Assembly: GCA_041740355.1 (NCBI GenBank)
Contig: JBGSMD010000020.1
Coordinates: 17,608-81,607 of the forward strand
Origin: Bdellovibrionota bacterium
Lineage (GTDB): Bacteria > Bdellovibrionota_C > UBA2361 > CALJRW01
DNA length: 64,000 nucleotides
Direction: 5' to 3'
Shown here: positions 1-64,000 of the stretch, piece after piece
How the letters are laid out: each line of letters opens with the position of its first letter
Position numbering within the stretch: the first letter of the stretch is position 1
Notes under the pieces: model-generated
Told to the model about the DNA's origin: nothing
Seen by the model: the letters and a program-made list of their open reading frames with translations, nothing else
Databases searched by the model: none
Made by a program: the position numbers and the translations under genes

Positions 1-345
1 TAAAAGGTCTTGAATAATCCAAGGAGGTGTTAACACAGCATCCCCTTGGAAATTTACAATTACGTCTGGTTGAAAATCTAATTGTTGTAAAGCATCCCAT
101 ACTCGTTCACTCCCATTTCGACAATCAGGGGAAGTCATAATAACTTGAGCAGAAAAGGATTTTGCAGCGTGCTCAATCTCCTGACTATCTGTCGCGATAA
201 AAACCTGTTGCGGACTGAGCGCTAGACATGCCAGTTCCCAAACTCGCTGGATCATCATTTTACCAGAAATCATTTTTAGTGGTTTTCCAGGAAACCTAGT
301 CGAGGCAAATCTGGCCGGAATTACAATGATGGAATTTTTATTCAT
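1..345 (-). CDS. kdsB: 3-deoxy-manno-octulosonate cytidylyltransferase (5' part; runs off window start)
   Basis: Manual translation from ATG at 345: MNKNSIIVIPARFASTRFPGKPL...IATD...VNFQGD, the CMP-KDO synthetase signature. Absent from the ORF track because it is truncated. Confidence 0.92.
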   Translation of the reverse strand, partial: MNKNSIIVIPARFASTRFPGKPLKMISGKMMIQRVWELACLALSPQQVFIATDSQEIEHAAKSFSAQVIMTSPDCRNGSERVWDALQQLDFQPDVIVNFQGDAVLTPPWIIQDLL

Positions 346-481
346 ATCTGATGCAAATTATAAAGTTTTACCATACTTGCAATCTGTAAGCGTTTTGAGT
401 TTAAGCGGAGGTCGAAATAAAAAAATTAGTACTATGGCAGAGGTACTTGGAATCTCTCCAGTACTTTAGTAGTTTTTTTAT

Positions 482-2005
482 CTAGAGATCTGCCAAAGAC
501 TGCGCGTTTACAAGGCAATCTTCCACAACTTCAAATAATAAATCCACCTCCGCCGGAGTTATTTTAAACCAAGGTGTAAAACGTAAGCGATTTCCAGAAC
601 TATGAATCACATTTACTCCTTGCAAACGAATCTGTCGCTCAATACCATTTAGGCCTTCGATCGGAATTTGATCAATTAATTGCAAAGAAAATAATAATCC
701 TGTTCCTAAAATCTCCTTAACTTCCTTGGGGAATTTTTCTTTAAGTGCTTGAAGCTTTTGCAAAGCATAAGCACCTTGATCTTTAATGTTCTGAGTAACC
801 TCCGAAGTGTGATAAGTTAGTATTGTGTTGGCAATATCTAATGCTCTTGGATTGGTCGTCATGGTATTTCCATAAGTACCTTTCTTATATGCTGAAATTG
901 CTCGGGAACTAAGTGCCACTACTGATAAGGGATACTGTCCGGCATTAACCGCTTTAGAATAAGTTTCCAAATCTGGCGCGGCAGAGTCTTGAAAGCCTGG
1001 GTAATCTAAAATACTTAAATATCCATGACAACGAAGTCCGGCCTGGATTGAATCAACCACTAACATTCCACCATGCTGAGAGGTTAAGCGTCTTGCTTCA
1101 TTATAAAATTCAGGCGTAATCGCAAAGCCCGCACGCCCCTCACCCATTACTGGCTCAATTAACATTGCTTCAAAAAAAACTCCGTCCTTTTCTGCTTGTT
1201 CAAAAGCAGCGCGAAGCTCGTCAATATTATTTGGCTCTACCGTTACCAAACAATGATTATCCTTAAATGATGCTAGCACTTGATAGGTCTGCCAAGTTGA
1301 ATCGGAAGCTAGAGCTTCGCGTTGAGTTCTTCCATGAAAACTTCCTGCTAAAGTCAAAAATTTTATTTTTTTACCTTGATGCTTACCCCCGGCCTGAGTC
1401 ATCACTAAAGCATTGGCATCACTAATTCGCGTAGCCACTGCTACTGCTTCAGTACCAGAATTTACAAACATAAATTTGTCGTAGGGACATTTGCCCTGAC
1501 GAATATTCTGCTTTAGTGTCTGACAAGTTCGGCGTTGGCTAAAACAAACAGTTTTCACGTTAGCCATCACTTGCTCTTCGCAAAGACTTTGCTTTAAAAA
1601 AGCTGGGTTATGCCCGTACCCTAACATGCCGTAAGCGCCAACGTCATAGATAACTCCCCCATGAAATGTTACGATCCAAGGACCCATTGCCGTTAGTGGC
1701 ACAAATGGTGGGATCCCATCAGCCGAATAAAAATTAAGAATATCTTGGTGTAGTTCTTGAATTAAATCTGCTGTGGATAAATTAACTGCCTCAGGAAATT
1801 CCTTCGTTATTTCCGAGAAACGCATTCCAGCCTGATAGACTGCCATTTGAAGGTTTTGATCCTCGGCCAAAAACTTTAGTATTTTTTGATCATCTAAAGT
1901 TGATTCCGGTTGAAATTTATTTTGAGAACGAATTTGGTTAAGGATTCTCCAGAAATCTTCTCTCGCCAACTGATTTAAATTAATGGTATTCTGTTTACAC
2001 TTCAT
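482..2005 (-). CDS. Class III PLP-dependent aminotransferase (lysine 6-aminotransferase-like)
   Basis: Motifs SGTEAV, GSFHGRT, EPVMGEG, DSIQAG, and PLP lysine in TYSKA. Confidence 0.85.
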   Translation of the reverse strand: MKCKQNTINLNQLAREDFWRILNQIRSQNKFQPESTLDDQKILKFLAEDQNLQMAVYQAGMRFSEITKEFPEAVNLSTADLIQELHQDILNFYSADGIPPFVPLTAMGPWIVTFHGGVIYDVGAYGMLGYGHNPAFLKQSLCEEQVMANVKTVCFSQRRTCQTLKQNIRQGKCPYDKFMFVNSGTEAVAVATRISDANALVMTQAGGKHQGKKIKFLTLAGSFHGRTQREALASDSTWQTYQVLASFKDNHCLVTVEPNNIDELRAAFEQAEKDGVFFEAMLIEPVMGEGRAGFAITPEFYNEARRLTSQHGGMLVVDSIQAGLRCHGYLSILDYPGFQDSAAPDLETYSKAVNAGQYPLSVVALSSRAISAYKKGTYGNTMTTNPRALDIANTILTYHTSEVTQNIKDQGAYALQKLQALKEKFPKEVKEILGTGLLFSLQLIDQIPIEGLNGIERQIRLQGVNVIHSSGNRLRFTPWFKITPAEVDLLFEVVEDCLVNAQSLADL

Positions 2006-2011
2006 AATGAT

Positions 2012-2211
2012 GTAACCCTTTACATAGTCTGTAAAGTTTTAAAAGATTAAATCCCTTTCAAGGGGTCAATTTACGTAGTAAATTGGGGGTGGAGACATTA
2101 GCCGTTCACACTGTTGGACAAAATCGATCAGATTTTGACCAAGGAACAAATTAGTTTTTGCTCCTTAAAAGCTTTGACAACGTACTTTTGTATTCCCCGT
2201 GAACGGATACA
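2012..2211. repeat. 200-bp repeat, family R2, copy 1
   Basis: Colinear with 4509-4708 (GTAACCCTT...GGGGTCAATTTACG..GTAAATTGGGGGTGGAGACA...CCGTTCACACTG...CCCGTGAACGGATACA); internal inverted repeat CCGTTCAC/GTGAACGG. Confidence 0.9.
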
Positions 2212-2262
2212 TATTTAAAGACTAACAAATTTCCCAATTAATCTCTACACCCATAAGTCATC

Positions 2263-4269
2263 ATGAGTACTTTTTTCGAAAATCAATTAAATGCCAAGCG
2301 TCGCACTAAGCAACTGCTATTTCTTTATGTACTTGCGATTCTAGTAATTGTCCTAGGAATTTATCTGTTGTTTGCCTTCACCTTAGCATCCGGCGTGATA
2401 ACTGGCGGGATGTCTCCACTGCCCTTTGAATCTAAACTTGGCGTTCTTTGGAATTCCGCACTATTTCTAAAAGTCTTCTTAGGAGTTTCAATTATTATTG
2501 CGCTAGCTAGTGTTTTTAAATCCCTACAACTTGGTGGCAGTGGGGCTCGAGTAGCATCGATGCTAAATGGTCGCTTAATTAATCCTAACACAACACTAGC
2601 TACAGAAAAGCAAATTTTAAATATCGTCGAAGAAATTGCCATTGCTTCCGGAATGAAGGTTCCACCAATTTATGTCATGGAAGAGGAAGCAAGTATTAAT
2701 GCTTTTGCTGCCGGTACTAGACTAGACAATGCTGTGATTGGAGTTAGTCGTGGAGCACTTGAAACTCTCTCGCGGGATGAGTTGCAAGGTGTTGTTGCTC
2801 ATGAATTTAGTCATATCCTAAATGGTGACATGCGCTTAAATCTTCGACTGATTGGTATTTTATTTGGCATTTTATTCATCGCCTTAACGGGACGACTAAT
2901 CGTGGAAGGAACGGCGCGATCATCTAACTCTTATCGTCGTAGATCTAATGGTAAATCGGACGGAGGATCCGTCATTATAATTGGAATTGGCCTACTTGTA
3001 ATTGGCTACACTGGTGTTTTTTTTGCTAAATTAATTAAAATGGCTGTATCGCGTCAGCGGGAATATTTAGCCGATGCCTCAGCAGTGCAGTACACTCGTA
3101 ATCCTCTAGGTATTGCTGGAGCTTTAAAAAAAATTGGGGCCTTAGCTGATGGGTCAAAAATCAAGAATGCCCACGCAGAAGAAATTAGTCATATGTTTTT
3201 TGCTAATGGATTAAAAAGTAGTTTCACTAATCTATTCGCGACTCATCCCCCATTAACTGAAAGAATTCAAAGATTAGATCGCAGTTTTGATGGTGATTTT
3301 CAGAGCGTGGATGTTAATACGACAATCCCTCGGCAAGCTCGGGACGAGGCTACCTCTCGACAAGCTCGAGGTCCAGAAGCTAGCGCTTCTGGAGGTCCAC
3401 TTGATCCACTCCTCAAAAACCCAGCGTTAGAGTCTATCTTAAATAACCCCGCAGGAAATATTTTAGGGACAATTGGGACAATGGGATTTGCTAATTTAGA
3501 AGCAGCCAGAAATTTAATTAATAATCTTCCACCGCAAATTCATCAAGCTGTACACGAGCCCTACCTTGCTCCGTTTGTAATCTACACTCTATTACTAGAT
3601 GCCAAGCCAGATATTCGTGGAAAACAATTACAAATTCTGGAACAAAATCTTCCCTCAAGTTCTTTTCAGGAATTTTCTAAATTACTAATTACCTCTAAAG
3701 AAGTGAATCAAAATGACTTTCTCTCGATTCTAGATTTAGCACTTCCAACGCTCAATATGCTCTCCGAAAGTCAGTTTAAGCAAATGCGGGATTTAGTAAC
3801 TCACCTAGCTCACGCCGATGCAAATTTAGATCTACATGAATATACCTTGCAAATTATTCTATTAAAACATTATGATCTAAAATTTAATCCTGAAAAATTT
3901 AAGGGTCAAAAAAACAAACCACTGGGCAATTTAGTACAATTTGCTTCCGACTTATTTCTTTGCTTAGCAGTCTTAGGTAATAAGGATAATTTAGCCGTCG
4001 CGGAAGAGGCCTATCGGGCAGGAATTAAACATTGTGCTATCCCCGCTGAATTTCAACATAACTTTCAGGAATTACCGAAGGTAGGTTTTCATCTCTTGGA
4101 TCAAGCCATTAAAGAACTAAGCAATTCGGAATATAATGTGCGGGAAGTTTTACTAAGAGCTTGTATTTCATGCATCTCAATCGACAAAAAAATTTCGACT
4201 CATGAGTTCACCTTAATTCGAGCAATAGCTGATAGCTTTAATTGTCCGGTGCCATATTTAGGTAGTTAA
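2263..4269 (+). CDS. M48 family (HtpX-like) membrane zinc metallopeptidase with long C-terminal extension
   Basis: N-terminal TM helices, INAFAAG, HEFSH (HExxH), SRQREYLADA, THPP motifs. Confidence 0.9.
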   Translation: MSTFFENQLNAKRRTKQLLFLYVLAILVIVLGIYLLFAFTLASGVITGGMSPLPFESKLGVLWNSALFLKVFLGVSIIIALASVFKSLQLGGSGARVASMLNGRLINPNTTLATEKQILNIVEEIAIASGMKVPPIYVMEEEASINAFAAGTRLDNAVIGVSRGALETLSRDELQGVVAHEFSHILNGDMRLNLRLIGILFGILFIALTGRLIVEGTARSSNSYRRRSNGKSDGGSVIIIGIGLLVIGYTGVFFAKLIKMAVSRQREYLADASAVQYTRNPLGIAGALKKIGALADGSKIKNAHAEEISHMFFANGLKSSFTNLFATHPPLTERIQRLDRSFDGDFQSVDVNTTIPRQARDEATSRQARGPEASASGGPLDPLLKNPALESILNNPAGNILGTIGTMGFANLEAARNLINNLPPQIHQAVHEPYLAPFVIYTLLLDAKPDIRGKQLQILEQNLPSSSFQEFSKLLITSKEVNQNDFLSILDLALPTLNMLSESQFKQMRDLVTHLAHADANLDLHEYTLQIILLKHYDLKFNPEKFKGQKNKPLGNLVQFASDLFLCLAVLGNKDNLAVAEEAYRAGIKHCAIPAEFQHNFQELPKVGFHLLDQAIKELSNSEYNVREVLLRACISCISIDKKISTHEFTLIRAIADSFNCPVPYLGS

Positions 4270-4270
4270 A

Positions 4271-4489
4271 CCCTTCGCAAATGAAATTTGCGAAGGGCGA
4301 GTGTAATCTTGGCGTTAGCCAAGTTACGCCGTAGAAGATAAAACAAATACTCACCGCCTATCTGCGTAGGGTTTAGTTGGCGTTTTCTACGGCAAAACCT
4401 GTCTGTGACAGGATTTTGCTCCCCGGGACTCGTTACACTCGCTCCCCCTTCAGGACAACTTTCTTTTCATTTTTCTCAAAAATGAAAAG
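4271..4489. other. Multi-hairpin structured intergenic element (REP-like mosaic or ncRNA)
   Basis: Stems: CCCTTCGCAAAT/ATTTGCGAAGGG, GCGAGTGTAA/TTACACTCGC, CTTGGC/GCCAAG, GCCGTAGAA/TTCTACGGC, CCTGTC/GACAGG, CTTTTCATTTTT/AAAAATGAAAAG. Confidence 0.6.
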
Positions 4490-4508
4490 CGCTGAGTATA
4501 AATTAATC

Positions 4509-4708
4509 GTAACCCTTCACTTATCTGTCAAAGTTTTAAAGGCACAAATCCCCTTAAAGGGGTCAATTTACGAAGTAAATTGGGGGTGGAGACACTATCC
4601 GTTCACACTGCTGGACAAAATCGTTCAGATTTTGACCAAGAAACAAATTAGTATTTTGCTCTTATACAGCCTTTTTAAAGGACTTTAACTTTCCCGTGAA
4701 CGGATACA
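4509..4708. repeat. 200-bp repeat, family R2, copy 2
   Basis: Direct repeat of 2012-2211; contains TA-TCCGTTCAC...GTGAACGGA-TA (4597-4706). Confidence 0.9.
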
Positions 4709-4709
4709 A

Positions 4710-5126
4710 TTAATCTTTACTAGAAACTTTTTTGCGATTTTGTTTTACGACAGAATGTTTCTGTTTATCAGCTAAAATTTTTTCTTTAGATTTTCGTGTC
4801 CGCCGACTTTTTTGACGACGAATCTTGGCGATCTCACGTTGTTTTTTGGACTCCTCACCTTCGGTTTGCTCTTGGATCTTATCGCAAAGCTCCATTCGTG
4901 CATGAAAACGATTTAAAGATTGTGACCGCGTTCGCTGACATTTAATTTCAATACTCGTAGGCAAATGCTTTAAATATACACAGGAAGAAGTTTTGTTAAT
5001 CTTTTGACCCCCATTGCCTGAACCACGAATAAACTTTTCTTCTAGCTGTTCTTCCTTTATACCTAAACGATCCATTAATGAAATTAGCGCTTGCTCCTTA
5101 GTATCACTGACTGCAAATTTTCCCAT
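4710..5126 (-). CDS. Short GGQ peptidyl-tRNA hydrolase / ribosome rescue factor (ArfB/C12orf65-like)
   Basis: FIRGSGNGGQKINKTSSCV...RSQSLNR, basic C-terminal tail, no codon-recognition domain. Confidence 0.88.
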   Translation of the reverse strand: MGKFAVSDTKEQALISLMDRLGIKEEQLEEKFIRGSGNGGQKINKTSSCVYLKHLPTSIEIKCQRTRSQSLNRFHARMELCDKIQEQTEGEESKKQREIAKIRRQKSRRTRKSKEKILADKQKHSVVKQNRKKVSSKD

Positions 5127-5580
5127 ATTTCTTTCCTTTCAACTAAGCTGCCACTTTAATTTCATTCATATGTTAAATAAATTCAATAGGTTAAAATTAT
5201 TTATAATTTTATAAAATAAATACTTGTGCTATCATTCTTTTTAATGGTATGATTATTTTATCGGTTCTTCTCAAATGCTGATTCAAGCACTTACCCATAT
5301 AACATATTAAATTTATTATCTTTTTTGAAAATCATTTTTTCAATTTTTTGCTAATTTCGCTCTAAAAATTACTTGGTATTTTTTGGGGATTATTAAGTGG
5401 CTAAAAATACTAATATTAATTTAAATTATTAAATGATATTAGTTAGTTATGTCGGGCTTTCAAACCAACATAAACCGATGATTAGTGAATTATCTAAATA
5501 ATTAAATCTAAATTTGTGTCTGAGTGCCTAGCAAGTAGAGCTTTCATAGCTAGGAATAAGCTATAAATTTCCAGTATTAA

Positions 5581-5910
5581 TTAAGGACAGTCATTAGGAC
5601 AGTTTTCCTTTGTTTCCGTGCATGGACAACCCTGTCCTTGGCACACTAGCTCCGCGCAAAGTCCATCGCCACAGAGATTATTACAAAGAGGCTCAGTGGC
5701 ATTCAAATCTCTGGTGAAGGTTTGGCCATTTTTAGTTCGGCACTTTGCTGGATAAGTCTTGAGCATTATCCCCCCTAATTTCACGCATTGCTGATAGTTC
5801 TGAATAGTAATATTTTCACTGTCTGGAGCCTTGCTACTTTCAACTTGTTGCGAACAAGCAGAAATTGCGAAGAGTTGAACTAGAATCAAAATTTTACAAA
5901 AAGATTTCAT
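5581..5910 (-). CDS. Small Cys-rich lipoprotein
   Basis: Signal MKSFCKILILVQLFAISA|C (start taken at 5910); C-terminal Cys-rich module CNNLCGDGLCAELVCQGQGCPC...CPNDC. Confidence 0.7.
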   Translation of the reverse strand: MKSFCKILILVQLFAISACSQQVESSKAPDSENITIQNYQQCVKLGGIMLKTYPAKCRTKNGQTFTRDLNATEPLCNNLCGDGLCAELVCQGQGCPCTETKENCPNDCP

Positions 5911-6723
5911 ATGCGTCACCTTTATATTCTAACTATTTTTTTAACGTTAACCTGTTTATCAGCCTGCACAAACAGTGATAGTGACGATGATAACAATAAT
6001 AGCTCCGCTCAACCAGATAATAATTCCTGTGATGTTTTAGGCTTGAGCAATAAAATTGTAGGTGGTACCAGCTGTGCTAACCCAGAACGTTCCGCTATTG
6101 TTAGAATAGTAATTGAGACTAATAGTAATAACATTGGCTACTGCACAGGCACAATGATTACGAGCAATAAAGTAATTACAGCCGCACATTGTTTCGACGA
6201 TGTAACTAGTGCTTCAATTCAAATTGGTGATAACTCAAACAGCCTAAGAACCATTTATGCCTCGACAGTCTATATTCACCCTGACTACTCTAACGGAAAC
6301 GACTCCGGTGATCTGACAGACATTGCGATTATGGAATTAGACAGTAACGCCGGACTGCCAGTACTGCCAATTTTACTAGGCAAAGATTTAGAGGACGGTG
6401 ATATTGTATCCGTGTTTGGTTACGGTCAAGACGATAGTGGTGATATTTCGTCAACTTTAAAATCAGGTGAAATGAAACTTTCCGATGTTAGTAGCAATTC
6501 GGTACAAGCACTTTATGAAGGACCAGGCAGTAATGTCTGTTTCGGAGATTCTGGGGGCCCAATGCTGGCAACACATAATGGACAAATCGCTTTATACGCA
6601 ACAACTTCTTTTGGAACTAGAAATGATTGCAAACCGGGCGACCTAACAACTTTTGTTAAACTACAATCCGAAGATGCTTTGGAGTTTATTAATAGAAATG
6701 CGGCGGGAGCACTATTTCAATAA
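5911..6723 (+). CDS. Trypsin-like (S1) serine protease lipoprotein
   Basis: Lipobox LSA|C, IVGG activation site, TAAHC, DIAI, GDSGGP. Confidence 0.93.
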   Translation: MRHLYILTIFLTLTCLSACTNSDSDDDNNNSSAQPDNNSCDVLGLSNKIVGGTSCANPERSAIVRIVIETNSNNIGYCTGTMITSNKVITAAHCFDDVTSASIQIGDNSNSLRTIYASTVYIHPDYSNGNDSGDLTDIAIMELDSNAGLPVLPILLGKDLEDGDIVSVFGYGQDDSGDISSTLKSGEMKLSDVSSNSVQALYEGPGSNVCFGDSGGPMLATHNGQIALYATTSFGTRNDCKPGDLTTFVKLQSEDALEFINRNAAGALFQ

Positions 6724-6731
6724 TATCATTC

Positions 6732-6764
6732 AATTCCTGTGTTATATCCTTTAGCACAGGAATT
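6732..6764 (+). terminator. Hairpin after protease gene, probable terminator
   Basis: AATTCCTGTG...CACAGGAATT stem; weak U-tract. Confidence 0.5.
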
Positions 6765-6838
6765 CAAACGCCAAGGAAAGATAAACTAGGGAACTGAAGA
6801 TAACTTCTAATACTTATCTAGTTTTTCTTCAGAGGGAT

Positions 6839-6892
6839 ATAGAAAGTCCAAAAAGTAGTTTCCTTACGTAAATTAATTTTTGGACTCTCAAT
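6839..6892. repeat. Family R1 palindrome, module A alone
   Basis: ATAGAAAGTCCAAAAAGTAGTTT...AAATTAATTTTTGGACTCTCAAT; matches 8669, 52692, 63861. Confidence 0.85.
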
Positions 6893-6958
6893 AATATAAA
6901 TTTTTTTGGCAAAAGTAGTTCATCCTGATATAAATCTGAGTTTATAAAAATAAAAAAT

Positions 6959-8092
6959 TTGATGAAAATTAATCAGCTAAAAATTGGAGTTTTAGGAGGC
7001 GGTCAGTTAGGGCGCATGCTGATTAATTCCGCCAATGATTGGGGTTTAGAGCTACAATTTATCGATCCAGACCCTCAAGCACCTTGCCAAGCAATTTCTC
7101 ATAATTTTACAGTTGGAGACATTGAAAATCCTGATCAAGTTTTCGAATTTGGAAAAAACTTGGATGTAATTACTATTGAGATCGAGAAAGTTTCCGTGGA
7201 AGGCCTAGATCGTCTAAAAAATCATGGAGTAAAAGTAATTCCGGATCCTAAAATCATTTCCATAATTCAAGACAAGGCTAAACAAAAAGAATTCTTAGTA
7301 AAAAACAATTTCCCAACGTCCGCTTTTGAATTAATTACCAAGGAAACTTCTAAAGTTGAACTAATAAAACACCTGCCGTTCGTTCAAAAAATTAGAGTTG
7401 GAGGGTACGATGGACAAGGTGTTAAAATAATCAAACACGCTGAAGATTTGGAAAAAGCCTTTACTAAGGACTCCATTCGCGAAGAGTTAGTAGATATTGA
7501 TCGTGAGTTGGCAATCATTGTAGTTCGTAATCAAAAAGGGGAAGTTAAAACTTTCGATCCAATTGAAATGAAAATGGATCCAGAATTGCATTTAGTGGAC
7601 TACTTATTCTGTCCTGCTTCTTGCAGTAAAGAACAAGATCAACTTATTCGTAAGCTAGCTGAAAATATTGCTTCAAAACTAGATTTAGTAGGAATCTTAG
7701 CCATCGAAATATTTCTTACAAAATCTGGAGAAATCCTAATTAATGAGATGTCGCCCCGTCCCCATAACAGTGGTCACCACACGATTGAAGCTTGTGGTAG
7801 CTCTCAATATCAACAATTATTGCGTTGCTTACTAGGTCTTGGGCTTGGTTCAACAGCACTTCATTCCCCAGCTGTGATGATTAATCTTTTAGGGGCAGAA
7901 GGCTACACTGGATTACCTGACTATCAAGGATTAGAGAAAATTCAAGAGCCTGGAGTTTACCTTCATCTTTACGGAAAAAAACAAACTCGACCCGGTCGGA
8001 AAATGGGACACCTAACAATCCTGGCAGAGGACTTGACTTCAGCTATTAAGCAAGCCAAGATTCTGCAGACTTCATTAAAGGTACAAGCATGA
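6959..8092 (+). CDS. purK: N5-carboxyaminoimidazole ribonucleotide synthase
   Basis: [42 protein letters not shown]; overlaps purE. Confidence 0.96.
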
Positions 8093-8565
8093 AAAAAGTT
8101 CAAGTTGGAATAATTATGGGTAGCAAATCAGATCTGCCGATTATGAAAGAAGCCGCTGAAATTTTAAAAAAATTCAAGATTTCTTATGAAATGGAAGTTG
8201 TTTCAGCCCATCGCACTCCAGAGAGAATGTTTGACTATGCTAAATCGGCAGAAAGCCGTGGCCTGAAAATAATTATAGCTGGTGCTGGAGGCGCCGCACA
8301 CCTTCCTGGGATGGTCGCCTCATTAACGATTCTTCCGGTGATTGGCGTGCCAATTAAATCAAGTAATTCTCTTGATGGTTGGGATTCAATTCTATCCATC
8401 CTACAAATGCCAAATGGCGTTCCTGTTGCAACAGTTGCTTTAAATGGAGCTAAGAATGCTGGAATCTTAGCTGCAAAAATTCTAGCAACTAGCAATTTAG
8501 ATTTATCCAAACAACTAACTAAATACCGAAGTGAACTTGCCACTCAGGCTTTGTTAAAAAAGTAG
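8089..8565 (+). CDS. purE: N5-CAIR mutase
   Basis: [38 protein letters not shown]. Confidence 0.97.
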
Positions 8566-8668
8566 TGCTAATCTGAAAAAAGGCATTAAGTGAGTATCAC
8601 GGATCAATAATTTAATTAGAGTTTTCAGTACTAAGCAAAGTCCTCTCCTGACTAATTCCGCTGCTGCT

Positions 8669-8817
8669 TATAGAAAGTCCAAAAAGTAATTTACGTAAGA
8701 AAATTACTTTTGGGGGCTTTCTATCCCCCGCAAGCGTTATAAAATCATACGGTTATGACAAAAAAGCAAATTAATCTATATACTTTTTACGTAATTTATT
8801 TTTTTGTCATCACTATA
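8669..8817 (+). repeat. Family R1 composite repeat (hairpin A + linker + hairpin B)
   Basis: TATAGAAAGTCCAAAAAGTAATTT..AAATTACTTTTGGGGGCTTTCTATC - linker CCCCGCAAGCGTTATAAAATCA - GTTATGACAAAAAA...TTTTTTGTCATCACTATA. Confidence 0.9.
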
Positions 8818-8829
8818 TAATAACCTAAG

Positions 8830-9294
8830 TTACTTTGCAGTTTTGACAAACATTAAGATTACCACGCCAACACAAATGTAACTGTCGGCAAAGTTAAATG
8901 CTGGCCAATGATTGCCGCTGATATAAAAATCCAAAAAATCGACAACCTTTCCTATCCGGATTCGGTCGATAATATTTCCAAACGCCCCCGCAACTATTAA
9001 GCTAAGACAAAGGGAACCTACCTGCGAATTACGGTATTCTTTCAGATACATCCAAACGATCATGATGCTAGCCAGCAAGCCGATTCCAATCAGCAACATT
9101 TGTCTGGTACTATCATCCCAGTTAGCCATCATTCCAAAGGCTACACCCTTATTATAAACAAGAACTAAATTAAAAAATCCAGGGATAATGCTCAGGTCTT
9201 CCCCAAGCTGAAAGTAATTTTCGATTGATAACTTACTAGCCTGATCTAAAATAATTAAAACAATAATAATTAGTGCTAAGAGATTTTTTTTCAT
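8830..9294 (-). CDS. lspA: Lipoprotein signal peptidase II
   Basis: LDQASK, NKGVAFG, GAFGNIIDR, VVDF, WPAFNFADS. Confidence 0.96.
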   Translation of the reverse strand: MKKNLLALIIIVLIILDQASKLSIENYFQLGEDLSIIPGFFNLVLVYNKGVAFGMMANWDDSTRQMLLIGIGLLASIMIVWMYLKEYRNSQVGSLCLSLIVAGAFGNIIDRIRIGKVVDFLDFYISGNHWPAFNFADSYICVGVVILMFVKTAK

Positions 9295-10535
9295 TGTGCT
9301 GGAATTTTAATAAAGCCACTAGGAGTTAAGCCATAAATAGTTTGATTAACCAAGACCAAATCTTGAAAATTACTAGACTCTAATTGTTTAGTAATCTCTA
9401 TTGGCGGACAAAATTTATCAAAAGAATTTTCAATTTGACTGACATTGATTTGATCCAAGTGAGTTAAGATTGATTCTTCACGAGTCTGGAACAAAACTCG
9501 ATCCCATTCCGGGGTCATAAAAACCTTTTTTACTTTTGGTAAATCTAACTGACAAAGTTTTTCGAACCCACGTAAATTCCATAAATCAATTCGTCCATCC
9601 TTAAAATGAATGAGTAATTTTTCACCGGACTTGTTCTGAAAAATCTCTTCCACATCAGTTCCTAACTGTTGCCTTAGGCGAATTGCCTCTTCAGACCAAA
9701 ATACGGGATCAAAAGGGTTATCTCGCTGTTGATATTCAAAAGGCTTTGCCTCAAAATTTTGCCAAGCACCAAGTTTCCCTTGCAAATCAATCGTAAAGAA
9801 AACGCGATCGCTTGGATGTACTATGATTTGCTTTAAAATCGACACGAGTCCCGAATATCTTGTTAGTTGAGAATAAACACTTGTAGCGGTTGGAAGATAA
9901 TACCAATTATAGATTTTACCGGTTAAGGTTCCGGCATATACCGATTCACCATTTTCTGAGAAGCTCATTACCGAAAGTCGATCGGCAAGGCGGGGAGAAG
10001 CATTAATTAATCGCTTGTTAGTGATATCATAAACCACTAAGTGATCTCTTTTGGCACTAAAAGCAATTTTTCCGGAAGAATGCCAAGTAAAATGATTTAA
10101 TTCCAAAGCAGCTACTTGTAATGAAGCACAAGTATTATCAAGTTTGCAGACCTCAGCTTGACCATTAGCATTTTGAATTAAGATAACATCCTGATTCTCG
10201 ATTTTTATTGGCAATGATGATTTCGGTTTAAAGCTACTAAAATCAAGCTGTTTATATCTTAAATTATCCCAAAGTCCCCTGATTTCAGCTAGTTCAGTCA
10301 AGTTCATGAATTGACTTTGCGTTGACTTCTCATTAGTATGACCCCTTCTGTGGGTTCTATTTGTTGCTAGACTGGAATCATTTGTTTCTGAAGATGGAAC
10401 GATAAAATTGCACCCGGCAAAAACAGACGTCAGCAAGCAACAGTAAGCTATTAAATAACTAAATCGCAAATTTCTACCTACAGATAATAACTTAATTTTT
10501 ATCAAAAATTTACACATGAACGAAGAATTAAACAC
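9291..10535 (-). CDS. Putative beta-propeller (WD40-like) lipoprotein; true start probably downstream of 10535
   Basis: Lipobox-like VFAG|C; repeats such as GKIYNW, GKLGAW, GRIDLWN. Confidence 0.6.
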   Translation of the reverse strand: MFNSSFMCKFLIKIKLLSVGRNLRFSYLIAYCCLLTSVFAGCNFIVPSSETNDSSLATNRTHRRGHTNEKSTQSQFMNLTELAEIRGLWDNLRYKQLDFSSFKPKSSLPIKIENQDVILIQNANGQAEVCKLDNTCASLQVAALELNHFTWHSSGKIAFSAKRDHLVVYDITNKRLINASPRLADRLSVMSFSENGESVYAGTLTGKIYNWYYLPTATSVYSQLTRYSGLVSILKQIIVHPSDRVFFTIDLQGKLGAWQNFEAKPFEYQQRDNPFDPVFWSEEAIRLRQQLGTDVEEIFQNKSGEKLLIHFKDGRIDLWNLRGFEKLCQLDLPKVKKVFMTPEWDRVLFQTREESILTHLDQINVSQIENSFDKFCPPIEITKQLESSNFQDLVLVNQTIYGLTPSGFIKIPAQ

Positions 10536-11727
10536 ATCGGATGGAAACTCTCAAGAGTCTGCTACGGCTTCAACTGCTGAATTAAATCATATTTATTATG
10601 AAATCGAAAGCGATCTGCTAGCAAAACCAAATTCCCTTGCTGATATCCTGATAACTAACCCTCAACCAACTGTAGTTTTCTGTAACCAACCTTCAGAAGC
10701 TGATTTACTAGAAGTAATTCTTAATAAAAGACAGATTTCTTGTCGTAAGCTGATTGGACGTGTTCCAACATCAAAAGTACAAGCAACTGCTACTCAAGTA
10801 GTGGATGGTGAAATTCAAGTCTTAATAGTAACGGATATCTCCGGTCGCGAACTTGATTGCGCTAAATTTACGCGTTTAGTGAATTATGCAATTCATGAAG
10901 ATCCAGAAGTCTACATCCATAGAACATTAGTAACAGACAGCCAATCTAAGCTAAGAACAATAATTAACTTAATTAGCCCATTAGATCATGGCAATTTTCA
11001 TTACTTGAAAAAAGTAATTGATTTTGAAATTAAACAAGTTGAACTTCCAAGTAGCTCAGAAATTCATGAAGCTCAGTTTAAACAAATAATTGCTGAAGCT
11101 AAAAGCTGTGCTTACTCTGATAGCGTTTCTAAAAGTTTAGATGAACTTGTCACCAACATTAAAGCTTCTGCTGATTATGATGCTTTGTTAAAGTACTTTA
11201 TCCATAATACTCTAAACGTATTACCGGAGATGAAAGTTAAAGCTAGCAGTGCTAGTTCAGGCTTTAATAACCGTCGCGGAGACCGAAATGAGCGTGGCGA
11301 CAGAAGTGAGCGAGGTGGAGATCGGGATCAACAAGACAACAACTCTCGCGATGATTACAAAGACTTAGAAGCAAGAATCATTAGCCGCAATATTCCTAAA
11401 ATTGAATATTGTCGTTTCTATGTTGGTTCAGATAATGCTGCTGACATTGATGAAACAAAGATCACAAAGCTAATGAACGAAGCTGCCAACATGCCTGTGG
11501 AACATTTAGCTAAGTACACTGCGCGTGGAGCTTATGCCTTTGTTGATGTTCTAAAAGAAAATGCTGCTGGCCTAATTGATATCCTTGATGGGTTTCATTT
11601 AGATAGTGGTGAGAAATTAATCTTCAAGAAAGCAGCAACGATCTACATCAAAGCTGACCAACCTGAAGGAACTGCTGCTCCGGAACAAGCTAGCAAACAA
11701 CAAGGTAACTCTGACGAAGAAGAGTAA
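10516..11727 (+). CDS. Degenerate DEAD-box helicase derivative: C-terminal RecA-like domain + DbpA-type RNA-binding domain, no DEAD domain
   Basis: TVVFCN (motif IV), TDISGRELD (degenerate motif V), VNY...YIHRT (truncated motif VI), RG-rich linker, C-terminal RFYVG...YAFVDV. Confidence 0.7.
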   Translation: MNEELNTSDGNSQESATASTAELNHIYYEIESDLLAKPNSLADILITNPQPTVVFCNQPSEADLLEVILNKRQISCRKLIGRVPTSKVQATATQVVDGEIQVLIVTDISGRELDCAKFTRLVNYAIHEDPEVYIHRTLVTDSQSKLRTIINLISPLDHGNFHYLKKVIDFEIKQVELPSSSEIHEAQFKQIIAEAKSCAYSDSVSKSLDELVTNIKASADYDALLKYFIHNTLNVLPEMKVKASSASSGFNNRRGDRNERGDRSERGGDRDQQDNNSRDDYKDLEARIISRNIPKIEYCRFYVGSDNAADIDETKITKLMNEAANMPVEHLAKYTARGAYAFVDVLKENAAGLIDILDGFHLDSGEKLIFKKAATIYIKADQPEGTAAPEQASKQQGNSDEEE

Positions 11728-11742
11728 GCTTTCTTAAAAACT

Positions 11743-11779
11743 TGAGTAGTTTGCATTCACCTAAATGCAAACTACTCAG
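11743..11779 (+). terminator. Long hairpin after helicase-like gene
   Basis: TGAGTAGTTTGCATT / AATGCAAACTACTCA 15-bp stem. Confidence 0.6.
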
Positions 11780-12058
11780 TCCCTAATTCTCCCGATCAGT
11801 AGCGCTCTTCATAATCTCAAATTAGAATTGAACAGCTATAGTAAACCCAAAGTTCTTATTTATTTTCGACTGCCATTCAAATAGTAACTTTTAGATATTT
11901 GGAACGGCCACCATCCGAAGGCTTCCTAAGCAACTAAGAATATAAACAAAAAAGTTTAACCACTAAAAATTGCTGTTGAGAAAAAGAACTAATCTGACTA
12001 CTGATTAAGCTACTGCTCAAAGCTATGTTAAGGGCAGTTATGGTGATATTATCAAGAG

Positions 12059-12664
12059 ATGATTGCAGAAAAATGCCAAGGGACAACAGAGAGACAATCA
12101 ACTAGGCTCTCAGATCAAGAACTAATTTGCGCCGCCCAGAAAGGTGACGCTAAGTCATTTGAAAATCTTGTTCTTCGTCATCATGCTAATTTACTTGGAT
12201 TTGTTTGCTCCCAAATGGGTGGCAGTGATACTTCTCAAGATATTACCAATCAGGCTTTCACTAAAGCTTGGAAACGCCTTGAAAAATATACCCCGACCGC
12301 AAATTTTACAACATGGGTAACTAGAATTGCCCTTAACTTGATTTACGATCATTATCGGTCAGAGAAAGCGAGAGAGAAAAGAACGAAAGAACATCCATTA
12401 TTTATTTTAGAAAATGCTCATTCTCGAGCCCCCTCCCCTCCAGATGATTTGATAATGCAAATTGAAGATCAATCATTACGACAACAAAAGCTTAAAATGG
12501 CAATTAATAACCTTCCAGATCGATCTAGAAAATTGGTAGCACTCCGACTTGAGGGTCTTAGTTATGAGGATATCGCTAATAAATCAGAAATTCCTATTGG
12601 TACTGTGATGTCAGGACTGTCTAGATCTCTTAAAATATTAAAAGCAAATCTAAGCTTAACTTAA
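12059..12664 (+). CDS. ECF (sigma-70 group 4) sigma factor
   Basis: Region 2 (DITNQAF...FTTWVTRIALN) and region 4 (GLSYEDIA...IPIGTVMSGLSR). Confidence 0.9.
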   Translation: MIAEKCQGTTERQSTRLSDQELICAAQKGDAKSFENLVLRHHANLLGFVCSQMGGSDTSQDITNQAFTKAWKRLEKYTPTANFTTWVTRIALNLIYDHYRSEKAREKRTKEHPLFILENAHSRAPSPPDDLIMQIEDQSLRQQKLKMAINNLPDRSRKLVALRLEGLSYEDIANKSEIPIGTVMSGLSRSLKILKANLSLT

Positions 12665-12710
12665 AGTGTCTGCATTAATTGAGCAACTATTCTAAGCAAG
12701 GATAATCATC

Positions 12711-12739
12711 TTGTGATTTAAACCTTGATCTACTATGAT
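12711..12739 (+). promoter_or_regulatory. Candidate sigma70 promoter for a small convergent RNA
   Basis: TTGTGA-17 bp-TATGAT. Confidence 0.35.
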
Positions 12740-12790
12740 CATTAATGAACTACTGAAAATGTGAATACATCGTAGGTGGTGTTTAAAACT

Positions 12791-12812
12791 AGCGACCTTG
12801 GTCGCTTTTTTT
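12791..12812 (+). terminator. Intrinsic terminator (+ strand) abutting the DUF3800 stop codon
   Basis: AGCGAC-CTTG-GTCGCT followed by a T-run. Confidence 0.75.
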
Positions 12813-13602
12813 ATTTGGGGTACATCACAATACCAAATTTATCAGCTCTAGAAGCATTCAAATTTAGTACACTAGACAGCGAACTTAAATAATATTCGAC
12901 CTCTTCGATTGATAAATAAGATTTCAACCTATTCGGAAAATCACCAAGATTCTTATTCTTTAATACATAAAGATAAGCAAGGTACGAAACCAAGTCGCAA
13001 CATTGGATCAGATATGATTCTTTAGAGTCCTTTGGTAAAGGATCTTCAATCATACTTTTAATTTCCTGACGATAACTGCCAGAACTAAATTGTGATGGAA
13101 TATAATTAATTTGTTGAATCTTCCTAGCAGTCTTAGTCATTTTACCAACTCGACCTTGATCTGTAATCATCATAAATCGCTCTTCAGGATTTACACTAAG
13201 GTTTAGATCGTTTTCAACTCTTTGAATAGAATAGGTTAACGCTTTATCTAGTACATCGTAATCAGATTGAACAATATTAGCCTTGATTATAGCAACATTA
13301 ATAATCTTTAAATTGAGTGTATTAATAAACTTACAATAATCAGCAATGATTTCCTTGCGAACTTGCTGCGAAAAGTTAAATGAGCGATAGGGATTTTTAT
13401 CTAGAAGAAAGGGCTTAACATGCATTTCAGTCTTAACCGGCAAACCATATTTCACTTTCAACTCCTTCCTAAAACTTGAAATTGCTTGATATGTATCTTT
13501 CCAGTTTAAATAATGAAGGTAAATAGTGGTTAAAACAAAAATTGGGGATGAATAATCTGGGTATCCATCATCCCCAGATTCATCACAATAAACTATCCTC
13601 AT
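12811..13602 (-). CDS. DUF3800 family protein (RNase H-like fold predicted)
   Basis: N-terminal YCDESG, central EMH, C-terminal DSKES.LIQCCDLVSY (QxxD). Confidence 0.85.
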   Translation of the reverse strand: MRIVYCDESGDDGYPDYSSPIFVLTTIYLHYLNWKDTYQAISSFRKELKVKYGLPVKTEMHVKPFLLDKNPYRSFNFSQQVRKEIIADYCKFINTLNLKIINVAIIKANIVQSDYDVLDKALTYSIQRVENDLNLSVNPEERFMMITDQGRVGKMTKTARKIQQINYIPSQFSSGSYRQEIKSMIEDPLPKDSKESYLIQCCDLVSYLAYLYVLKNKNLGDFPNRLKSYLSIEEVEYYLSSLSSVLNLNASRADKFGIVMYPK

Positions 13603-16334
13603 TACTTCTTTCCAAAAATATTCGCCGTATACTTCTCATAAAGCTCAAACAAATATTCAATTCGCTTAACTTCGCTGGCAAAAGCCTGTGGCCGATAGGC
13701 AAGATCAACAGCTTTATCTAGTTCATGATGAGCTTTCACTAACTTTGGTGGCATTGTTAAGGGATCGTAGAAATCTGCCAAGGAACAATCAGGAAATTCA
13801 GCTCTAATATTTAAGACTTGCTGAGCAGCTTCTTCGACACGAGCTTTTTGTTTCTCTGTTGGGAATTCTGGCCAAGGGAAGTTGTTGTAGACTAATTGAT
13901 TTGAGTACCGATAATCACTTTTCAACCTACCACTTATTAATCTTACCCAAGACATATGCATTGTAGAATGAATGATTGCAAAAACAAATAATTCTCTAGT
14001 TGATATAGTGTAAACAGACTCTCCAACTATAATATCTGAATTTAAAATATCGATAGGTATGTAATTTCTATTAATGGAAGATATTCTCGGGATGGCAATA
14101 AAATCAGTGTTGGGTTGTCGAATTTCTCCAAATAAAGTTGGCGTTTTAGCTAACTTATTCGTTGCAGCTCTAGTACTACAAAATCTAATTTTTTGAACAT
14201 CCTCCACTCGCTTTTTCACTAAAGGCATGGATTTAAAATCGCTTGGAAGTAAATCAAGAAGCCACAAACAATATCGTGGGATAGAATTGATCAATTCCTC
14301 GCCCATTAGGTACTTTCTAATATACTTATTACTCAAGGGCTCATTGGAGACCAATTTATTCTTATCTTCTTCGTTCAGTAATAGAAACCCACCATCATTA
14401 GGCATGCTGCCATAGTTCATTTGTGGCACACTACAAATTGGGAGTCTACGTTTTAGAATAATCTGCTCCCCACCAACAACTAAATATGGATTAATGTTTT
14501 TAACATCAACCTTATGTGGCTCACTACTAATAGTTTCATATTCAAAAATATACTTCGGGGTAACGTCATAGGCAGCAAAACCAATAATCACAACGTGAAC
14601 TGCAGCATTGCCTTTAGCTTCATTACCCCATTTAAAAGTTTGATGAGCAAAGCAAATTTTAATTTTAAACTTACTAAATAAGTAGCTCCAAAGAATTCCA
14701 GGTTGTTCCCCTTGAGAAATCGAATTAGTCGAAACAAAGGCAACTTTAATCTTAGTATCCTGAATATAACTTGCAGCCTTTACATACCAAGCAGTTACAA
14801 AGTCTAGGACATTTGCTCCATTAACCTTAAGAAAGACATTATTCATGTCTTCTTTTTGTTCCTTAGTCTGCAATGATTTTCCAATAAAAGGTGGATTACC
14901 GAGCATGTATGAAAGTTGATCTTTAGAAATAACCGTCTCCCAATCTACTCGTAATGCATTGGCATGTATAATTTTAGCGGATTTTTTGAGTGGCAATCTC
15001 ACAAAATATAAACCAAAATATTCACTAATTTGTAAATTCATTTGATGATCAATTAACCACATGGCGACTTCGGCAATCCTTGCCGGAAATTCTTCAATTT
15101 CAATTCCACACATTTGGTCAACTTCAACTTTCATGATTTGACTGACATCAAGCACAGTCTGACCATCTTTATAGATTGATTTGAGAACTTCAAGTTCAAG
15201 CAATCGAAGTTCTCGATAAGTAATTACAAGAAAATTGCCACAACCACATGCCGGATCCAGAAATTTTAATGTACTAAGTTTTTGATGAAAGTCTTTAAGC
15301 TTTTTTGAATTAGTTTTAATTGCTTCAAATTCTTGCCAAAGCTCATCTAGAAATAGTGGCTTAATAACTTTTAAGATATTTTTTTCGCTAGTGTAATGTG
15401 CCCCAAGGCTTCTACGCTCATTAGGATTCATGACAGATTGAAACATGGAACCAAAAATAGCTGGGGAAATTTTACTCCAATTTAAAGCACAACAATCGAG
15501 CAATAATTCACGCATTGAGGCATCAAAGAATGCTGGAGGTAATGTTTCCTCAAACAATTTTCCATTAACGTAGGGGAATGCTGTTAATTGCTCATCCAGA
15601 TTTTTTAATCTTTTATCTTGAGGCGTATTTAAAATATAAAATATTTCGCTTAGCCTTGACGCTAAATCACTTCCGTCTTCACTAGTTCTTTGTTCGATAA
15701 AATCTTTAAAGATATTTTTTTCAAAGATAGTGGAATCATCTGCAAATAAGCAAAACAGTAATCGAACTAGATAAAGTTCTAAGTCATGACCATCATAACC
15801 AATCTTTTTTAAATTATCATGAATCACAGCCATTAGATCGGCTGCTTTAATGTTTACGGGATCTTGTTCTTTATATACTTGTTTTTCATAACCAGCGATG
15901 AATCCAAAATGATGAACATTATCCACAAGATCTTTTAGATCAAATTCTAGGTATTCTTGATCCTTTGATAAATTGTCTAAATCAAATAATCGAAATTTTT
16001 GGAAATTACAGACAACAATATATTTCGGTAATTCGCGTTCTTTGAGTCCTGGGAAATAGTCTTTTGCTTGTCGGTAAGCCTTATCCAGATCCTTTCCTGC
16101 TGATTTATGTTCCACCAACAGTTGTCCACGCCATAGCAAATCAATGAAGCCACCAGCTCTAGTATTTTTCGTAACTTTGTGTTCAAAAGTTGCTACGCGC
16201 CTTCTAGAAATTCCAAATATCTGAAAGAACTGATCCCAAAAGGACTTTGCCTCAGCATTTTCGCTTATCTCATGCTCCCATTCTTTAGAAAAGATTGCTG
16301 CTCGTTTTTTAATTTCGTTCCAACTGAGTGCCAT
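13602..16334 (-). CDS. MmeI-like type IIL restriction-modification enzyme (nuclease + N6-adenine MTase + TRD)
   Basis: MALSWNEIK N-terminus, IDLL...VEHKS PD-(D/E)xK motif, GAHYTSE, LDPACGCGNF (motif I), GNPPF (motif IV), RLKSDYRYS...YNNFPWP. Confidence 0.93.
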   Translation of the reverse strand: MALSWNEIKKRAAIFSKEWEHEISENAEAKSFWDQFFQIFGISRRRVATFEHKVTKNTRAGGFIDLLWRGQLLVEHKSAGKDLDKAYRQAKDYFPGLKERELPKYIVVCNFQKFRLFDLDNLSKDQEYLEFDLKDLVDNVHHFGFIAGYEKQVYKEQDPVNIKAADLMAVIHDNLKKIGYDGHDLELYLVRLLFCLFADDSTIFEKNIFKDFIEQRTSEDGSDLASRLSEIFYILNTPQDKRLKNLDEQLTAFPYVNGKLFEETLPPAFFDASMRELLLDCCALNWSKISPAIFGSMFQSVMNPNERRSLGAHYTSEKNILKVIKPLFLDELWQEFEAIKTNSKKLKDFHQKLSTLKFLDPACGCGNFLVITYRELRLLELEVLKSIYKDGQTVLDVSQIMKVEVDQMCGIEIEEFPARIAEVAMWLIDHQMNLQISEYFGLYFVRLPLKKSAKIIHANALRVDWETVISKDQLSYMLGNPPFIGKSLQTKEQKEDMNNVFLKVNGANVLDFVTAWYVKAASYIQDTKIKVAFVSTNSISQGEQPGILWSYLFSKFKIKICFAHQTFKWGNEAKGNAAVHVVIIGFAAYDVTPKYIFEYETISSEPHKVDVKNINPYLVVGGEQIILKRRLPICSVPQMNYGSMPNDGGFLLLNEEDKNKLVSNEPLSNKYIRKYLMGEELINSIPRYCLWLLDLLPSDFKSMPLVKKRVEDVQKIRFCSTRAATNKLAKTPTLFGEIRQPNTDFIAIPRISSINRNYIPIDILNSDIIVGESVYTISTRELFVFAIIHSTMHMSWVRLISGRLKSDYRYSNQLVYNNFPWPEFPTEKQKARVEEAAQQVLNIRAEFPDCSLADFYDPLTMPPKLVKAHHELDKAVDLAYRPQAFASEVKRIEYLFELYEKYTANIFGKK

Positions 16335-16471
16335 GATTTTATTTGTTATAACTAGAAAATAGTATTTTAGTTTAGAGTTTACGGCTAGTTACTAGTTTGG
16401 GCACGCTGTTTCCTGTAGTAGGATTCTTTGCCAGAAAAGAGTTGATATGTAAATAAAACTGGGAGTAAAGA

Positions 16472-18196
16472 CTACTGCCTGACCTTCAGTTCCTGCCCAA
16501 TCCTTAAACCAGTACCCGTTATTTTATTCAGCTTACGAATGTCAGTGATGCTGACTTTATGCTGATTGCTAATTGACCATAAAGTATCACCAGGAGCTAC
16601 CTTGTGAGTTTTACTGGAATCGACTAGTCCTTTAGTAGTAACTGGTGCTGCTGGAATTTTCTCCTGTACCGTTAACTTCTGCCCTTCTTTTATCACGTTA
16701 GAAGTTATGCCATTGATACTTTTTAAATCACTGACTGTCATTCCATACTTAACAGCAATGGAACTAAGTGTTTCCCGATATTTTACTAAGTGCGTCCCTG
16801 TACCAACCGTAGGTAATGGAGCAATATCTTTCTCCTTAAGAACAGCAATCGCGCTTTCCCGTGGTGAAATATTTAGCTTCTGACCAATACGTACAGTGTC
16901 AGAGCTGAGGTTATTAAGTTGTTTTAATTGCTTAACAGTCAGCTCATGTTTAACAGCAATTCCGGCGAGAGTATCCCCTGATCTAACTTTATATGTTCCA
17001 ACTCCATAAACAACACTAGCACTACCTGTTGTTGGCTCTGGAGCTTTCAGTGTAACTACTTTAGTTTTGTATTTACTTGGAATTTTTAATACGTAATTCT
17101 TAGGAATCTTGTAACGTCCCTGCCAAATGGCATCAGAAATTGCATAATTATATTGCTTTAGTTCTTCCAAGCTCACTCCTGTCCGAGTCATAATATGAGT
17201 GACGGAAGTATCATTTGAAATTGGATATTCAGTAACTTGCAAGGCAGGCTCTACTTTAATTCCTGGAAAATATTTCTCACGATTATCATAAACCTCATTA
17301 GCCGCTAAAAGTTCAGGATAAAAATTATTAGATGCAAAACCAAAAAGCTGTGTCGTTGGATGTTCAATTAAATAAGTAATATCACGGGAACCCATCTTTT
17401 TAACTTTACCACGCACACCACCAACTCCATGATTATAGGAAGTAACAGCAAGTGGCCAGCGCTCTAAAGATTTATAAGCCGAACGTAAATATTTAGCAGC
17501 ACCGCGAGTTGCTGAAATTACATCACGACGTTCGTCGATTAAATTATCAACACGCATGTAACTTTTGGCTGTGGCACGCATAAACTGCCAGATGCCGGCT
17601 GCACCAACAGAACTATAGGCTTTATAATTAAAAGAAGATTCGACAAATGGAAGTCTAGTTAATTCTCGAGGTAGACCAAACTCTTTAATAAAAATATTCT
17701 CAATAATCGGCATGTAGCGACCAGATAGAATAATTGCTTCTTCAAACTTTTCTTTAATTCCGGTTTGGCTACGAACTTTATCGTCGCTAATTGTACTTAA
17801 ATACTTTGCTTTGCCATTTCCCGGAACATATTCCATGGCCGTTTCAATTTGTTCGGCTAATTTTGAACCATCATTTTTACCCTGAGCAAGTTCAGAAATA
17901 ATTCTTCTAATTTTAGCTGTGTGTTCAGCTTTAGCTTTATTTACAGTTACATCATAAGCGGCAGTTTTACGTCCATATTTCTCTGCTACCCAGTTGTAAT
18001 CAGCTACATCAAAAACCGCTTGGGGATAATCACGATGGTGGAAAATGGCGTGTTGTTGGGTATAAATCGCAAAGACTCCGATCCAAAAATCTACCCGTGG
18101 ACGAAGTTCTTCTGGCACTTTGAACTCAGGATTACTTGGACTTGCAAAAGAAACATTCGTTAAACAAAATAAGAAAATTATTAGTAGAATTCTCAT
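16472..18196 (-). CDS. MltD-like lytic transglycosylase with LysM repeats
   Basis: VESSF, GAAGIWQFM, SYNHG SLT motifs; three clear LysM domains (YKVRSGDTL, HLVKYRETL, HKVAPGDTL). Confidence 0.92.
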   Translation of the reverse strand: MRILLIIFLFCLTNVSFASPSNPEFKVPEELRPRVDFWIGVFAIYTQQHAIFHHRDYPQAVFDVADYNWVAEKYGRKTAAYDVTVNKAKAEHTAKIRRIISELAQGKNDGSKLAEQIETAMEYVPGNGKAKYLSTISDDKVRSQTGIKEKFEEAIILSGRYMPIIENIFIKEFGLPRELTRLPFVESSFNYKAYSSVGAAGIWQFMRATAKSYMRVDNLIDERRDVISATRGAAKYLRSAYKSLERWPLAVTSYNHGVGGVRGKVKKMGSRDITYLIEHPTTQLFGFASNNFYPELLAANEVYDNREKYFPGIKVEPALQVTEYPISNDTSVTHIMTRTGVSLEELKQYNYAISDAIWQGRYKIPKNYVLKIPSKYKTKVVTLKAPEPTTGSASVVYGVGTYKVRSGDTLAGIAVKHELTVKQLKQLNNLSSDTVRIGQKLNISPRESAIAVLKEKDIAPLPTVGTGTHLVKYRETLSSIAVKYGMTVSDLKSINGITSNVIKEGQKLTVQEKIPAAPVTTKGLVDSSKTHKVAPGDTLWSISNQHKVSITDIRKLNKITGTGLRIGQELKVRQ

Positions 18197-19575
18197 TGCT
18201 GATAAAGTAAATTAATGATTTTGTTTTCTAGTTCTCTAGAACTTGAGCCAGAAGTGACTTTGTTTTGGATAAAACCAAAAACATATTTATTACGTTTCTT
18301 CGAACTCACCATTCCAACTAATGAATCCACACCATTAATTGTTCCTGTCTTAGCGCGAATCACAAGACCATCAGAAAACTTCACTTTTTTAAGTGTTCCT
18401 GTTTGTCCTGAGACTGCTAGAGAAGCTAAAAATTCTGGTGCGATGGAATAATCTTGCATCGATTCTTTAAAGATCTCCGCTAGCATCCGTACAGTAATGC
18501 GATTACTATGACTTAGACCTGAGGCATCATGTAATGAAATTTCGCTAGTATCAAAGCCTTTTGATTTTAAATAGCTAGTAAGATTCGCTAATCCTTGTTT
18601 GCGACTAAAGCGATTGTTTAGACTGCCGGCGCGATAAAGAAGTTGCTCAGCAATAAAATTACTGCTGAATTTATTTAAGTCAGCAATAATCTGACTCAAG
18701 GCTTTTGATTGATGAGTGCCCAATCGTTTTGTAGTACCAGAAAATTTTTGCCGATAAATTTTCCCCGTTACAGTAATGCCGATATAGTTTAAATTTCGTT
18801 GAACAGCTCCTGCTAAGTACTGAACAGTGTCGCTAACACTACGATAAACCTCGGAACATCCGGAATTACTCGGAACCTTGCCCGCCAAACGATAGACTTG
18901 CGGGGAACTCTGGCCTTTCGGAGTAAAGTCATCCACACCATAAGCAACAGAGCGCCCACCTAACCCAACTTGCCCTTGAAATTGGATTGGATACTCCCAA
19001 GGATCCGGAGTAACTCTGGCACTTCCACCACCTCCACCACAGACATTAAAAGTAATCGTGTTAAAATTAAAAGACAGTGCCGAATTAGATGCTTGATAAG
19101 CGCTTTGACCAGAACGGGGCATTTGCTCTACAAACGCAGTATCATCTAGGTAAATATTCCCAACTTCGGTAATTCCAAACTTCTTTAAATTACGAATCAA
19201 AACCCAAAGAGATTCTGTTGTGAAACTAGGGTCTCCTTGACCTCTGATAATTAAATTATTAACTTTAGAACCATTGAAACCTTCACCTTCCACATATGTT
19301 TCAAAACGATAATCAGTTCCTAGTTTCTTTAAAGAATAATTAGTAATTAAAAGCTTCATAACGCTCGCTGGTTTTAGAGGAGCATCTGCATTATGGCTAA
19401 AGATTAGCTGATTAGTGTCGGGGTTGATGATGTAAATGCCCTTACTGAATTTATTACTAGCATTAACTATCGATTGAATTTTAGAAGTTAATGCAGTGTC
19501 AGCAAGACAGATGTTAGAGAACACTACTACTAGAAGGCTTATAAGCCCGATTTTAGGAAATAATTTATTAAACAA
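18193..19575 (-). CDS. dacB: D-Ala-D-Ala carboxypeptidase/endopeptidase PBP4 (S13)
   Basis: PASVMK (SxxK), GDP, SSN (SxN), ASGLS, AKTGT (KTG). Confidence 0.92.
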   Translation of the reverse strand: MFNKLFPKIGLISLLVVVFSNICLADTALTSKIQSIVNASNKFSKGIYIINPDTNQLIFSHNADAPLKPASVMKLLITNYSLKKLGTDYRFETYVEGEGFNGSKVNNLIIRGQGDPSFTTESLWVLIRNLKKFGITEVGNIYLDDTAFVEQMPRSGQSAYQASNSALSFNFNTITFNVCGGGGGSARVTPDPWEYPIQFQGQVGLGGRSVAYGVDDFTPKGQSSPQVYRLAGKVPSNSGCSEVYRSVSDTVQYLAGAVQRNLNYIGITVTGKIYRQKFSGTTKRLGTHQSKALSQIIADLNKFSSNFIAEQLLYRAGSLNNRFSRKQGLANLTSYLKSKGFDTSEISLHDASGLSHSNRITVRMLAEIFKESMQDYSIAPEFLASLAVSGQTGTLKKVKFSDGLVIRAKTGTINGVDSLVGMVSSKKRNKYVFGFIQNKVTSGSSSRELENKIINLLYQQ

Positions 19576-19615
19576 GGAATCTGTACGAAAAATAAAACTA
19601 TCCGTAGTTAGTAAC

Positions 19616-19957
19616 TTATTTTCCTAAACAACGAAAGTCATCTAACTGTGAATCTGTTAAAGCCGAAGTATATTCTTCATTAATTTTTACAAATTCTTGA
19701 AAGTCCCCGGGAACTGCACTGTCTTCATATATTGCTTCTACAGGGCATTCAGTTTCACAAGCACCACAATTAATACATTCATCTGGATGAATCATTAACA
19801 TTCCAGCACCTTCATCCCCATCATTGCCTTCAAAAGCAACTCCATATTTTTCATTCAAAGCAATTTTTTTAAAATTATAGAAGCAATCAACAGGACAAAC
19901 CTCAACACAAGATCGATCTTTGGTCCCTAAACAAGGTTTGGTAACTACGTAAGCCAT
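19616..19957 (-). CDS. 7Fe-type ferredoxin
   Basis: Start at MAYVVTKPC; CVEVCPVDC and ECINCGACETECP motifs. Confidence 0.9.
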   Translation of the reverse strand: MAYVVTKPCLGTKDRSCVEVCPVDCFYNFKKIALNEKYGVAFEGNDGDEGAGMLMIHPDECINCGACETECPVEAIYEDSAVPGDFQEFVKINEEYTSALTDSQLDDFRCLGK

Positions 19958-20019
19958 TTCTGAAAAATTAAGATAAACTGATATACCTACTTGTAACAAC
20001 AGTTGGTGATTATTTCAAC

Positions 20020-20126
20020 ACGTCTTCGCTAAAGCTTCGGCGTGGCAAGCCCTGCCTTCGCCATCCTAAATTTCTAGTAGAATTATGACTAAAAAGCTTC
20101 GACGCAACAAGCATTGGCGAAGGTGG
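20020..20126. repeat. REP-like GC-rich palindromic remnant
   Basis: CTTCGCTAAAGCTTCGGCGTGGCAAGCC; second AAAGCTTCGACG; CCTTCGCCA/TGGCGAAGG inverted pair. Confidence 0.5.
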
Positions 20127-20139
20127 AGTCTAATCAGAA

Positions 20140-20168
20140 TTGACTTCAAACAAACGTTTGATTAAATT
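20140..20168 (+). promoter_or_regulatory. sigma70 promoter with PsrA-type operator filling the spacer
   Basis: TTGACT-17 bp-TAAATT; spacer contains palindrome TCAAAC-AAAC-GTTTGA (20146-20161). Confidence 0.75.
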
Positions 20169-20179
20169 ATAGTTAAATT

Positions 20180-20881
20180 ATGGACACAAAAACTAAAATC
20201 TTAAATTCCGCCGAAGAATTATTTGCCGACCAAGGCTTCGAGAATGTTTCCATCCGAGCAATTATAAATAAAGCCTCAGTCAATATCGCCGCTATTAATT
20301 ACCACTTTGGTAATAAGGACGAATTAATTTTTGCTGTAGTGAAAAGAAGAATTATGGAAGTAAATAATTTTCGCGCTACTGGCTTAGAAGCATTGCAAGA
20401 TGAATACCAACAAAAAGCAATTCCAGTTAAAAAAATTATCCATGCATTCATTTATCCGGCATTTAAACACAGCAATTCTGATCAAAAAAATGGTTCAAGG
20501 TTCCTACAATTAATGGGACGGATAATGTCTAACACCTATCCAAATTTAAAATCTCGAGTCTTTGAAGTATTCGATCCAATTGCTCAGGATTATTTGAAGG
20601 AATTAATTAAGGCTATGCCACAAATTAGCGCTGAAGAAGTTTCCCAAAAATTTTATTTCACCATTGGAAGCATGGCTCATATCTTATTAAATCATGCTGA
20701 GACAGACTGTATTAAAAAATCTTATACGGCCGAACGTAGCTTAATGAAAACAGCCGAAGATTTAATTGAATTTTGTTCCGGAGGATTTCAGGCGATGTCT
20801 CCGGATTCACAAATAATCTACACAAAAAATAAATCTAAGACTAAATCTAAGCAACCTTCTGCTCGTCCGCTTGCTGCCTAA
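20180..20881 (+). CDS. TetR/AcrR family regulator, PsrA-like
   Basis: ILNSAEELFADQGF...VNIAAINYHFGNKDEL HTH. Confidence 0.9.
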   Translation: MDTKTKILNSAEELFADQGFENVSIRAIINKASVNIAAINYHFGNKDELIFAVVKRRIMEVNNFRATGLEALQDEYQQKAIPVKKIIHAFIYPAFKHSNSDQKNGSRFLQLMGRIMSNTYPNLKSRVFEVFDPIAQDYLKELIKAMPQISAEEVSQKFYFTIGSMAHILLNHAETDCIKKSYTAERSLMKTAEDLIEFCSGGFQAMSPDSQIIYTKNKSKTKSKQPSARPLAA

Positions 20882-23474
20882 AGTTATGCCGAACTACATT
20901 GCTAGGGTCTAATTTCTTTTCCAAACTACCTACAACATCCTGAGATGTAATTATCTCATTACCTTCGATAGTATAAAATTCTACTCGAATCAGGTTTCCA
21001 TCGCGCTCTACGATTCGAGATCGCTTATCTTGAAGGATTTCTGCTTTGATTTCTGTTCGTTTCTCAACTAAAGTTTCTCCTTGCGAATAGGCATAAACTT
21101 CAGAAATATGCTTATCATCAATTACTAGTTCTTTTTCTTCAAATTCCAAATCTCGCCCTGCACGGTTACCCAATGACGAGCTTGAGTTTAATCGGAACTT
21201 AGCCATGGCCTTCTTAATTGCTTGCTCAACTGCTTCTTTCATTCCTTTTTCTAAGCCTTCACGATAAGCCTTAGTTGCAGCCTCAGAAAGATCATCAGTA
21301 AATTCCTTACTTGTCTTGCCTGCTTTATTAGCAATTTTTTCCATCGATTCTTTATATGCAGGATTGTGGGTTAGAGCTTCATCTAACTGACTACGATAAG
21401 CTTTACCAAAATGCGCCGTTGCGTCAGGCACAAGCTCTTTTTTAATTACTTCTGTAGCTTCTTTGGTTAAGGCTTCAACGATTTCACCATCAGTTGTTCC
21501 ATTATTGAAAGCTTTACTGGAAGCTTTAGACATTTTCTTAGCATCTTTAGCGCTGAACCCGGCGTCAATTAATTTCTGTTTCAGCTCTTTTCCACCATGT
21601 TGGAGATCTTTAAATGTTGCTTCAGCACCTTCCGTCAGGTGCTTGCTTATACCTGATCGCTCTAAGATTTCCTTAGCATTTTGTTGTCCTAACTCTCCTG
21701 CTCGGGTGGCAATTTTCGCAGTAATTTGCCCCGCAGTTTCTTTTGTTACCGCACCAGCGCCTTCTTTGATCACTAAATCAACCGTTTCCTTGCCTAAGAT
21801 TTCGGCACTTTGCTGCGCGACTTCTTTCGCAATTGATTTCGCTCCATTTTTGAGGCCATGCTCTAAAGCTTTTTCAGCTATCTCTTTACCAATCTCTTTA
21901 AATCCTTGTTTTGCTACTTGTTTTAAGGCTTCTTTAGCAATGGTTCCGACAGCGGCATTAGCAATCGTTCCAACACCAGCAGTCCCAACGGTAACAAGTA
22001 ATTTACCACCGCCCAATGCTAAATGCATTGTTGCTTGTGCTGCTTCTAAACCCGCTTCAAGATGACGACCTTGTCCAACAAGAATTAAAGCATTACATCC
22101 ATGCTTCAAACCATAATAAGCATCAGCAACACCTGTAATTTCAGCTGCACATTTTAAACCACCAATAAGTCCATCTTTGGCAATTCTCATGTTCTCCATA
22201 TAGTTTTGATTGGCAACTGCAAAACCACCACCAGGACGAGCAACGTCATAAATATATTGATAAGGAGCTTTTGCTGTCGCCCAGACACCCTTGGCGAGAT
22301 CAGTTAATCCGATGGATTCAGACATTCCTTTGAAAAATGTACCAGTAGCTTTTAAGCTTCCAATAGGATCAGTAACTACTGCATAGATTCCATTACCAAT
22401 TCCCTTAGCTACGTAAACTCCTGCATTTAAAAGCATGTCTCCTGCTTTTACCCAATTTCTAGGATCGCTCACTGCAACTATCGCCTTTCCCGTATATTCT
22501 AAGGCTTTTTGACCTACAGCGACCCAATCGGTCTCAACTGCCAAGTTATAAGCTCCTTTAGCAAGTACACCTACTCCTTTAGCAACAGCTGCTGCACCTT
22601 CAACTATTTTTTCTCCAGCACTAATTATATTTTGTCCAACATCTTTTAAGTTATCCAATTTATTTGAACACCAATTTTTCGCTTCGTAATACTTTCGCTG
22701 AACCCAGTTCAATTCCTTAAATGCAGCTTCTCTTTGTGCGGTGTAACTTTTAATAAATTCATCTTGAATCTGCCTTATCATTTCCGGGGACGCATTAGTT
22801 TTAGCAGCTGTTTGCTCTAAATAAGTCTTAAATTCTTCACTTGTAATTACTCGATTCGGATCATCTTTAAAGTGAGTTTTGGCAATACTGTTTGCCATAG
22901 AACGCACTTCTTGAATTGTCTTTTCGTCCTGCTTTTTTTGAATGGTTTGTTCATTTTCTACTTGGATATTTTGAACTTCTGCGGCACGAATTGCCTCCCG
23001 TCTAGCAGCTTCTCTCTCGAGCTCTTTTTGCGCTTCTTCTCGCTCTCTAGCTTGTTGTAAAGCCACCTCTTGCAGCTCGGCAGCCTTATTACCAGAGGTG
23101 CTATCAATAACTAAATCTCCAGAACGAACTTTTCCCTCTAATTGCTTGGCAAGTTCTCGTTCCTGATTAATCACTGAAGCTTGACTGACACTTAATCCAC
23201 TTGGGGCTTCGGGAGTCGCCTCGGGCAGAGCACGCTCTGCAGCAACTAGCTGATCAACTGTTTTTATAGCGCTGGTAAATGTTTCCTCTTCCAGATCAAA
23301 GTCACCTTTTTTCTTCTTATTTCGCAAATCTCCAAACGGATTAATATCTTTGGCAAATTCATTTCTTGCTTGATGATTAAGTGAGCCGGTACTGAGTGGT
23401 GTGGAGGATGGAGCTGTTGAAGGTTCAGTCGAATTTGTAACTGCTGTGTCTTGTTGAAGTTCTAATTTTGGCAT
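20847..23474 (-). CDS. Large Ala/Lys/Glu-rich coiled-coil protein with a central hydrophobic Gly/Ala segment (candidate secreted translocator/pore-former)
   Basis: 875-aa ORF; Ser/Thr/Pro-rich N-terminus without signal peptide; segment LALGGGKLLVTVGTAGVGTIANAAVG. Confidence 0.6.
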   Translation of the reverse strand: MPKLELQQDTAVTNSTEPSTAPSSTPLSTGSLNHQARNEFAKDINPFGDLRNKKKKGDFDLEEETFTSAIKTVDQLVAAERALPEATPEAPSGLSVSQASVINQERELAKQLEGKVRSGDLVIDSTSGNKAAELQEVALQQAREREEAQKELEREAARREAIRAAEVQNIQVENEQTIQKKQDEKTIQEVRSMANSIAKTHFKDDPNRVITSEEFKTYLEQTAAKTNASPEMIRQIQDEFIKSYTAQREAAFKELNWVQRKYYEAKNWCSNKLDNLKDVGQNIISAGEKIVEGAAAVAKGVGVLAKGAYNLAVETDWVAVGQKALEYTGKAIVAVSDPRNWVKAGDMLLNAGVYVAKGIGNGIYAVVTDPIGSLKATGTFFKGMSESIGLTDLAKGVWATAKAPYQYIYDVARPGGGFAVANQNYMENMRIAKDGLIGGLKCAAEITGVADAYYGLKHGCNALILVGQGRHLEAGLEAAQATMHLALGGGKLLVTVGTAGVGTIANAAVGTIAKEALKQVAKQGFKEIGKEIAEKALEHGLKNGAKSIAKEVAQQSAEILGKETVDLVIKEGAGAVTKETAGQITAKIATRAGELGQQNAKEILERSGISKHLTEGAEATFKDLQHGGKELKQKLIDAGFSAKDAKKMSKASSKAFNNGTTDGEIVEALTKEATEVIKKELVPDATAHFGKAYRSQLDEALTHNPAYKESMEKIANKAGKTSKEFTDDLSEAATKAYREGLEKGMKEAVEQAIKKAMAKFRLNSSSSLGNRAGRDLEFEEKELVIDDKHISEVYAYSQGETLVEKRTEIKAEILQDKRSRIVERDGNLIRVEFYTIEGNEIITSQDVVGSLEKKLDPSNVVRHNFRQQADEQKVA

Positions 23475-23754
23475 AGCTCGATTTATAGATGAAAATCCTA
23501 TTTTCTAATCTGTCCTAGGTCTTATTTTGCTTCTGTTTCTAAAAGCTACAAATAATAAATAATAAATTCAACAATATTAAGCATTTAGCCATATCGATTG
23601 ATTATGCAAGGTTAATATGATGACATATCATTAGCTGCTAACTTAGCACCCAAATTACAGCATTGCTTTAAATCATCTCCGCTTCTAAGAATTTGCTAAA
23701 TTAAAAATCCTTCTATATAATTCCCTCTCTAATTTTTTAAAGAATAAATTAAAA

Positions 23755-23844
23755 ATGGGCAGTGTAATTAAAAAACGTCGTAAGAAAATGCGTAAACATA
23801 AGCATAAAAAGCTTTTAGCTAAAACACGAAATAGTCGTAAGTAA
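23755..23844 (+). CDS. bS22 / AURKAIP1-COX24 (mS38)-like small basic ribosomal protein, 29 aa
   Basis: MGSVIKKRRKKMRKHKHKKLLAKTRNSRK*, the family signature; below the ORF-track length cutoff. Confidence 0.9.
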   Translation: MGSVIKKRRKKMRKHKHKKLLAKTRNSRK

Positions 23845-24047
23845 CTAAAATTATTACAGGCGTTCACTTTTGTTAAGATAAAATCTCCTTGGTATTTTGA
23901 CCATCGACAAGCTAAATTATAAAAGTGAGCGCTTGGCATATCTTTATCAATTTGCTCCACAAATTACTTCTTTAATCTGATACTGGGTCCTGATGGTCAT
24001 TCATCTTGGTACTAGCAAAAGGCTACATATTATAGACAAATAGGACT

Positions 24048-26237
24048 ATGCTTCTATCTAAGATCAGTCCTGTCTTGTTTTCGATTGCTATTCTTCTTGG
24101 TCTGACAGCTTGTTGTTTTAGTACAATCCACTTTTGGCAGCCCGACGGAGTAATCTTAGTTGGTGGCGCCAAAGAAAAAGCAATCCCATTTATCGTTATC
24201 ATTCTGGCTGCAATTCTTGCTGCTAAATTTCAAATTAAAAACCTAAAACTTATTCCCGAAGTATTTATCTTTGGATTAGTTCTAATCTTCTGTTCTGACT
24301 GGTTATATAATCCTTATGGATTAATGCCGGCTCCAAGCTCTCGGGGAGTAATTCTTTTATTCTCGTTAATTGCCGGATTTTGTCTTGCAATCAAAGCCAA
24401 AATTAATTGGTCATTAGTTGCGATTTCTTGCCTTAGCCTGTTAATCATAAATTTTCTAAATGAGGCCAATGGGCGAATTATTACTTCAGACGATCACGCG
24501 ACCTTCCTGCATCGCTTAATGCAACTACGCGAAAACTTATGGAACATTCCACTTTATGATCCATATTGGAACGCTGGTTATGATCAAAGGTACTTTTTTG
24601 CTACCGGAGCAATTGGTTACTTCTTAATTTCACTTCCACTAACACTTTTTTTTCACCCAACTGAAGTTTATAACTTTTGCTTTATTTTAGCTGCGCTTGT
24701 ACTGCCATTTTTTTCAACATACTTGGCAGCGCGCCTCCTAAAATTTTCAGTTAACGCTTCTTGGATTGCCAGCCTCTTAGTACTTGCTCCAAGTGCCGAG
24801 TGGTATCGCTGGACTTTTCAAACAGGAACGATGGGTTTTGTTGTAGCAACAGGACTGATTCCCCTGAACATCGCTCTTAGTATTAAAATACTAAATACGG
24901 AGGAAAAATTTCCTTTGATTTATGCGCTAACATTAATTTTTACATTCACCACGATGATCTTTTGGAGTATGTCGGGTTTAGTATTTATTCCTTTTATTAT
25001 TCTTGCACTTTTTAAAATATTTACCGCTAAATTACTTAAGAAAAACTATATTAGCTTTGTCTTAGCAAGCTTATTAATTATTAACTTACCTTGGATTGTT
25101 ACTTTCTTATCAGTATCCAAAGTTGGAAGTTTTTTAAAATCAGAACAACAAATCACCCCGGCAACTACCAATGCCGAGGGTCTTACTGCGACAGCTGACC
25201 AACGCTATAAGCACAAAGCTGGTAGTTTCGAATTTCGCAAATCTTTAATTTTGCTTCGAGAATTTACCTCTAATGCTAATCCTCTAATTCTTTTTATGGC
25301 ATTACCAGGAGTATTACTTCTTGCAAAACCATATCGCTGGAAACTAATGACTGTCCTTATTTGGTTAATAGGAACTGCTGTTATCTTATTTCAAATAAAG
25401 CCTCAACTGGAGTTAGATCGTTTCCTCGTAATTGCTTCAGTTTTAGCTTGCTTACCTTGTGCTCTGGCAATTGAAAAAATATTGACTATTAATCACGAAC
25501 TACCCGCTCCAAGGATATTTGGAATAATCAATTCTGCGTTTATTGCGGGATTTTTAGTAGCCGCACCAATTTCTGCTAATGCCTTTATTAATCATCAATC
25601 GCTGATCAACTATAATTTCCAAGGAAACCTAACTCAGCAGCTAATTGCCAATTTAGAACAATACCAAGGAAAAGGCCGGGCCTTATTCTCTGGAATGGTC
25701 ATGCATGAAATAGATGGTGGGCACTTAGCCGCGATTCCCGAGCTTGCCGGCACGCCTACTATTGCTTCCACCTTTTTACATAATGTTTGGAACTACAAGC
25801 AAGTATTCCCTGAGGAAGTCCTAACCAATAAGGATCTTTTTATTCCGGAGTACTTAAACTTAAATAATGTCGTCGTTGTCCTAGCACACGAACCAAGTTG
25901 GATTAACTATTTTCAAAATCATCCAGAGTTATATCAATATAAAAAACAAATCGGCCGTTTCTTTCTTTTTGATTTCCTAGGAGCAACACACACTTATTTT
26001 CAAGAAGGTAGTGGTCAAATCATTCAGCAGACTAATCACAATATTAAATTTAAGCTAGATCAACCTAAGGCGACAATTCGCTTTCGATATTTCCCATTCC
26101 TAGAAACCAATTCAAGCTGTAAGTTATCACCAAAAATTATGCTTGCTGGGCTTAGTTTGATAGAATTAAGTGACTGTCCAATCAATCAAGAAATTATTAT
26201 TAAATCAAAACCAGCGTGGCAAAGAATTTCATTTTAA
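24048..26237 (+). CDS. Polytopic membrane protein, possible GT-C fold glycosyltransferase
   Basis: Many TM segments; first large loop has DDH...WNAGY; soluble C-terminal domain. Confidence 0.55.
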   Translation: MLLSKISPVLFSIAILLGLTACCFSTIHFWQPDGVILVGGAKEKAIPFIVIILAAILAAKFQIKNLKLIPEVFIFGLVLIFCSDWLYNPYGLMPAPSSRGVILLFSLIAGFCLAIKAKINWSLVAISCLSLLIINFLNEANGRIITSDDHATFLHRLMQLRENLWNIPLYDPYWNAGYDQRYFFATGAIGYFLISLPLTLFFHPTEVYNFCFILAALVLPFFSTYLAARLLKFSVNASWIASLLVLAPSAEWYRWTFQTGTMGFVVATGLIPLNIALSIKILNTEEKFPLIYALTLIFTFTTMIFWSMSGLVFIPFIILALFKIFTAKLLKKNYISFVLASLLIINLPWIVTFLSVSKVGSFLKSEQQITPATTNAEGLTATADQRYKHKAGSFEFRKSLILLREFTSNANPLILFMALPGVLLLAKPYRWKLMTVLIWLIGTAVILFQIKPQLELDRFLVIASVLACLPCALAIEKILTINHELPAPRIFGIINSAFIAGFLVAAPISANAFINHQSLINYNFQGNLTQQLIANLEQYQGKGRALFSGMVMHEIDGGHLAAIPELAGTPTIASTFLHNVWNYKQVFPEEVLTNKDLFIPEYLNLNNVVVVLAHEPSWINYFQNHPELYQYKKQIGRFFLFDFLGATHTYFQEGSGQIIQQTNHNIKFKLDQPKATIRFRYFPFLETNSSCKLSPKIMLAGLSLIELSDCPINQEIIIKSKPAWQRISF

Positions 26238-27937
26238 TTTTTATAAATATCCTAGCGATTGCCATTTTATTTTGGTGCGTGATCTTTGCATCAGAAGTGC
26301 AGATTCTTAATCCCTACCTGTTAGTTCAAGAAACATGGGGAGAGAATCACCAAATCATTAATTTGCTCTACAACTCATTTCACAGTTGGAGCTTTGATCC
26401 GCTTCTTAGCCAACTATTACTGCATTATCAAACACCGGCTATTATTATCCCTTACTCCTTATTTTTCTTCTTACTTGGCTGGTTTCTTTTATTAAGAAAA
26501 CAACTTGAAATAACTGGTACTTTTCTGCAAGCAAACTTAAAAAGCTTATTTATTACTTTTGGGATTCTGGCGACACTTGGAGTAATTTTTCAACTCGATT
26601 TAGTCTTACTGACAAGCCTTACTTGGCTTCCGTTTTTTATTTTAGCTACACAAAATTTCCTAGAGAAAAAATTTACAAGTCTGATTTATTTAATACCTGC
26701 TAGCTTGCTATTGATCTTAAGTAGTAATCAGTTAAGTATTCTGTATCTAATCATAATTCTTAGTTGTATCTTGCTTCAAGAACAAAAAAAAACAACCTCG
26801 CTAACTAGAGTAAGCTATCAAAAATTAGTTTTCTTTTTCATATTACTTTGCAGCTGCAGCTACATTCTGTTCTTTCCAAAAACGACATTCTTTGACTATC
26901 TAGTAAATCAACGAGTCCTAACCAAAGATTTTTTGCCAGTTTTGCCGCAGCCATTATTTGGCCCAAGTAGCCCGATAAAATTTCTGGAACTTGATAATAT
27001 TACCAATCAATTAGCTGGTGTGGCGCCCTGCTTATTAATTATCTCAATCTCTTTCCTTTGGATTTTCAAAAAGAATTTAACAGTTTGGCTAGTAATTTTT
27101 TTAAACACCCTGATTTTATTAGATCTGAATACTAGCTATCAATTTAAACATATTTTACCCTTAGAAGCACTAAGTAGGCTAATACCCCATTGGAGTTTTT
27201 TTGCCTTACCAATTTTCTTAACAGCACTAAGTATTAGCGCAGTTATTTACGTTTTAATTACCAATAAAAAATCAGTTTTAATTTTACCATTCTTATCGCT
27301 ACTAGTGGGTAGTCATCAATTATTTAATCAAACTGAACCAAATAAATTACAAAACATTCGTTCTTTAAATGAATTAATTCGGGAAGCCGATTTAAAACAC
27401 TTAAACTCCCCCTCGGCACAAATTATTCTTGCAAATCAATCAGAGAATTTTCACAAATTGTTCAAGCTCCAAAAAAAGCATTTTCGTCCCATTAAGAAGC
27501 TTCACCCAATTATCACTACAAGCAATAACCTAGAAGATACTAAGCTCCTAGCAGACAAAGATCCGACAAGTCATTGGGGTACAAAATTAACAAAACAACT
27601 GGGGGATGAATGGGTAAAACTCACATTTTCTAAACCTGTGGCGATTGAAGGGATTAGCCTTGATTCTGGCTACCGACACACAGATTTTCCAAGAGGATTA
27701 AGAATTAGTTCAAGTGCAGATTGCTCTCAAAATTTGACTGCTAGCCAAACTTTTTTTATGAAAAACCCTTGGAATGGTAGCATAGCCTTTACTAAACTAG
27801 GCTATCCTTATTATACTCACGAAAGTATGGTCAAAGTTTTCTTTCCAAGACAAACTGTAGCATGTCTCAAGATTGAACAAATTGGTGAAAATCAAAATTT
27901 TGATTGGGCAATAAACGAAATTAAATACTTAAAGTAA
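26216..27937 (+). CDS. Polytopic membrane protein with C-terminal discoidin (F5/8 type C)-like domain
   Basis: TM-rich N-terminal two thirds; DKDPTSHW...EWVKLTF...DFPRGL...WAINEI. Confidence 0.6.
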   Translation: MAKNFILIFINILAIAILFWCVIFASEVQILNPYLLVQETWGENHQIINLLYNSFHSWSFDPLLSQLLLHYQTPAIIIPYSLFFFLLGWFLLLRKQLEITGTFLQANLKSLFITFGILATLGVIFQLDLVLLTSLTWLPFFILATQNFLEKKFTSLIYLIPASLLLILSSNQLSILYLIIILSCILLQEQKKTTSLTRVSYQKLVFFFILLCSCSYILFFPKTTFFDYLVNQRVLTKDFLPVLPQPLFGPSSPIKFLELDNITNQLAGVAPCLLIISISFLWIFKKNLTVWLVIFLNTLILLDLNTSYQFKHILPLEALSRLIPHWSFFALPIFLTALSISAVIYVLITNKKSVLILPFLSLLVGSHQLFNQTEPNKLQNIRSLNELIREADLKHLNSPSAQIILANQSENFHKLFKLQKKHFRPIKKLHPIITTSNNLEDTKLLADKDPTSHWGTKLTKQLGDEWVKLTFSKPVAIEGISLDSGYRHTDFPRGLRISSSADCSQNLTASQTFFMKNPWNGSIAFTKLGYPYYTHESMVKVFFPRQTVACLKIEQIGENQNFDWAINEIKYLK

Positions 27938-29649
27938 TGGCTAAAGCGATTGGTAAAATTAGTTTTTTAAAACCTAACAAATATCAAGCTTTTACCGCTG
28001 TCCCCCTTGCCGATCGCACTTGGCCAAATAAACAGATCACTAAGGCGCCCATTTGGTGTAGTGTTGATTTGCGAGATGGAAATCAGGCTTTAATTAATCC
28101 ACTTAGTCCTGATCAAAAACTAGAACTATTTGCAACACTTTGCTCGCTTGGGTTTAAAGAAATTGAAATCGGTTTCCCCTCTGCCTCGCAAGTTGAATAT
28201 GACTTTACTAGAGCAATAGTCGAAAACGATTTAATTCCAGCTGATGTGACCCCTCAAGTTCTTTGCCAAGCGCGAGAGCCGTTAATACGAAAAACTTTTG
28301 AAGCTCTAGTGGGCTACAAAAAAGTAATTTTTCATCTTTATAACTCGACCTCAACTTTACAACGCCGAGTTGTCTTCAATAAAAGCCAGGCTGAAATTAC
28401 TGAGATTGCTACTTCTGCTGTTACACTAATTAAAGAACTTGCCGCTAAACAGAATACGGAAGTCATTCTGCAATACTCTCCGGAAAGCTTTACTGGTACG
28501 GAGTTGGAATTTTCTAAAGAGATTTGTGAAGCAGTGATGCTTAGTTGGGGTGCTTCTCCGACTAAGAGAATGATCTTAAATTTACCATCAACAGTTGAAC
28601 TACACACTCCTAATATCCATGCTGACCAGATTGAATGGTTTACACGCAATGTTAAGAATAGAGACTCATATATATTAAGTTTACATACTCATAATGATCG
28701 TGGCACAGGTATTGCCTCAACGGAATTGGGATTACTTGCTGGAGCAGATCGGGTAGAAGGAACGCTCTTTGGAAATGGTGAACGGACTGGCAATGTTGAT
28801 CTAGTAACCTTAGCACTGAATCTTTTCACGCAAGGGATCGACCCAGAGTTAGATTTTAGTCAAATTGGAAAAGTTAGATCAATTGCCGAACGCCTGACAA
28901 ACTTACCTGTTCACGAGCGCCATCCTTATGCTGGGGATCTCGTCTTTACAGCTTTTTCTGGATCTCACCAGGATGCCATAAAAAAAGGCCTGGATCTAAT
29001 GAAAAATAATACCCCCGAAACTAATGCCCTTTGGGAAGTTCCCTACTTACCGATTGATCCTAATGATATCGGTCGAAGTTACGAAGCAATAATTCGCATT
29101 AATAGCCAATCAGGCAAAGGTGGTATTGCTTTTATTCTGGAAAATGAATTTGCCTATCGTTTACCAAAACCAATGCACCCTGAAGTAAGCCAAGTGATTC
29201 AACTAATTTCAGATTCAACTGGCAAAGAAATTTCTTCCTTGCAAATTAAGGAAGAGTTTTTAGATAAATTTTTAAATCTAAAATCTCCTATTAAATTTTT
29301 AAATTTTAGTCACAATCCTTGTCCCGAAAACCCAGAAACTGTCGATTGTTGTCTAACAGCGGAAATACATGGAGTGGAAAAAATAATTTATGGCAACGGC
29401 AATGGTCCAATCAATGCCTGTAAACATGCTCTGGCAAAATTATTACCCTGCAATTTATCATTGACTGATTTTAGTCAGCATGCCCTATCCTCTGGCAGCA
29501 GTTCCGAAGCTATCTCCTACATTCAAATTAAAGATTTGAATCATGATTTTTCCTGCTATGGAATTGGAATTGATTCCAATACTGATAAGGCTTCAATTAA
29601 AGCTTTAATTAGCGCACTTAACAGAGCTTTGGTAAAACATGCAAATTAA
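27937..29649 (+). CDS. leuA: 2-isopropylmalate synthase (yeast/actinobacterial type)
   Basis: WCSVDLRDGNQAL, YSPESF, HTHNDRG, GNGERTGN, FSGSHQDAIKKG, INSQSGKGG. Confidence 0.96.
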   Translation: MAKAIGKISFLKPNKYQAFTAVPLADRTWPNKQITKAPIWCSVDLRDGNQALINPLSPDQKLELFATLCSLGFKEIEIGFPSASQVEYDFTRAIVENDLIPADVTPQVLCQAREPLIRKTFEALVGYKKVIFHLYNSTSTLQRRVVFNKSQAEITEIATSAVTLIKELAAKQNTEVILQYSPESFTGTELEFSKEICEAVMLSWGASPTKRMILNLPSTVELHTPNIHADQIEWFTRNVKNRDSYILSLHTHNDRGTGIASTELGLLAGADRVEGTLFGNGERTGNVDLVTLALNLFTQGIDPELDFSQIGKVRSIAERLTNLPVHERHPYAGDLVFTAFSGSHQDAIKKGLDLMKNNTPETNALWEVPYLPIDPNDIGRSYEAIIRINSQSGKGGIAFILENEFAYRLPKPMHPEVSQVIQLISDSTGKEISSLQIKEEFLDKFLNLKSPIKFLNFSHNPCPENPETVDCCLTAEIHGVEKIIYGNGNGPINACKHALAKLLPCNLSLTDFSQHALSSGSSSEAISYIQIKDLNHDFSCYGIGIDSNTDKASIKALISALNRALVKHAN

Positions 29650-30370
29650 ATCAGTTGGTATTATTGGTTTTGGCGCGATGGGTCAGCTGATAGCTGAGCA
29701 GGCTAAGAACTTTATTGAAAAAACACATATCAAAATTGTTGAGGCCAACACCTTACCATCTAGTTTTGAATATCAAAAAATTTCCTTTGAAGAACTAAAA
29801 ACTTGCGATTTGATTATTCCGGCTGTTTCAGCAAAGAGCCTTAAAGACGTTATTATTAAATTGGAAGAATTAAATTTAAATGGTAATCAAATCGTCTGTT
29901 CAATCGCAGCCACAATGTCTTACGCTGAAAAAATTCTGCGTGCGCATTTAACTTCGGCGCAAATTGTTTTAACGCATCCACTTTTTGGACCAGCTAGCTT
30001 AAAAGAAAATGAAAATTCTCTAAAAAACTTAGAAGTTGTTTTATGTTTAAATTATTGTCGTTCCGCAAATAAATCTTTAATTAAAGATTTCCTCATCAAA
30101 CTAGGGCTTATTGCCCAAGAGATTAACTGCAAAGAACATGATCAAATAATGGCAAAGAATCATTTAATTCCATTTTTACTTAGTCACCTGTTAAAAGACT
30201 ACGATTTTATTAAGTCAGACTTTCGTACAAAGTCTTTTAATCAATTATTAAAATTTCTAGATCACACATCATACAATCCTGGAGTGCTGGAAGAAATGAT
30301 TACCTATAATCCTTATGCTCAAGAGGAGCTTAATAATTTTAAGACCTTATTTAGTAAGTACATTAAATAG
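29639..30370 (+). CDS. Prephenate/arogenate dehydrogenase (TyrA-like)
   Basis: GIIGFGAMG Rossmann motif, THPLFGP, EHDQIMA. Confidence 0.8.
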   Translation: MQIKSVGIIGFGAMGQLIAEQAKNFIEKTHIKIVEANTLPSSFEYQKISFEELKTCDLIIPAVSAKSLKDVIIKLEELNLNGNQIVCSIAATMSYAEKILRAHLTSAQIVLTHPLFGPASLKENENSLKNLEVVLCLNYCRSANKSLIKDFLIKLGLIAQEINCKEHDQIMAKNHLIPFLLSHLLKDYDFIKSDFRTKSFNQLLKFLDHTSYNPGVLEEMITYNPYAQEELNNFKTLFSKYIK

Positions 30371-30562
30371 TTGCAGTCCTAGCACGCATAATTCATCAGC
30401 GGAAGTAACTGAAATAGAATTCCATCCACATTCCGATAACTTACGTCGGATTTGGAAGTTCTTAAAAATTACAATGCGTCTTCGGTAGAGCACTACTACG
30501 GTATCGTAGTAGCTATTCTAAATTACTTTAAACTCCTAGTAATTTGTACTAATCTGTTATCC

Positions 30563-31384
30563 ATGATGAAACATATTTTTTTTCTTGGACCAGTAGGAAC
30601 CTTTAGTTCACAAGTTGCTTTAAAATTATTTAATCCCAAAGAAGAACATTTAATTTCCTGTGCTAGTTTTGATGAGGTGGTGGAACAACTGACCGATGAT
30701 CATCACTTAGGAATCTTACCAATAGAAAATTCAATTAGTAACAATGTTCATCAGGTAATTGATCTGATTATTAAGAATCAATTATCGATCGTGGAAGAAG
30801 CATATCTTGCTGTAAATTTTAATCTTGTTGGTTTAGCTAAGAGCAATATCGATCTTATTAAAACTGTGATTGCTCACCCGATGGCAGCTGTGCAATGTGA
30901 GAATATTATCAAGTCCTTAGGACTTAAAGTACTTAACTCCAAGAGTAATATTCACTCCCAAGAGTTATTACTTACTAAAAACGATCCTAGTTTTGCAGCC
31001 CTAACTAACGAATTAATTGTAGACTCTGATAACCTAGAAATATTCCAATCTAATGTTGCTGATTACCAACATAATTATACGCGTTTTGTTGTAGTTCGAA
31101 GATCTCCCGTGAACTTATTACATGATGCTTCCAAGATCTCGCTTTTATTCAAAACTCCCCATCAACCGGGAAGTTTAGCCAAAATTCTTGGTAAATTAGC
31201 AGCACATCATCTAAATTTAACTAAAATTGAATCTCGGCCGATACCTGGTACAGACTGGGAATATCTTTTTTGGCTTGATCTTGAAAAAAACGAGTATAAA
31301 GTGAATAATCTGGTCCATCTTTTAGAAAATGAGGTCACTTACTTAAATATAATTGGCCTGTATCCAACTGGAAAAATATATTAA
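30563..31384 (+). CDS. pheA: Prephenate dehydratase
   Basis: [23 protein letters not shown] domain with NLTKIESRP; start moved to ATG 30563. Confidence 0.92.
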
Positions 31385-32613
31385 TGTTTGATTACGAAAA
31401 ACATTTTGCAGATGTTATTACCAAAGTTAAAGCGGAGAACCGTTACCGTAAATTTATTAACTTAAGTCGGCAAGTTGGCAAGTTTCCACAAGCAACTTTT
31501 GAAGGTAAAAATGTAACTGTTTGGTGTAGCAATGACTACTTAGGAATGGGACAAAATCCTGTTGTCTTAAAGGCCATGGAAGATGCTATTAGAGTTTATG
31601 GCGCAGGATCTGGTGGAACAAGAAATATTTCTGGTACTCATGCAAAAATTATTGAATTAGAAACAGAACTTGCTGACTTACACCATAAAGATGCAGGCTT
31701 AGTTTTTGGTTCTGGCTATCTCTGTAATCAAACAGTACTTGCTACCCTTGGCAAAATCCTACCCAATTTAGTCTACTTCTCTGACCGACTAAACCATGCT
31801 TCGATGATTGAAGGAATTAAACATTCCAATGTTGAACGGGCAATTTTTGAACATAACGATCTAGAGCATTTGGAACAATTACTTAAAGCTTATCCAGTTG
31901 ATCGCCCCAAGATGATTGTCTTTGAGGCGATCTACTCGATGGATGCCGATCTTGCTCCGGTAAAAGCAATCTGCGAACTTGCAAAAAAATATGGAGCTAT
32001 GACTTACATTGATGAGGTTCATGCGGTCGGCATGTATGGAGCCCGGGGAGGCGGTCTAAGTGATCAACTTGGATTATCCGCTGACTTAACAATTATTCAA
32101 GGTACATTAGCCAAAGCTTATGGTTGTTTAGGTGGATACATCACTGGCAGTAGCAGCTTAATTGATGCCGTTCGTTCATTTGCCCCTGGTTTTATTTTCA
32201 CAACATCTATTACTCCAGCATTAGCAGCGGGAGCTATTGCCAGCATTCAATATTTAAAAAACTCGATATCGGAACGAACACAACTTTTACTTCGTGCCAA
32301 ACAATTAAAAACCGCTTTAAATAAATATAAAATTAATTTCATAGACGAGCCAAGTCACATAGTTCCAATAATTATTGGCGATCCAAAACTTTGCCAACAA
32401 CTAGCTGAATATTTATTAAGCGAACATCAAATTTATGTTCAAGCAATTAATTATCCAACAGTCCCAAGAGGAACTGAACGGTTAAGAATTACACCAAGCC
32501 CTGAACACACGGAAGAGATGATCGAAAAATTTGCTTTAGCAATTAGGACATTCCTAAATCTTGGATTAGTATTTAAGCAATCTAACACTAGTACTTCCGA
32601 ACAAACTATTTAA
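31384..32613 (+). CDS. hemA: 5-aminolevulinate synthase (Shemin/C4 pathway)
   Basis: [72 protein letters not shown]. Confidence 0.92.
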
Positions 32614-35596
32614 TGAAAGGTGTTAACTCTTTGACACTACGCCGATCATAAAAACGCAAATCCGTAGCAGTTGAGAATGCTGGTATTACCAAATTATCCC
32701 ATAATGCTTTAAATTGTTTTTTCGTTGTGTTGTCGTAAATCCCTAATCCACGTCCAGTTTCATTACGAATAATCAGGTCATAAGTATCTAAGGTGAAATA
32801 AGAGTAAGGTGCTTGTAAAGCATTGAGTGAATTTGCTAAATAGAGTACCGGAAAAACTTCTTTTTCTGCACCAAGATCACTTAAGGTTTCTTGCCAGATA
32901 ACTGCCTTCTCCATCATGTAATAAGGATTGATATTTCCAACAACTTGCCCCTTATGAAAATTTGCCAATGTTAAATTAAATAAATCTGAATAACACTGTC
33001 CTGCCTCTACAGCTGCTAAAATTTGCTGATGTGCTAAATAATTTTGACGATCGCTATATACATTATTGTTAAGACCTTTAAGTGGCACACCCCAAATATC
33101 TTGATTGTTTGCTAAAAAACGAATCAATAATGTTTCATCTCTATCCTCTGTTCGCATCACATTACCGAAGCCACCAGCTAGACTTGTTCCACAGCCAACT
33201 CTGTAAACCGGCAATTCAAGTTCTTCGCCTAATTGTAATATCTTTTCAGGTCTTAGATTACTATGCTTACTATCTAGGACTGAGGAGTCTAGCTTACTAA
33301 ATTTTCCAATCGGATACAGACATTTGGCTAATTCTTTGTCCAATATTTCGACTGGAATTAAGAATGCTAATTGTCCTGAATAATTATGATAATGGTCATT
33401 AAATACTAGATAAGCATATTTAATATGATTAATAGTAAGTCTTGGATCTTGCGAGTTAGCAAAAGCTTTAAACGCCCGAGTTAAATAAGTTTTTGTTTTA
33501 GGATAATATTCCAAGGAGGTAGCTAACCAAGGCCAACTTTCTTGATACTTTATCAAAGGTTTCTTTCCGCTTTCTAAGTTAAATAAATTTTCAATTTTGG
33601 GATAAGAAAATTTAAAACCTTTACCTGGGTAAGAATTACGATCTAAAGAGTGAATTGCTTCCACCGTATGGAAAACAATTTGTCCAAAATCTGCTAGTAG
33701 AGGTTCGGGACCCCTGGCATCATAAGTCAGCGATCCGAAACTACGGTAATCTTGATACATCCGTTTAAAACTTACCCCTAGATCCTGCTGCATTTTAGCT
33801 ATTAAGTCGGGGTTCGATGTGGGTAAGCGATCGGCATTTACAAATCTGACGAAGGTCCGACTATGAATTTCTTCCTCACTAAGTCCGTGTGTAGGGGAAT
33901 TTATAATCAGGGTCAACAAACTATCAAAAGTAATTGCCTGATACTCCGGCAGAGAATAGCGACTCAAGTCTTCTACATTTAAAAACTTATCAACTAAGTC
34001 TGTTAAATTTCGCTCTAAATATCCACTAGTTACAGCAAAAATCAAATTTAATTTATCATTCGCTATTGGTAATTCTAAAAGCTGTTTGCAGAGAAAATCT
34101 CGCAAATTTTCATCGGCCATGCAGATGAAACAATTCGCGATGATACTTATCTTAAAGAGCGGCAGTCTTTCCGACATTGCCGATAATAGGTCTTCTATAA
34201 AATCTAAATTCTGTACATTATAAATCGCACGCAACTCTCTTGTTTCTTCTAAGATAATTTGAAGATTAAAAAATTTATTTAAATCTTGGCCTTCTCTGAT
34301 TAATAATTCCAGATTTAAAAATTCGGAGATATCGTTGGGCTTCGCGTCTGGAGTTGAATATTTTTGGCTAAAAACATCATTTAGGACTCCATATAGTTTT
34401 AAACGAAAATCTAAATCATCTGCGGAAAGGCTATCTTGATAATCAAGAATTTTTTTAATCCACGAAGGCCAAGAAGAATCGACTTCAAAATATTCAGGAT
34501 ATTGATTTGCCAGTGATAAAAGGGATAAATCTTCGGTTGGTGCTTGATGATAACAAGAATTTAATTGATTAACCATCGACAGGGTACCCTCAGAAAGGAG
34601 ACCTAGTCTTGCGGTTCTTTGCACATTAGCACCATTAATATCTAGTAATTCCTCAAGATAACTGAGAGAAAAAGAATCGATATTATTTAAAAGATCAATC
34701 ACCAAGGGACCTTTACCCACCATTAATTGGTCTCGAATCGCCTCAGCTTTTAGTGGCTCTGGTATTTGGGCAGCAAGGACTTCTACAATCTTTAGTAAGG
34801 TAACAATTGGATCTTCAGAATCTAAAATCTGACTGACTAAATTTGAATACGCGGGTAATTCTATTGTAACTAAAAACTGTTCTAATCCCCTTAAGCCAAT
34901 GTTTAAATCATATCCTTTAGAATAACCGGAACTCTCCTGAAGAAATGAAGAATAAAGATCACTGGGATTATCAAGCTGATCAATAAATAATTTACTCACT
35001 GTAATAATATTTTTAATGAATCGACTTGTTTTTTCACCTATTAGTGGAACTTGACTGAGCGTTTCTAAGATTAATAATTCCCGATCCGCTTGTTTTACAT
35101 CTTGTTCTATAATCTTTATTGCTAGAAGCAAGTCAGCATAAATTTTTTGTCGCACCTCAAAACTTAAGGATCGATTACCTTCAATCTTAAGTGCCATTAT
35201 CTGAGCTTCCTGAGTGATTACTTCTGATGAAGTAACTTCCTTTAGCTTACTGATAAAAATATCTACACTTAAAACCCCAAGTAATGATAAATCATTCTTA
35301 GCTGCTGTAGTTAGCGATTGTATTTGGTAACTCTTAAGCAGGTCTTCCCGCACTTCGCTCGGGCTTTTTTTGAGTAGGTCTGCAATTTGAATAACATCTT
35401 GAATTGAAACGGTTTGTGATTCTGCAAGACTAGTTAAGAGACTTCTCCAAGCAAGCCCTGAAAGATTCAACTGATTTATTGCGCTGCTAGTATTAACAAT
35501 ATCCAATTCTATATTAGCTACATTTGTGAATAGTTCTCCAAGCCGAATTTCAATTTCGTTTTGAGTCGGTGCTAAAATATTCTGTGGTGATAGCAT
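32606..35596 (-). CDS. Large hypothetical protein (996 aa)
   Basis: Long open frame, helical Leu-rich N-half; no motif recognised. Confidence 0.75.
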
Positions 35597-35606
35597 TTGA
35601 TTTATT

Positions 35607-35751
35607 TATAGTTATGAATAAAAGTAATTTCTGAATATTTAAAAGTTAGTTTTGTGATTTTTGTCATAACTAAATGATATTATTGTCCCTACGGGGGATA
35701 GTAAGCCCCAAAAAGGAATTCCCTACGGAAATAATTTTTGGACTTACTATA
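35607..35751 (-). repeat. Family R1 composite repeat (reverse orientation, B-linker-A)
   Basis: TATAGTTATGAATAAAAG...TTTTTGTCATAACTA - linker - GATAGTAAGCCCCAAAAAGG...TTTTTGGACTTACTATA. Confidence 0.9.
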
Positions 35752-35752
35752 A

Positions 35753-35986
35753 TTAATCTTTGCATGGACACCAAGGAATGATTTGTGGATGCACCGGAAA
35801 TGTATTCGGAGGAGTATCTGGTGTCGGAATAATTTTGGGAGAAGGCACGGTGCGTGGATTGGGCAATGGCTCTGCGGGAGGAAGTGTCGGCGGCTTTTCT
35901 TTTGGGCTTGGCTTGGGAGGAGATTTATCGGGTTCGACCTGCGGTTCCTTAGGTGGTACTAACGGTTTAGGAAAATTCTTAAACAT
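35753..35986 (-). CDS. Small proline-rich protein
   Basis: MFKNFPKPLVPPKEP...WCPCKD; about one third Pro in an AT-rich genome. Confidence 0.5.
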   Translation of the reverse strand: MFKNFPKPLVPPKEPQVEPDKSPPKPSPKEKPPTLPPAEPLPNPRTVPSPKIIPTPDTPPNTFPVHPQIIPWCPCKD

Positions 35987-36022
35987 AATACAAAAGAAAT
36001 TTATTTTGAAGAATAGAAAAAC

Positions 36023-36256
36023 TATAGTCATCCCAAGAAATAATTTCCGTTAGGAAATTATAAAACAGATCATGACGATAGAAGCGACCAGCGGGAGCCA
36101 AAAGACAAATAGTAAACCCAACTTTAAAAAACAGAGTTAAGCCATAGGTTTATCTATAAACTTAGATCCTTAAATTACTTCAGGGTAAAAAATATAAGGG
36201 TCAGCAAAAGTCTTAATTAATCTATTTATCGGAAATCCATTTTTGGGTTTACTATA
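36023..36256 (+). repeat. Family R1-related composite (short hairpin D + linker + long module C)
   Basis: TATAGTCAT...ATGACGATA; linker GAAGCGACCAGCGGGAGCCAAAAGACAA; ATAGTAAACCCA...TGGGTTTACTATA; 36072-36256 colinear with 43857-44040. Confidence 0.88.
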
Positions 36257-36342
36257 TCCTTATTCAAAGCTAAGCATTCAAAATTATAAGGGAATCCATT
36301 TCTTAGTCAATAAAGACCATTATTTGCAGGTCTAAAAGTGAC

Positions 36343-37560
36343 TCATTTCTTGATTATTTGGAATTGCTCTAATCCTGCCCCAATAATTTCTGCTGATTTG
36401 GTCAGTAAGTCTTGCTCTATCACTCCTGCGATTCGCACCTGATTAAGACCTAGGTTTGGAGTAATATAAAATCCAGCAGCAGGTGCTAGAAAAACTGTTG
36501 CCCCATTCAGCTCAAAATCAGACAACATGTACTTAATAAAATCAGTAGCATTACTGACTGGCAGTTCTAAGATCGAATAAAACGCACCATGAGGATTAAA
36601 AGCTTTAACATGGGGAATTTTACTTAATCCAAGGTGTAAAGCATCTCGACGTTCTTGATATTCATTACATACTTGTTGCACAAAATCTGGCGAAATGTTT
36701 GCTAACAAATAACTGGCTGCCAGCTGATCAATCGTTGGACTTGCCAAACGAGCTTGGGCTAAACTTAAAGTTTTAAGTAAAAAATCCATGTTAGCACTAA
36801 TCAAACAACCAATTCGTGCACCACAAAGATTAAATCTTTTTGATAAACTATCAATTACAATCACATGCTGACTACTAGGAGCAATTTCTAAGACTGATCG
36901 ATTTTGTCGCCCATCAAAAACTAGATCGCGATAGGTCTCATCCACAATTAAAAATAGGCTATGATCTTCACAAAGCTCCAGCAATTCTTTGATCTGCTCT
37001 TCGGAGTAAAGTGTTCCTGTCGGATTATTGGGATTACAAATTAAAATTGCTCGAGTATTAGCGGTTAATTTACTAACTACTTCTTTAATTGGTGGCAGGC
37101 TAAAGCCTGTTTCTAATGTCGTTGAAACAGGAACTAGATGTACTCCTGAAATGGCCGCAAAACCCATGTAATTAGCATATGTTGGTTCAAACACAATGAC
37201 TTCTGCTCCTGGATCGCAAGTTACCATGAAAGAAAAAACCAGGGCTTCACTAGCTCCTGTAGTAATCAGCATTTGTTCGGGAGCAACATCTAAATTATTA
37301 GCCCGCTTTAAATACTTACACCAATTCGTTCTAACATCTAAGTTTCCTTCGGAAATTTCATAGGCCACTACCTTAGAATCAAATTTACGAAGCCCTACAA
37401 AAAATTCTGGAGGTGTTTCAAGGTCAGGCTGACCGATATTCAACCCGTAAACAGTCTTATTAGCTCTGGCAATCCTAGCTAAGGGACTCAAGCTGCGGAT
37501 TGGCGATGCCGGAGTATTAATAGCACGGCTGGAAAGTAAGGGATTAGATTTATTCACCAT
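36343..37560 (-). CDS. Class I/II PLP aminotransferase (AspAT-like)
   Basis: LNIGQPD, TTGASEA, CNPNNPTG, DETY, DSLSKRFNLCGARIG; start at MVNKS. Confidence 0.92.
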   Translation of the reverse strand: MVNKSNPLLSSRAINTPASPIRSLSPLARIARANKTVYGLNIGQPDLETPPEFFVGLRKFDSKVVAYEISEGNLDVRTNWCKYLKRANNLDVAPEQMLITTGASEALVFSFMVTCDPGAEVIVFEPTYANYMGFAAISGVHLVPVSTTLETGFSLPPIKEVVSKLTANTRAILICNPNNPTGTLYSEEQIKELLELCEDHSLFLIVDETYRDLVFDGRQNRSVLEIAPSSQHVIVIDSLSKRFNLCGARIGCLISANMDFLLKTLSLAQARLASPTIDQLAASYLLANISPDFVQQVCNEYQERRDALHLGLSKIPHVKAFNPHGAFYSILELPVSNATDFIKYMLSDFELNGATVFLAPAAGFYITPNLGLNQVRIAGVIEQDLLTKSAEIIGAGLEQFQIIKK

Positions 37561-37602
37561 ACTATGAGATAACTTATTGTCGATCTTAGTACAAGTCCTA
37601 TT

Positions 37603-39327
37603 ATGAAACTCGTCCGTGCCCAAAATTTTAAATTACTAACGAGACTGGTGGCAGAACATCCAAAACTGCTTTTGTTTGGTTTGGGTTCGCTCTTGATTGT
37701 CAGCTTAATTAATTTAAGTATTCCCTCTTTAATTAAAGATTTTGTTGGCACTATCCCTCAAGCTAATAGCCTGACACCTGCCTTAAAATTTTCAGCTATC
37801 TTAATTATACTCTTTATTCTACAAGGACTCTTTGGTTATTTTCGAATCTTATACTTCAATCAACTAGGCTTAAGCATTATCACAAAAATGCGCAAACAAA
37901 TATTCGATGCAATCATTGCCAAGAAAATTCAGTTTTTTGAAACAGCTAAAACTGGCGATTTAATTTCTAGATTAAATACTGATACTCAATTACTACAAGA
38001 AGTTATCTGTTCTAAACTTTCCGTAGCAATTCGCTACGCTGTGCAAGTAGTTGGTGGAATTGCTTTAATGTTTTTTATATCCTTTAAACTTAGCTTATTA
38101 ATTATAGTAGCCTTACCAATTCTGGTTATAAGTTCAATGTTCTTAGCAAAGAAACTTAAAGCGCTTTCCCTACAAATTCAAACAAATATGGGTCTTGCTT
38201 CCTCATTAGCAGAAGAAAGCTTCACGGGAATAAGAGTAATCAAAGTTTTTCCAAATCAATCATTAATTAATAATTCGTTTCACCAGTTAATCAATACAAT
38301 TAACGAGCTCAGCCTGAAGCGCTCTAAGATTAGTGCCTTCTTTCAATCCTTTATTAGCTTTCTGTTATACTCTTTAATCATTCTATTTTTACTTGCGGGC
38401 ATCTACCTAGCAAACCATCAAGAATTGGATTATCCCAATTTAACTGCTTTTGTTTTGTACTCAATCCTTGTTGCCGTTTCTTTTAGTTTTCTAGTTGCTA
38501 CTATCGATGAATTAACTAAAGGGCTTGCAGCGACAAAAAGAATTTTAGAAATCCTTAATGATACAGAAGATTCAAAACAACAAACTATTACAGTTACTTC
38601 TGATTCAATCAGCTCAATTGAAGTTCAAAATTTAAATTTTAAATATGAGAGTCGGGATCAGCTTGTAATTAAAAATTTAAATTTTAAATTAAATGTTAGT
38701 ACAATTTATTCCTTGACCGGTCCCTCGGGAGTTGGGAAAAGCACCTTGATTAATTTAATTTTAGGTTTTAATAATCCCACATCTGGGGAAATTATTTTCC
38801 ATGGTTCCAGAAATTTATCTAGCAATGTTATTGATTACATTTCTTACGTTCCGCAGAATCCAACAATTTTTGATTTTAGTATCAAAGAAAATTTATTACT
38901 AGCGAATAATTCGGCTACAACAGAAGATCTTTGGGATGTTCTAACTCACGTCCGATTAGCTGAGTTTGTTAATTCCCTTCCTGAAGGTTTAGAAACTATT
39001 TGTGGATCGCGTGGATTAGAACTAAGCGGTGGTCAGCAACAAAAACTAGCAATTGCTAGAGCGCTCTTAAAAAATGTTCCTATTTTAATTTTAGATGAAG
39101 CAACCTCTGCCCTGGATAGTGATAGCGAAGCTAATATTTTAAATTATTTGCAAAGTATTAAATCAAGCAAAATCATTTTACTAGTTTCCCATCGTCTTTC
39201 CGCGATCAAAGCTTGCGATCAGCTATTATTACTTAATTACGATCAAAGAATAATAGCCGGAACACATGAAGAAATGATCCAAAAATCAGATTATTATCAG
39301 TTTCTGATTAATCACCAAGCTGTTTAA
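37603..39327 (+). CDS. ABC exporter, fused TMD + NBD (MsbA/Mdl-like)
   Basis: About six TM helices, GPSGVGKS, LSGGQQQ, ILDEATSALD, SHR. Confidence 0.93.
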   Translation: MKLVRAQNFKLLTRLVAEHPKLLLFGLGSLLIVSLINLSIPSLIKDFVGTIPQANSLTPALKFSAILIILFILQGLFGYFRILYFNQLGLSIITKMRKQIFDAIIAKKIQFFETAKTGDLISRLNTDTQLLQEVICSKLSVAIRYAVQVVGGIALMFFISFKLSLLIIVALPILVISSMFLAKKLKALSLQIQTNMGLASSLAEESFTGIRVIKVFPNQSLINNSFHQLINTINELSLKRSKISAFFQSFISFLLYSLIILFLLAGIYLANHQELDYPNLTAFVLYSILVAVSFSFLVATIDELTKGLAATKRILEILNDTEDSKQQTITVTSDSISSIEVQNLNFKYESRDQLVIKNLNFKLNVSTIYSLTGPSGVGKSTLINLILGFNNPTSGEIIFHGSRNLSSNVIDYISYVPQNPTIFDFSIKENLLLANNSATTEDLWDVLTHVRLAEFVNSLPEGLETICGSRGLELSGGQQQKLAIARALLKNVPILILDEATSALDSDSEANILNYLQSIKSSKIILLVSHRLSAIKACDQLLLLNYDQRIIAGTHEEMIQKSDYYQFLINHQAV

Positions 39328-39435
39328 ACGCTCATCAAGTTCACTTTTAATAACGATTATTCAATCAATTCATTTTCAAGTTGACTAGCTAGCGCTATTG
39401 ATTTCTAATGCTCATCAATAATCAAGGAAATACAA

Positions 39436-39948
39436 ATGTTAGTTGCAATTTATAGTTCTGGTCCCAAAGCTGGTCAATTAGCATCCACCGCCGATGCTAT
39501 TCGTGGATACCCAGGTAATAGAGAGGTCGCACTTTCGGAACTTGGCATTCGAGAAAAAAGCATGCCGACATCACTGAGAACGGCACTTTTAAAGCAAAAA
39601 AATCCAACCTATCCTGTTGAATATCGATCTCCTTCAATAGAAATTAAAAAACCTACCCGAATTAATTTAGCTTCCGAACAAATTGTTACTCCTTCCCGTA
39701 AACCACTTATACAAACTCATTCCTTTAATAATTTTAAAGGTGATAACTTACAAAGACTGGGAGAACTATTGGTATCAGGTACAAGATTTGATCTACTAAT
39801 TGTTCAAAAAGGATCAAATCGCCCTCACCCATATCAAGGCGATGCCAAGGTGAGTCGTGATGCTGATGGAGTGTATTTAGAAATTAACGCTAAAAAAGTT
39901 ACTTACCTAAAAACGGTCTTTACAATTACCGTAACCAAATTAGATTAA
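39436..39948 (+). CDS. Hypothetical protein
   Basis: 170-aa ORF filling the gap, AAGGA upstream; no motif recognised. Confidence 0.55.
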   Translation: MLVAIYSSGPKAGQLASTADAIRGYPGNREVALSELGIREKSMPTSLRTALLKQKNPTYPVEYRSPSIEIKKPTRINLASEQIVTPSRKPLIQTHSFNNFKGDNLQRLGELLVSGTRFDLLIVQKGSNRPHPYQGDAKVSRDADGVYLEINAKKVTYLKTVFTITVTKLD

Positions 39949-39970
39949 TTTAATAAGTAAAAGTTCCAAG

Positions 39971-41491
39971 CTAATATGATTTAGCAAATATGGCATCAAG
40001 TGTAGATTCTCTGCCTGTGACTACACAATGGCCCGTCGTTCCACTTTGTTCCAAAGGAAAGCAGCGAATTGTTATTTTCAAGGCTTTCAGTTTTTCTTCC
40101 TCTACAGAATCGCCGCACCATTTTGCTAATACAAAACCCCCATGAATTTCTGGATTATCGGCGTTCTTTGGAGTAAAGAATGCTTTCATTGATTCCCAAT
40201 CCAAAATATCTCTTCGGATATTTTCTTCTAAGAATTGCTTAGCTTGATCGAAATAGTTTTTTTGTATCTCAGCTAAAATTAGAGGAACCTGTTCAATTAA
40301 CTCCCCCAAAGTAAGGAAAGATTTTTCTTTGTGTGGTCGGTCACGACGCATTAAAACACACTTTTGATTTTCCAAATCTCGTGGCCCCACTTCAATTCGA
40401 AGCGGAATGCCTTTCTTGATCCACTGCCAACTTTTCTCTCCGCCGCGAATATCACGGGAATCAAGTTGAACAGTAATTTGATAATCATCAAATCGACAAC
40501 TAGTCAGTAATTTCCGAAGTTTTTCAGCATATTCCATCACAGCTGTTCGACATTCTTCATTAGGAATGACTGGCAAAATCACAATCTGTTTTTGGGCTAC
40601 CCTTGGTGGTACGCGAAGTCCATCATCATCAGAGTGCACCATAATCATTCCACCAATTAATCGAGTGGAAACTCCCCAAGAAGTTGTATGAGCAAATTCC
40701 TGAACACCAGCCTGATTTAGGAATTTAATTCCGGCAGCCTTAGCAAAATTTTGTCCAAGGTAATGTGAGGTACCAGCTTGAAGCGCTTTACGATCTTGCA
40801 TCATCGCTTCAATACAAAGAGTATCCACCGCACCTGGGAATCGCTCCCCTTCTGATTTGCGTCCTCTAATAACTGGTAGCGCTAAAACATTTTCACACAA
40901 CTCTGTGTAAACATCTAACATCTTATCTACTTCTTCTCGAGCTTCACTTTCTGTAGCATGAGCAGTATGACCTTCTTGCCATAAAAATTCAGCAGTACGC
41001 AAAAAAAGCCTAGTCCTCATTTCCCAACGAAAAACATTTGCCCATTGGTTAATTAGAATTGGAAGATCGCGATAGGATGTAACCCATTTAGCAAAAGCGT
41101 CTCCAATAATTGTCTCAGACGTTGGGCGTATAATTAATGGCTCCTCTAGTTCTCCCGCAGGAACGAGCTTGCCATCTTTTGCTTCCAAGCGGTGGTGAGT
41201 AACAACGGCGCATTCTTTAGCAAAGCCCTCCACGTGACTAGCTTCCTTTTCTAAAAATGAAACCGGAATCAACAAAGGGAAATAGGCATTTTCGTGTCCA
41301 GTTTCTTTAATCATATGATCAAGACGTTTTTGTAGATTCTCCCAAATCCCATATCCCCAAGGCTTAATCACCATACATCCCCGAACGGGTGACACTTCAG
41401 CTAAATCTGCTGCCTTTACTACTTGCTGATACCACTCTGGATAATTTTCAGCTCTGCTTGGACTAATGGCATTCTGCTCTTTATTAGACAT
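39971..41491 (-). CDS. proS: Prolyl-tRNA synthetase (eukaryote/archaeal type)
   Basis: RPTSET, QWANVFRWE..TRLFLRTAEFLWQEGHT, LQAGTSHYLGQNF, C-terminal AKSY. Confidence 0.97.
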   Translation of the reverse strand: MSNKEQNAISPSRAENYPEWYQQVVKAADLAEVSPVRGCMVIKPWGYGIWENLQKRLDHMIKETGHENAYFPLLIPVSFLEKEASHVEGFAKECAVVTHHRLEAKDGKLVPAGELEEPLIIRPTSETIIGDAFAKWVTSYRDLPILINQWANVFRWEMRTRLFLRTAEFLWQEGHTAHATESEAREEVDKMLDVYTELCENVLALPVIRGRKSEGERFPGAVDTLCIEAMMQDRKALQAGTSHYLGQNFAKAAGIKFLNQAGVQEFAHTTSWGVSTRLIGGMIMVHSDDDGLRVPPRVAQKQIVILPVIPNEECRTAVMEYAEKLRKLLTSCRFDDYQITVQLDSRDIRGGEKSWQWIKKGIPLRIEVGPRDLENQKCVLMRRDRPHKEKSFLTLGELIEQVPLILAEIQKNYFDQAKQFLEENIRRDILDWESMKAFFTPKNADNPEIHGGFVLAKWCGDSVEEEKLKALKITIRCFPLEQSGTTGHCVVTGRESTLDAIFAKSY

Positions 41492-41625
41492 AATAATTTT
41501 ATAATAAAATCAGGAATCTATGCTGATGAAGTTACTAGGAACAAGAGTACCCCACTAAATGATTACCGAGTAATAAGAATATACTCTAAATTACATTCTG
41601 ACAAATAAATTTTACCAAATATTAT

Positions 41626-42900
41626 TTAAAAATTGCTTTCTAGAAGTTCCAGAATCTCAGCAAATTGAGGTCGCTCTCCGTGAACTAAATTTAAACATCT
41701 ATCCATCAAAGTCTTTAGAAATGGTGTTGCTACTTCCTTGGTTTCACCAAGAAGATCCTGAATTAAATATCCAAAGGCACGCACTTCTATTTGTTCCCTC
41801 TCAATTGAGTTCCCACGATCATAAAATGACGCCGCACCAAAATCTCCCAAGAAGCACTCCCCAACATTTGTGGTTAAAATATTATGGGCATATAAATCAC
41901 CATGAGCAATTCCCCGCTGATGTAAATGATCTGCCGCCGAAGCAATATCTTTTAAAACTTGCAGAATAAATTCTAAGGACAAACTTGTCTCAGGTAAAAA
42001 GGTATCTCTAGTGCAACTCTCAAGGCTTGGTGGTAAGCCTAGCGATCGATAACTTGCGGGTATTAGCTTTAAAACCAATCCGGCATTTAGATTGCCATTT
42101 TCTGAGAATTGCCCATTAACTGGTATAATTTTTGGATGGGACTGAGCCGCAAGACAGGCTTTAAGATCATCAATTATATATCCATCACTGGTCATTGTCC
42201 CTCGATACTTTTTAACAGCAACAGGCTCTTGATATCCCGCAATGGTCGCCTTCCAGACTTCACAGGAAGGACTTTCTCCAATTTTCTCCGTTAAATTAAC
42301 TTGATCCCCATAAATAATAGGAACATTAATCAGTGCTAGATCTTTATTGTTAAAACAATTTCCTGAGTCTGCATACCAAGCTAATTTAGGTAACTTAAAA
42401 AGAAAGCTCGGCTCTTGCGAAAGTTTATTTGCGGAAAGTCTAATTAATTCTAATTCTTGGCAAAGCTCCAGTTCTTTAGGAATTGATTGCAAATCATTTC
42501 CCGTCAAAGCTAATTTTTTTAAATTTTTTAATTTACCAATAGATCTTGGTAAAGCTTGCAAATGATTGTCCGTTAAGATTAACCATTTCAAATTTTCAGG
42601 CAACGCATCTTCCGCAATTATTTTTAGCTGACAGGACTTAAAACCTAAAACTTCGAGTTTGGTGCAATATTTTAAAACAGCTGGAATGTCTGTAAATAGA
42701 TTCTTAGAGAAAAAGGCTATTTTAAGTTCTTGAAATTCTGTAATTGCCTCTGGCAAGCTAGTCAGCAGTCCTTGAGACATATCCAACACTTCAATTTGAT
42801 CAGCATAATCAAGTAATTCTAAGGGGAAATAACTCGCATTCCTAAGAGTTAGAGTTTTTGATTTAAGATCATAAAAGTGAAAAAAGGGTATCTCCTGCAT
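41626..42900 (-). CDS. Leucine-rich-repeat protein kinase
   Basis: LRRs (LKWLILTDNHLQALP, LKKLALTGNDL), VAVKKY, HGDLYAHN, LGDFG. Confidence 0.9.
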   Translation of the reverse strand: MQEIPFFHFYDLKSKTLTLRNASYFPLELLDYADQIEVLDMSQGLLTSLPEAITEFQELKIAFFSKNLFTDIPAVLKYCTKLEVLGFKSCQLKIIAEDALPENLKWLILTDNHLQALPRSIGKLKNLKKLALTGNDLQSIPKELELCQELELIRLSANKLSQEPSFLFKLPKLAWYADSGNCFNNKDLALINVPIIYGDQVNLTEKIGESPSCEVWKATIAGYQEPVAVKKYRGTMTSDGYIIDDLKACLAAQSHPKIIPVNGQFSENGNLNAGLVLKLIPASYRSLGLPPSLESCTRDTFLPETSLSLEFILQVLKDIASAADHLHQRGIAHGDLYAHNILTTNVGECFLGDFGAASFYDRGNSIEREQIEVRAFGYLIQDLLGETKEVATPFLKTLMDRCLNLVHGERPQFAEILELLESNF

Positions 42901-43031
42901 AATAAATTAGAGTAGCTAGTTATCTTTGAAATGCCAAGAACTCAGTTGATAGAGCCCCAACTTCTATTTCCAATAAGATTCAAAATGTCCTTCTTAAACC
43001 ATATCCCTGCAATATTTTTTATGTTATTTTA

Positions 43032-43718
43032 GTGCTTGTGCAAAATTATCAAATTCTAATTATCGATGACGATCTTTCCTTTACTAATTTGGTGAAGATT
43101 CGTTTGGAGAAAATTCTTAAGAATATTAATGTACAAAACTTTGAATCTTTGGCCTCGGCTGAAAAATTCCTAAAAAAAGCCGATCCCAACTATGACCTTG
43201 TCGTAATCGATCAACATCTTCCTGATGGACTTGGCAGTGACTTTATCAAAAAAGGACTATTTGGCTCTACGGCCGTTCTATCGATGAGCTCTGATCAAGC
43301 GATAGAAATTACAGCTAAATCTATCGGTGCAGGCGCAACTTTTTTCCTTCAGAAAGACGATCTTACGAAGCCTTTGTTTGAATATTTAATTCATGGCCTT
43401 ATTCAACGGAATCAAATCGCCAAGGAACTGAGTGATACCAATAAAAAACTGGTCAAACTAGATACCATCAAAAAAATGATTTCAACATTTAAACATGAAA
43501 TTAATAATCCGCTAACAGCAATTTTTGGTGCTTCATTTATTCTTAAACGTAAGTACGAGCATGAGAAAGAGCAGATGGAAGCAATTAGTTTGATTGATAT
43601 TAGCTCGAAAAGAATTAAGGAAATTATTGAAAGCATCGATCGCAATCCCGACTTAACGGAGGAAAGCAAATCCAATCAAAATGTATATAAAATTCCTGGT
43701 GATAAACCTTGGAAATAG
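43032..43718 (+). CDS. Receiver domain + HisKA dimerisation domain protein lacking an ATPase domain
   Basis: ILIIDDD, VVIDQHLPDG, LQK; H-box FKHEINNPL; ends about 75 aa later with no N/G boxes. Confidence 0.8.
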   Translation: MLVQNYQILIIDDDLSFTNLVKIRLEKILKNINVQNFESLASAEKFLKKADPNYDLVVIDQHLPDGLGSDFIKKGLFGSTAVLSMSSDQAIEITAKSIGAGATFFLQKDDLTKPLFEYLIHGLIQRNQIAKELSDTNKKLVKLDTIKKMISTFKHEINNPLTAIFGASFILKRKYEHEKEQMEAISLIDISSKRIKEIIESIDRNPDLTEESKSNQNVYKIPGDKPWK

Positions 43719-43856
43719 TCTGCTTGCAGACTAACCCTAAAGCCTGTTGCGAAGCGAATCAGCTTTAGGACTAATATTAATATTGTTTTATTACAATCGA
43801 CTTTTGCTGAAAAAGTATCGAATTTTTTACATAGATTCTTTCAGCGCTTTATCTGA

Positions 43857-44040
43857 ATGACTATAGAAGCGACCAACGGGAGCCAACAGACAAATAGTAA
43901 AGCCAACTTAAAAATAGAGTTAAACCAAAGGTTTATCTATAAATTTATATTCTTTAACTACTTCAGGTTAAAAAGAGATAAAAACCAGCAACAGTCTTAG
44001 TTACTCTGTTTTTCGGAAAACCTTTTTGGGGTTTACTATA
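43857..44040 (+). repeat. Family R1-related linker + long module C, copy 2
   Basis: ATGACTATAGAAGCGACCAACGGGAGCCAACAGACAAATAGTAAAGCCAAC...GGGGTTTACTATA, colinear with 36072-36256. Confidence 0.88.
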
Positions 44041-44064
44041 TCAAATACTGGGCGATTATTTGCC

Positions 44065-44094
44065 AAAAAAAAACGACCCAATGGGTCGTTTTTT
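44065..44094 (-). terminator. Intrinsic (bidirectional-looking) terminator of the RRM-S18 gene
   Basis: A-run, ACGACCC/GGGTCGT stem, T-run; about 20 nt past the stop. Confidence 0.85.
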
Positions 44095-44116
44095 AAATTC
44101 CAGTAACTCCTACGAA

Positions 44117-44641
44117 TTACTTAGAGTATGCCATCAAACCTAAGCTCTGAGCTCGCTTAACAGCTTTCTTCATTTTTCTTTGGTTGTATGAAGAAAGGCC
44201 AGTGTACTTTCTAGAAAGTAATCGCCCACGCTCGCTAACAAATCTTGCTAGAGCATTTACATCACGATATGAAAGTTCTTTAGTTGGGTCCTGAACATAA
44301 GGATCCATTCTGCGATTACGCTTAAAAATTGGAACTCTTTGAATCGGTGGAAAATATTCTTGCTTAGTAGTTTCACGAACTTCAGCAGGTTTACCTTTAT
44401 CAAAGGCAACTTTCATTGGTCGACTATTGATAACTCTTTCGTTCAAAGCTTTAACAGCTTTCTCGGCGTCATCAACATTTTCCATTTCGATGAAAGCGAA
44501 TCCACGAGAACGTTTTGTTTCACGGTCAACAGCGATGACAACGCTTAAACATGGACCAAACTCTTCAAACATTACTCTCAAATCGTCGTTAGTAACTTCA
44601 AAATCAATATTGCTTACAAATAATCTTCTTCTTTTTTCCAT
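44117..44641 (-). CDS. rpsR: RRM domain - ribosomal protein bS18 fusion
   Basis: RNP2 LFVSNI and RNP1 RGFAFIEM, then S18 core YRDVNALARFVSERGRLLSRKYTGLSSYNQRKMKKAVKRAQSLGLMAY in one frame. Confidence 0.88.
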   Translation of the reverse strand: MEKRRRLFVSNIDFEVTNDDLRVMFEEFGPCLSVVIAVDRETKRSRGFAFIEMENVDDAEKAVKALNERVINSRPMKVAFDKGKPAEVRETTKQEYFPPIQRVPIFKRNRRMDPYVQDPTKELSYRDVNALARFVSERGRLLSRKYTGLSSYNQRKMKKAVKRAQSLGLMAYSK

Positions 44642-44668
44642 TGCATTAATTAACAAAATAGCTCGCGA

Positions 44669-44697
44669 ATATTAGTTAATCTGAGGTTTTATGTCAA
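44669..44697 (-). promoter_or_regulatory. sigma70 promoter of the RRM-S18 gene
   Basis: TTGACA-17 bp-TAATAT on the minus strand; -10 box 27 nt before the ATG. Confidence 0.75.
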
Positions 44698-45024
44698 GGA
44701 TTAGGAAAATTCCCAACTTCGCAGCATTTTTGGTTCCAAAACTTACTGTCCTGCTAAGCTATTAAAATTTAAAGCTAAATAAATGCATAATTTTTATAAC
44801 TGTGTTTTATAGTTAAGCATCCAGTTTCATTGACAAAAAAATATTTTTTTTATAAATAACAACTTGTTACGCAAGAAATGTCGAAGATTTTTCTTGACTT
44901 AGCTTGTTTAAGTAGTTTATAGAAATTACTTAGTTTTTACTGTAAGTTAGGTTGACGTCCCTTTAGTTAATTTAATTCACTAGTTCGCCTCGGTTTTATA
45001 CAGACAGTTTTTTGGAGCCCAATA

Positions 45025-45354
45025 ATGAGTACTAGCAACGCCTATAAGAGATTTGGATTTGAAGATGATGATTCCTTTTCGGAAGCCAAGTCAGAGGTAA
45101 AACCGGAAAGAAACCTGCTTGCAGCAGTTCTTTCTAGAGCAATTTGTGATGCTTTTGGAACGGCACATTGTGAGCGACACGTTGTAAGAAGCGCACGTCG
45201 TTGGATTTTTAGCCAATTAACACCTAAAATTCCTTTTAGTTTTGCTTGGGTTAGTATTCATTTAGATCTTGAACCAACTGAACTTCAAAATAGCCTTCGT
45301 ACTTACGAAGATAATCCCGATGACATCCAAGACCGCCTTGCTCTTTTAAAATAG
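45025..45354 (+). CDS. Conserved-looking hypothetical protein
   Basis: PERNLLAAVL..AI.D...ARRWI...FSF..V...LDL pattern; GGAG upstream. Confidence 0.75.
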   Translation: MSTSNAYKRFGFEDDDSFSEAKSEVKPERNLLAAVLSRAICDAFGTAHCERHVVRSARRWIFSQLTPKIPFSFAWVSIHLDLEPTELQNSLRTYEDNPDDIQDRLALLK

Positions 45355-45371
45355 TTCTTAAATAGATACTC

Positions 45372-45563
45372 GTGGATTACTCTAAGAAATTTATCAGAAA
45401 CTTTATCTTGATAGTTTCCTTAGTACTAGTTGCACGAGTTCTTTACACTGCAATTGAAGTTAATAACTGGAGAGGGTTTGCTTACTCCACATTACATATC
45501 TTAATTGTGGGAGTCGGTGCATTTTTTGCACTAAGCGGAATAAGAAACAAGCAGCCAAAGTAA
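45372..45563 (+). CDS. Small two-TM membrane protein
   Basis: Two hydrophobic segments, basic tail. Confidence 0.55.
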   Translation: MDYSKKFIRNFILIVSLVLVARVLYTAIEVNNWRGFAYSTLHILIVGVGAFFALSGIRNKQPK

Positions 45564-45719
45564 CTCGTAAGCACTTTCTAGTAAAAATCATCAATCAGAG
45601 ATAATAACATGACGGACAGTCCATACACTGCCTTCTGCCCTTTTTATACCTATAGCCTTTACTTAAACAATTATAAATTCTTTTGGGACCTAAAAGGAAT
45701 AGAAGGAGAAATGGTAGAA

Positions 45720-46136
45720 TTAGTGCCAAGTAATCTTCTTATCATCCATAACTTCGATAGTTTCACCAGAAAAATCTTTACTGGTATCCTCTCCTGACAT
45801 TTTCATTTGTTGAACAACAATTGCAGAATTCTTAGTTAAATCATTCCAGCGAGTTTCAACAGTTTTCTTAAAGCGAATTAATTTATAAGCAAGGACAGAG
45901 AACACAACGCCAAAGAAAACAAAAAACATGCCAAATAAAACTGCGAAAAATTTAGGAAACAGTATTACCCCAACCCCAAAAGTTGCTAATAAAATACCCA
46001 CGGAAAATATCAAGGAGCCTGGATTAAGAACAGAGTTAATTACCACAAATTGAGGTTGAACTTTACTTTGCATACGCTCAACTTTGGATTTAAAAAATGT
46101 TTTCATAATAATCTTAATATTGGCCTTACAGTACAA
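45720..46136 (-). CDS. Two-TM hypothetical membrane protein (start uncertain)
   Basis: Hydrophobic hairpin followed by a charged tail. Confidence 0.65.
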   Translation of the reverse strand: MYCKANIKIIMKTFFKSKVERMQSKVQPQFVVINSVLNPGSLIFSVGILLATFGVGVILFPKFFAVLFGMFFVFFGVVFSVLAYKLIRFKKTVETRWNDLTKNSAIVVQQMKMSGEDTSKDFSGETIEVMDDKKITWH

Positions 46137-46397
46137 CTGAAAAGGTCATTTAAACTTAGAGTTATTTAACAATAACTTGGGTACCAATGACAAGGGTCTC
46201 AAAACATAGATGATAGAATTTATTCAGATATCAGACGTAGTGATTTGAAAATATTCACAAAAATACTTGAGAACTGAACATTCTACCGATCTAATTATTT
46301 ATTCAAAAATTGATCGGAAGTACAAATAAGGAATAACTTTATCAAACAGTACACTTCTGCTAATAATCATCATTAACCCTAATTTCAAGTTAAAAAT

Positions 46398-46853
46398 TTG
46401 TCTGACCCAAAAAATCTTTTTTCTTTGATTGTGCCTAACCTTGATTTTTTAATCCTTCAATCTTTAGCTATTATTGTGACTGCAATGCTACTAAAGAAAA
46501 TGACCATTACATCATTATTTGGACCATTAATCACAGTAATCGCTATCTCCTGGATTAATAATCTTTACTGGGATAGTCGTCTCTTCTTTGATCTACCTTC
46601 TAGTTTTACTTTAACAACTTTGGGATTAATCTTTTGTAACTCAATTATCCTTTGGATCATAGTTAAGCTAGCTCCGGGAATTGAAATTAGTGGCATTATT
46701 ACAGCGATCAAAGCCTCTGTAATTCTCTCCATAAGTAGTTATTTAATTAATAAATTCTGCAGCAATCTTGATTGGTCAGAAATCATCCGCTCCACAATTA
46801 GCTTTCTAGGAGATTTGCGAAATCACTTCTTAGCAAACTCTGATGTCAAATAA
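46398..46853 (+). CDS. Membrane protein, phage-holin-like (YvlD/DUF360-like)
   Basis: Four TM segments, LTTLGL..NSIILW..KLAPGIEISG pattern. Confidence 0.6.
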   Translation: MSDPKNLFSLIVPNLDFLILQSLAIIVTAMLLKKMTITSLFGPLITVIAISWINNLYWDSRLFFDLPSSFTLTTLGLIFCNSIILWIIVKLAPGIEISGIITAIKASVILSISSYLINKFCSNLDWSEIIRSTISFLGDLRNHFLANSDVK

Positions 46854-47721
46854 CTTAAACATCGGAACTGTGATTCGCCTGACGAGAAGACAGGTGCAGG
46901 TACAATTAAATCAAGAACTATTGGAATTTTCTATTCCCCGAAAATTTTCTAACTTAATTGCCGGAGATCTTGTAGAAATCAGTTGCAATGAAATTATTCG
47001 CTGCCTGGATCGACAGAATTTAATTAAGCGTTCGGTTGCCCATCGAACTAAAGAAGTAGTAGCAAATCTTGATCATTTACTAATTGTGACAGCTCCTCCA
47101 CCATTATTTAATAGCTCGGTAATCGATCGTTTAATTGCTCTAGCAGAAATCGAAAACATTCCAGTTTCTCTAATCATTAATAAAATCGATCTAGATTATT
47201 CTGCGATTCAAACTGAAATTAAATATTATCAGTCATTGGATGTCGCTGTGCTTTTAACTAGTGCCAAAGAAAATCAAGGTGTCGAATTAATCAAATCATT
47301 TATATCTGAACAAAATCTGAATCGGATTGCCTTCTCGGGAGTTTCGGGAGTTGGAAAGAGCAGTCTGCTAAAACGAATTTTAGAAACTGAAGATATTCGA
47401 ACTTCACATGTTAGTGGGCGCACAGGTCAAGGACGCCAAACAACTTCAGAAGTTCAAGGCTACCTGATTCCGAATACAACAATTGTGATTTTTGATGTTC
47501 CAGGCATTCAAAACTTTGGACTTACTCACCTTACAAACCGGCAAGTTCGTGACGCTTTTGTCGATTTTCGAAATTTTCCCTGCCCTTATAGTGGCTGTCA
47601 ACACATTGGTGAAAGTGAGTGCTCCGTAAAAGTCGCGGTTAACTCTAAGGAACTGCTACCTTCCCGCTACCAATCCTACTTACAAATCATTACCGAATTG
47701 GAACGTAATAAAGCTTACTAA
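46843..47721 (+). CDS. rsgA: Ribosome small subunit-dependent GTPase A
   Basis: Circularly permuted NKID, GVSGVGKSS, GRQTT, DVPG; Zn finger C..C.H..E..C. Confidence 0.93.
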   Translation: MSNNLNIGTVIRLTRRQVQVQLNQELLEFSIPRKFSNLIAGDLVEISCNEIIRCLDRQNLIKRSVAHRTKEVVANLDHLLIVTAPPPLFNSSVIDRLIALAEIENIPVSLIINKIDLDYSAIQTEIKYYQSLDVAVLLTSAKENQGVELIKSFISEQNLNRIAFSGVSGVGKSSLLKRILETEDIRTSHVSGRTGQGRQTTSEVQGYLIPNTTIVIFDVPGIQNFGLTHLTNRQVRDAFVDFRNFPCPYSGCQHIGESECSVKVAVNSKELLPSRYQSYLQIITELERNKAY

Positions 47722-47722
47722 A

Positions 47723-48412
47723 TTGATCACGATGAATATAACTTGGCAAGAAACTCTCGCAGCAGAAAAACAAAAGGATTATTTTAAAAATATCATTGAA
47801 AAAGTTAATCAAGCTCGTGCTGCCAAGGAAATCATATACCCAAAGAATACAGAGATTTTCAATGCTTTAAAAACAACTGAGTTACACCAAGTGAAAGTAG
47901 TAATCTTAGGACAGGACCCCTATCACGGTCCAAATCAGGCACACGGACTTTGTTTCTCGGTAAATCACGGAATTACACCACCTCCATCGCTCGTTAATAT
48001 CTTTAAAGAGCTTCGCTCTGACTTGGGACTACCAATCCCCAAACATGGCTGCCTAACTTCATGGGCTGAGCAAGGAGTCTTACTCTTAAATAGTTCATTA
48101 ACAGTTAAAGCAGGCTCGCCTCTATCTCATGCCAAATTAGGTTGGGAAATATTTACCGATTATATCATAAAATTAGTTAGCGATCGTCGTACTGGAGTTG
48201 TCTTTCTACTATGGGGATCCTTTGCCCAAAAAAAGGCCGTTCTGATTGATCATACAAAACATTTAATCTTACAAGCGCCTCACCCCTCTCCCCTCTCCAG
48301 TCATCGTGGGTTTTTTGGGTGCAAACATTTTTCCAAGACTAATGAATATTTAGCTAATAGTGGCCATCTTCCGATCAATTGGTCATTAAAGACTGAAGCA
48401 CTTGAAGACTAA
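47723..48412 (+). CDS. ung: Uracil-DNA glycosylase
   Basis: GQDPYH, GLCFSV, PPSL, GVLLLN, HPSPLS. Confidence 0.97.
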   Translation: MITMNITWQETLAAEKQKDYFKNIIEKVNQARAAKEIIYPKNTEIFNALKTTELHQVKVVILGQDPYHGPNQAHGLCFSVNHGITPPPSLVNIFKELRSDLGLPIPKHGCLTSWAEQGVLLLNSSLTVKAGSPLSHAKLGWEIFTDYIIKLVSDRRTGVVFLLWGSFAQKKAVLIDHTKHLILQAPHPSPLSSHRGFFGCKHFSKTNEYLANSGHLPINWSLKTEALED

Positions 48413-48755
48413 CAACCGACTAGTCTATATAGCCCCTAACTCGCAAAATAAAATGAAAAAAACACTCTACGGCACCTTATATTTAATTGTCTTTTCTTAT
48501 ATCGCTATAATCGCTAGCGAGTTAAGCCAGGGAATTGTCTTTAATGGTATCCAAAAGAAGCTGGGATTCTTGCCTTTTGTAGATGTCTTAACCAAAGATA
48601 ATTTAACGGGAATTGTTAATATTATTAATGGTGCAAATTTAGTTGATTACACATCCCTTAAAATCTTAGCTGTCGGCGTATTGATATCATTTACGGTTGG
48701 ATTGTTAATCTGCAAGTATTTAGTTTTTCCTCAAGATCGCGAACTTAAGTCTTAA
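48402..48755 (+). CDS. Hypothetical membrane protein (start probably at ATG 48453)
   Basis: Two hydrophobic segments. Confidence 0.55.
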   Translation: MKTNNRLVYIAPNSQNKMKKTLYGTLYLIVFSYIAIIASELSQGIVFNGIQKKLGFLPFVDVLTKDNLTGIVNIINGANLVDYTSLKILAVGVLISFTVGLLICKYLVFPQDRELKS

Positions 48756-49168
48756 AACAGATCATGACTATAGAGTAATTGAGCAGTTGAAATACGTAGC
48801 CATTGAAATCAAATTACTTGATCGAAATGCTGGAAAATATTCTTCTAACTTCCAACTTAAATCTTTTTCCTACCTCGTTCCGTAAGTTCTAATAGTTTTT
48901 ATTGTTATGACAAAAAATAATTTCTGAATTTTTCAAAGTCTGTTTGTGTTTTTTGAAATATAGTAAACCCAAGAATGAATTTCCGAAAAATTTTTTGGAA
49001 TTCATGTTGAGTTTACTATCTTTGTTGTTTTTAGGCATTCAAACCCGGTTTAACCAGGATTTGAAAAGCCGATAAATATTGATTTCTTCAAAATCAATAT
49101 TTAAACGCTAAAGCCCGAACCTCAAAAAGTAATTTCCTTAACGGAAATTACTTTTTGGACTTATTATG
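48753..49168. repeat. Cluster of partial R1-family modules
   Basis: TAAAACAGATCATGACTATAG (matches 36061); partial B at about 48901; short C ATAGTAAACCCA...TTGAGTTTACTATC (48960-49020); A core CAAAAAGTAATTTCC/GGAAATTACTTTTTG (49123-49157). Confidence 0.8.
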
Positions 49169-49189
49169 GTATACCATCAATAATCTGTC

Positions 49190-51385
49190 CTACCCTAGAT
49201 CAAATTTTAAACCAGCCATAAATGTTCGTGGCAATCCTGGTCGCACTCCGGCTGGACGTCTAGCAACAGCATATTGATCATCAAATAAATTTTGAATTGT
49301 AGTAAATATACTAATATTATCAGTCAATTTTATTTCACCATTTAAATCAAAGACAAAATTACTATCAGTATTACTAGTGCTTACTAAAGCAGCCTGACCT
49401 GCATAAGTTGGCATAGCGTCAACATAATTTCCATTAAGATATACTGACCAAATTTCAGTCACGGCTCCGATACTTAAAAATAATTGATTTTCGGCAATGT
49501 AAGGGATTGCATCTCCCGAAGTTACCGTACCAAATAATTCACTTTGGAAACTTTCTTCAAATTCTGCTTGCGTTAAGGTATAAGCAAGCTGAACGGGCAA
49601 ATCTATTGCTGAATCTACTAACTCTGCAACGTTATAAGTATAAGAAGCTTCCATTCCTACAACGGAAGACTCCCCGGCATTAAATAGATCCCCACTCCCG
49701 GTTCCACCACTTGATAAAGTATCTGCCCCTAATAAATTTTCATAATCATTATAGAAAAATAATAATTTAGAAAATGAATTTTGAGTTTTATAGTCAAAAC
49801 CTGATTCGTAATTAATACTCTCTTCTTCTTGAACGGAATCATTAGATCCTGGGGTCGGCGAGGCGAAGCCTTTGTGGATCCCAGCAAATAATCCGATCTT
49901 GTTTGATAATTCATAATAACTGCCTAAGCCAGGTATTAGTACATCAACTTGATTTGAACTTGTTGTTAAACTTTCTCCCCATCTATTAGGATCTTCCTTA
50001 CCATAATCATTTCTCACAAGATTAATACTTTCATACCGTAACCCTGGAGTCATTGTTAATTTCTCATATTCAATTTTGTCCTGCAGAAAAAATGCCCAGG
50101 CAGTAGCCGAGTTAACACGGTTAGATTCGCTTCCGGGTTCTCCTAAACTTGATAACAATAACTGATTATTCAACATTTGATAACGATCATCTTGTTGATA
50201 ACGATCCTCTTCATCTTCATGATATCTAGCACCGAACTCTAGCTGATGTTCTGTTTTCCCTAATTCAAAACTATATCCGAGGACTGATTGAATACCTTGG
50301 GCATAATATTCACGATCATTATTGCGAATCGCAAATGCGCCTTCTGCGCTATCAGCTCCTCTAATCCAAGCTAATTGCTCACTGTAATTAGCAGGATCAT
50401 CTAGGATACTTGCAATTCCAGCTCCTCCAACAGACTCCGTCTTAAACCAAATGCGATCGGTATCATTTCTATAGATACTTGTCGTTAAATCTAAGACATC
50501 ATTTAATTCTCCATAATGTCTTAACATTAATTGAGTATGATCTACTTGAATATTATCAAGTTGCGATCCTGAGTACCTTCGAAAAGGATCAGCTTGAAAG
50601 TCTTCTTCCGTTAAACCTAAGTAAGTTTCTTCTGAATCTTGATCATAGACGTTAAATTTAAATTCTAATTCTTGATAACTCTCAACGGTGGCATCAGTGT
50701 TTACTCTGAATTTTCCAACATAGTCAGCAATATCAAAACCAGTATCTCCACCACTATCTAAATTCTTAAATCCATAAGAGCTTGCTTGATATGTTTCTAA
50801 CATCCAACCAAAGTTCTCAGATTTATCTCCAAGGTTAATATGAGAAATTTGCGAATTATAATCTCCAAGCCGAAACTGTCCCTTAGCTCGAAATTTTTCG
50901 GGAATTTTTGTGGAAAATAAATTCAAACTTCCGCCGGTAGTATTAGGACCATACTTGATCATTCCGGGGCCTTTTGTAACTTCCAACGATTCCATACGAC
51001 CAAGAGTTGGAAAATAATATGCAGCTGGTGCTGAATATGGTGCTGGTGCTGCTAAAACAGAATCCTCCATTAAAGTAATATTAGCACTGCGATCCACCGA
51101 GGTTCCTCTAAAACCAATGTTTGGTCTTAATCCAAAGCCATCTTCTTCTTGAACATTTACTCCAGGCAGTTGTCTTAATACCTTACCTACATCATCAAAG
51201 CCCTTCTTAGCCTGCTCTAGCTTGGCAGGGGATAGATAACTAACTGATCCCGCATTTTTTTCGCTACCACTTCCGGCAATTGTAATTCTTTCTAATATTT
51301 TTGTTTCTTTGTTTTCTAACTTGATATCTTCAGATGTTGCTGTAATTGGTAAGACTAAAATTAGATATAAGATAATTTTCTTCAT
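49190..51385 (-). CDS. TonB-dependent outer membrane receptor (FecA-like)
   Basis: Signal peptide; plug LRQLPGV...RPNIGFRG...APYSAPAAYYFP...EVTKGP...YGP; C-terminal NLFD..Y....RPGLPRTF...F. Confidence 0.92.
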   Translation of the reverse strand: MKKIILYLILVLPITATSEDIKLENKETKILERITIAGSGSEKNAGSVSYLSPAKLEQAKKGFDDVGKVLRQLPGVNVQEEDGFGLRPNIGFRGTSVDRSANITLMEDSVLAAPAPYSAPAAYYFPTLGRMESLEVTKGPGMIKYGPNTTGGSLNLFSTKIPEKFRAKGQFRLGDYNSQISHINLGDKSENFGWMLETYQASSYGFKNLDSGGDTGFDIADYVGKFRVNTDATVESYQELEFKFNVYDQDSEETYLGLTEEDFQADPFRRYSGSQLDNIQVDHTQLMLRHYGELNDVLDLTTSIYRNDTDRIWFKTESVGGAGIASILDDPANYSEQLAWIRGADSAEGAFAIRNNDREYYAQGIQSVLGYSFELGKTEHQLEFGARYHEDEEDRYQQDDRYQMLNNQLLLSSLGEPGSESNRVNSATAWAFFLQDKIEYEKLTMTPGLRYESINLVRNDYGKEDPNRWGESLTTSSNQVDVLIPGLGSYYELSNKIGLFAGIHKGFASPTPGSNDSVQEEESINYESGFDYKTQNSFSKLLFFYNDYENLLGADTLSSGGTGSGDLFNAGESSVVGMEASYTYNVAELVDSAIDLPVQLAYTLTQAEFEESFQSELFGTVTSGDAIPYIAENQLFLSIGAVTEIWSVYLNGNYVDAMPTYAGQAALVSTSNTDSNFVFDLNGEIKLTDNISIFTTIQNLFDDQYAVARRPAGVRPGLPRTFMAGLKFDLG

Positions 51386-51531
51386 AACTGCTTAATATTA
51401 TTAGTTAATTTAATTTAGGTTTATTGATTTGCATGATATATACTTCAACCGCTCGGTATGTCAAGCGATTAACTTAACTAATAACAAGTTAACGAAGAAA
51501 TTTCTGACGGTATTTACTTTACAGGGAGCAG

Positions 51532-51626
51532 TATCCCCCCGAAGGGATAATAAAATCATATAGTTATGACAAAATCTCAAATCTAACTTTTAAATTTTCG
51601 GAAAAATACTTTAAGTCATAACTATA
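51532..51626 (+). repeat. Family R1 linker + hairpin B (A decayed)
   Basis: TATCCCCCCGAAGGGATAATAAAATCATATAGTTATGAC...GTCATAACTATA. Confidence 0.85.
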
Positions 51627-51638
51627 ATAACAGTTTCT

Positions 51639-51677
51639 TTTACAATTCTTTTACAAATCATTTACAGACTCATGACA
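51639..51677. promoter_or_regulatory. Four hexamer direct repeats at 11-bp period (Pho-box/OmpR-family-like sites)
   Basis: TTTACA at 51639, 51650, 51661; ATGACA at 51672. Confidence 0.6.
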
Positions 51678-51694
51678 CATTAACCTTTTTGATA

Positions 51695-51710
51695 TGGCAT
51701 AACTCTTGCA
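51695..51710 (+). promoter_or_regulatory. sigma54 (-24/-12) promoter
   Basis: TGGCAT-AACTC-TTGCA matches TGGCAC-N5-TTGCW. Confidence 0.7.
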
Positions 51711-51844
51711 TGAACTGGAGATTAGTCAGCAAGCACTCCAGCTCATAAGGGACGTTTCCAGAAGTATCCGACGGACCAAGGTTGTAAAGATTACCGACAG
51801 CAATAACCTGGTAATTTATTTTTAGCAGTTTTTGGAGATATAAA

Positions 51845-52474
51845 ATGACTCAACAAATTTCAGATTTAGAATTAATCAAAAAATTCAAGAATGGCTCACA
51901 AGTTGCTTTTGAAGAGTTAATAGCTCGTCATGAAAGTAAAATGTATAGCATTGCCCTTCGCTACACAAAAAGCTCAGAAGATGCTGAAGAAGTAATACAA
52001 GATGTTTGCATTACGCTTTATAACAAAGTTCAAGATTTTGAAGGTAAATCAGCTTTTACAAGTTGGTTATACCGAATTGTTGTTAACTCTTCTTTAATGA
52101 AACTTCGTAAGAACAGACAAGAAAAAGCAACATTAATGGATGACCTAACGCCAATTAGCAAAAAAGATTATTTACAACAGAATTGTGAAGACTTCAGTCG
52201 TGCTGACGTTCGTTCAATCCAACATGAAACGCGCACAGTCTTAGAGGCTGCAATCAATAAGCTTGCTGATGAATATCGAGCAGTCTTTATAATGCGGGAT
52301 GTGGATGGTTTAAGTAATGAAGAAGTTAGCAGCATTTTAGATATTTCTGTTCCGGCGGTTAAATCACGCCTTCATCGGGCTCGATTAATGTTACGCAAAA
52401 AATTAAATGCCTACTGGAATGATTACAATGGCAAAGAACAAATGGATACATTCCAAATGGTTGCTAATTCTTAA
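51845..52474 (+). CDS. ECF sigma factor (RpoE/SigW-like)
   Basis: DAEEVIQD, FEGKSAFTSWLYRIVVN, DGLSNEEVS.IL.IS.PAVKSRLHRAR; GGAG RBS. Confidence 0.93.
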   Translation: MTQQISDLELIKKFKNGSQVAFEELIARHESKMYSIALRYTKSSEDAEEVIQDVCITLYNKVQDFEGKSAFTSWLYRIVVNSSLMKLRKNRQEKATLMDDLTPISKKDYLQQNCEDFSRADVRSIQHETRTVLEAAINKLADEYRAVFIMRDVDGLSNEEVSSILDISVPAVKSRLHRARLMLRKKLNAYWNDYNGKEQMDTFQMVANS

Positions 52475-52585
52475 TAATTTACTAGACGAGAGTTAGAATT
52501 ACCGTTTACTCAAGTCTGTAGTTTATTACAGCTAGTGACTAAGTGACTGAAATGAACTCTTAGGTTCGCTTCAAGTGCTCGCGCT

Positions 52586-52641
52586 TTTATACTAGACGAC
52601 AATCTTTAATATCGGTAATTTTTAATGTCGTCTAGTATAAA
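52586..52641. repeat. Perfect 16-bp inverted repeat
   Basis: TTTATACTAGACGACA-N24-TGTCGTCTAGTATAAA; partial extra copy TACTAGACGA at about 52480. Confidence 0.8.
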
Positions 52642-52691
52642 GTACCTAACTCTAATCAAGCAACTTAATGTTCCAAGGTAAAAGATTATAA

Positions 52692-52826
52692 TTTAGAAAA
52701 TCCAAAAAGTAATTTACACAAGGAAATTTCTTTTTGGGGCTTTCTATCCCACAGAGGGAAAGTACAATCATAGTTATTACAAAAAACAAGTTATTTATAC
52801 GTAATTTATTTTTTGGAATAACTACA
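52692..52826 (+). repeat. Family R1 composite repeat (A-linker-B)
   Basis: TAGAAAATCCAAAAAGTAATTTAC...TTTTTGGGGCTTTCTATCCC...CATAGTTATTACAAAAAA...TTTTTTGGAATAACTAC. Confidence 0.85.
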
Positions 52827-52833
52827 TTTCAGA

Positions 52834-53148
52834 TCAAAATTTATCGAAAATTGTGGGATCACTTTCTAAATAAAATTTTAAAAAATTTATTATCTCTTCT
52901 TTATCGTGTCCTTCCAAAGCTAGTTTTTGGACAACGGCTTCAGAAATCAAATCTGTTATTAGTACTGTATCTAGCTTAGATAGCTTCATAATTGATTTAA
53001 CCTCTGCTGACCAAACATCTAACTCACTATTGTTTTGCATTTGCTTTCTGGGCTGAAGATTAAGAAAGTCCTTTTGATCAACTAACTTCTTACTTTTTGC
53101 CCCAGTTATTACGTGCCAGCTTTTGCTACAATTAATTCGTTTCCCCAT
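52834..53148 (-). CDS. Hypothetical protein, last gene of the T3SS-like cluster
   Basis: Overlaps the upstream TPR gene by 17 nt. Confidence 0.6.
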   Translation of the reverse strand: MGKRINCSKSWHVITGAKSKKLVDQKDFLNLQPRKQMQNNSELDVWSAEVKSIMKLSKLDTVLITDLISEAVVQKLALEGHDKEEIINFLKFYLESDPTIFDKF

Positions 53149-53677
53149 ACCCTTTCACTTTAATTAGATTTTTTAAAATCAGAACATCTGGATAAATGCT
53201 TTTAGCTTGTAATAGGTTAAATTCCACATCCAATAACTTCTTCTCCCCATAATAATCGAATTGAAAGGCGGAAAAGTTGTTTAATAATCGATAATTTTGA
53301 GGATATTTTTGTTTTAGATAGATATATAGCTTCTCTGCCAAATCCAACTGACCATTAGCTTCATATAAATAAGCTAAATTAATCAATGAGTTGTAGTATT
53401 GAGGATTAAATTCGTAGGCTTTTATATAATATTTTTGGGCATTAGAAAAATTTCCTAAATAGTACTCGCAAGCACCTAAGCCATCCAATGACTCGGCATT
53501 AGGCGCAATCTGGAAAGCTAAGCGAAAATTTGCTTGCGCTTCTAATAGTTCATTTTGACGGAGTGCTTGCAATCCCTGAAAATTATATCTTTGAATGACA
53601 TGGTTATTTGTTCTCGGCGGAGATTCTGCTAATGAGCAACATGTTAATAAGATTAAACTTAGAATTAATATTTTCAT
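53132..53677 (-). CDS. TPR lipoprotein (pilotin/PilF-like)
   Basis: Short lipoprotein-type signal LLT|C; TPR patterns GLGACEYYLGNFSNAQKYYIKA, NLAYLY...G..DLAE. Confidence 0.75.
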   Translation of the reverse strand: MKILILSLILLTCCSLAESPPRTNNHVIQRYNFQGLQALRQNELLEAQANFRLAFQIAPNAESLDGLGACEYYLGNFSNAQKYYIKAYEFNPQYYNSLINLAYLYEANGQLDLAEKLYIYLKQKYPQNYRLLNNFSAFQFDYYGEKKLLDVEFNLLQAKSIYPDVLILKNLIKVKGYGETN

Positions 53678-53726
53678 TTAAAGCTAGATTTCATTTGATT
53701 AGATACAAAATGCTCATGAGATAAAA

Positions 53727-55568
53727 CTAAATTAATTGTAAATTATCCTCAAAACTTTTAGTCCCAACTAAACTCTGATGCATGATGCATTTAATTGATT
53801 TGATTTTAATTTCCGGTAAAAGCTCTTCGTAAGCCAAGACCTTAACATTTAAACCACTTGCCTTAAGACACTGCCAAATAAATCTACGAATTGGAACTGA
53901 GCAAACCAGAATCAAATCAGGATAACTGTCTTGGAGCTCTTTTAGCTGAGTAATAATTAATTCTAAATATTTAAGTCGAAATGCACCTCCCTGATGTGCT
54001 GCCTGAAAAAAACTTTGATCAATTTCTTGCTCTAAAGTAATTGCTTGAATTTCCTGTTGTTCCAAATAATCACGTGAAATTTGATATTTAAGAGCAAGTC
54101 GAATAAGGTTTAATAACTGCAAATTACTTGGCTTCTGATCAATATTCTCAGCAATCGTTTGGATAATTAAATCAAAACTTTTTGGGAAAATATTCTCTTG
54201 GATCAATTCCTTCAGAATAGTTGTAATTCTGGTAATAGTAATATGATCGGGAATTAAATAATGAACTTGTTCTGGGGACGTTTTCTCCCAAAGTGCCACT
54301 AATATCTTAGTAATTCGATCATCAATTAAATCAATACTGTAATCTTTAAGCGTTATAATAATTTCATTGCTCAACTCAACAACGGATAATCCCGGAGCGG
54401 AACAGACAACTTTTGCAATATCTTCGCCACGAATTTGAATTAAGTATTCACAATTTAGATCTTTAAATTTTATTACCGGTAAGACAATTAACAGTCCAGT
54501 TTGCTGATAAAACGACTGTTGAATCTGTTGTGATAATTGATCGATATTTCCATTAATAGCTTGCTGACTAATGACAATTGTCAACAATGAAGGAAGGGCA
54601 ACCTCCTTAGGTGATTGTAAAAACTGATTCGTTGAATTTGAATTTTGTGGCGTAATTAATAACAATCCAAAGAATAATATTGCCATCAACAAAAATGGTG
54701 CGCTGGGAATTCCTGGTAAGCAAGCAAAAATGACTGAGATCATTATAATAATAATCTTAATGCCTTGATTACCAAAGAGTTGATGAATCAATTCTGTTGA
54801 CAAACTACTGCCTTCATTTCCAACCACTCGTGTTACTAAAATCCCAGCAGCTATTGCGTTAAGTATCGCTGGGATCTGAGAAATAACTCCATCTCCAATT
54901 GACATTAAGCTGTAATAAGCAATTGCCTGTTGAAAAGATAACTGCTGAATGACAATTCCACTAATTAGTCCTCCAATTAAATTAATAAATGTGATTAATA
55001 CTCCTACAATCGCATCCCCTTTGATAAATTTCATCGCACCATCAAGTGCTCCATAAAATCTAGATTCAGTTTGTGTTTCTTGCCTTTTTATTCGTGCTTC
55101 AGCAAAGTCTATTAAACCAGCACGAACGTCAGCATCAATCGACATTTGCTTGCCAGGTAAAGCATCTAATGTAAATCTAGCCGAAACTTCAGCAACTCTT
55201 TCTGCTCCCTTGGAAACAACTATTATTTGAACAAGTGTTAATATTGCAAAAATAACCAATCCAATCACAATACTACCTTGAATCACTATCTCGCCGATTA
55301 GTGGAATAATCTTACCAGGCTCAACTCCGGCTAAAATCTGTCTAGTAGTTGAAATATTTGTAACTAATCTAAAGAGCGTTAAAATTAGCAAGAAGCTAGG
55401 AAGTGTTGTTAACTTTGTGGGATAGTCAATTAATAAAACAGAAAAGAGCAAAACAATTGCTAATAAAACATTTAGGATAACTAGGTAATCTAATAATCCA
55501 CTGGGGATTGGAATAAACAATCCAAGTAGCAAAATAATTATTAAGATCGGTATAAAAAATTGCTTCAT
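53727..55568 (-). CDS. Type III secretion export gate SctV/FlhA family
   Basis: KGAERVAEVSARFTLDALPGKQMSIDAD, FYGALDGAMKFIKGDA, IGDG..SQIPA, VLAYEEL. Confidence 0.93.
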   Translation of the reverse strand: MKQFFIPILIIILLLGLFIPIPSGLLDYLVILNVLLAIVLLFSVLLIDYPTKLTTLPSFLLILTLFRLVTNISTTRQILAGVEPGKIIPLIGEIVIQGSIVIGLVIFAILTLVQIIVVSKGAERVAEVSARFTLDALPGKQMSIDADVRAGLIDFAEARIKRQETQTESRFYGALDGAMKFIKGDAIVGVLITFINLIGGLISGIVIQQLSFQQAIAYYSLMSIGDGVISQIPAILNAIAAGILVTRVVGNEGSSLSTELIHQLFGNQGIKIIIIMISVIFACLPGIPSAPFLLMAILFFGLLLITPQNSNSTNQFLQSPKEVALPSLLTIVISQQAINGNIDQLSQQIQQSFYQQTGLLIVLPVIKFKDLNCEYLIQIRGEDIAKVVCSAPGLSVVELSNEIIITLKDYSIDLIDDRITKILVALWEKTSPEQVHYLIPDHITITRITTILKELIQENIFPKSFDLIIQTIAENIDQKPSNLQLLNLIRLALKYQISRDYLEQQEIQAITLEQEIDQSFFQAAHQGGAFRLKYLELIITQLKELQDSYPDLILVCSVPIRRFIWQCLKASGLNVKVLAYEELLPEIKIKSIKCIMHQSLVGTKSFEDNLQLI

Positions 55569-55697
55569 CGAATATTAAGCTGCGTAATTAATAAGTGGTT
55601 ATGGCAAGAAAATACTGTCACTTTTAAAACCTTCAAATCTTGTCTAGTCATTATGCTGAAATGGAACTCAGATTTTATCCTCGACATTGAAGAATTA

Positions 55698-55843
55698 TAT
55701 AGTTATGATAAAAACCAATTTCCGAATATTCAAAAGTTAATTTTGTGATTTTTGTCATAACCGTATGATTTTATAACACTTGCGGGGGATACTAAGCCCC
55801 AGAAAGTAATTCCTATTGGAAATTACTTTCTGGACTTACTATA
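55698..55843 (-). repeat. Family R1 composite repeat (B-linker-A)
   Basis: TATAGTTATGATAAAAACCAATTTCCGAA...TTTTTGTCATAAC - linker - AGCCCCAGAAAGTAATT..AATTACTTTCTGGACTTACTATA. Confidence 0.92.
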
Positions 55844-55847
55844 TTTA

Positions 55848-56138
55848 TTAGGCGACTCTTACATTTCGAACTACAGCCATTTTTGTTTCATGTTCGGTAC
55901 GAGATAAATTTGATTGTAAGCTAACTTGCATTAGTTGCATTTGTGCTTCCGTCTGTGCCGCTATTAATTCATTATATGGACCACTAATCCCTCCAGCTCC
56001 CAGATACTCAGCAGCCGTTCCTGCATAACGTGCTATGTTTTGGGCGATACTGCTTAATTTAAAATAATTGCTATTATCATTTTCTGGCAGATATCTTTCT
56101 AAGGAAGTGGAAGAAGTTAAAACAGGATTAATTGTCAT
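55848..56138 (-). CDS. T3SS needle/inner-rod-like small protein (SctF/SctI-like)
   Basis: 96 aa, lies between sctJ and sctV; C-terminal SNLSRTEHETKMAVVRNVR resembles needle/rod C-terminal helices. Confidence 0.6.
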   Translation of the reverse strand: MTINPVLTSSTSLERYLPENDNSNYFKLSSIAQNIARYAGTAAEYLGAGGISGPYNELIAAQTEAQMQLMQVSLQSNLSRTEHETKMAVVRNVRVA

Positions 56139-56167
56139 GGTTTAGAGCTAAATTAAAGATTTAAGAT

Positions 56168-56194
56168 TAATCGGAATCAAACTAGGTAAGTTGT
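56168..56194 (-). promoter_or_regulatory. Candidate sigma28-like promoter of the needle-like gene
   Basis: ACAACTTA-N11-TCCGATTA, same spacing as TAAAGTTT-N11-GCCGATAA. Confidence 0.5.
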
Positions 56195-56370
56195 TTAATA
56201 ATTTATAACGAGCCCAAAATGTTGCGATCTAGATATTTAACTAAGAATTTAAGATGAGGAATCCTCTTAGCAATTCGGTTTCGTTACAAGCACTTTGTGT
56301 TTGAAATAATACTTATTCGCTAGAATATTAGATTATGTCCAGAGGATTTAATTTTTTAAATCTAACAAAT

Positions 56371-56487
56371 ATAGGAATTACTTTCTGGGGCTTACTATCC
56401 CGGATGAAAAATAAAATCATATATTTATGACAAAAATCACAAAACTAACTTTTGAATATTCGGAAATTAGTTTTTGTCATAACTATA
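56371..56487 (+). repeat. Family R1 repeat (half A-linker-B), inverted relative to 55698-55843
   Basis: Reverse complement is nearly identical to about 55698-55816. Confidence 0.92.
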
Positions 56488-56491
56488 AAAT

Positions 56492-57280
56492 TTAGGAACT
56501 TAAAGTAACCTCTGCCTTAAACTTTTCTATTTTTTTTGCTTGTCTCTGTTTCCAAATAACATAAGGAATTAATAAGACCAGAGTGAACAAGCAAATATCC
56601 CCAATCCACTTACTTTTTAAAATTTTATAAAGTTGTATTTCCATTTTATTATCTATCGCTTTGAATGACGTGTTGTGATTCTTGGCTACTATCTTACTTT
56701 CTAATTTCAAGTTGGAATAATTCACTAAAGCTGGATAACTAATTACAATATTAATCTTGTCTTGTTCAATTCCTGATGCTCCACCAACTAATTGTTTTAG
56801 TTCTTCACTGGTAAATATAAATTCTGTACTAACAATTAGAAGAACTCCAGCAGTCGAATCTTTATTGGGAGTATTCGCTTTTTTCCAAATTGTAATTTCG
56901 GTATTAATGTTAAAATGAACATGGGCCTCTAAAACTCCAGTAAGACTTTGTAAGGTAATTTCAAGTTGCCTAGCAAGCGAATTTTCATAAATTAGTTTTT
57001 CTTCTTGATCTGATGACAGCAGCTTGCTTTGCGGAGCAAAGACATCTGGCTTTCTAAAAATTCGATAATCTTCGATTAGCTGGATAGCTGGTACTACCTG
57101 AAGCTGAGGAACTGAAATAGACCAGAGACCATCTGCTTGCTTTTCCTTTTTTGATTCAATTTCTGCTTGATACAACTTACTAATTATCTTATTAGCATCA
57201 AGCTCGTTCAAATCATGAATAATTCTCTCCTGGCAAGCCGTTAGAAAAATAATAATACTCAAAGTAAGCCTAATTAACAT
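56492..57280 (-). CDS. T3SS inner membrane ring lipoprotein SctJ (EscJ/YscJ family)
   Basis: Lipobox LTA|C, L.E.DAN.I, LEITLQSLTGVLEAHVH, LVGGASG, C-terminal TM and basic tail. Confidence 0.85.
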   Translation of the reverse strand: MLIRLTLSIIIFLTACQERIIHDLNELDANKIISKLYQAEIESKKEKQADGLWSISVPQLQVVPAIQLIEDYRIFRKPDVFAPQSKLLSSDQEEKLIYENSLARQLEITLQSLTGVLEAHVHFNINTEITIWKKANTPNKDSTAGVLLIVSTEFIFTSEELKQLVGGASGIEQDKINIVISYPALVNYSNLKLESKIVAKNHNTSFKAIDNKMEIQLYKILKSKWIGDICLFTLVLLIPYVIWKQRQAKKIEKFKAEVTLSS

Positions 57281-57990
57281 TTTGATTTTATTCTAGAAAT
57301 CGAATGTTTAAGATATGATTGCCGCATCTTTTTTAATGCTTGATGATGCAAACGAGACATCCAAGATTTAGAAAGATTATTCATCTCCTTAGCAATTTCT
57401 ACAAAGCTTTTATCTAAAAAATAAAAATCATATATTATTTTGTATTCTCGCTCATCTAATACCTCCAGAAGCTCCGTAATCTTCTCAGAAGTTCGGATAG
57501 TCCCGATTTCGGCACTGTAATTATTCAAATATATCTCCTCTGGAGATTGCGCTTTTTGAAGTTGGTAGATAATCACCCCTTCCGCTAGCAAGTTAAGTAA
57601 TTTTGCAATTTCTTCTTCCTTAGATGACTTGTCTTGTAACAGATTTTTCTGGTGGATAGAACTTTGTGCTAAATTTTCTAGTTCTTGCCAAGCTTTCAGT
57701 CGTCTATATTGAAGTGTTGAAAGGTTTGTGTTTCTTCTTAAAAAATCTATTGCTTCTCCTCTAATTCGAAAATAGGCATAAACTTTAAAATCGACTCCAT
57801 AATTCGGGTCAAATTTATTTGCAGCTTCAACTAAACCTAAATTTGCGGCTGCGATTAAATCTGATAAAAATTCTTTCGGGATACTTAATTGTTGAACAAT
57901 CTTAAAACAAATTGCTCGTGCGTAATTTTGATACTCCAAAACTAATTTGTCGCGAGTTTCTATTTTTTGATTCTTACAAGTCGCTGTCAT
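57274..57990 (-). CDS. FliA/WhiG-like sigma factor
   Basis: DLIAAANLGLVEAANKFDP..GVDFKVYAYFRIRGEAIDFLR; region 4 EIA...LSKSWMSRLH; start taken at MTATCK (57990). Confidence 0.85.
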   Translation of the reverse strand: MTATCKNQKIETRDKLVLEYQNYARAICFKIVQQLSIPKEFLSDLIAAANLGLVEAANKFDPNYGVDFKVYAYFRIRGEAIDFLRRNTNLSTLQYRRLKAWQELENLAQSSIHQKNLLQDKSSKEEEIAKLLNLLAEGVIIYQLQKAQSPEEIYLNNYSAEIGTIRTSEKITELLEVLDEREYKIIYDFYFLDKSFVEIAKEMNNLSKSWMSRLHHQALKKMRQSYLKHSISRIKSKC

Positions 57991-58097
57991 TGGTGATAAG
58001 AAACATTTATTTAATAAGTTGGAACAACTTGAATCCGAGCTAAAATTCTTAACGTGGATCTTTAACAACAAAATTCTGATTAATTGCCCACTGATAT

Positions 58098-58124
58098 TTA
58101 TCGAAATCCACATCCGAAAGTTGC
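58098..58124 (-). promoter_or_regulatory. Candidate sigma28-like promoter upstream of the sigma-sctJ operon
   Basis: GCAACTTT-N11-TTCGATAA; shares CAACTT-N12-TYCGATWA with 56168-56194. Confidence 0.5.
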
Positions 58125-58305
58125 GTCTGTCTCCTAGTTTAAAATTTGTAGTTCTTAAATCTGCCACAGATTATTAGTACTCTTTAAAAACATAACTATA
58201 TAATAATACTAACTATTTTACATGTGCGCTTAAAGGACGATTAATTTTTCATTAAGATCATAAGTTGTGTTATCTTCCCGTATCCAAAATCTTAAATAAC
58301 ATCTT

Positions 58306-59973
58306 GTGCAAAAACATTTTTTGATTCTAATTTTTATTTTTATTTGGCCGCTTTGTTTGGTGGCAGAAAATAGTTTCCAAGCAAGTGTGGGTGGATTAGA
58401 AAGAACACTGCAGTTATTTCCTACAAATTCTAAAACAATAGCTAAGCCAAATTATTCTTTCAGCATTTCTCTTCCAGGTTTGGGGCTAATAAAAATTAAA
58501 ATTAATCGGAATCGCGACTTTCAATCCTCGGCAATCTTTACGGATTCAAATGAAAAAATCAGAATGAATCAGTTCCCCCACAAACTGTTTCGTGGGGAAG
58601 TTATTATGAAGTCCAAAAGTCATCCACTAGCGGCATCAGTGATCTATTTAAAAAAGCTACCTTATTTAATATTAGGGTTCACCGCCACTAATCCTCGATC
58701 TGGAAAAGTATCTTTCTATAAAGTAAAAATTAGCTTAATTAAAAACGATATTAAATCAGCCCGAATCTTTCGTGCTTCACGAGTAAGCCCTCAAAGTTTA
58801 AGTCATGATCAATTAGTACTGGCGCCAGAAATTAAAAGAATCGTTCCTAGATTTGAGGATAACCTACGTGAATCAAACACCAACAAAGTCCAAACTATTG
58901 CTCTAAGCATTGATGCTGATTCCTATTGGTATGGAATCTATGGTGAAGATAGCAATAGCGTCATTGCTAGCTTTCTTAATGAAGCTGAAACAATCTACGA
59001 AAATGATCTTAATCTTAATTTTAGAATTGTTCGTCAAAATGTTTTTACTAACCAAACTTTTGGTTCTGACAATGCGGTAGACCGACTCTGTAATTATCAA
59101 TATTATACGACCGGTGAAAGCTCTTTAACTAGCTCTGGCTGTCTGTTAACTGCAGAACAAGGACCTCAAAATTATTACGGCGAAGCTAATGCCTATCATC
59201 TTTTTACTGGACAAGAGATGAATACATCTACCATAGGACTAGCTTTTGTAGGAACTATTTGCTCTACTCCTAACTATGCATTTGCCTTAACTCAATTAAC
59301 CTCCGCAGCAACAACACCAATAACATTTGCGCATGAGCTAGCCCATAATCTCTCTGCAATTCATGACGACTCTACGGGATACAATGGAACAGAAGTAACT
59401 TCCTGTCCAAAAGCAGAACCGCCCAGTATCATGAATCCTTATATCTCCTACGAACCGGCAGATAACTTTTCAGCATGCAGTAAGAAACTAGTCAAAGAAC
59501 ATGTGGCTCTATATGGTAATTGTTTAAACAATCCATTAGTTATTACAAATAATCCACAGACAGCTGTTCCGGAAGCTAACAAAATAGACTTTCATTTGAA
59601 ATTTCTAAAAAGTGGTCTTCTAACTGGCAAGATCACTTTGCCTTCAGCAGAGGAACTAAAATCGGCAGAATCTTGTCAATTAGAAATTATGGTAGCTAAA
59701 AAGGCTCGAAAGTTATCGCTATCGCCAAATCGTACTATAATTTCTGCATTGCAATCTGGATTCCAAATTCGTTTTGCTAACAATTTTGCAATTCAAAAAA
59801 ATAATCTAGGTATAATCCCACCAGTTTTTTTCCAATCACAAATTATCTGTAATGATACAATTATAACAAAATCTAAAGTGCTAAAAGTAGCAACAACTCC
59901 GATTCATAGTTCGAGAGCACAAAGCTTAAATAAATTAATTTCTAGAATTCCTCAGCAAATAATTTTGTATTAA
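58306..59973 (+). CDS. Secreted M12B (reprolysin-like) zinc metalloprotease
   Basis: Signal peptide, IGLAFVGTIC, HELAHNLSAIHD, Met-turn SIMNP, FSACS. Confidence 0.88.
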   Translation: MQKHFLILIFIFIWPLCLVAENSFQASVGGLERTLQLFPTNSKTIAKPNYSFSISLPGLGLIKIKINRNRDFQSSAIFTDSNEKIRMNQFPHKLFRGEVIMKSKSHPLAASVIYLKKLPYLILGFTATNPRSGKVSFYKVKISLIKNDIKSARIFRASRVSPQSLSHDQLVLAPEIKRIVPRFEDNLRESNTNKVQTIALSIDADSYWYGIYGEDSNSVIASFLNEAETIYENDLNLNFRIVRQNVFTNQTFGSDNAVDRLCNYQYYTTGESSLTSSGCLLTAEQGPQNYYGEANAYHLFTGQEMNTSTIGLAFVGTICSTPNYAFALTQLTSAATTPITFAHELAHNLSAIHDDSTGYNGTEVTSCPKAEPPSIMNPYISYEPADNFSACSKKLVKEHVALYGNCLNNPLVITNNPQTAVPEANKIDFHLKFLKSGLLTGKITLPSAEELKSAESCQLEIMVAKKARKLSLSPNRTIISALQSGFQIRFANNFAIQKNNLGIIPPVFFQSQIICNDTIITKSKVLKVATTPIHSSRAQSLNKLISRIPQQIILY

Positions 59974-61055
59974 GGCAGTTCCGCGACTGGCAAGTTATAA
60001 ACCTGTCCATTTTTAATCGTTTTCATTAGAAACTTTAGTCCTTCAATATCTCCACTAGCATTGTAACTATATTGACCAAAGATACCTGGAAATTTATTTT
60101 GATACAGAAAACTTCGCGCATCATCTCCGCTCTTGATAGCTAAATCCAAAGAACGAAAAGCTTCAAAGCTGGAAGCAAACATTATCTCCCAACCATTTAA
60201 TTTATACAGTTTGATAAACTGCCTCAGTAACTCATTGCCTTCACTAGTAAAAACATCGCTAGCGCTTGGTCGATCCGCAAAGATCAGGCCGTCCGCCAAA
60301 CTACCTGCTTTTGCTCTAAATGTCGCACTACCTGGCATGTAGGCACCATAGATCGGTAAACTTAAGTTCATTTCCTTAGCAGCTTTTAACGCCAAAAGAA
60401 AAGTAGCTTCTGTTTGTGAATTAATTAATAATCCTTCAATTCCTTTAGATTTTAATCTTAGCAATAAACTTTTATAATCAAATTCTTTAGTACTAAAATT
60501 TTCTGAAAATATTTCCACTGTGTTGCTAGAGTTATTGTTATTCAATGAATCAACAATACTCTGTGAGAAATCAGTTTCCTCACTAATTACACCAAATTTT
60601 CTATGTTTAGCTTTAATATAGTCAAAAAGAATCTTAGCAACGTCATCATTACTGGGCACAGTGCGGAAGATATAGTCCCCTGATTTAGAAATAGCGGGAG
60701 AAGAGGCGCTAGATGAAATTGTAAGAATCTTATTCTGTTCATAAAGATTGGCCGTTGCTAATAGTGTACTACTACAGGCAAATCCTAAAACATACTTTAC
60801 TTGATCAACTTCAATCAGTTTCCGAGCAACGCTCACTGCTGTTTTGGCATCACACATGTCATCTTCTATGACGAGCTGATACTTTCCATTAGCCAAAACT
60901 TGATTAGCAAAAATTAATGAATTTTTAATGTCTATGCCATATGTACTAGCATTACCTGTTAATGCAACGGACACTCCAATTTTGATTGGCTCTTCCGCAT
61001 GGCAGATCTGTAATAAATTAAATAAAACAATTAATAAAAGATAATGATAACGCAT
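59970..61055 (-). CDS. Branched-chain amino acid ABC substrate-binding protein (LivJ-like)
   Basis: IKIGVSVALTG, IEDDMCD, GFACSS, YIFRTVP. Confidence 0.88.
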   Translation of the reverse strand: MRYHYLLLIVLFNLLQICHAEEPIKIGVSVALTGNASTYGIDIKNSLIFANQVLANGKYQLVIEDDMCDAKTAVSVARKLIEVDQVKYVLGFACSSTLLATANLYEQNKILTISSSASSPAISKSGDYIFRTVPSNDDVAKILFDYIKAKHRKFGVISEETDFSQSIVDSLNNNNSSNTVEIFSENFSTKEFDYKSLLLRLKSKGIEGLLINSQTEATFLLALKAAKEMNLSLPIYGAYMPGSATFRAKAGSLADGLIFADRPSASDVFTSEGNELLRQFIKLYKLNGWEIMFASSFEAFRSLDLAIKSGDDARSFLYQNKFPGIFGQYSYNASGDIEGLKFLMKTIKNGQVYNLPVAELP

Positions 61056-61707
61056 TTTTTATTTAATAATATACCCAATCAGGGGAGCCCATTTCTGCTT
61101 CACTTTTGAATCCCAATTACTCAACTTAAATGTTAATTACGAAACAGAGGACATATTACTAATTTCAAAAGTTAGCATCTCCACATCGCCTTCACAAGTA
61201 GGCCTGTGGATCAAACCTTTGCAACGTGCTGCCCATATAACAAAGTTACTAGGCCTACTAATAATATTTATTAGTTGTAGAGGTAAATTTCCAAGAGCTA
61301 CACAAAGAACAGCTTCTTGAGCATCTTGCTCACCTGGCAAGTAAGCATAGTTCCATGAATTGAATAATTAGTGCTAGCAGCAGGAAAAATCTTGGCTGCA
61401 TATAGATTAAGATTGGAAACAAAAAGCGCTTTTAAGTGCCGCTCTATTATTACATAACTGACCTAATGCAATCGTATTATTAACTACTCAGTATTGTATA
61501 TTGCTTTAAGTTTAATGAACTTAGAATGCCCACAGGAATGGGAACTTTACTAATTTTTTATTTTGCCAATATGTCCAGCGTGGATGGTTATAGTAGATAT
61601 ATACACCCTCTTCTCCCCATTTTCTCAATTTTTACTGCATCAGCAATCTGGATATTGTTAAAACAAAGTAACTTTATTTACTCCAAATTTTTACAATTAA
61701 AATAAAA

Positions 61708-62194
61708 TTATTCATTTTTGGTTTTTAGCTTCATACAAGAATTTAATTCGATAATCTGAGTTTCTGAAGTTTGGTGAGAAAGTGGATTCGGAAAATTTGG
61801 TCGAACATTCCCCTTAGTTCTTTCGATATTATAGATAGAAATTGCATTTGTCACGGCACAATTTAGTAAACCAATTGCTGTGGAAACATTTTTATTAGCA
61901 ATTATCTTAGCAACATTTTCCAATGTCATTCAGTATTGCTAAATGAAAATTTGATCTTTTGGAAGATAATACTACTGGTCCTATCTCAATAATTAATACA
62001 CTAATTTTATTCAACAATTTTTGTTTTTCATCCTCCAAACTATTCTTTTGAAATAACAATTTCTGAGTACAGTCAATCAATTCAGCAGAAAGTTGGGCAC
62101 AGGGATCGTTAGCTTGCTTAGCAACAACCTTTAAGGCCACTATTGCTCGCTCTGCTTCTTGTTGATTACTAATACTTAGCAAGGTGTCCTTCAT
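61708..62194 (-). pseudogene. Two overlapping short ORFs, possibly one frameshifted gene
   Basis: 61907-62194 and 61708-61929 overlap by 23 nt in different frames within a low-coding region. Confidence 0.35.
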
Positions 62195-63002
62195 ATAAAT
62201 CTATCAGTAGCAAATTATTGGCAATAAAGGTTTAAGTTAATTACTAATCGTCTATTACTAGTTAGAACTAAAGCAATCAAAAAAATTTATTTTGATTATA
62301 AAATTGATAATGTGAAAGTAAGAATGTGTTCTCTATAATCATTAGCTTTAATGAATGCAATGACTTCCAAAAATACAATTAACTATGAAGCAATTGATAT
62401 TGTTACCGTTTTTATTTATTTACTCTTAAATTATTATAACTAACTTTCAGATAGAGGTTTAAAGTTTATAAAGCTTCTTAACTTCCAGAAATCTTAATGT
62501 AATTATAATAAACTTAGGTTATTATCCGCAGTAACTTCAGCGAAGGTGCAAGCATCAACCTAGGGGGAAGTGAGGAGGGAAACGAAAGAGGTATAGAAAA
62601 TGGAAACCCAAGCTTTAAAAGACGATAAACATTGCTGTTTACAAACTCAATCTTTAAACGCGAGTCGCACCAAGTACAATTTGACTTCCAACTGGGCTGA
62701 AAAAGCTTGCGGCTAACATTAGAAAAAAATTTTAGAATACTTCCACCAAGGAATAATATTGCCATTTGTTAACAATTATTCGGCTGACAATAAGACATAA
62801 TGCAGCCATGGACATGGCATTTCCCCCATAACTAGACGTAGTTCTTGAAACTCTTAAAGGGAACTCCCTTTTGTAATTGTTTGGGGTTTCAATGCCGATC
62901 GATCTCCAATCTCTAGCGATATATTTTCTAATACCTAGAATCTGTTCTAATGAAAGGCACTCTAAATGATTAATTGCCTTTTCATTTTATAATATATAAA
63001 TT

Positions 63003-63620
63003 TTAAACTTTAGCGTTTCGAATTGTAACAATATATTTTTCTTGGAAGAATTCTTCTGTGTAAAAACTGCTTATTGGCGTTACGTCAGAAATCAATCCTT
63101 TAGGTAATTTTAATAATTCTTTCTGAATATCTCCCCCTTTTAAACATACTAAAATCCCGTCAGGAGTTAGTAAGTGCTTACAATATTTCCAAAGTTGTAT
63201 ACTATCAGCCACTGCTCGAATAACTATAAAGTCATAAAGTTCTTTTAGATCTTCTGCTCGCTTCTGCTCAGCAATTACATTTGTTAAACTTAATTCTTTA
63301 GCAACTGCTTCTACTACAGTGATTTTCTTCTTAATGCCATCAACTAAATGAAAATTACAGTTGGGGAAATAAATTGCCAAAGGTATTCCAGGAAAACCTC
63401 CACCTGTCCCTAAATCTAAAATTCTTGATCTTTCCCGAAATATTACTTGTTTACAGATTGCTAAGGAGTGAAGCACATGGCGTTCCTCTAAATTTTGGAG
63501 ATCACTTCTTGAGATTACGTTAATTTTTTTATTCCATTCTTGATATAAGGCAGGTAGCTTAGCCAGTTGTTGATTTTGGAGACAAGTTAAGTCCGGAAAA
63601 TATTTTTCTATAAATTGCAT
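63003..63620 (-). CDS. rsmG: 16S rRNA m7G527 methyltransferase
   Basis: WNKKINVIS, HVLHSL, LDLGTGGGFPGIPLAI, RAE, RAV, LKG. Confidence 0.95.
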   Translation of the reverse strand: MQFIEKYFPDLTCLQNQQLAKLPALYQEWNKKINVISRSDLQNLEERHVLHSLAICKQVIFRERSRILDLGTGGGFPGIPLAIYFPNCNFHLVDGIKKKITVVEAVAKELSLTNVIAEQKRAEDLKELYDFIVIRAVADSIQLWKYCKHLLTPDGILVCLKGGDIQKELLKLPKGLISDVTPISSFYTEEFFQEKYIVTIRNAKV

Positions 63621-63860
63621 TATTCAAACTTATCCCGTTTCAATGTAAAACTCAAAAGCTAAACGACATTAGTAAAGTTCGGATTCAAATTGATGAATTA
63701 TCCTTGTCCTTGAGCGAATTAATAGAATCCACCCTCTCCAAGGAAAATACATTCATTAATGGAAATATAAGAAATGTGCCTGCTAGAAATTTAATCCTTT
63801 TGCTTTAAAAAACTCAGCTTGTGATGCGCTAAAAATTAAGTTCTGATGTTTAAATCAATA

Positions 63861-64000
63861 TATAGAGAGTCCAAAAAATAAATTACGTAAGTAAATTACT
63901 TTTTGGAGCTATCTATCCCCCGGAGGGATAATAAAATTATATAGTTATGACAAAAAACAAGTAACTTTATTTTAACTATACGTAATTTATTTTTTGTCAT
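63861..64000 (+). repeat. Family R1 composite repeat (A-linker-B; cut by window end)
   Basis: TATAGAGAGTCCAAAAAATAAATTACG...TTTTTGGAGCTATCTATCCCCCGGAGGGATAATAAAATTATATAGTTATGACAAAAAA...TTTTTTGTCAT. Confidence 0.9.

What the first reader, a model, noticed from the sequence alone, without database searches (positions are those of the whole stretch)
44065..44697. RRM-bS18 fusion: a ribosomal protein carrying its own single-stranded RNA-binding domain
Seen: one 174-aa frame with a complete RRM (RNP2/RNP1), a ~30-aa linker and a complete Cys-free (zinc-independent-type) S18 core. It is monocistronic, with a TTGACA-17-TAATAT promoter and a strong terminator, and lies outside the usual rpsF-rpsR-rplI context. 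Established: bS18 sits on the 30S platform beside the anti-SD and mRNA exit path. Many starts in this window lack an obvious SD. Inference: the tethered RRM could recruit or select mRNAs (S1-like), create specialised ribosomes if a canonical rpsR also exists, or act as a regulator. I know of no described fusion of this kind.
Basis: partly seen in the sequence, partly recalled or inferred. Interest (0 to 1): 0.85.

Follow-up and report, generated by a model that had tools for sequence, protein, structure and literature searches.

The report
RRM-fused ribosomal protein bS18
This gene encodes the organism's only copy of small-subunit ribosomal protein S18 with an extra single-stranded-RNA-binding domain fused to its front end, a design shared by a whole bacterial phylum that probably puts an RNA-grabbing module where messenger RNA leaves the ribosome.

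Summary
A minus-strand ORF (44117-44641, 174 aa) carries a complete RRM_1 domain, a disordered ~30-aa linker and a complete Cys-free bS18 core. It has its own promoter-like site and a hairpin-U9 terminator.

It is not an assembly error and not a spare paralogue. It is the only S18 gene in a 97%-complete genome, and rpsF is followed directly by rplI with no rpsR. In the GTDB phylum of the window, 116 of 124 genomes have exactly one S18 gene, and 113 of those sit in frames of 170-268 aa.

"Specialised ribosomes through a second rpsR" is therefore rejected: every ribosome should carry the RRM.

The RNP1/RNP2 RNA-contact residues are conserved across the phylum, and the linker is variable and low-complexity. 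The likeliest role is a tethered ssRNA-binding module at the platform and mRNA-exit site; this is inferred, not shown.

This genome has essentially no Shine-Dalgarno signal but keeps the anti-SD and the prfB frameshift SD. Other fusion-bearing genomes show weak SD use like outgroups, so SD loss and the fusion are not co-extensive.

A highly conserved 109-aa unknown protein sits just upstream in 94 of 116 genomes. Six full-text searches for the architecture found no paper describing it.

The parts
44117..44641 (-). CDS of the RRM-bS18 fusion (174 aa plus stop). It is the only S18 gene of the genome.
44654..44656 (-). Alternative in-frame TTG start (179 aa). Less likely than the ATG at 44639-44641.
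   Evidence: N-termini of relatives
44414..44623 (-). RRM_1 domain, residues 7-76. RNP2 is L7-F8-V9-S10-N11-I12 and RNP1 is R46-G47-F48-A49-F50-I51-E52-M53. The predicted fold is beta-alpha-beta-beta-alpha-beta.
   Evidence: alignment (G47 and F48 invariant; F8, N11, F50 and E52 in at least 90%); model; Foldseek matches to RRMs with TM (target) up to 0.94
44312..44401 (-). Linker, residues 81-110. It is a disordered spacer followed by the basic N-terminal tail of bS18 (FKRNRRMDPY).
   Evidence: In one search, mean pLDDT is 59, 49 and 62 for the three 10-residue blocks, and residues 87-97 are below 50. In one search the linker is variable in length and rich in G/S/R/E; whole proteins range from 174 to 212 aa.
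44126..44323 (-). bS18 core, residues 107-172 by TIGR00165 (Pfam 121-170 corresponds to 44132-44281). No Cys.
   Evidence: invariant S136, R138, G139, R144, T147, G148, L149, Q154 and R163; PDB S18 chains matched
44669..44697 (-). Sigma-70-like promoter TTGACA-17-TAATAT. It implies a leader of about 20 nt, AU-rich and without an SD.
   Evidence: sequence
44065..44094 (.). Intrinsic-terminator hairpin flanked by an A-run and a T-run. It is usable in both directions, with U9 on the gene's strand.
   Evidence: sequence
45025..45354 (+). Divergently transcribed 109-aa ORF of unknown family. It is the conserved upstream neighbour of the fusion gene across the phylum. Whether it is functionally linked is open.
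   Evidence: no family found

Best explanation
SHOWN. The gene encodes the organism's single, constitutive ribosomal protein bS18. In the common ancestor of this phylum, a glycine-rich-RBP-type module (an RRM plus a low-complexity tail) was fused onto the N-terminus of bS18. The gene left the rpsF-rpsR-rplI operon.

INFERRED. The S18 core assembles with bS6 on the 30S platform as usual. The N-terminal tail of bS18 is the part that points into the platform cavity, where mRNA exits and the SD/anti-SD helix forms. The RRM hangs from that tail on a flexible 25-70-residue tether, so every ribosome carries a mobile single-stranded-RNA-binding domain there.

MOST LIKELY ROLE (inferred). The RRM captures or keeps unfolded the AU-rich 5' leaders of mRNAs at the exit or standby site. 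This would add to bS1 and to weak or absent SD pairing during initiation.

My confidence that this is the functional sole bS18 with a selected RRM is about 0.95. My confidence in the mRNA-leader mechanism is about 0.4. The figure given below is for the whole statement.
For: Identity and sole copy:
- Both domains score above the curated cut-offs.
- There is one PF01084 match in the own genome, which is 97.27% complete.
- rpsF is followed directly by rplI.

Conservation:
- 40 of 41 nearest genomes have the fusion in one frame. The 41st has no S18 match and is 85% complete.
- 116 of 124 genomes of the phylum have exactly one S18 match, and 113 of those lie in frames of 170-268 aa.
- RRM and S18 were found in one frame in 30 of 32 fetched loci.
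- 116 of 120 listed database hits and 120 of 120 listed profile hits carry PF00076 plus PF01084. The profile search found 731 clusters at E<=1e-25.

Selection:
- RNP1 and RNP2 aromatic and Gly positions are invariant or present in at least 90% of 22 proteins spanning the phylum.
- 29 of 32 listed CDS substitutions in independent contigs fall on third codon positions, and there are no indels.

Architecture:
- The AlphaFold2 model has two confident domains (pLDDT above 90) joined by a segment below 50, with pTM 0.47.
- The linker varies in length and is low-complexity.
- A free-standing RRM with an RGG tail exists in the same genome and is a plausible donor type.

Position:
- In Flavobacterium the 16S 3' tail lies in a groove formed by bS6 and bS18 (PMC7797042, passages read).

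Context:
- This genome has no SD signal.
- Its leaders are AU-rich, with words such as ATAA, TATAA and TTATAA 1.8-2.7-fold enriched and a maximum of 0.084 bits per position.
- bS1, bS21 and bS6 are all still encoded, so the RRM is an addition and not a replacement.
Against: - No experiment or structure shows the protein in a ribosome, what the RRM binds, or whether the linker is cleaved.
- The fusion does not track SD loss. Fusion-bearing G016, G051, G062 and G050 have SD cores at 33, 21, 28 and 33% of starts, against 4-21% in their control windows. This is similar to two genomes of another phylum with canonical S18, at 27 and 26% against 3-12%. Those samples are small, 31-147 starts each, and my start calls are crude.
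- One genome (G049) has S18 in a 110-aa frame with no RRM in any frame upstream. If that assembly is right, the RRM is dispensable there.
- bS1 is present, so an mRNA-capture module already exists.
- The location of the RRM on the 30S was not modelled. It rests on literature statements about the bS18 N-terminus.
Confidence: 0.5

Rival explanations
1. The RRM's ligand is ribosomal RNA, not mRNA. Either it holds the single-stranded 3' tail of 16S rRNA (the anti-SD) and so tunes or blocks SD pairing, as the bS21/bS18/bS6 pocket does in Bacteroidia. Or it docks on a 16S helix as an architectural element, as the RRMs of chloroplast cS22 do.
For: - The 16S 3' tail is the nearest single-stranded RNA to the bS18 N-terminus (PMC7797042, passages read).
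- This genome combines no SD signal, a retained CCUCC anti-SD (also seen in 42 of 124 genomes of the phylum) and a retained prfB +1 frameshift site with an internal AAGGAG. That is the same paradox as in Bacteroidia.
- Chloroplast cS22 is among the best PDB sequence matches of the RRM (5x8p_v, E 1.8e-20). Its RRMs bind 16S h6 and h10 (preprint passage).
Against: - The linker varies from about 25 to about 70 residues and is predicted disordered. That fits a mobile domain better than a fixed docking site.
- Other fusion-bearing genomes keep some SD use, so constitutive anti-SD blockade is unlikely across the phylum.
- At the positions of the Bacteroidia-specific anti-SD contacts of bS18 (Lys37, Phe50, Asn56), this protein has Gln117, Ala130 and Ser136. 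I read this from the ungapped offset of the 7jil_w match, query 16-73 against chain 35-92, without seeing a residue-level alignment. It bears only on the core pocket, not on the RRM.
Confidence: 0.25
2. The RRM acts mainly off the translating ribosome. It could be an RNA chaperone for folding of the 16S central domain during 30S assembly, a cold or stress adaptation inherited from glycine-rich RBPs, or a translational autoregulator binding its own leader.
For: - The domain is of the glycine-rich RBP type. A free RRM with an RGG tail occurs in the same genome, and one source names a family member 'cold-inducible RNA-binding protein'.
- The bS6:bS18 pair is an assembly unit of the platform (established knowledge, recalled).
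- In Bacteroidetes, rpsR is proposed to be autoregulated (PMC7797042).
- Several relatives have SD-like words just upstream of the fusion gene: AGGAG in L007, GAGG in L028, GGGAG in L025 and GGAG in L036.
Against: - No conserved leader element was found in an alignment of 7 upstream regions of the same order; mean column identity was 45%.
- Rfam gave no match in the window.
- The window's own gene and its rpsU lack any SD.
- Fusion to an obligate stoichiometric ribosomal protein places the RRM on every mature ribosome, which argues for a function there.
Confidence: 0.15
3. One reading: the fusion is a paralogue that makes a subpopulation of specialised ribosomes beside a canonical bS18.
For: None found.
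Against: - There is one S18 match in the own genome.
- Each of the 116 genomes of the phylum that have S18 has exactly one match.
- rpsF and rplI are adjacent without rpsR.
Confidence: 0.02
4. Artefact: a sequencing or assembly error hides a stop or frameshift between two separate genes.
For: Two of the 116 genomes show broken forms. G087 has the RRM and S18 in two adjacent frames, in an assembly of about 800 contigs. G046 is cut by a contig end.
Against: - The same single frame is seen in 113 of 116 independent genome assemblies.
- It is also seen in contigs of independent runs without indels.
- The substitution pattern is dominated by third codon positions across both domains and the linker.
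Confidence: 0.01

Closest known systems
Canonical bacterial bS18 (rpsR, Cys-free type; e.g. PDB chains 5myj_AR, 7nhk_s)
   Same: The S18 core matches over residues ~101-172. The basic N-terminal tail is kept. The partner bS6 is encoded. It is single-copy.
   Different: It carries about 80 residues of RRM plus a disordered spacer in front. The gene is not between rpsF and rplI. No PDB chain covers both domains among the 60 chains shown of 277 matched.
Chloroplast cS22 (PSRP2), a two-RRM protein of the plastid 30S
   Same: It is an RRM-type domain as a stoichiometric part of a bacterial-type small subunit. It is among the best PDB sequence matches of this RRM (5x8p_v, E 1.8e-20).
   Different: It is a separate nuclear-encoded polypeptide. 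It binds 16S h6 and h10 at the foot of the subunit (preprint 10.64898/2026.07.03.736309, passage read), not the platform. It is restricted to land plants.
Chloroplast bS18c N-terminal extension
   Same: It is an extension of the same terminus of the same protein. It projects into the platform cavity and is proposed to contact mRNA (preprint passage).
   Different: It consists of short repeated basic and aromatic heptads, about 19-55 residues long, and is not a folded RNA-binding domain.
Bacteroidia anti-SD sequestration by bS21, bS18 and bS6 (Flavobacterium johnsoniae 70S, PDB 7JIL)
   Same: Same genomic syndrome in the window's genome: almost no SD, a retained anti-SD and a retained prfB frameshift SD. 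bS18 is at the centre of the mechanism.
   Different: There the occlusion is by residues of the S18 core and bS21. The Bacteroidia-specific residues are not matched here, read by offset only. Bacteroidia have no RRM on bS18. In this phylum the fusion is universal but SD loss is not.
bS1 (rpsA)
   Same: It is a ribosome-bound, flexibly attached ssRNA-binding module near the platform that captures and unfolds leaders. This is the functional analogy proposed here.
   Different: It has an OB (S1) fold, six repeats and reversible binding through uS2. It is still encoded here, in a 570-aa frame scoring 548.9 bits, just under the TIGR00717 cut-off of 577.
Free bacterial RRM and glycine-rich RNA-binding proteins (cyanobacterial Rbp type; NCBIfam NF058537 Rbp_regulator)
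   Same: Same single RRM with RNP1 and RNP2 followed by a low-complexity G/R-rich tail. A free copy exists in this genome.
   Different: Those proteins are free-standing. This protein scores 85.4 bits, below the NF058537 cut-off of 100, so it is not a member of that equivalog.
bS6-bS18 fusions found here in another phylum
   Same: They are another natural N-terminal fusion onto bS18, with a linker of about 40 residues. Ribosomal_S6 and Ribosomal_S18 lie in one frame in 5 genomes.
   Different: The fused partner is the neighbouring ribosomal protein itself, not an added RNA-binding domain.

Membership tests
Ribosomal protein bS18 (PF01084 / TIGR00165) | Profile score above the curated cut-off | tested here: met
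   PF01084 scores 65 bits against a cut-off of 21. TIGR00165 scores 54.5 bits against 38.75.
Ribosomal protein bS18 (PF01084 / TIGR00165) | It serves as the genome's S18 (no other copy), and the partner bS6 is present | tested here: met
   One match in the own genome. One match in each of 116 genomes. rpsF is present.
Ribosomal protein bS18 (PF01084 / TIGR00165) | Physical incorporation into the 30S platform | not testable with these tools
   No proteomic or structural data are available. No RNA run was listed.
Ribosomal protein bS18 (PF01084 / TIGR00165) | Usual operon context rpsF-(priB/ssb)-rpsR-rplI. This is typical of the family, not defining. | tested here: not met
   The order is rplY-pth-rpsF-rplI on another contig. 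The fusion gene's neighbours are unrelated genes.
RRM_1 (PF00076) | Profile score above the cut-off over the full domain | tested here: met
   80.8 bits against 20.7, covering profile positions 1-69 of 70.
RRM_1 (PF00076) | RNP2 and RNP1 motifs with their aromatic residues | tested here: met
   LFVSNI and RGFAFIEM are present. G47 and F48 are invariant, and F8, N11, F50 and E52 are present in at least 90% of 22 sequences. The consensus patterns themselves are recalled knowledge.
RRM_1 (PF00076) | beta-alpha-beta-beta-alpha-beta fold | tested here: met
   The model has E5-10, H18-26, E31-38, E45-53, H56-66 and E77-80 with pLDDT 94-96. Foldseek matches solved RRMs with TM (target) up to 0.94 and rmsd 0.8 A.
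RRM_1 (PF00076) | Binds single-stranded RNA | not testable with these tools
   Inferred only from the conserved RNP residues.
NCBIfam NF058537 Rbp_regulator (free bacterial RRM regulator) | Score above the equivalog cut-off | tested here: not met
   85.4 bits against a cut-off of 100.
Bacteroidia-type anti-SD-sequestering bS18 | Bacteroidia-specific contact residues Lys37, Phe50 and Asn56 of F. johnsoniae bS18 (PMC7797042) | tested here: inconclusive
   By the ungapped offset of the 7jil_w match, these positions are Gln117, Ala130 and Ser136 here. No residue-level alignment was printed.
Chloroplast cS22 (PSRP2) | Free protein with two tandem RRMs | tested here: not met
   There is one RRM, fused to S18.

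The most novel reading that the evidence does not exclude
A whole bacterial phylum builds its ribosomes with a eukaryote-style RRM wired to the platform at the mRNA exit. This tethered domain would be a dedicated, SD-independent device for recruiting or unfolding mRNA leaders, a third solution beside SD/anti-SD pairing and bS1. It may work together with the very highly conserved 109-aa protein of unknown family that has stayed next to the gene across the phylum.
Probability: 0.25. Interest if true: 0.85.

Novelty: new variant of a known kind. Interest (0 to 1): 0.68.

Why it matters
Core ribosomal proteins rarely acquire folded accessory domains in bacteria, and bS18 sits exactly where mRNA leaders and the anti-SD meet.

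A universal, selected RRM at that spot in an entire phylum offers three things:
- A natural experiment on how initiation works when SD pairing is weak or absent.
- A precedent for plastid-like RRM accretion on a free-living bacterial ribosome.
- A clean synapomorphy for the lineage.

It gives a directly testable case, by comparing the RRM-deleted with the full-length protein, for whether ribosome-resident RNA-binding domains shape mRNA selection.

Tried and rejected
The ESM Atlas label is 'Bdellovibrionota', known for 4 members. I therefore cannot name the GTDB phylum.
- The search of protein representatives. The best 150 were swamped by long multi-RRM proteins; only P0158, P0161 and the fragment P0117 are S18 fusions. 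Its E-value counts say nothing about the number of fusions.
- Spread outside the phylum was tested only in one other phylum. That was a sample of 201 genomes, 194 with S18, with 150 rows listed and 47 unlisted. All 6 frames above 200 aa plus 2 others were fetched, and none had an RRM. Four further genomes were also checked. A survey of all bacteria was not possible.
- RNA evidence: no RNA holder was listed.
- Complex prediction of the fusion with the 109-aa neighbour gave no verdict.
- The AlphaFold2 model of the 109-aa neighbour is low-confidence (pLDDT 58.5, all-helical), so no fold search was run on it.
- The consensus terminator scan listed no site, although the hairpin folds well.
- No Rfam family was found in the window, and no conserved leader in 7 upstream regions.
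- The hypothesis 'the fusion replaces SD pairing' as a phylum-wide rule is not supported by the SD counts.
- One paper search failed on term length and was not repeated.
- The preprint's reference list is not held, so its reference 29 on the bS18 N-terminus could not be identified.
- Supplementary files were not consulted.
Full report
WHAT IS THERE

The finding's interval holds one minus-strand ORF. It runs from ATG at 44641 to the stop at 44117-44119 and encodes 174 aa; an in-frame TTG at 44656 would add five residues.

Pfam places RRM_1 on residues 7-76 (E 6.8e-23) and Ribosomal_S18 on residues 121-170 (E 6.6e-18), both far above the curated cut-offs. The NCBIfam S18 equivalog TIGR00165 is also passed, at 54.5 against 38.75 bits over residues 107-172. 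The free-RRM equivalog NF058537 is not passed, at 85.4 against 100 bits. The single Cys lies in the RRM, so the S18 core is Cys-free.

A TTGACA-17-TAATAT site lies at 44697-44669 on the gene's strand. That scan as a whole was not above chance. It implies a leader of about 20 nt that is AU-rich and has no SD.

Twenty-two bases after the stop, a CGACCC/GGGTCG hairpin flanked by A9 and T6 gives a hairpin-U9 terminator on the gene's strand. The 66-nt stretch folds at -22 kcal/mol, z -4.96. The consensus terminator scan did not list it. Both flanking genes are on the other strand.

NOT AN ARTEFACT AND NOT A PARALOGUE

The window's genome has 74 contigs and is 97.27% complete. It has one S18 match, and that match is this gene. 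It has two RRM matches: this gene and a free-standing RRM with an RGG-rich tail on another contig.

rpsF lies elsewhere in the order rplY-pth-rpsF-rplI, with rplI starting 70 nt after rpsF and no rpsR between them.

Contigs from independent sequencing runs cover the whole gene (44064-44702, 63 substitutions, 0 gaps) and the linker region (44286-44626, 17 substitutions, 0 gaps). Of the 32 substitutions listed inside the CDS, 29 fall on third codon positions; 61 further differences were not shown.

SPREAD

- Of the 41 nearest genomes (31 genera, 21 families, one order), 40 have the RRM and S18 in one open frame. The exception has no S18 match and is 85% complete.
- The whole GTDB phylum as held is 124 species genomes in a single class with 36 families. 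In it, 116 genomes have an S18 match, each exactly one, and 113 of these lie in open frames of 170-268 aa.
- The three exceptions are G087 (two adjacent frames, about 800 contigs), G046 (cut by a contig end) and G049.
- The eight genomes without S18 are 55-90% complete.
- I fetched 32 loci and found both domains in one frame in 30 of them: 12 of 12 from the window's order and 18 of 20 from other orders.
- In G049 the S18 frame is 110 aa and begins with linker-like residues but has no start codon before the 'MGYF' of the S18 tail. No RRM is found in any frame upstream. If the assembly is right, this is a single secondary loss; two sister genomes of its family keep the fusion.
- In the protein collections, 116 of 120 listed hits to the protein and 120 of 120 listed hits to a profile of 22 family members carry both Pfam domains. 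The profile search found 731 clusters at E<=1e-25 among 8000 candidates scored.
- An ESM Atlas cluster of 50 members has both domains in 100% of members and is labelled 'commonest Bdellovibrionota', with the phylum known for 4 members.
- I could not name the GTDB phylum.

In a 201-genome sample of another phylum, the one containing a MAG labelled Bdellovibrionales, 194 genomes have S18. The 150 listed rows have frames of 79-161 aa, except six above 200 aa. None of those six has an RRM, nor do two further frames that I fetched. Five of the six are bS6-bS18 fusions. Four further genomes of other labels have canonical S18. A census of all bacteria was not possible with these tools.

ANATOMY ACROSS THE FAMILY

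An alignment of 22 proteins spanning the phylum (33-61% identical to the window's protein) gives the following:
- G47 and F48 of RNP1 are invariant. F8 and N11 of RNP2 and F50 and E52 of RNP1 are present in at least 90%.
- The S18 core has invariant S136, R138, G139, R144, T147, G148, L149, Q154 and R163.
- The basic tail that precedes the core in ordinary S18 is kept (FKRNRRMDPY here; RKKKKxDPF in most others).
- Between the domains lies a segment of very variable length, rich in G, S, R, E and D. Whole proteins range from 174 to 212 aa.

AlphaFold2 gives two confident domains (pLDDT 94-96 for residues 11-80 and 91-95 for residues 121-170), a stretch below 50 at residues 87-97, and pTM 0.47. 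That means no fixed mutual orientation. Foldseek matches the N-terminal half to solved RRMs with TM (target) up to 0.94. By sequence, no PDB chain covers both halves; chloroplast cS22 is among the best RRM matches.

The layout is an RRM, a low-complexity tail and then S18. Together with the free RRM-RGG protein in the same genome, this suggests that a glycine-rich RBP gene was fused in front of rpsR once, early in the lineage. That is inference.

WHERE THE RRM WOULD SIT, AND WHAT IT MAY DO

I did not dock the model. The argument rests on literature:
- In Flavobacterium johnsoniae the 3' tail of 16S rRNA, with the anti-SD, lies in a groove formed by bS6 and bS18 and is capped by bS21 (PMC7797042, abstract and passages read).

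An RRM tethered by 25-70 flexible residues to that terminus can therefore reach both the emerging 5' leader and the 16S 3' tail. Because the gene is the only S18, every ribosome should carry the RRM. bS1 (570-aa frame), bS21 and bS6 are all still encoded, so the RRM is an addition, not a substitute.

SHINE-DALGARNO TEST

I took ORFs of at least 150 codons whose first start codon lies within 20 codons of the upstream stop, with no other start in the next 20 codons. I counted GGAG, GAGG or AGGA in -20..-4, and in three control windows.

| Genome | S18 type | SD cores at starts | Control windows |
|---|---|---|---|
| Own genome | fusion | 142/1121 = 13% | 9, 10 and 11% |
| E. coli K-12, 50 kb (check on the script) | canonical | 7/15 | 0-1 of 15 |
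| G016 | fusion | 19/58 = 33% | 4-21% across the four fusion genomes |
| G051 | fusion | 31/147 = 21% | as above |
| G062 | fusion | 24/85 = 28% | as above |
| G050 | fusion | 23/70 = 33% | as above |
| G316, other phylum | canonical | 13/49 = 27% | 3-12% across the two |
| G144, other phylum | canonical | 8/31 = 26% | as above |

In the own genome the highest G frequency upstream is 0.18, against a background of 0.17.

So the window's genome is essentially SD-free. The fusion, however, is universal in the phylum while SD loss is not. These samples are small and my start calls are crude.

The genome keeps the anti-SD (...GGAUUACCUCCUUU; CCUCC is also kept in the 42 of 124 genomes where the pattern was found). 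It also keeps the prfB +1 frameshift site with an internal SD, AAGGAG-TTT-CTT-TGA-C. This is the same combination as in Bacteroidia (PMC10798248, abstract seen in the listing).

Leaders here are AU-rich with almost no positional information. The maximum is 0.084 bits at -15, and AU words are enriched 1.8-2.7-fold. Neither the fusion gene nor rpsU has an SD in this genome.

VERDICT ON MECHANISM

Shown:
- This is the lineage's sole bS18.
- It bears a conserved, selected RRM on a disordered tether.
- It has left the rpsF operon.

Inferred, about 0.4: the RRM binds or unfolds mRNA leaders at the exit or standby site, in a bS1-like way.

Main rival, about 0.25: it binds rRNA, either the 16S 3' tail or a helix as cS22 does.

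Lesser rival, about 0.15: it works in assembly, in stress response or in autoregulation.

Paralogue-based specialised ribosomes and an assembly artefact are rejected.

A CONSERVED NEIGHBOUR

The 109-aa ORF at 45025-45354 is transcribed divergently from the fusion gene.
- It has no Pfam, NCBIfam or PHROG match.
- It is 56-75% identical across the phylum, which is more conserved than the fusion itself. It is present in 122 of 124 genomes. Its invariant core is ERNLLxAVLxRAICDAFGxAxCxRHxVRSARxWxF.
- In 94 of the 116 genomes with S18, its best homologue lies directly upstream of the fusion gene, within 2.5 kb. It is divergent in 74 of 84 genomes of the window's order and co-oriented in 20 of the 32 genomes of other orders.
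- Of the remaining 22 genomes, 16 have it on another contig, 4 have it further away and 2 have no listed hit.
- ESM Atlas puts it among unnamed 'hypothetical protein' clusters that include phage and Pseudomonadota members.
- Its model is low-confidence.
- Whether it is functionally tied to the fusion is open.

So 'monocistronic' holds in this window, but possibly not in the other orders.

PRIOR KNOWLEDGE

Six full-text searches for the architecture found nothing relevant, and one search on bS18 N-terminal phrases found only the preprint above. The architecture is visible but uncommented in public protein databases. Supplementary files and subscription journals were not searched.

I class it as a new variant of a known kind: bS18 with an accreted RNA-binding domain.

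Noticed in passing
window 45025-45354 (+): A 109-aa ORF of no known family. It is 56-75% identical across the phylum, present in 122 of 124 genomes, and directly upstream of the RRM-bS18 gene in 94 of 116 genomes. It is divergent in the window's order and co-oriented in other orders. Genomes also hold weaker paralogues (37-51% identity).
   Followed up: partly
L167-L171 (G278, G209, G286, G170, G266; another phylum): Ribosomal_S6 and Ribosomal_S18 lie in one open frame of 203-234 aa. These are natural bS6-bS18 fusions in 5 of the 150 S18 rows listed for a 201-genome sample (194 with S18).
   Followed up: partly
L032 (G049:C117, about 4000-4230): An S18 gene without the RRM. The frame still begins with linker-like residues but has no start codon before the S18 tail, and the conserved 109-aa gene lies upstream on the same strand. 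It is either an apparent secondary loss or an assembly fault.
   Followed up: partly
L214 about 1455-1545 (G000:C26): prfB keeps the programmed +1 frameshift site AAGGAG-TTT-CTT-TGA-C, although the genome has essentially no SD signal at its starts.
   Followed up: partly
G000:C38 (16S 3' end); also G001 and one of three copies in G087: The 16S 3' end reads GGATTACCTCCTT where most of the phylum has GGATCACCTCCTT. This is one base 5' of the anti-SD core.
   Followed up: no
window 43032-43718 (+); L012 332-1021, L014 2022-2690, L015 2176-2862: A protein of about 228 aa with Response_reg and HisKA domains recurs next to the fusion gene in 4 of 8 same-order loci whose flanks were scanned.
   Followed up: no
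L003 3-368 (-) (G000:C25, contig end): A free-standing RRM protein with a long RGG/Gly-rich tail. It is the likely type of donor for the fused module.
   Followed up: no
window 41626-42900 (-): A 424-aa ORF combining leucine-rich repeats with a Ser/Thr/Tyr protein-kinase domain.
   Followed up: no
L122 1465-1731 (-) (G000:C47): The bS21 gene encodes 88 aa, with about 20 extra N-terminal residues and no SD upstream. This differs from the SD-bearing rpsU of Flavobacteriia.
   Followed up: no
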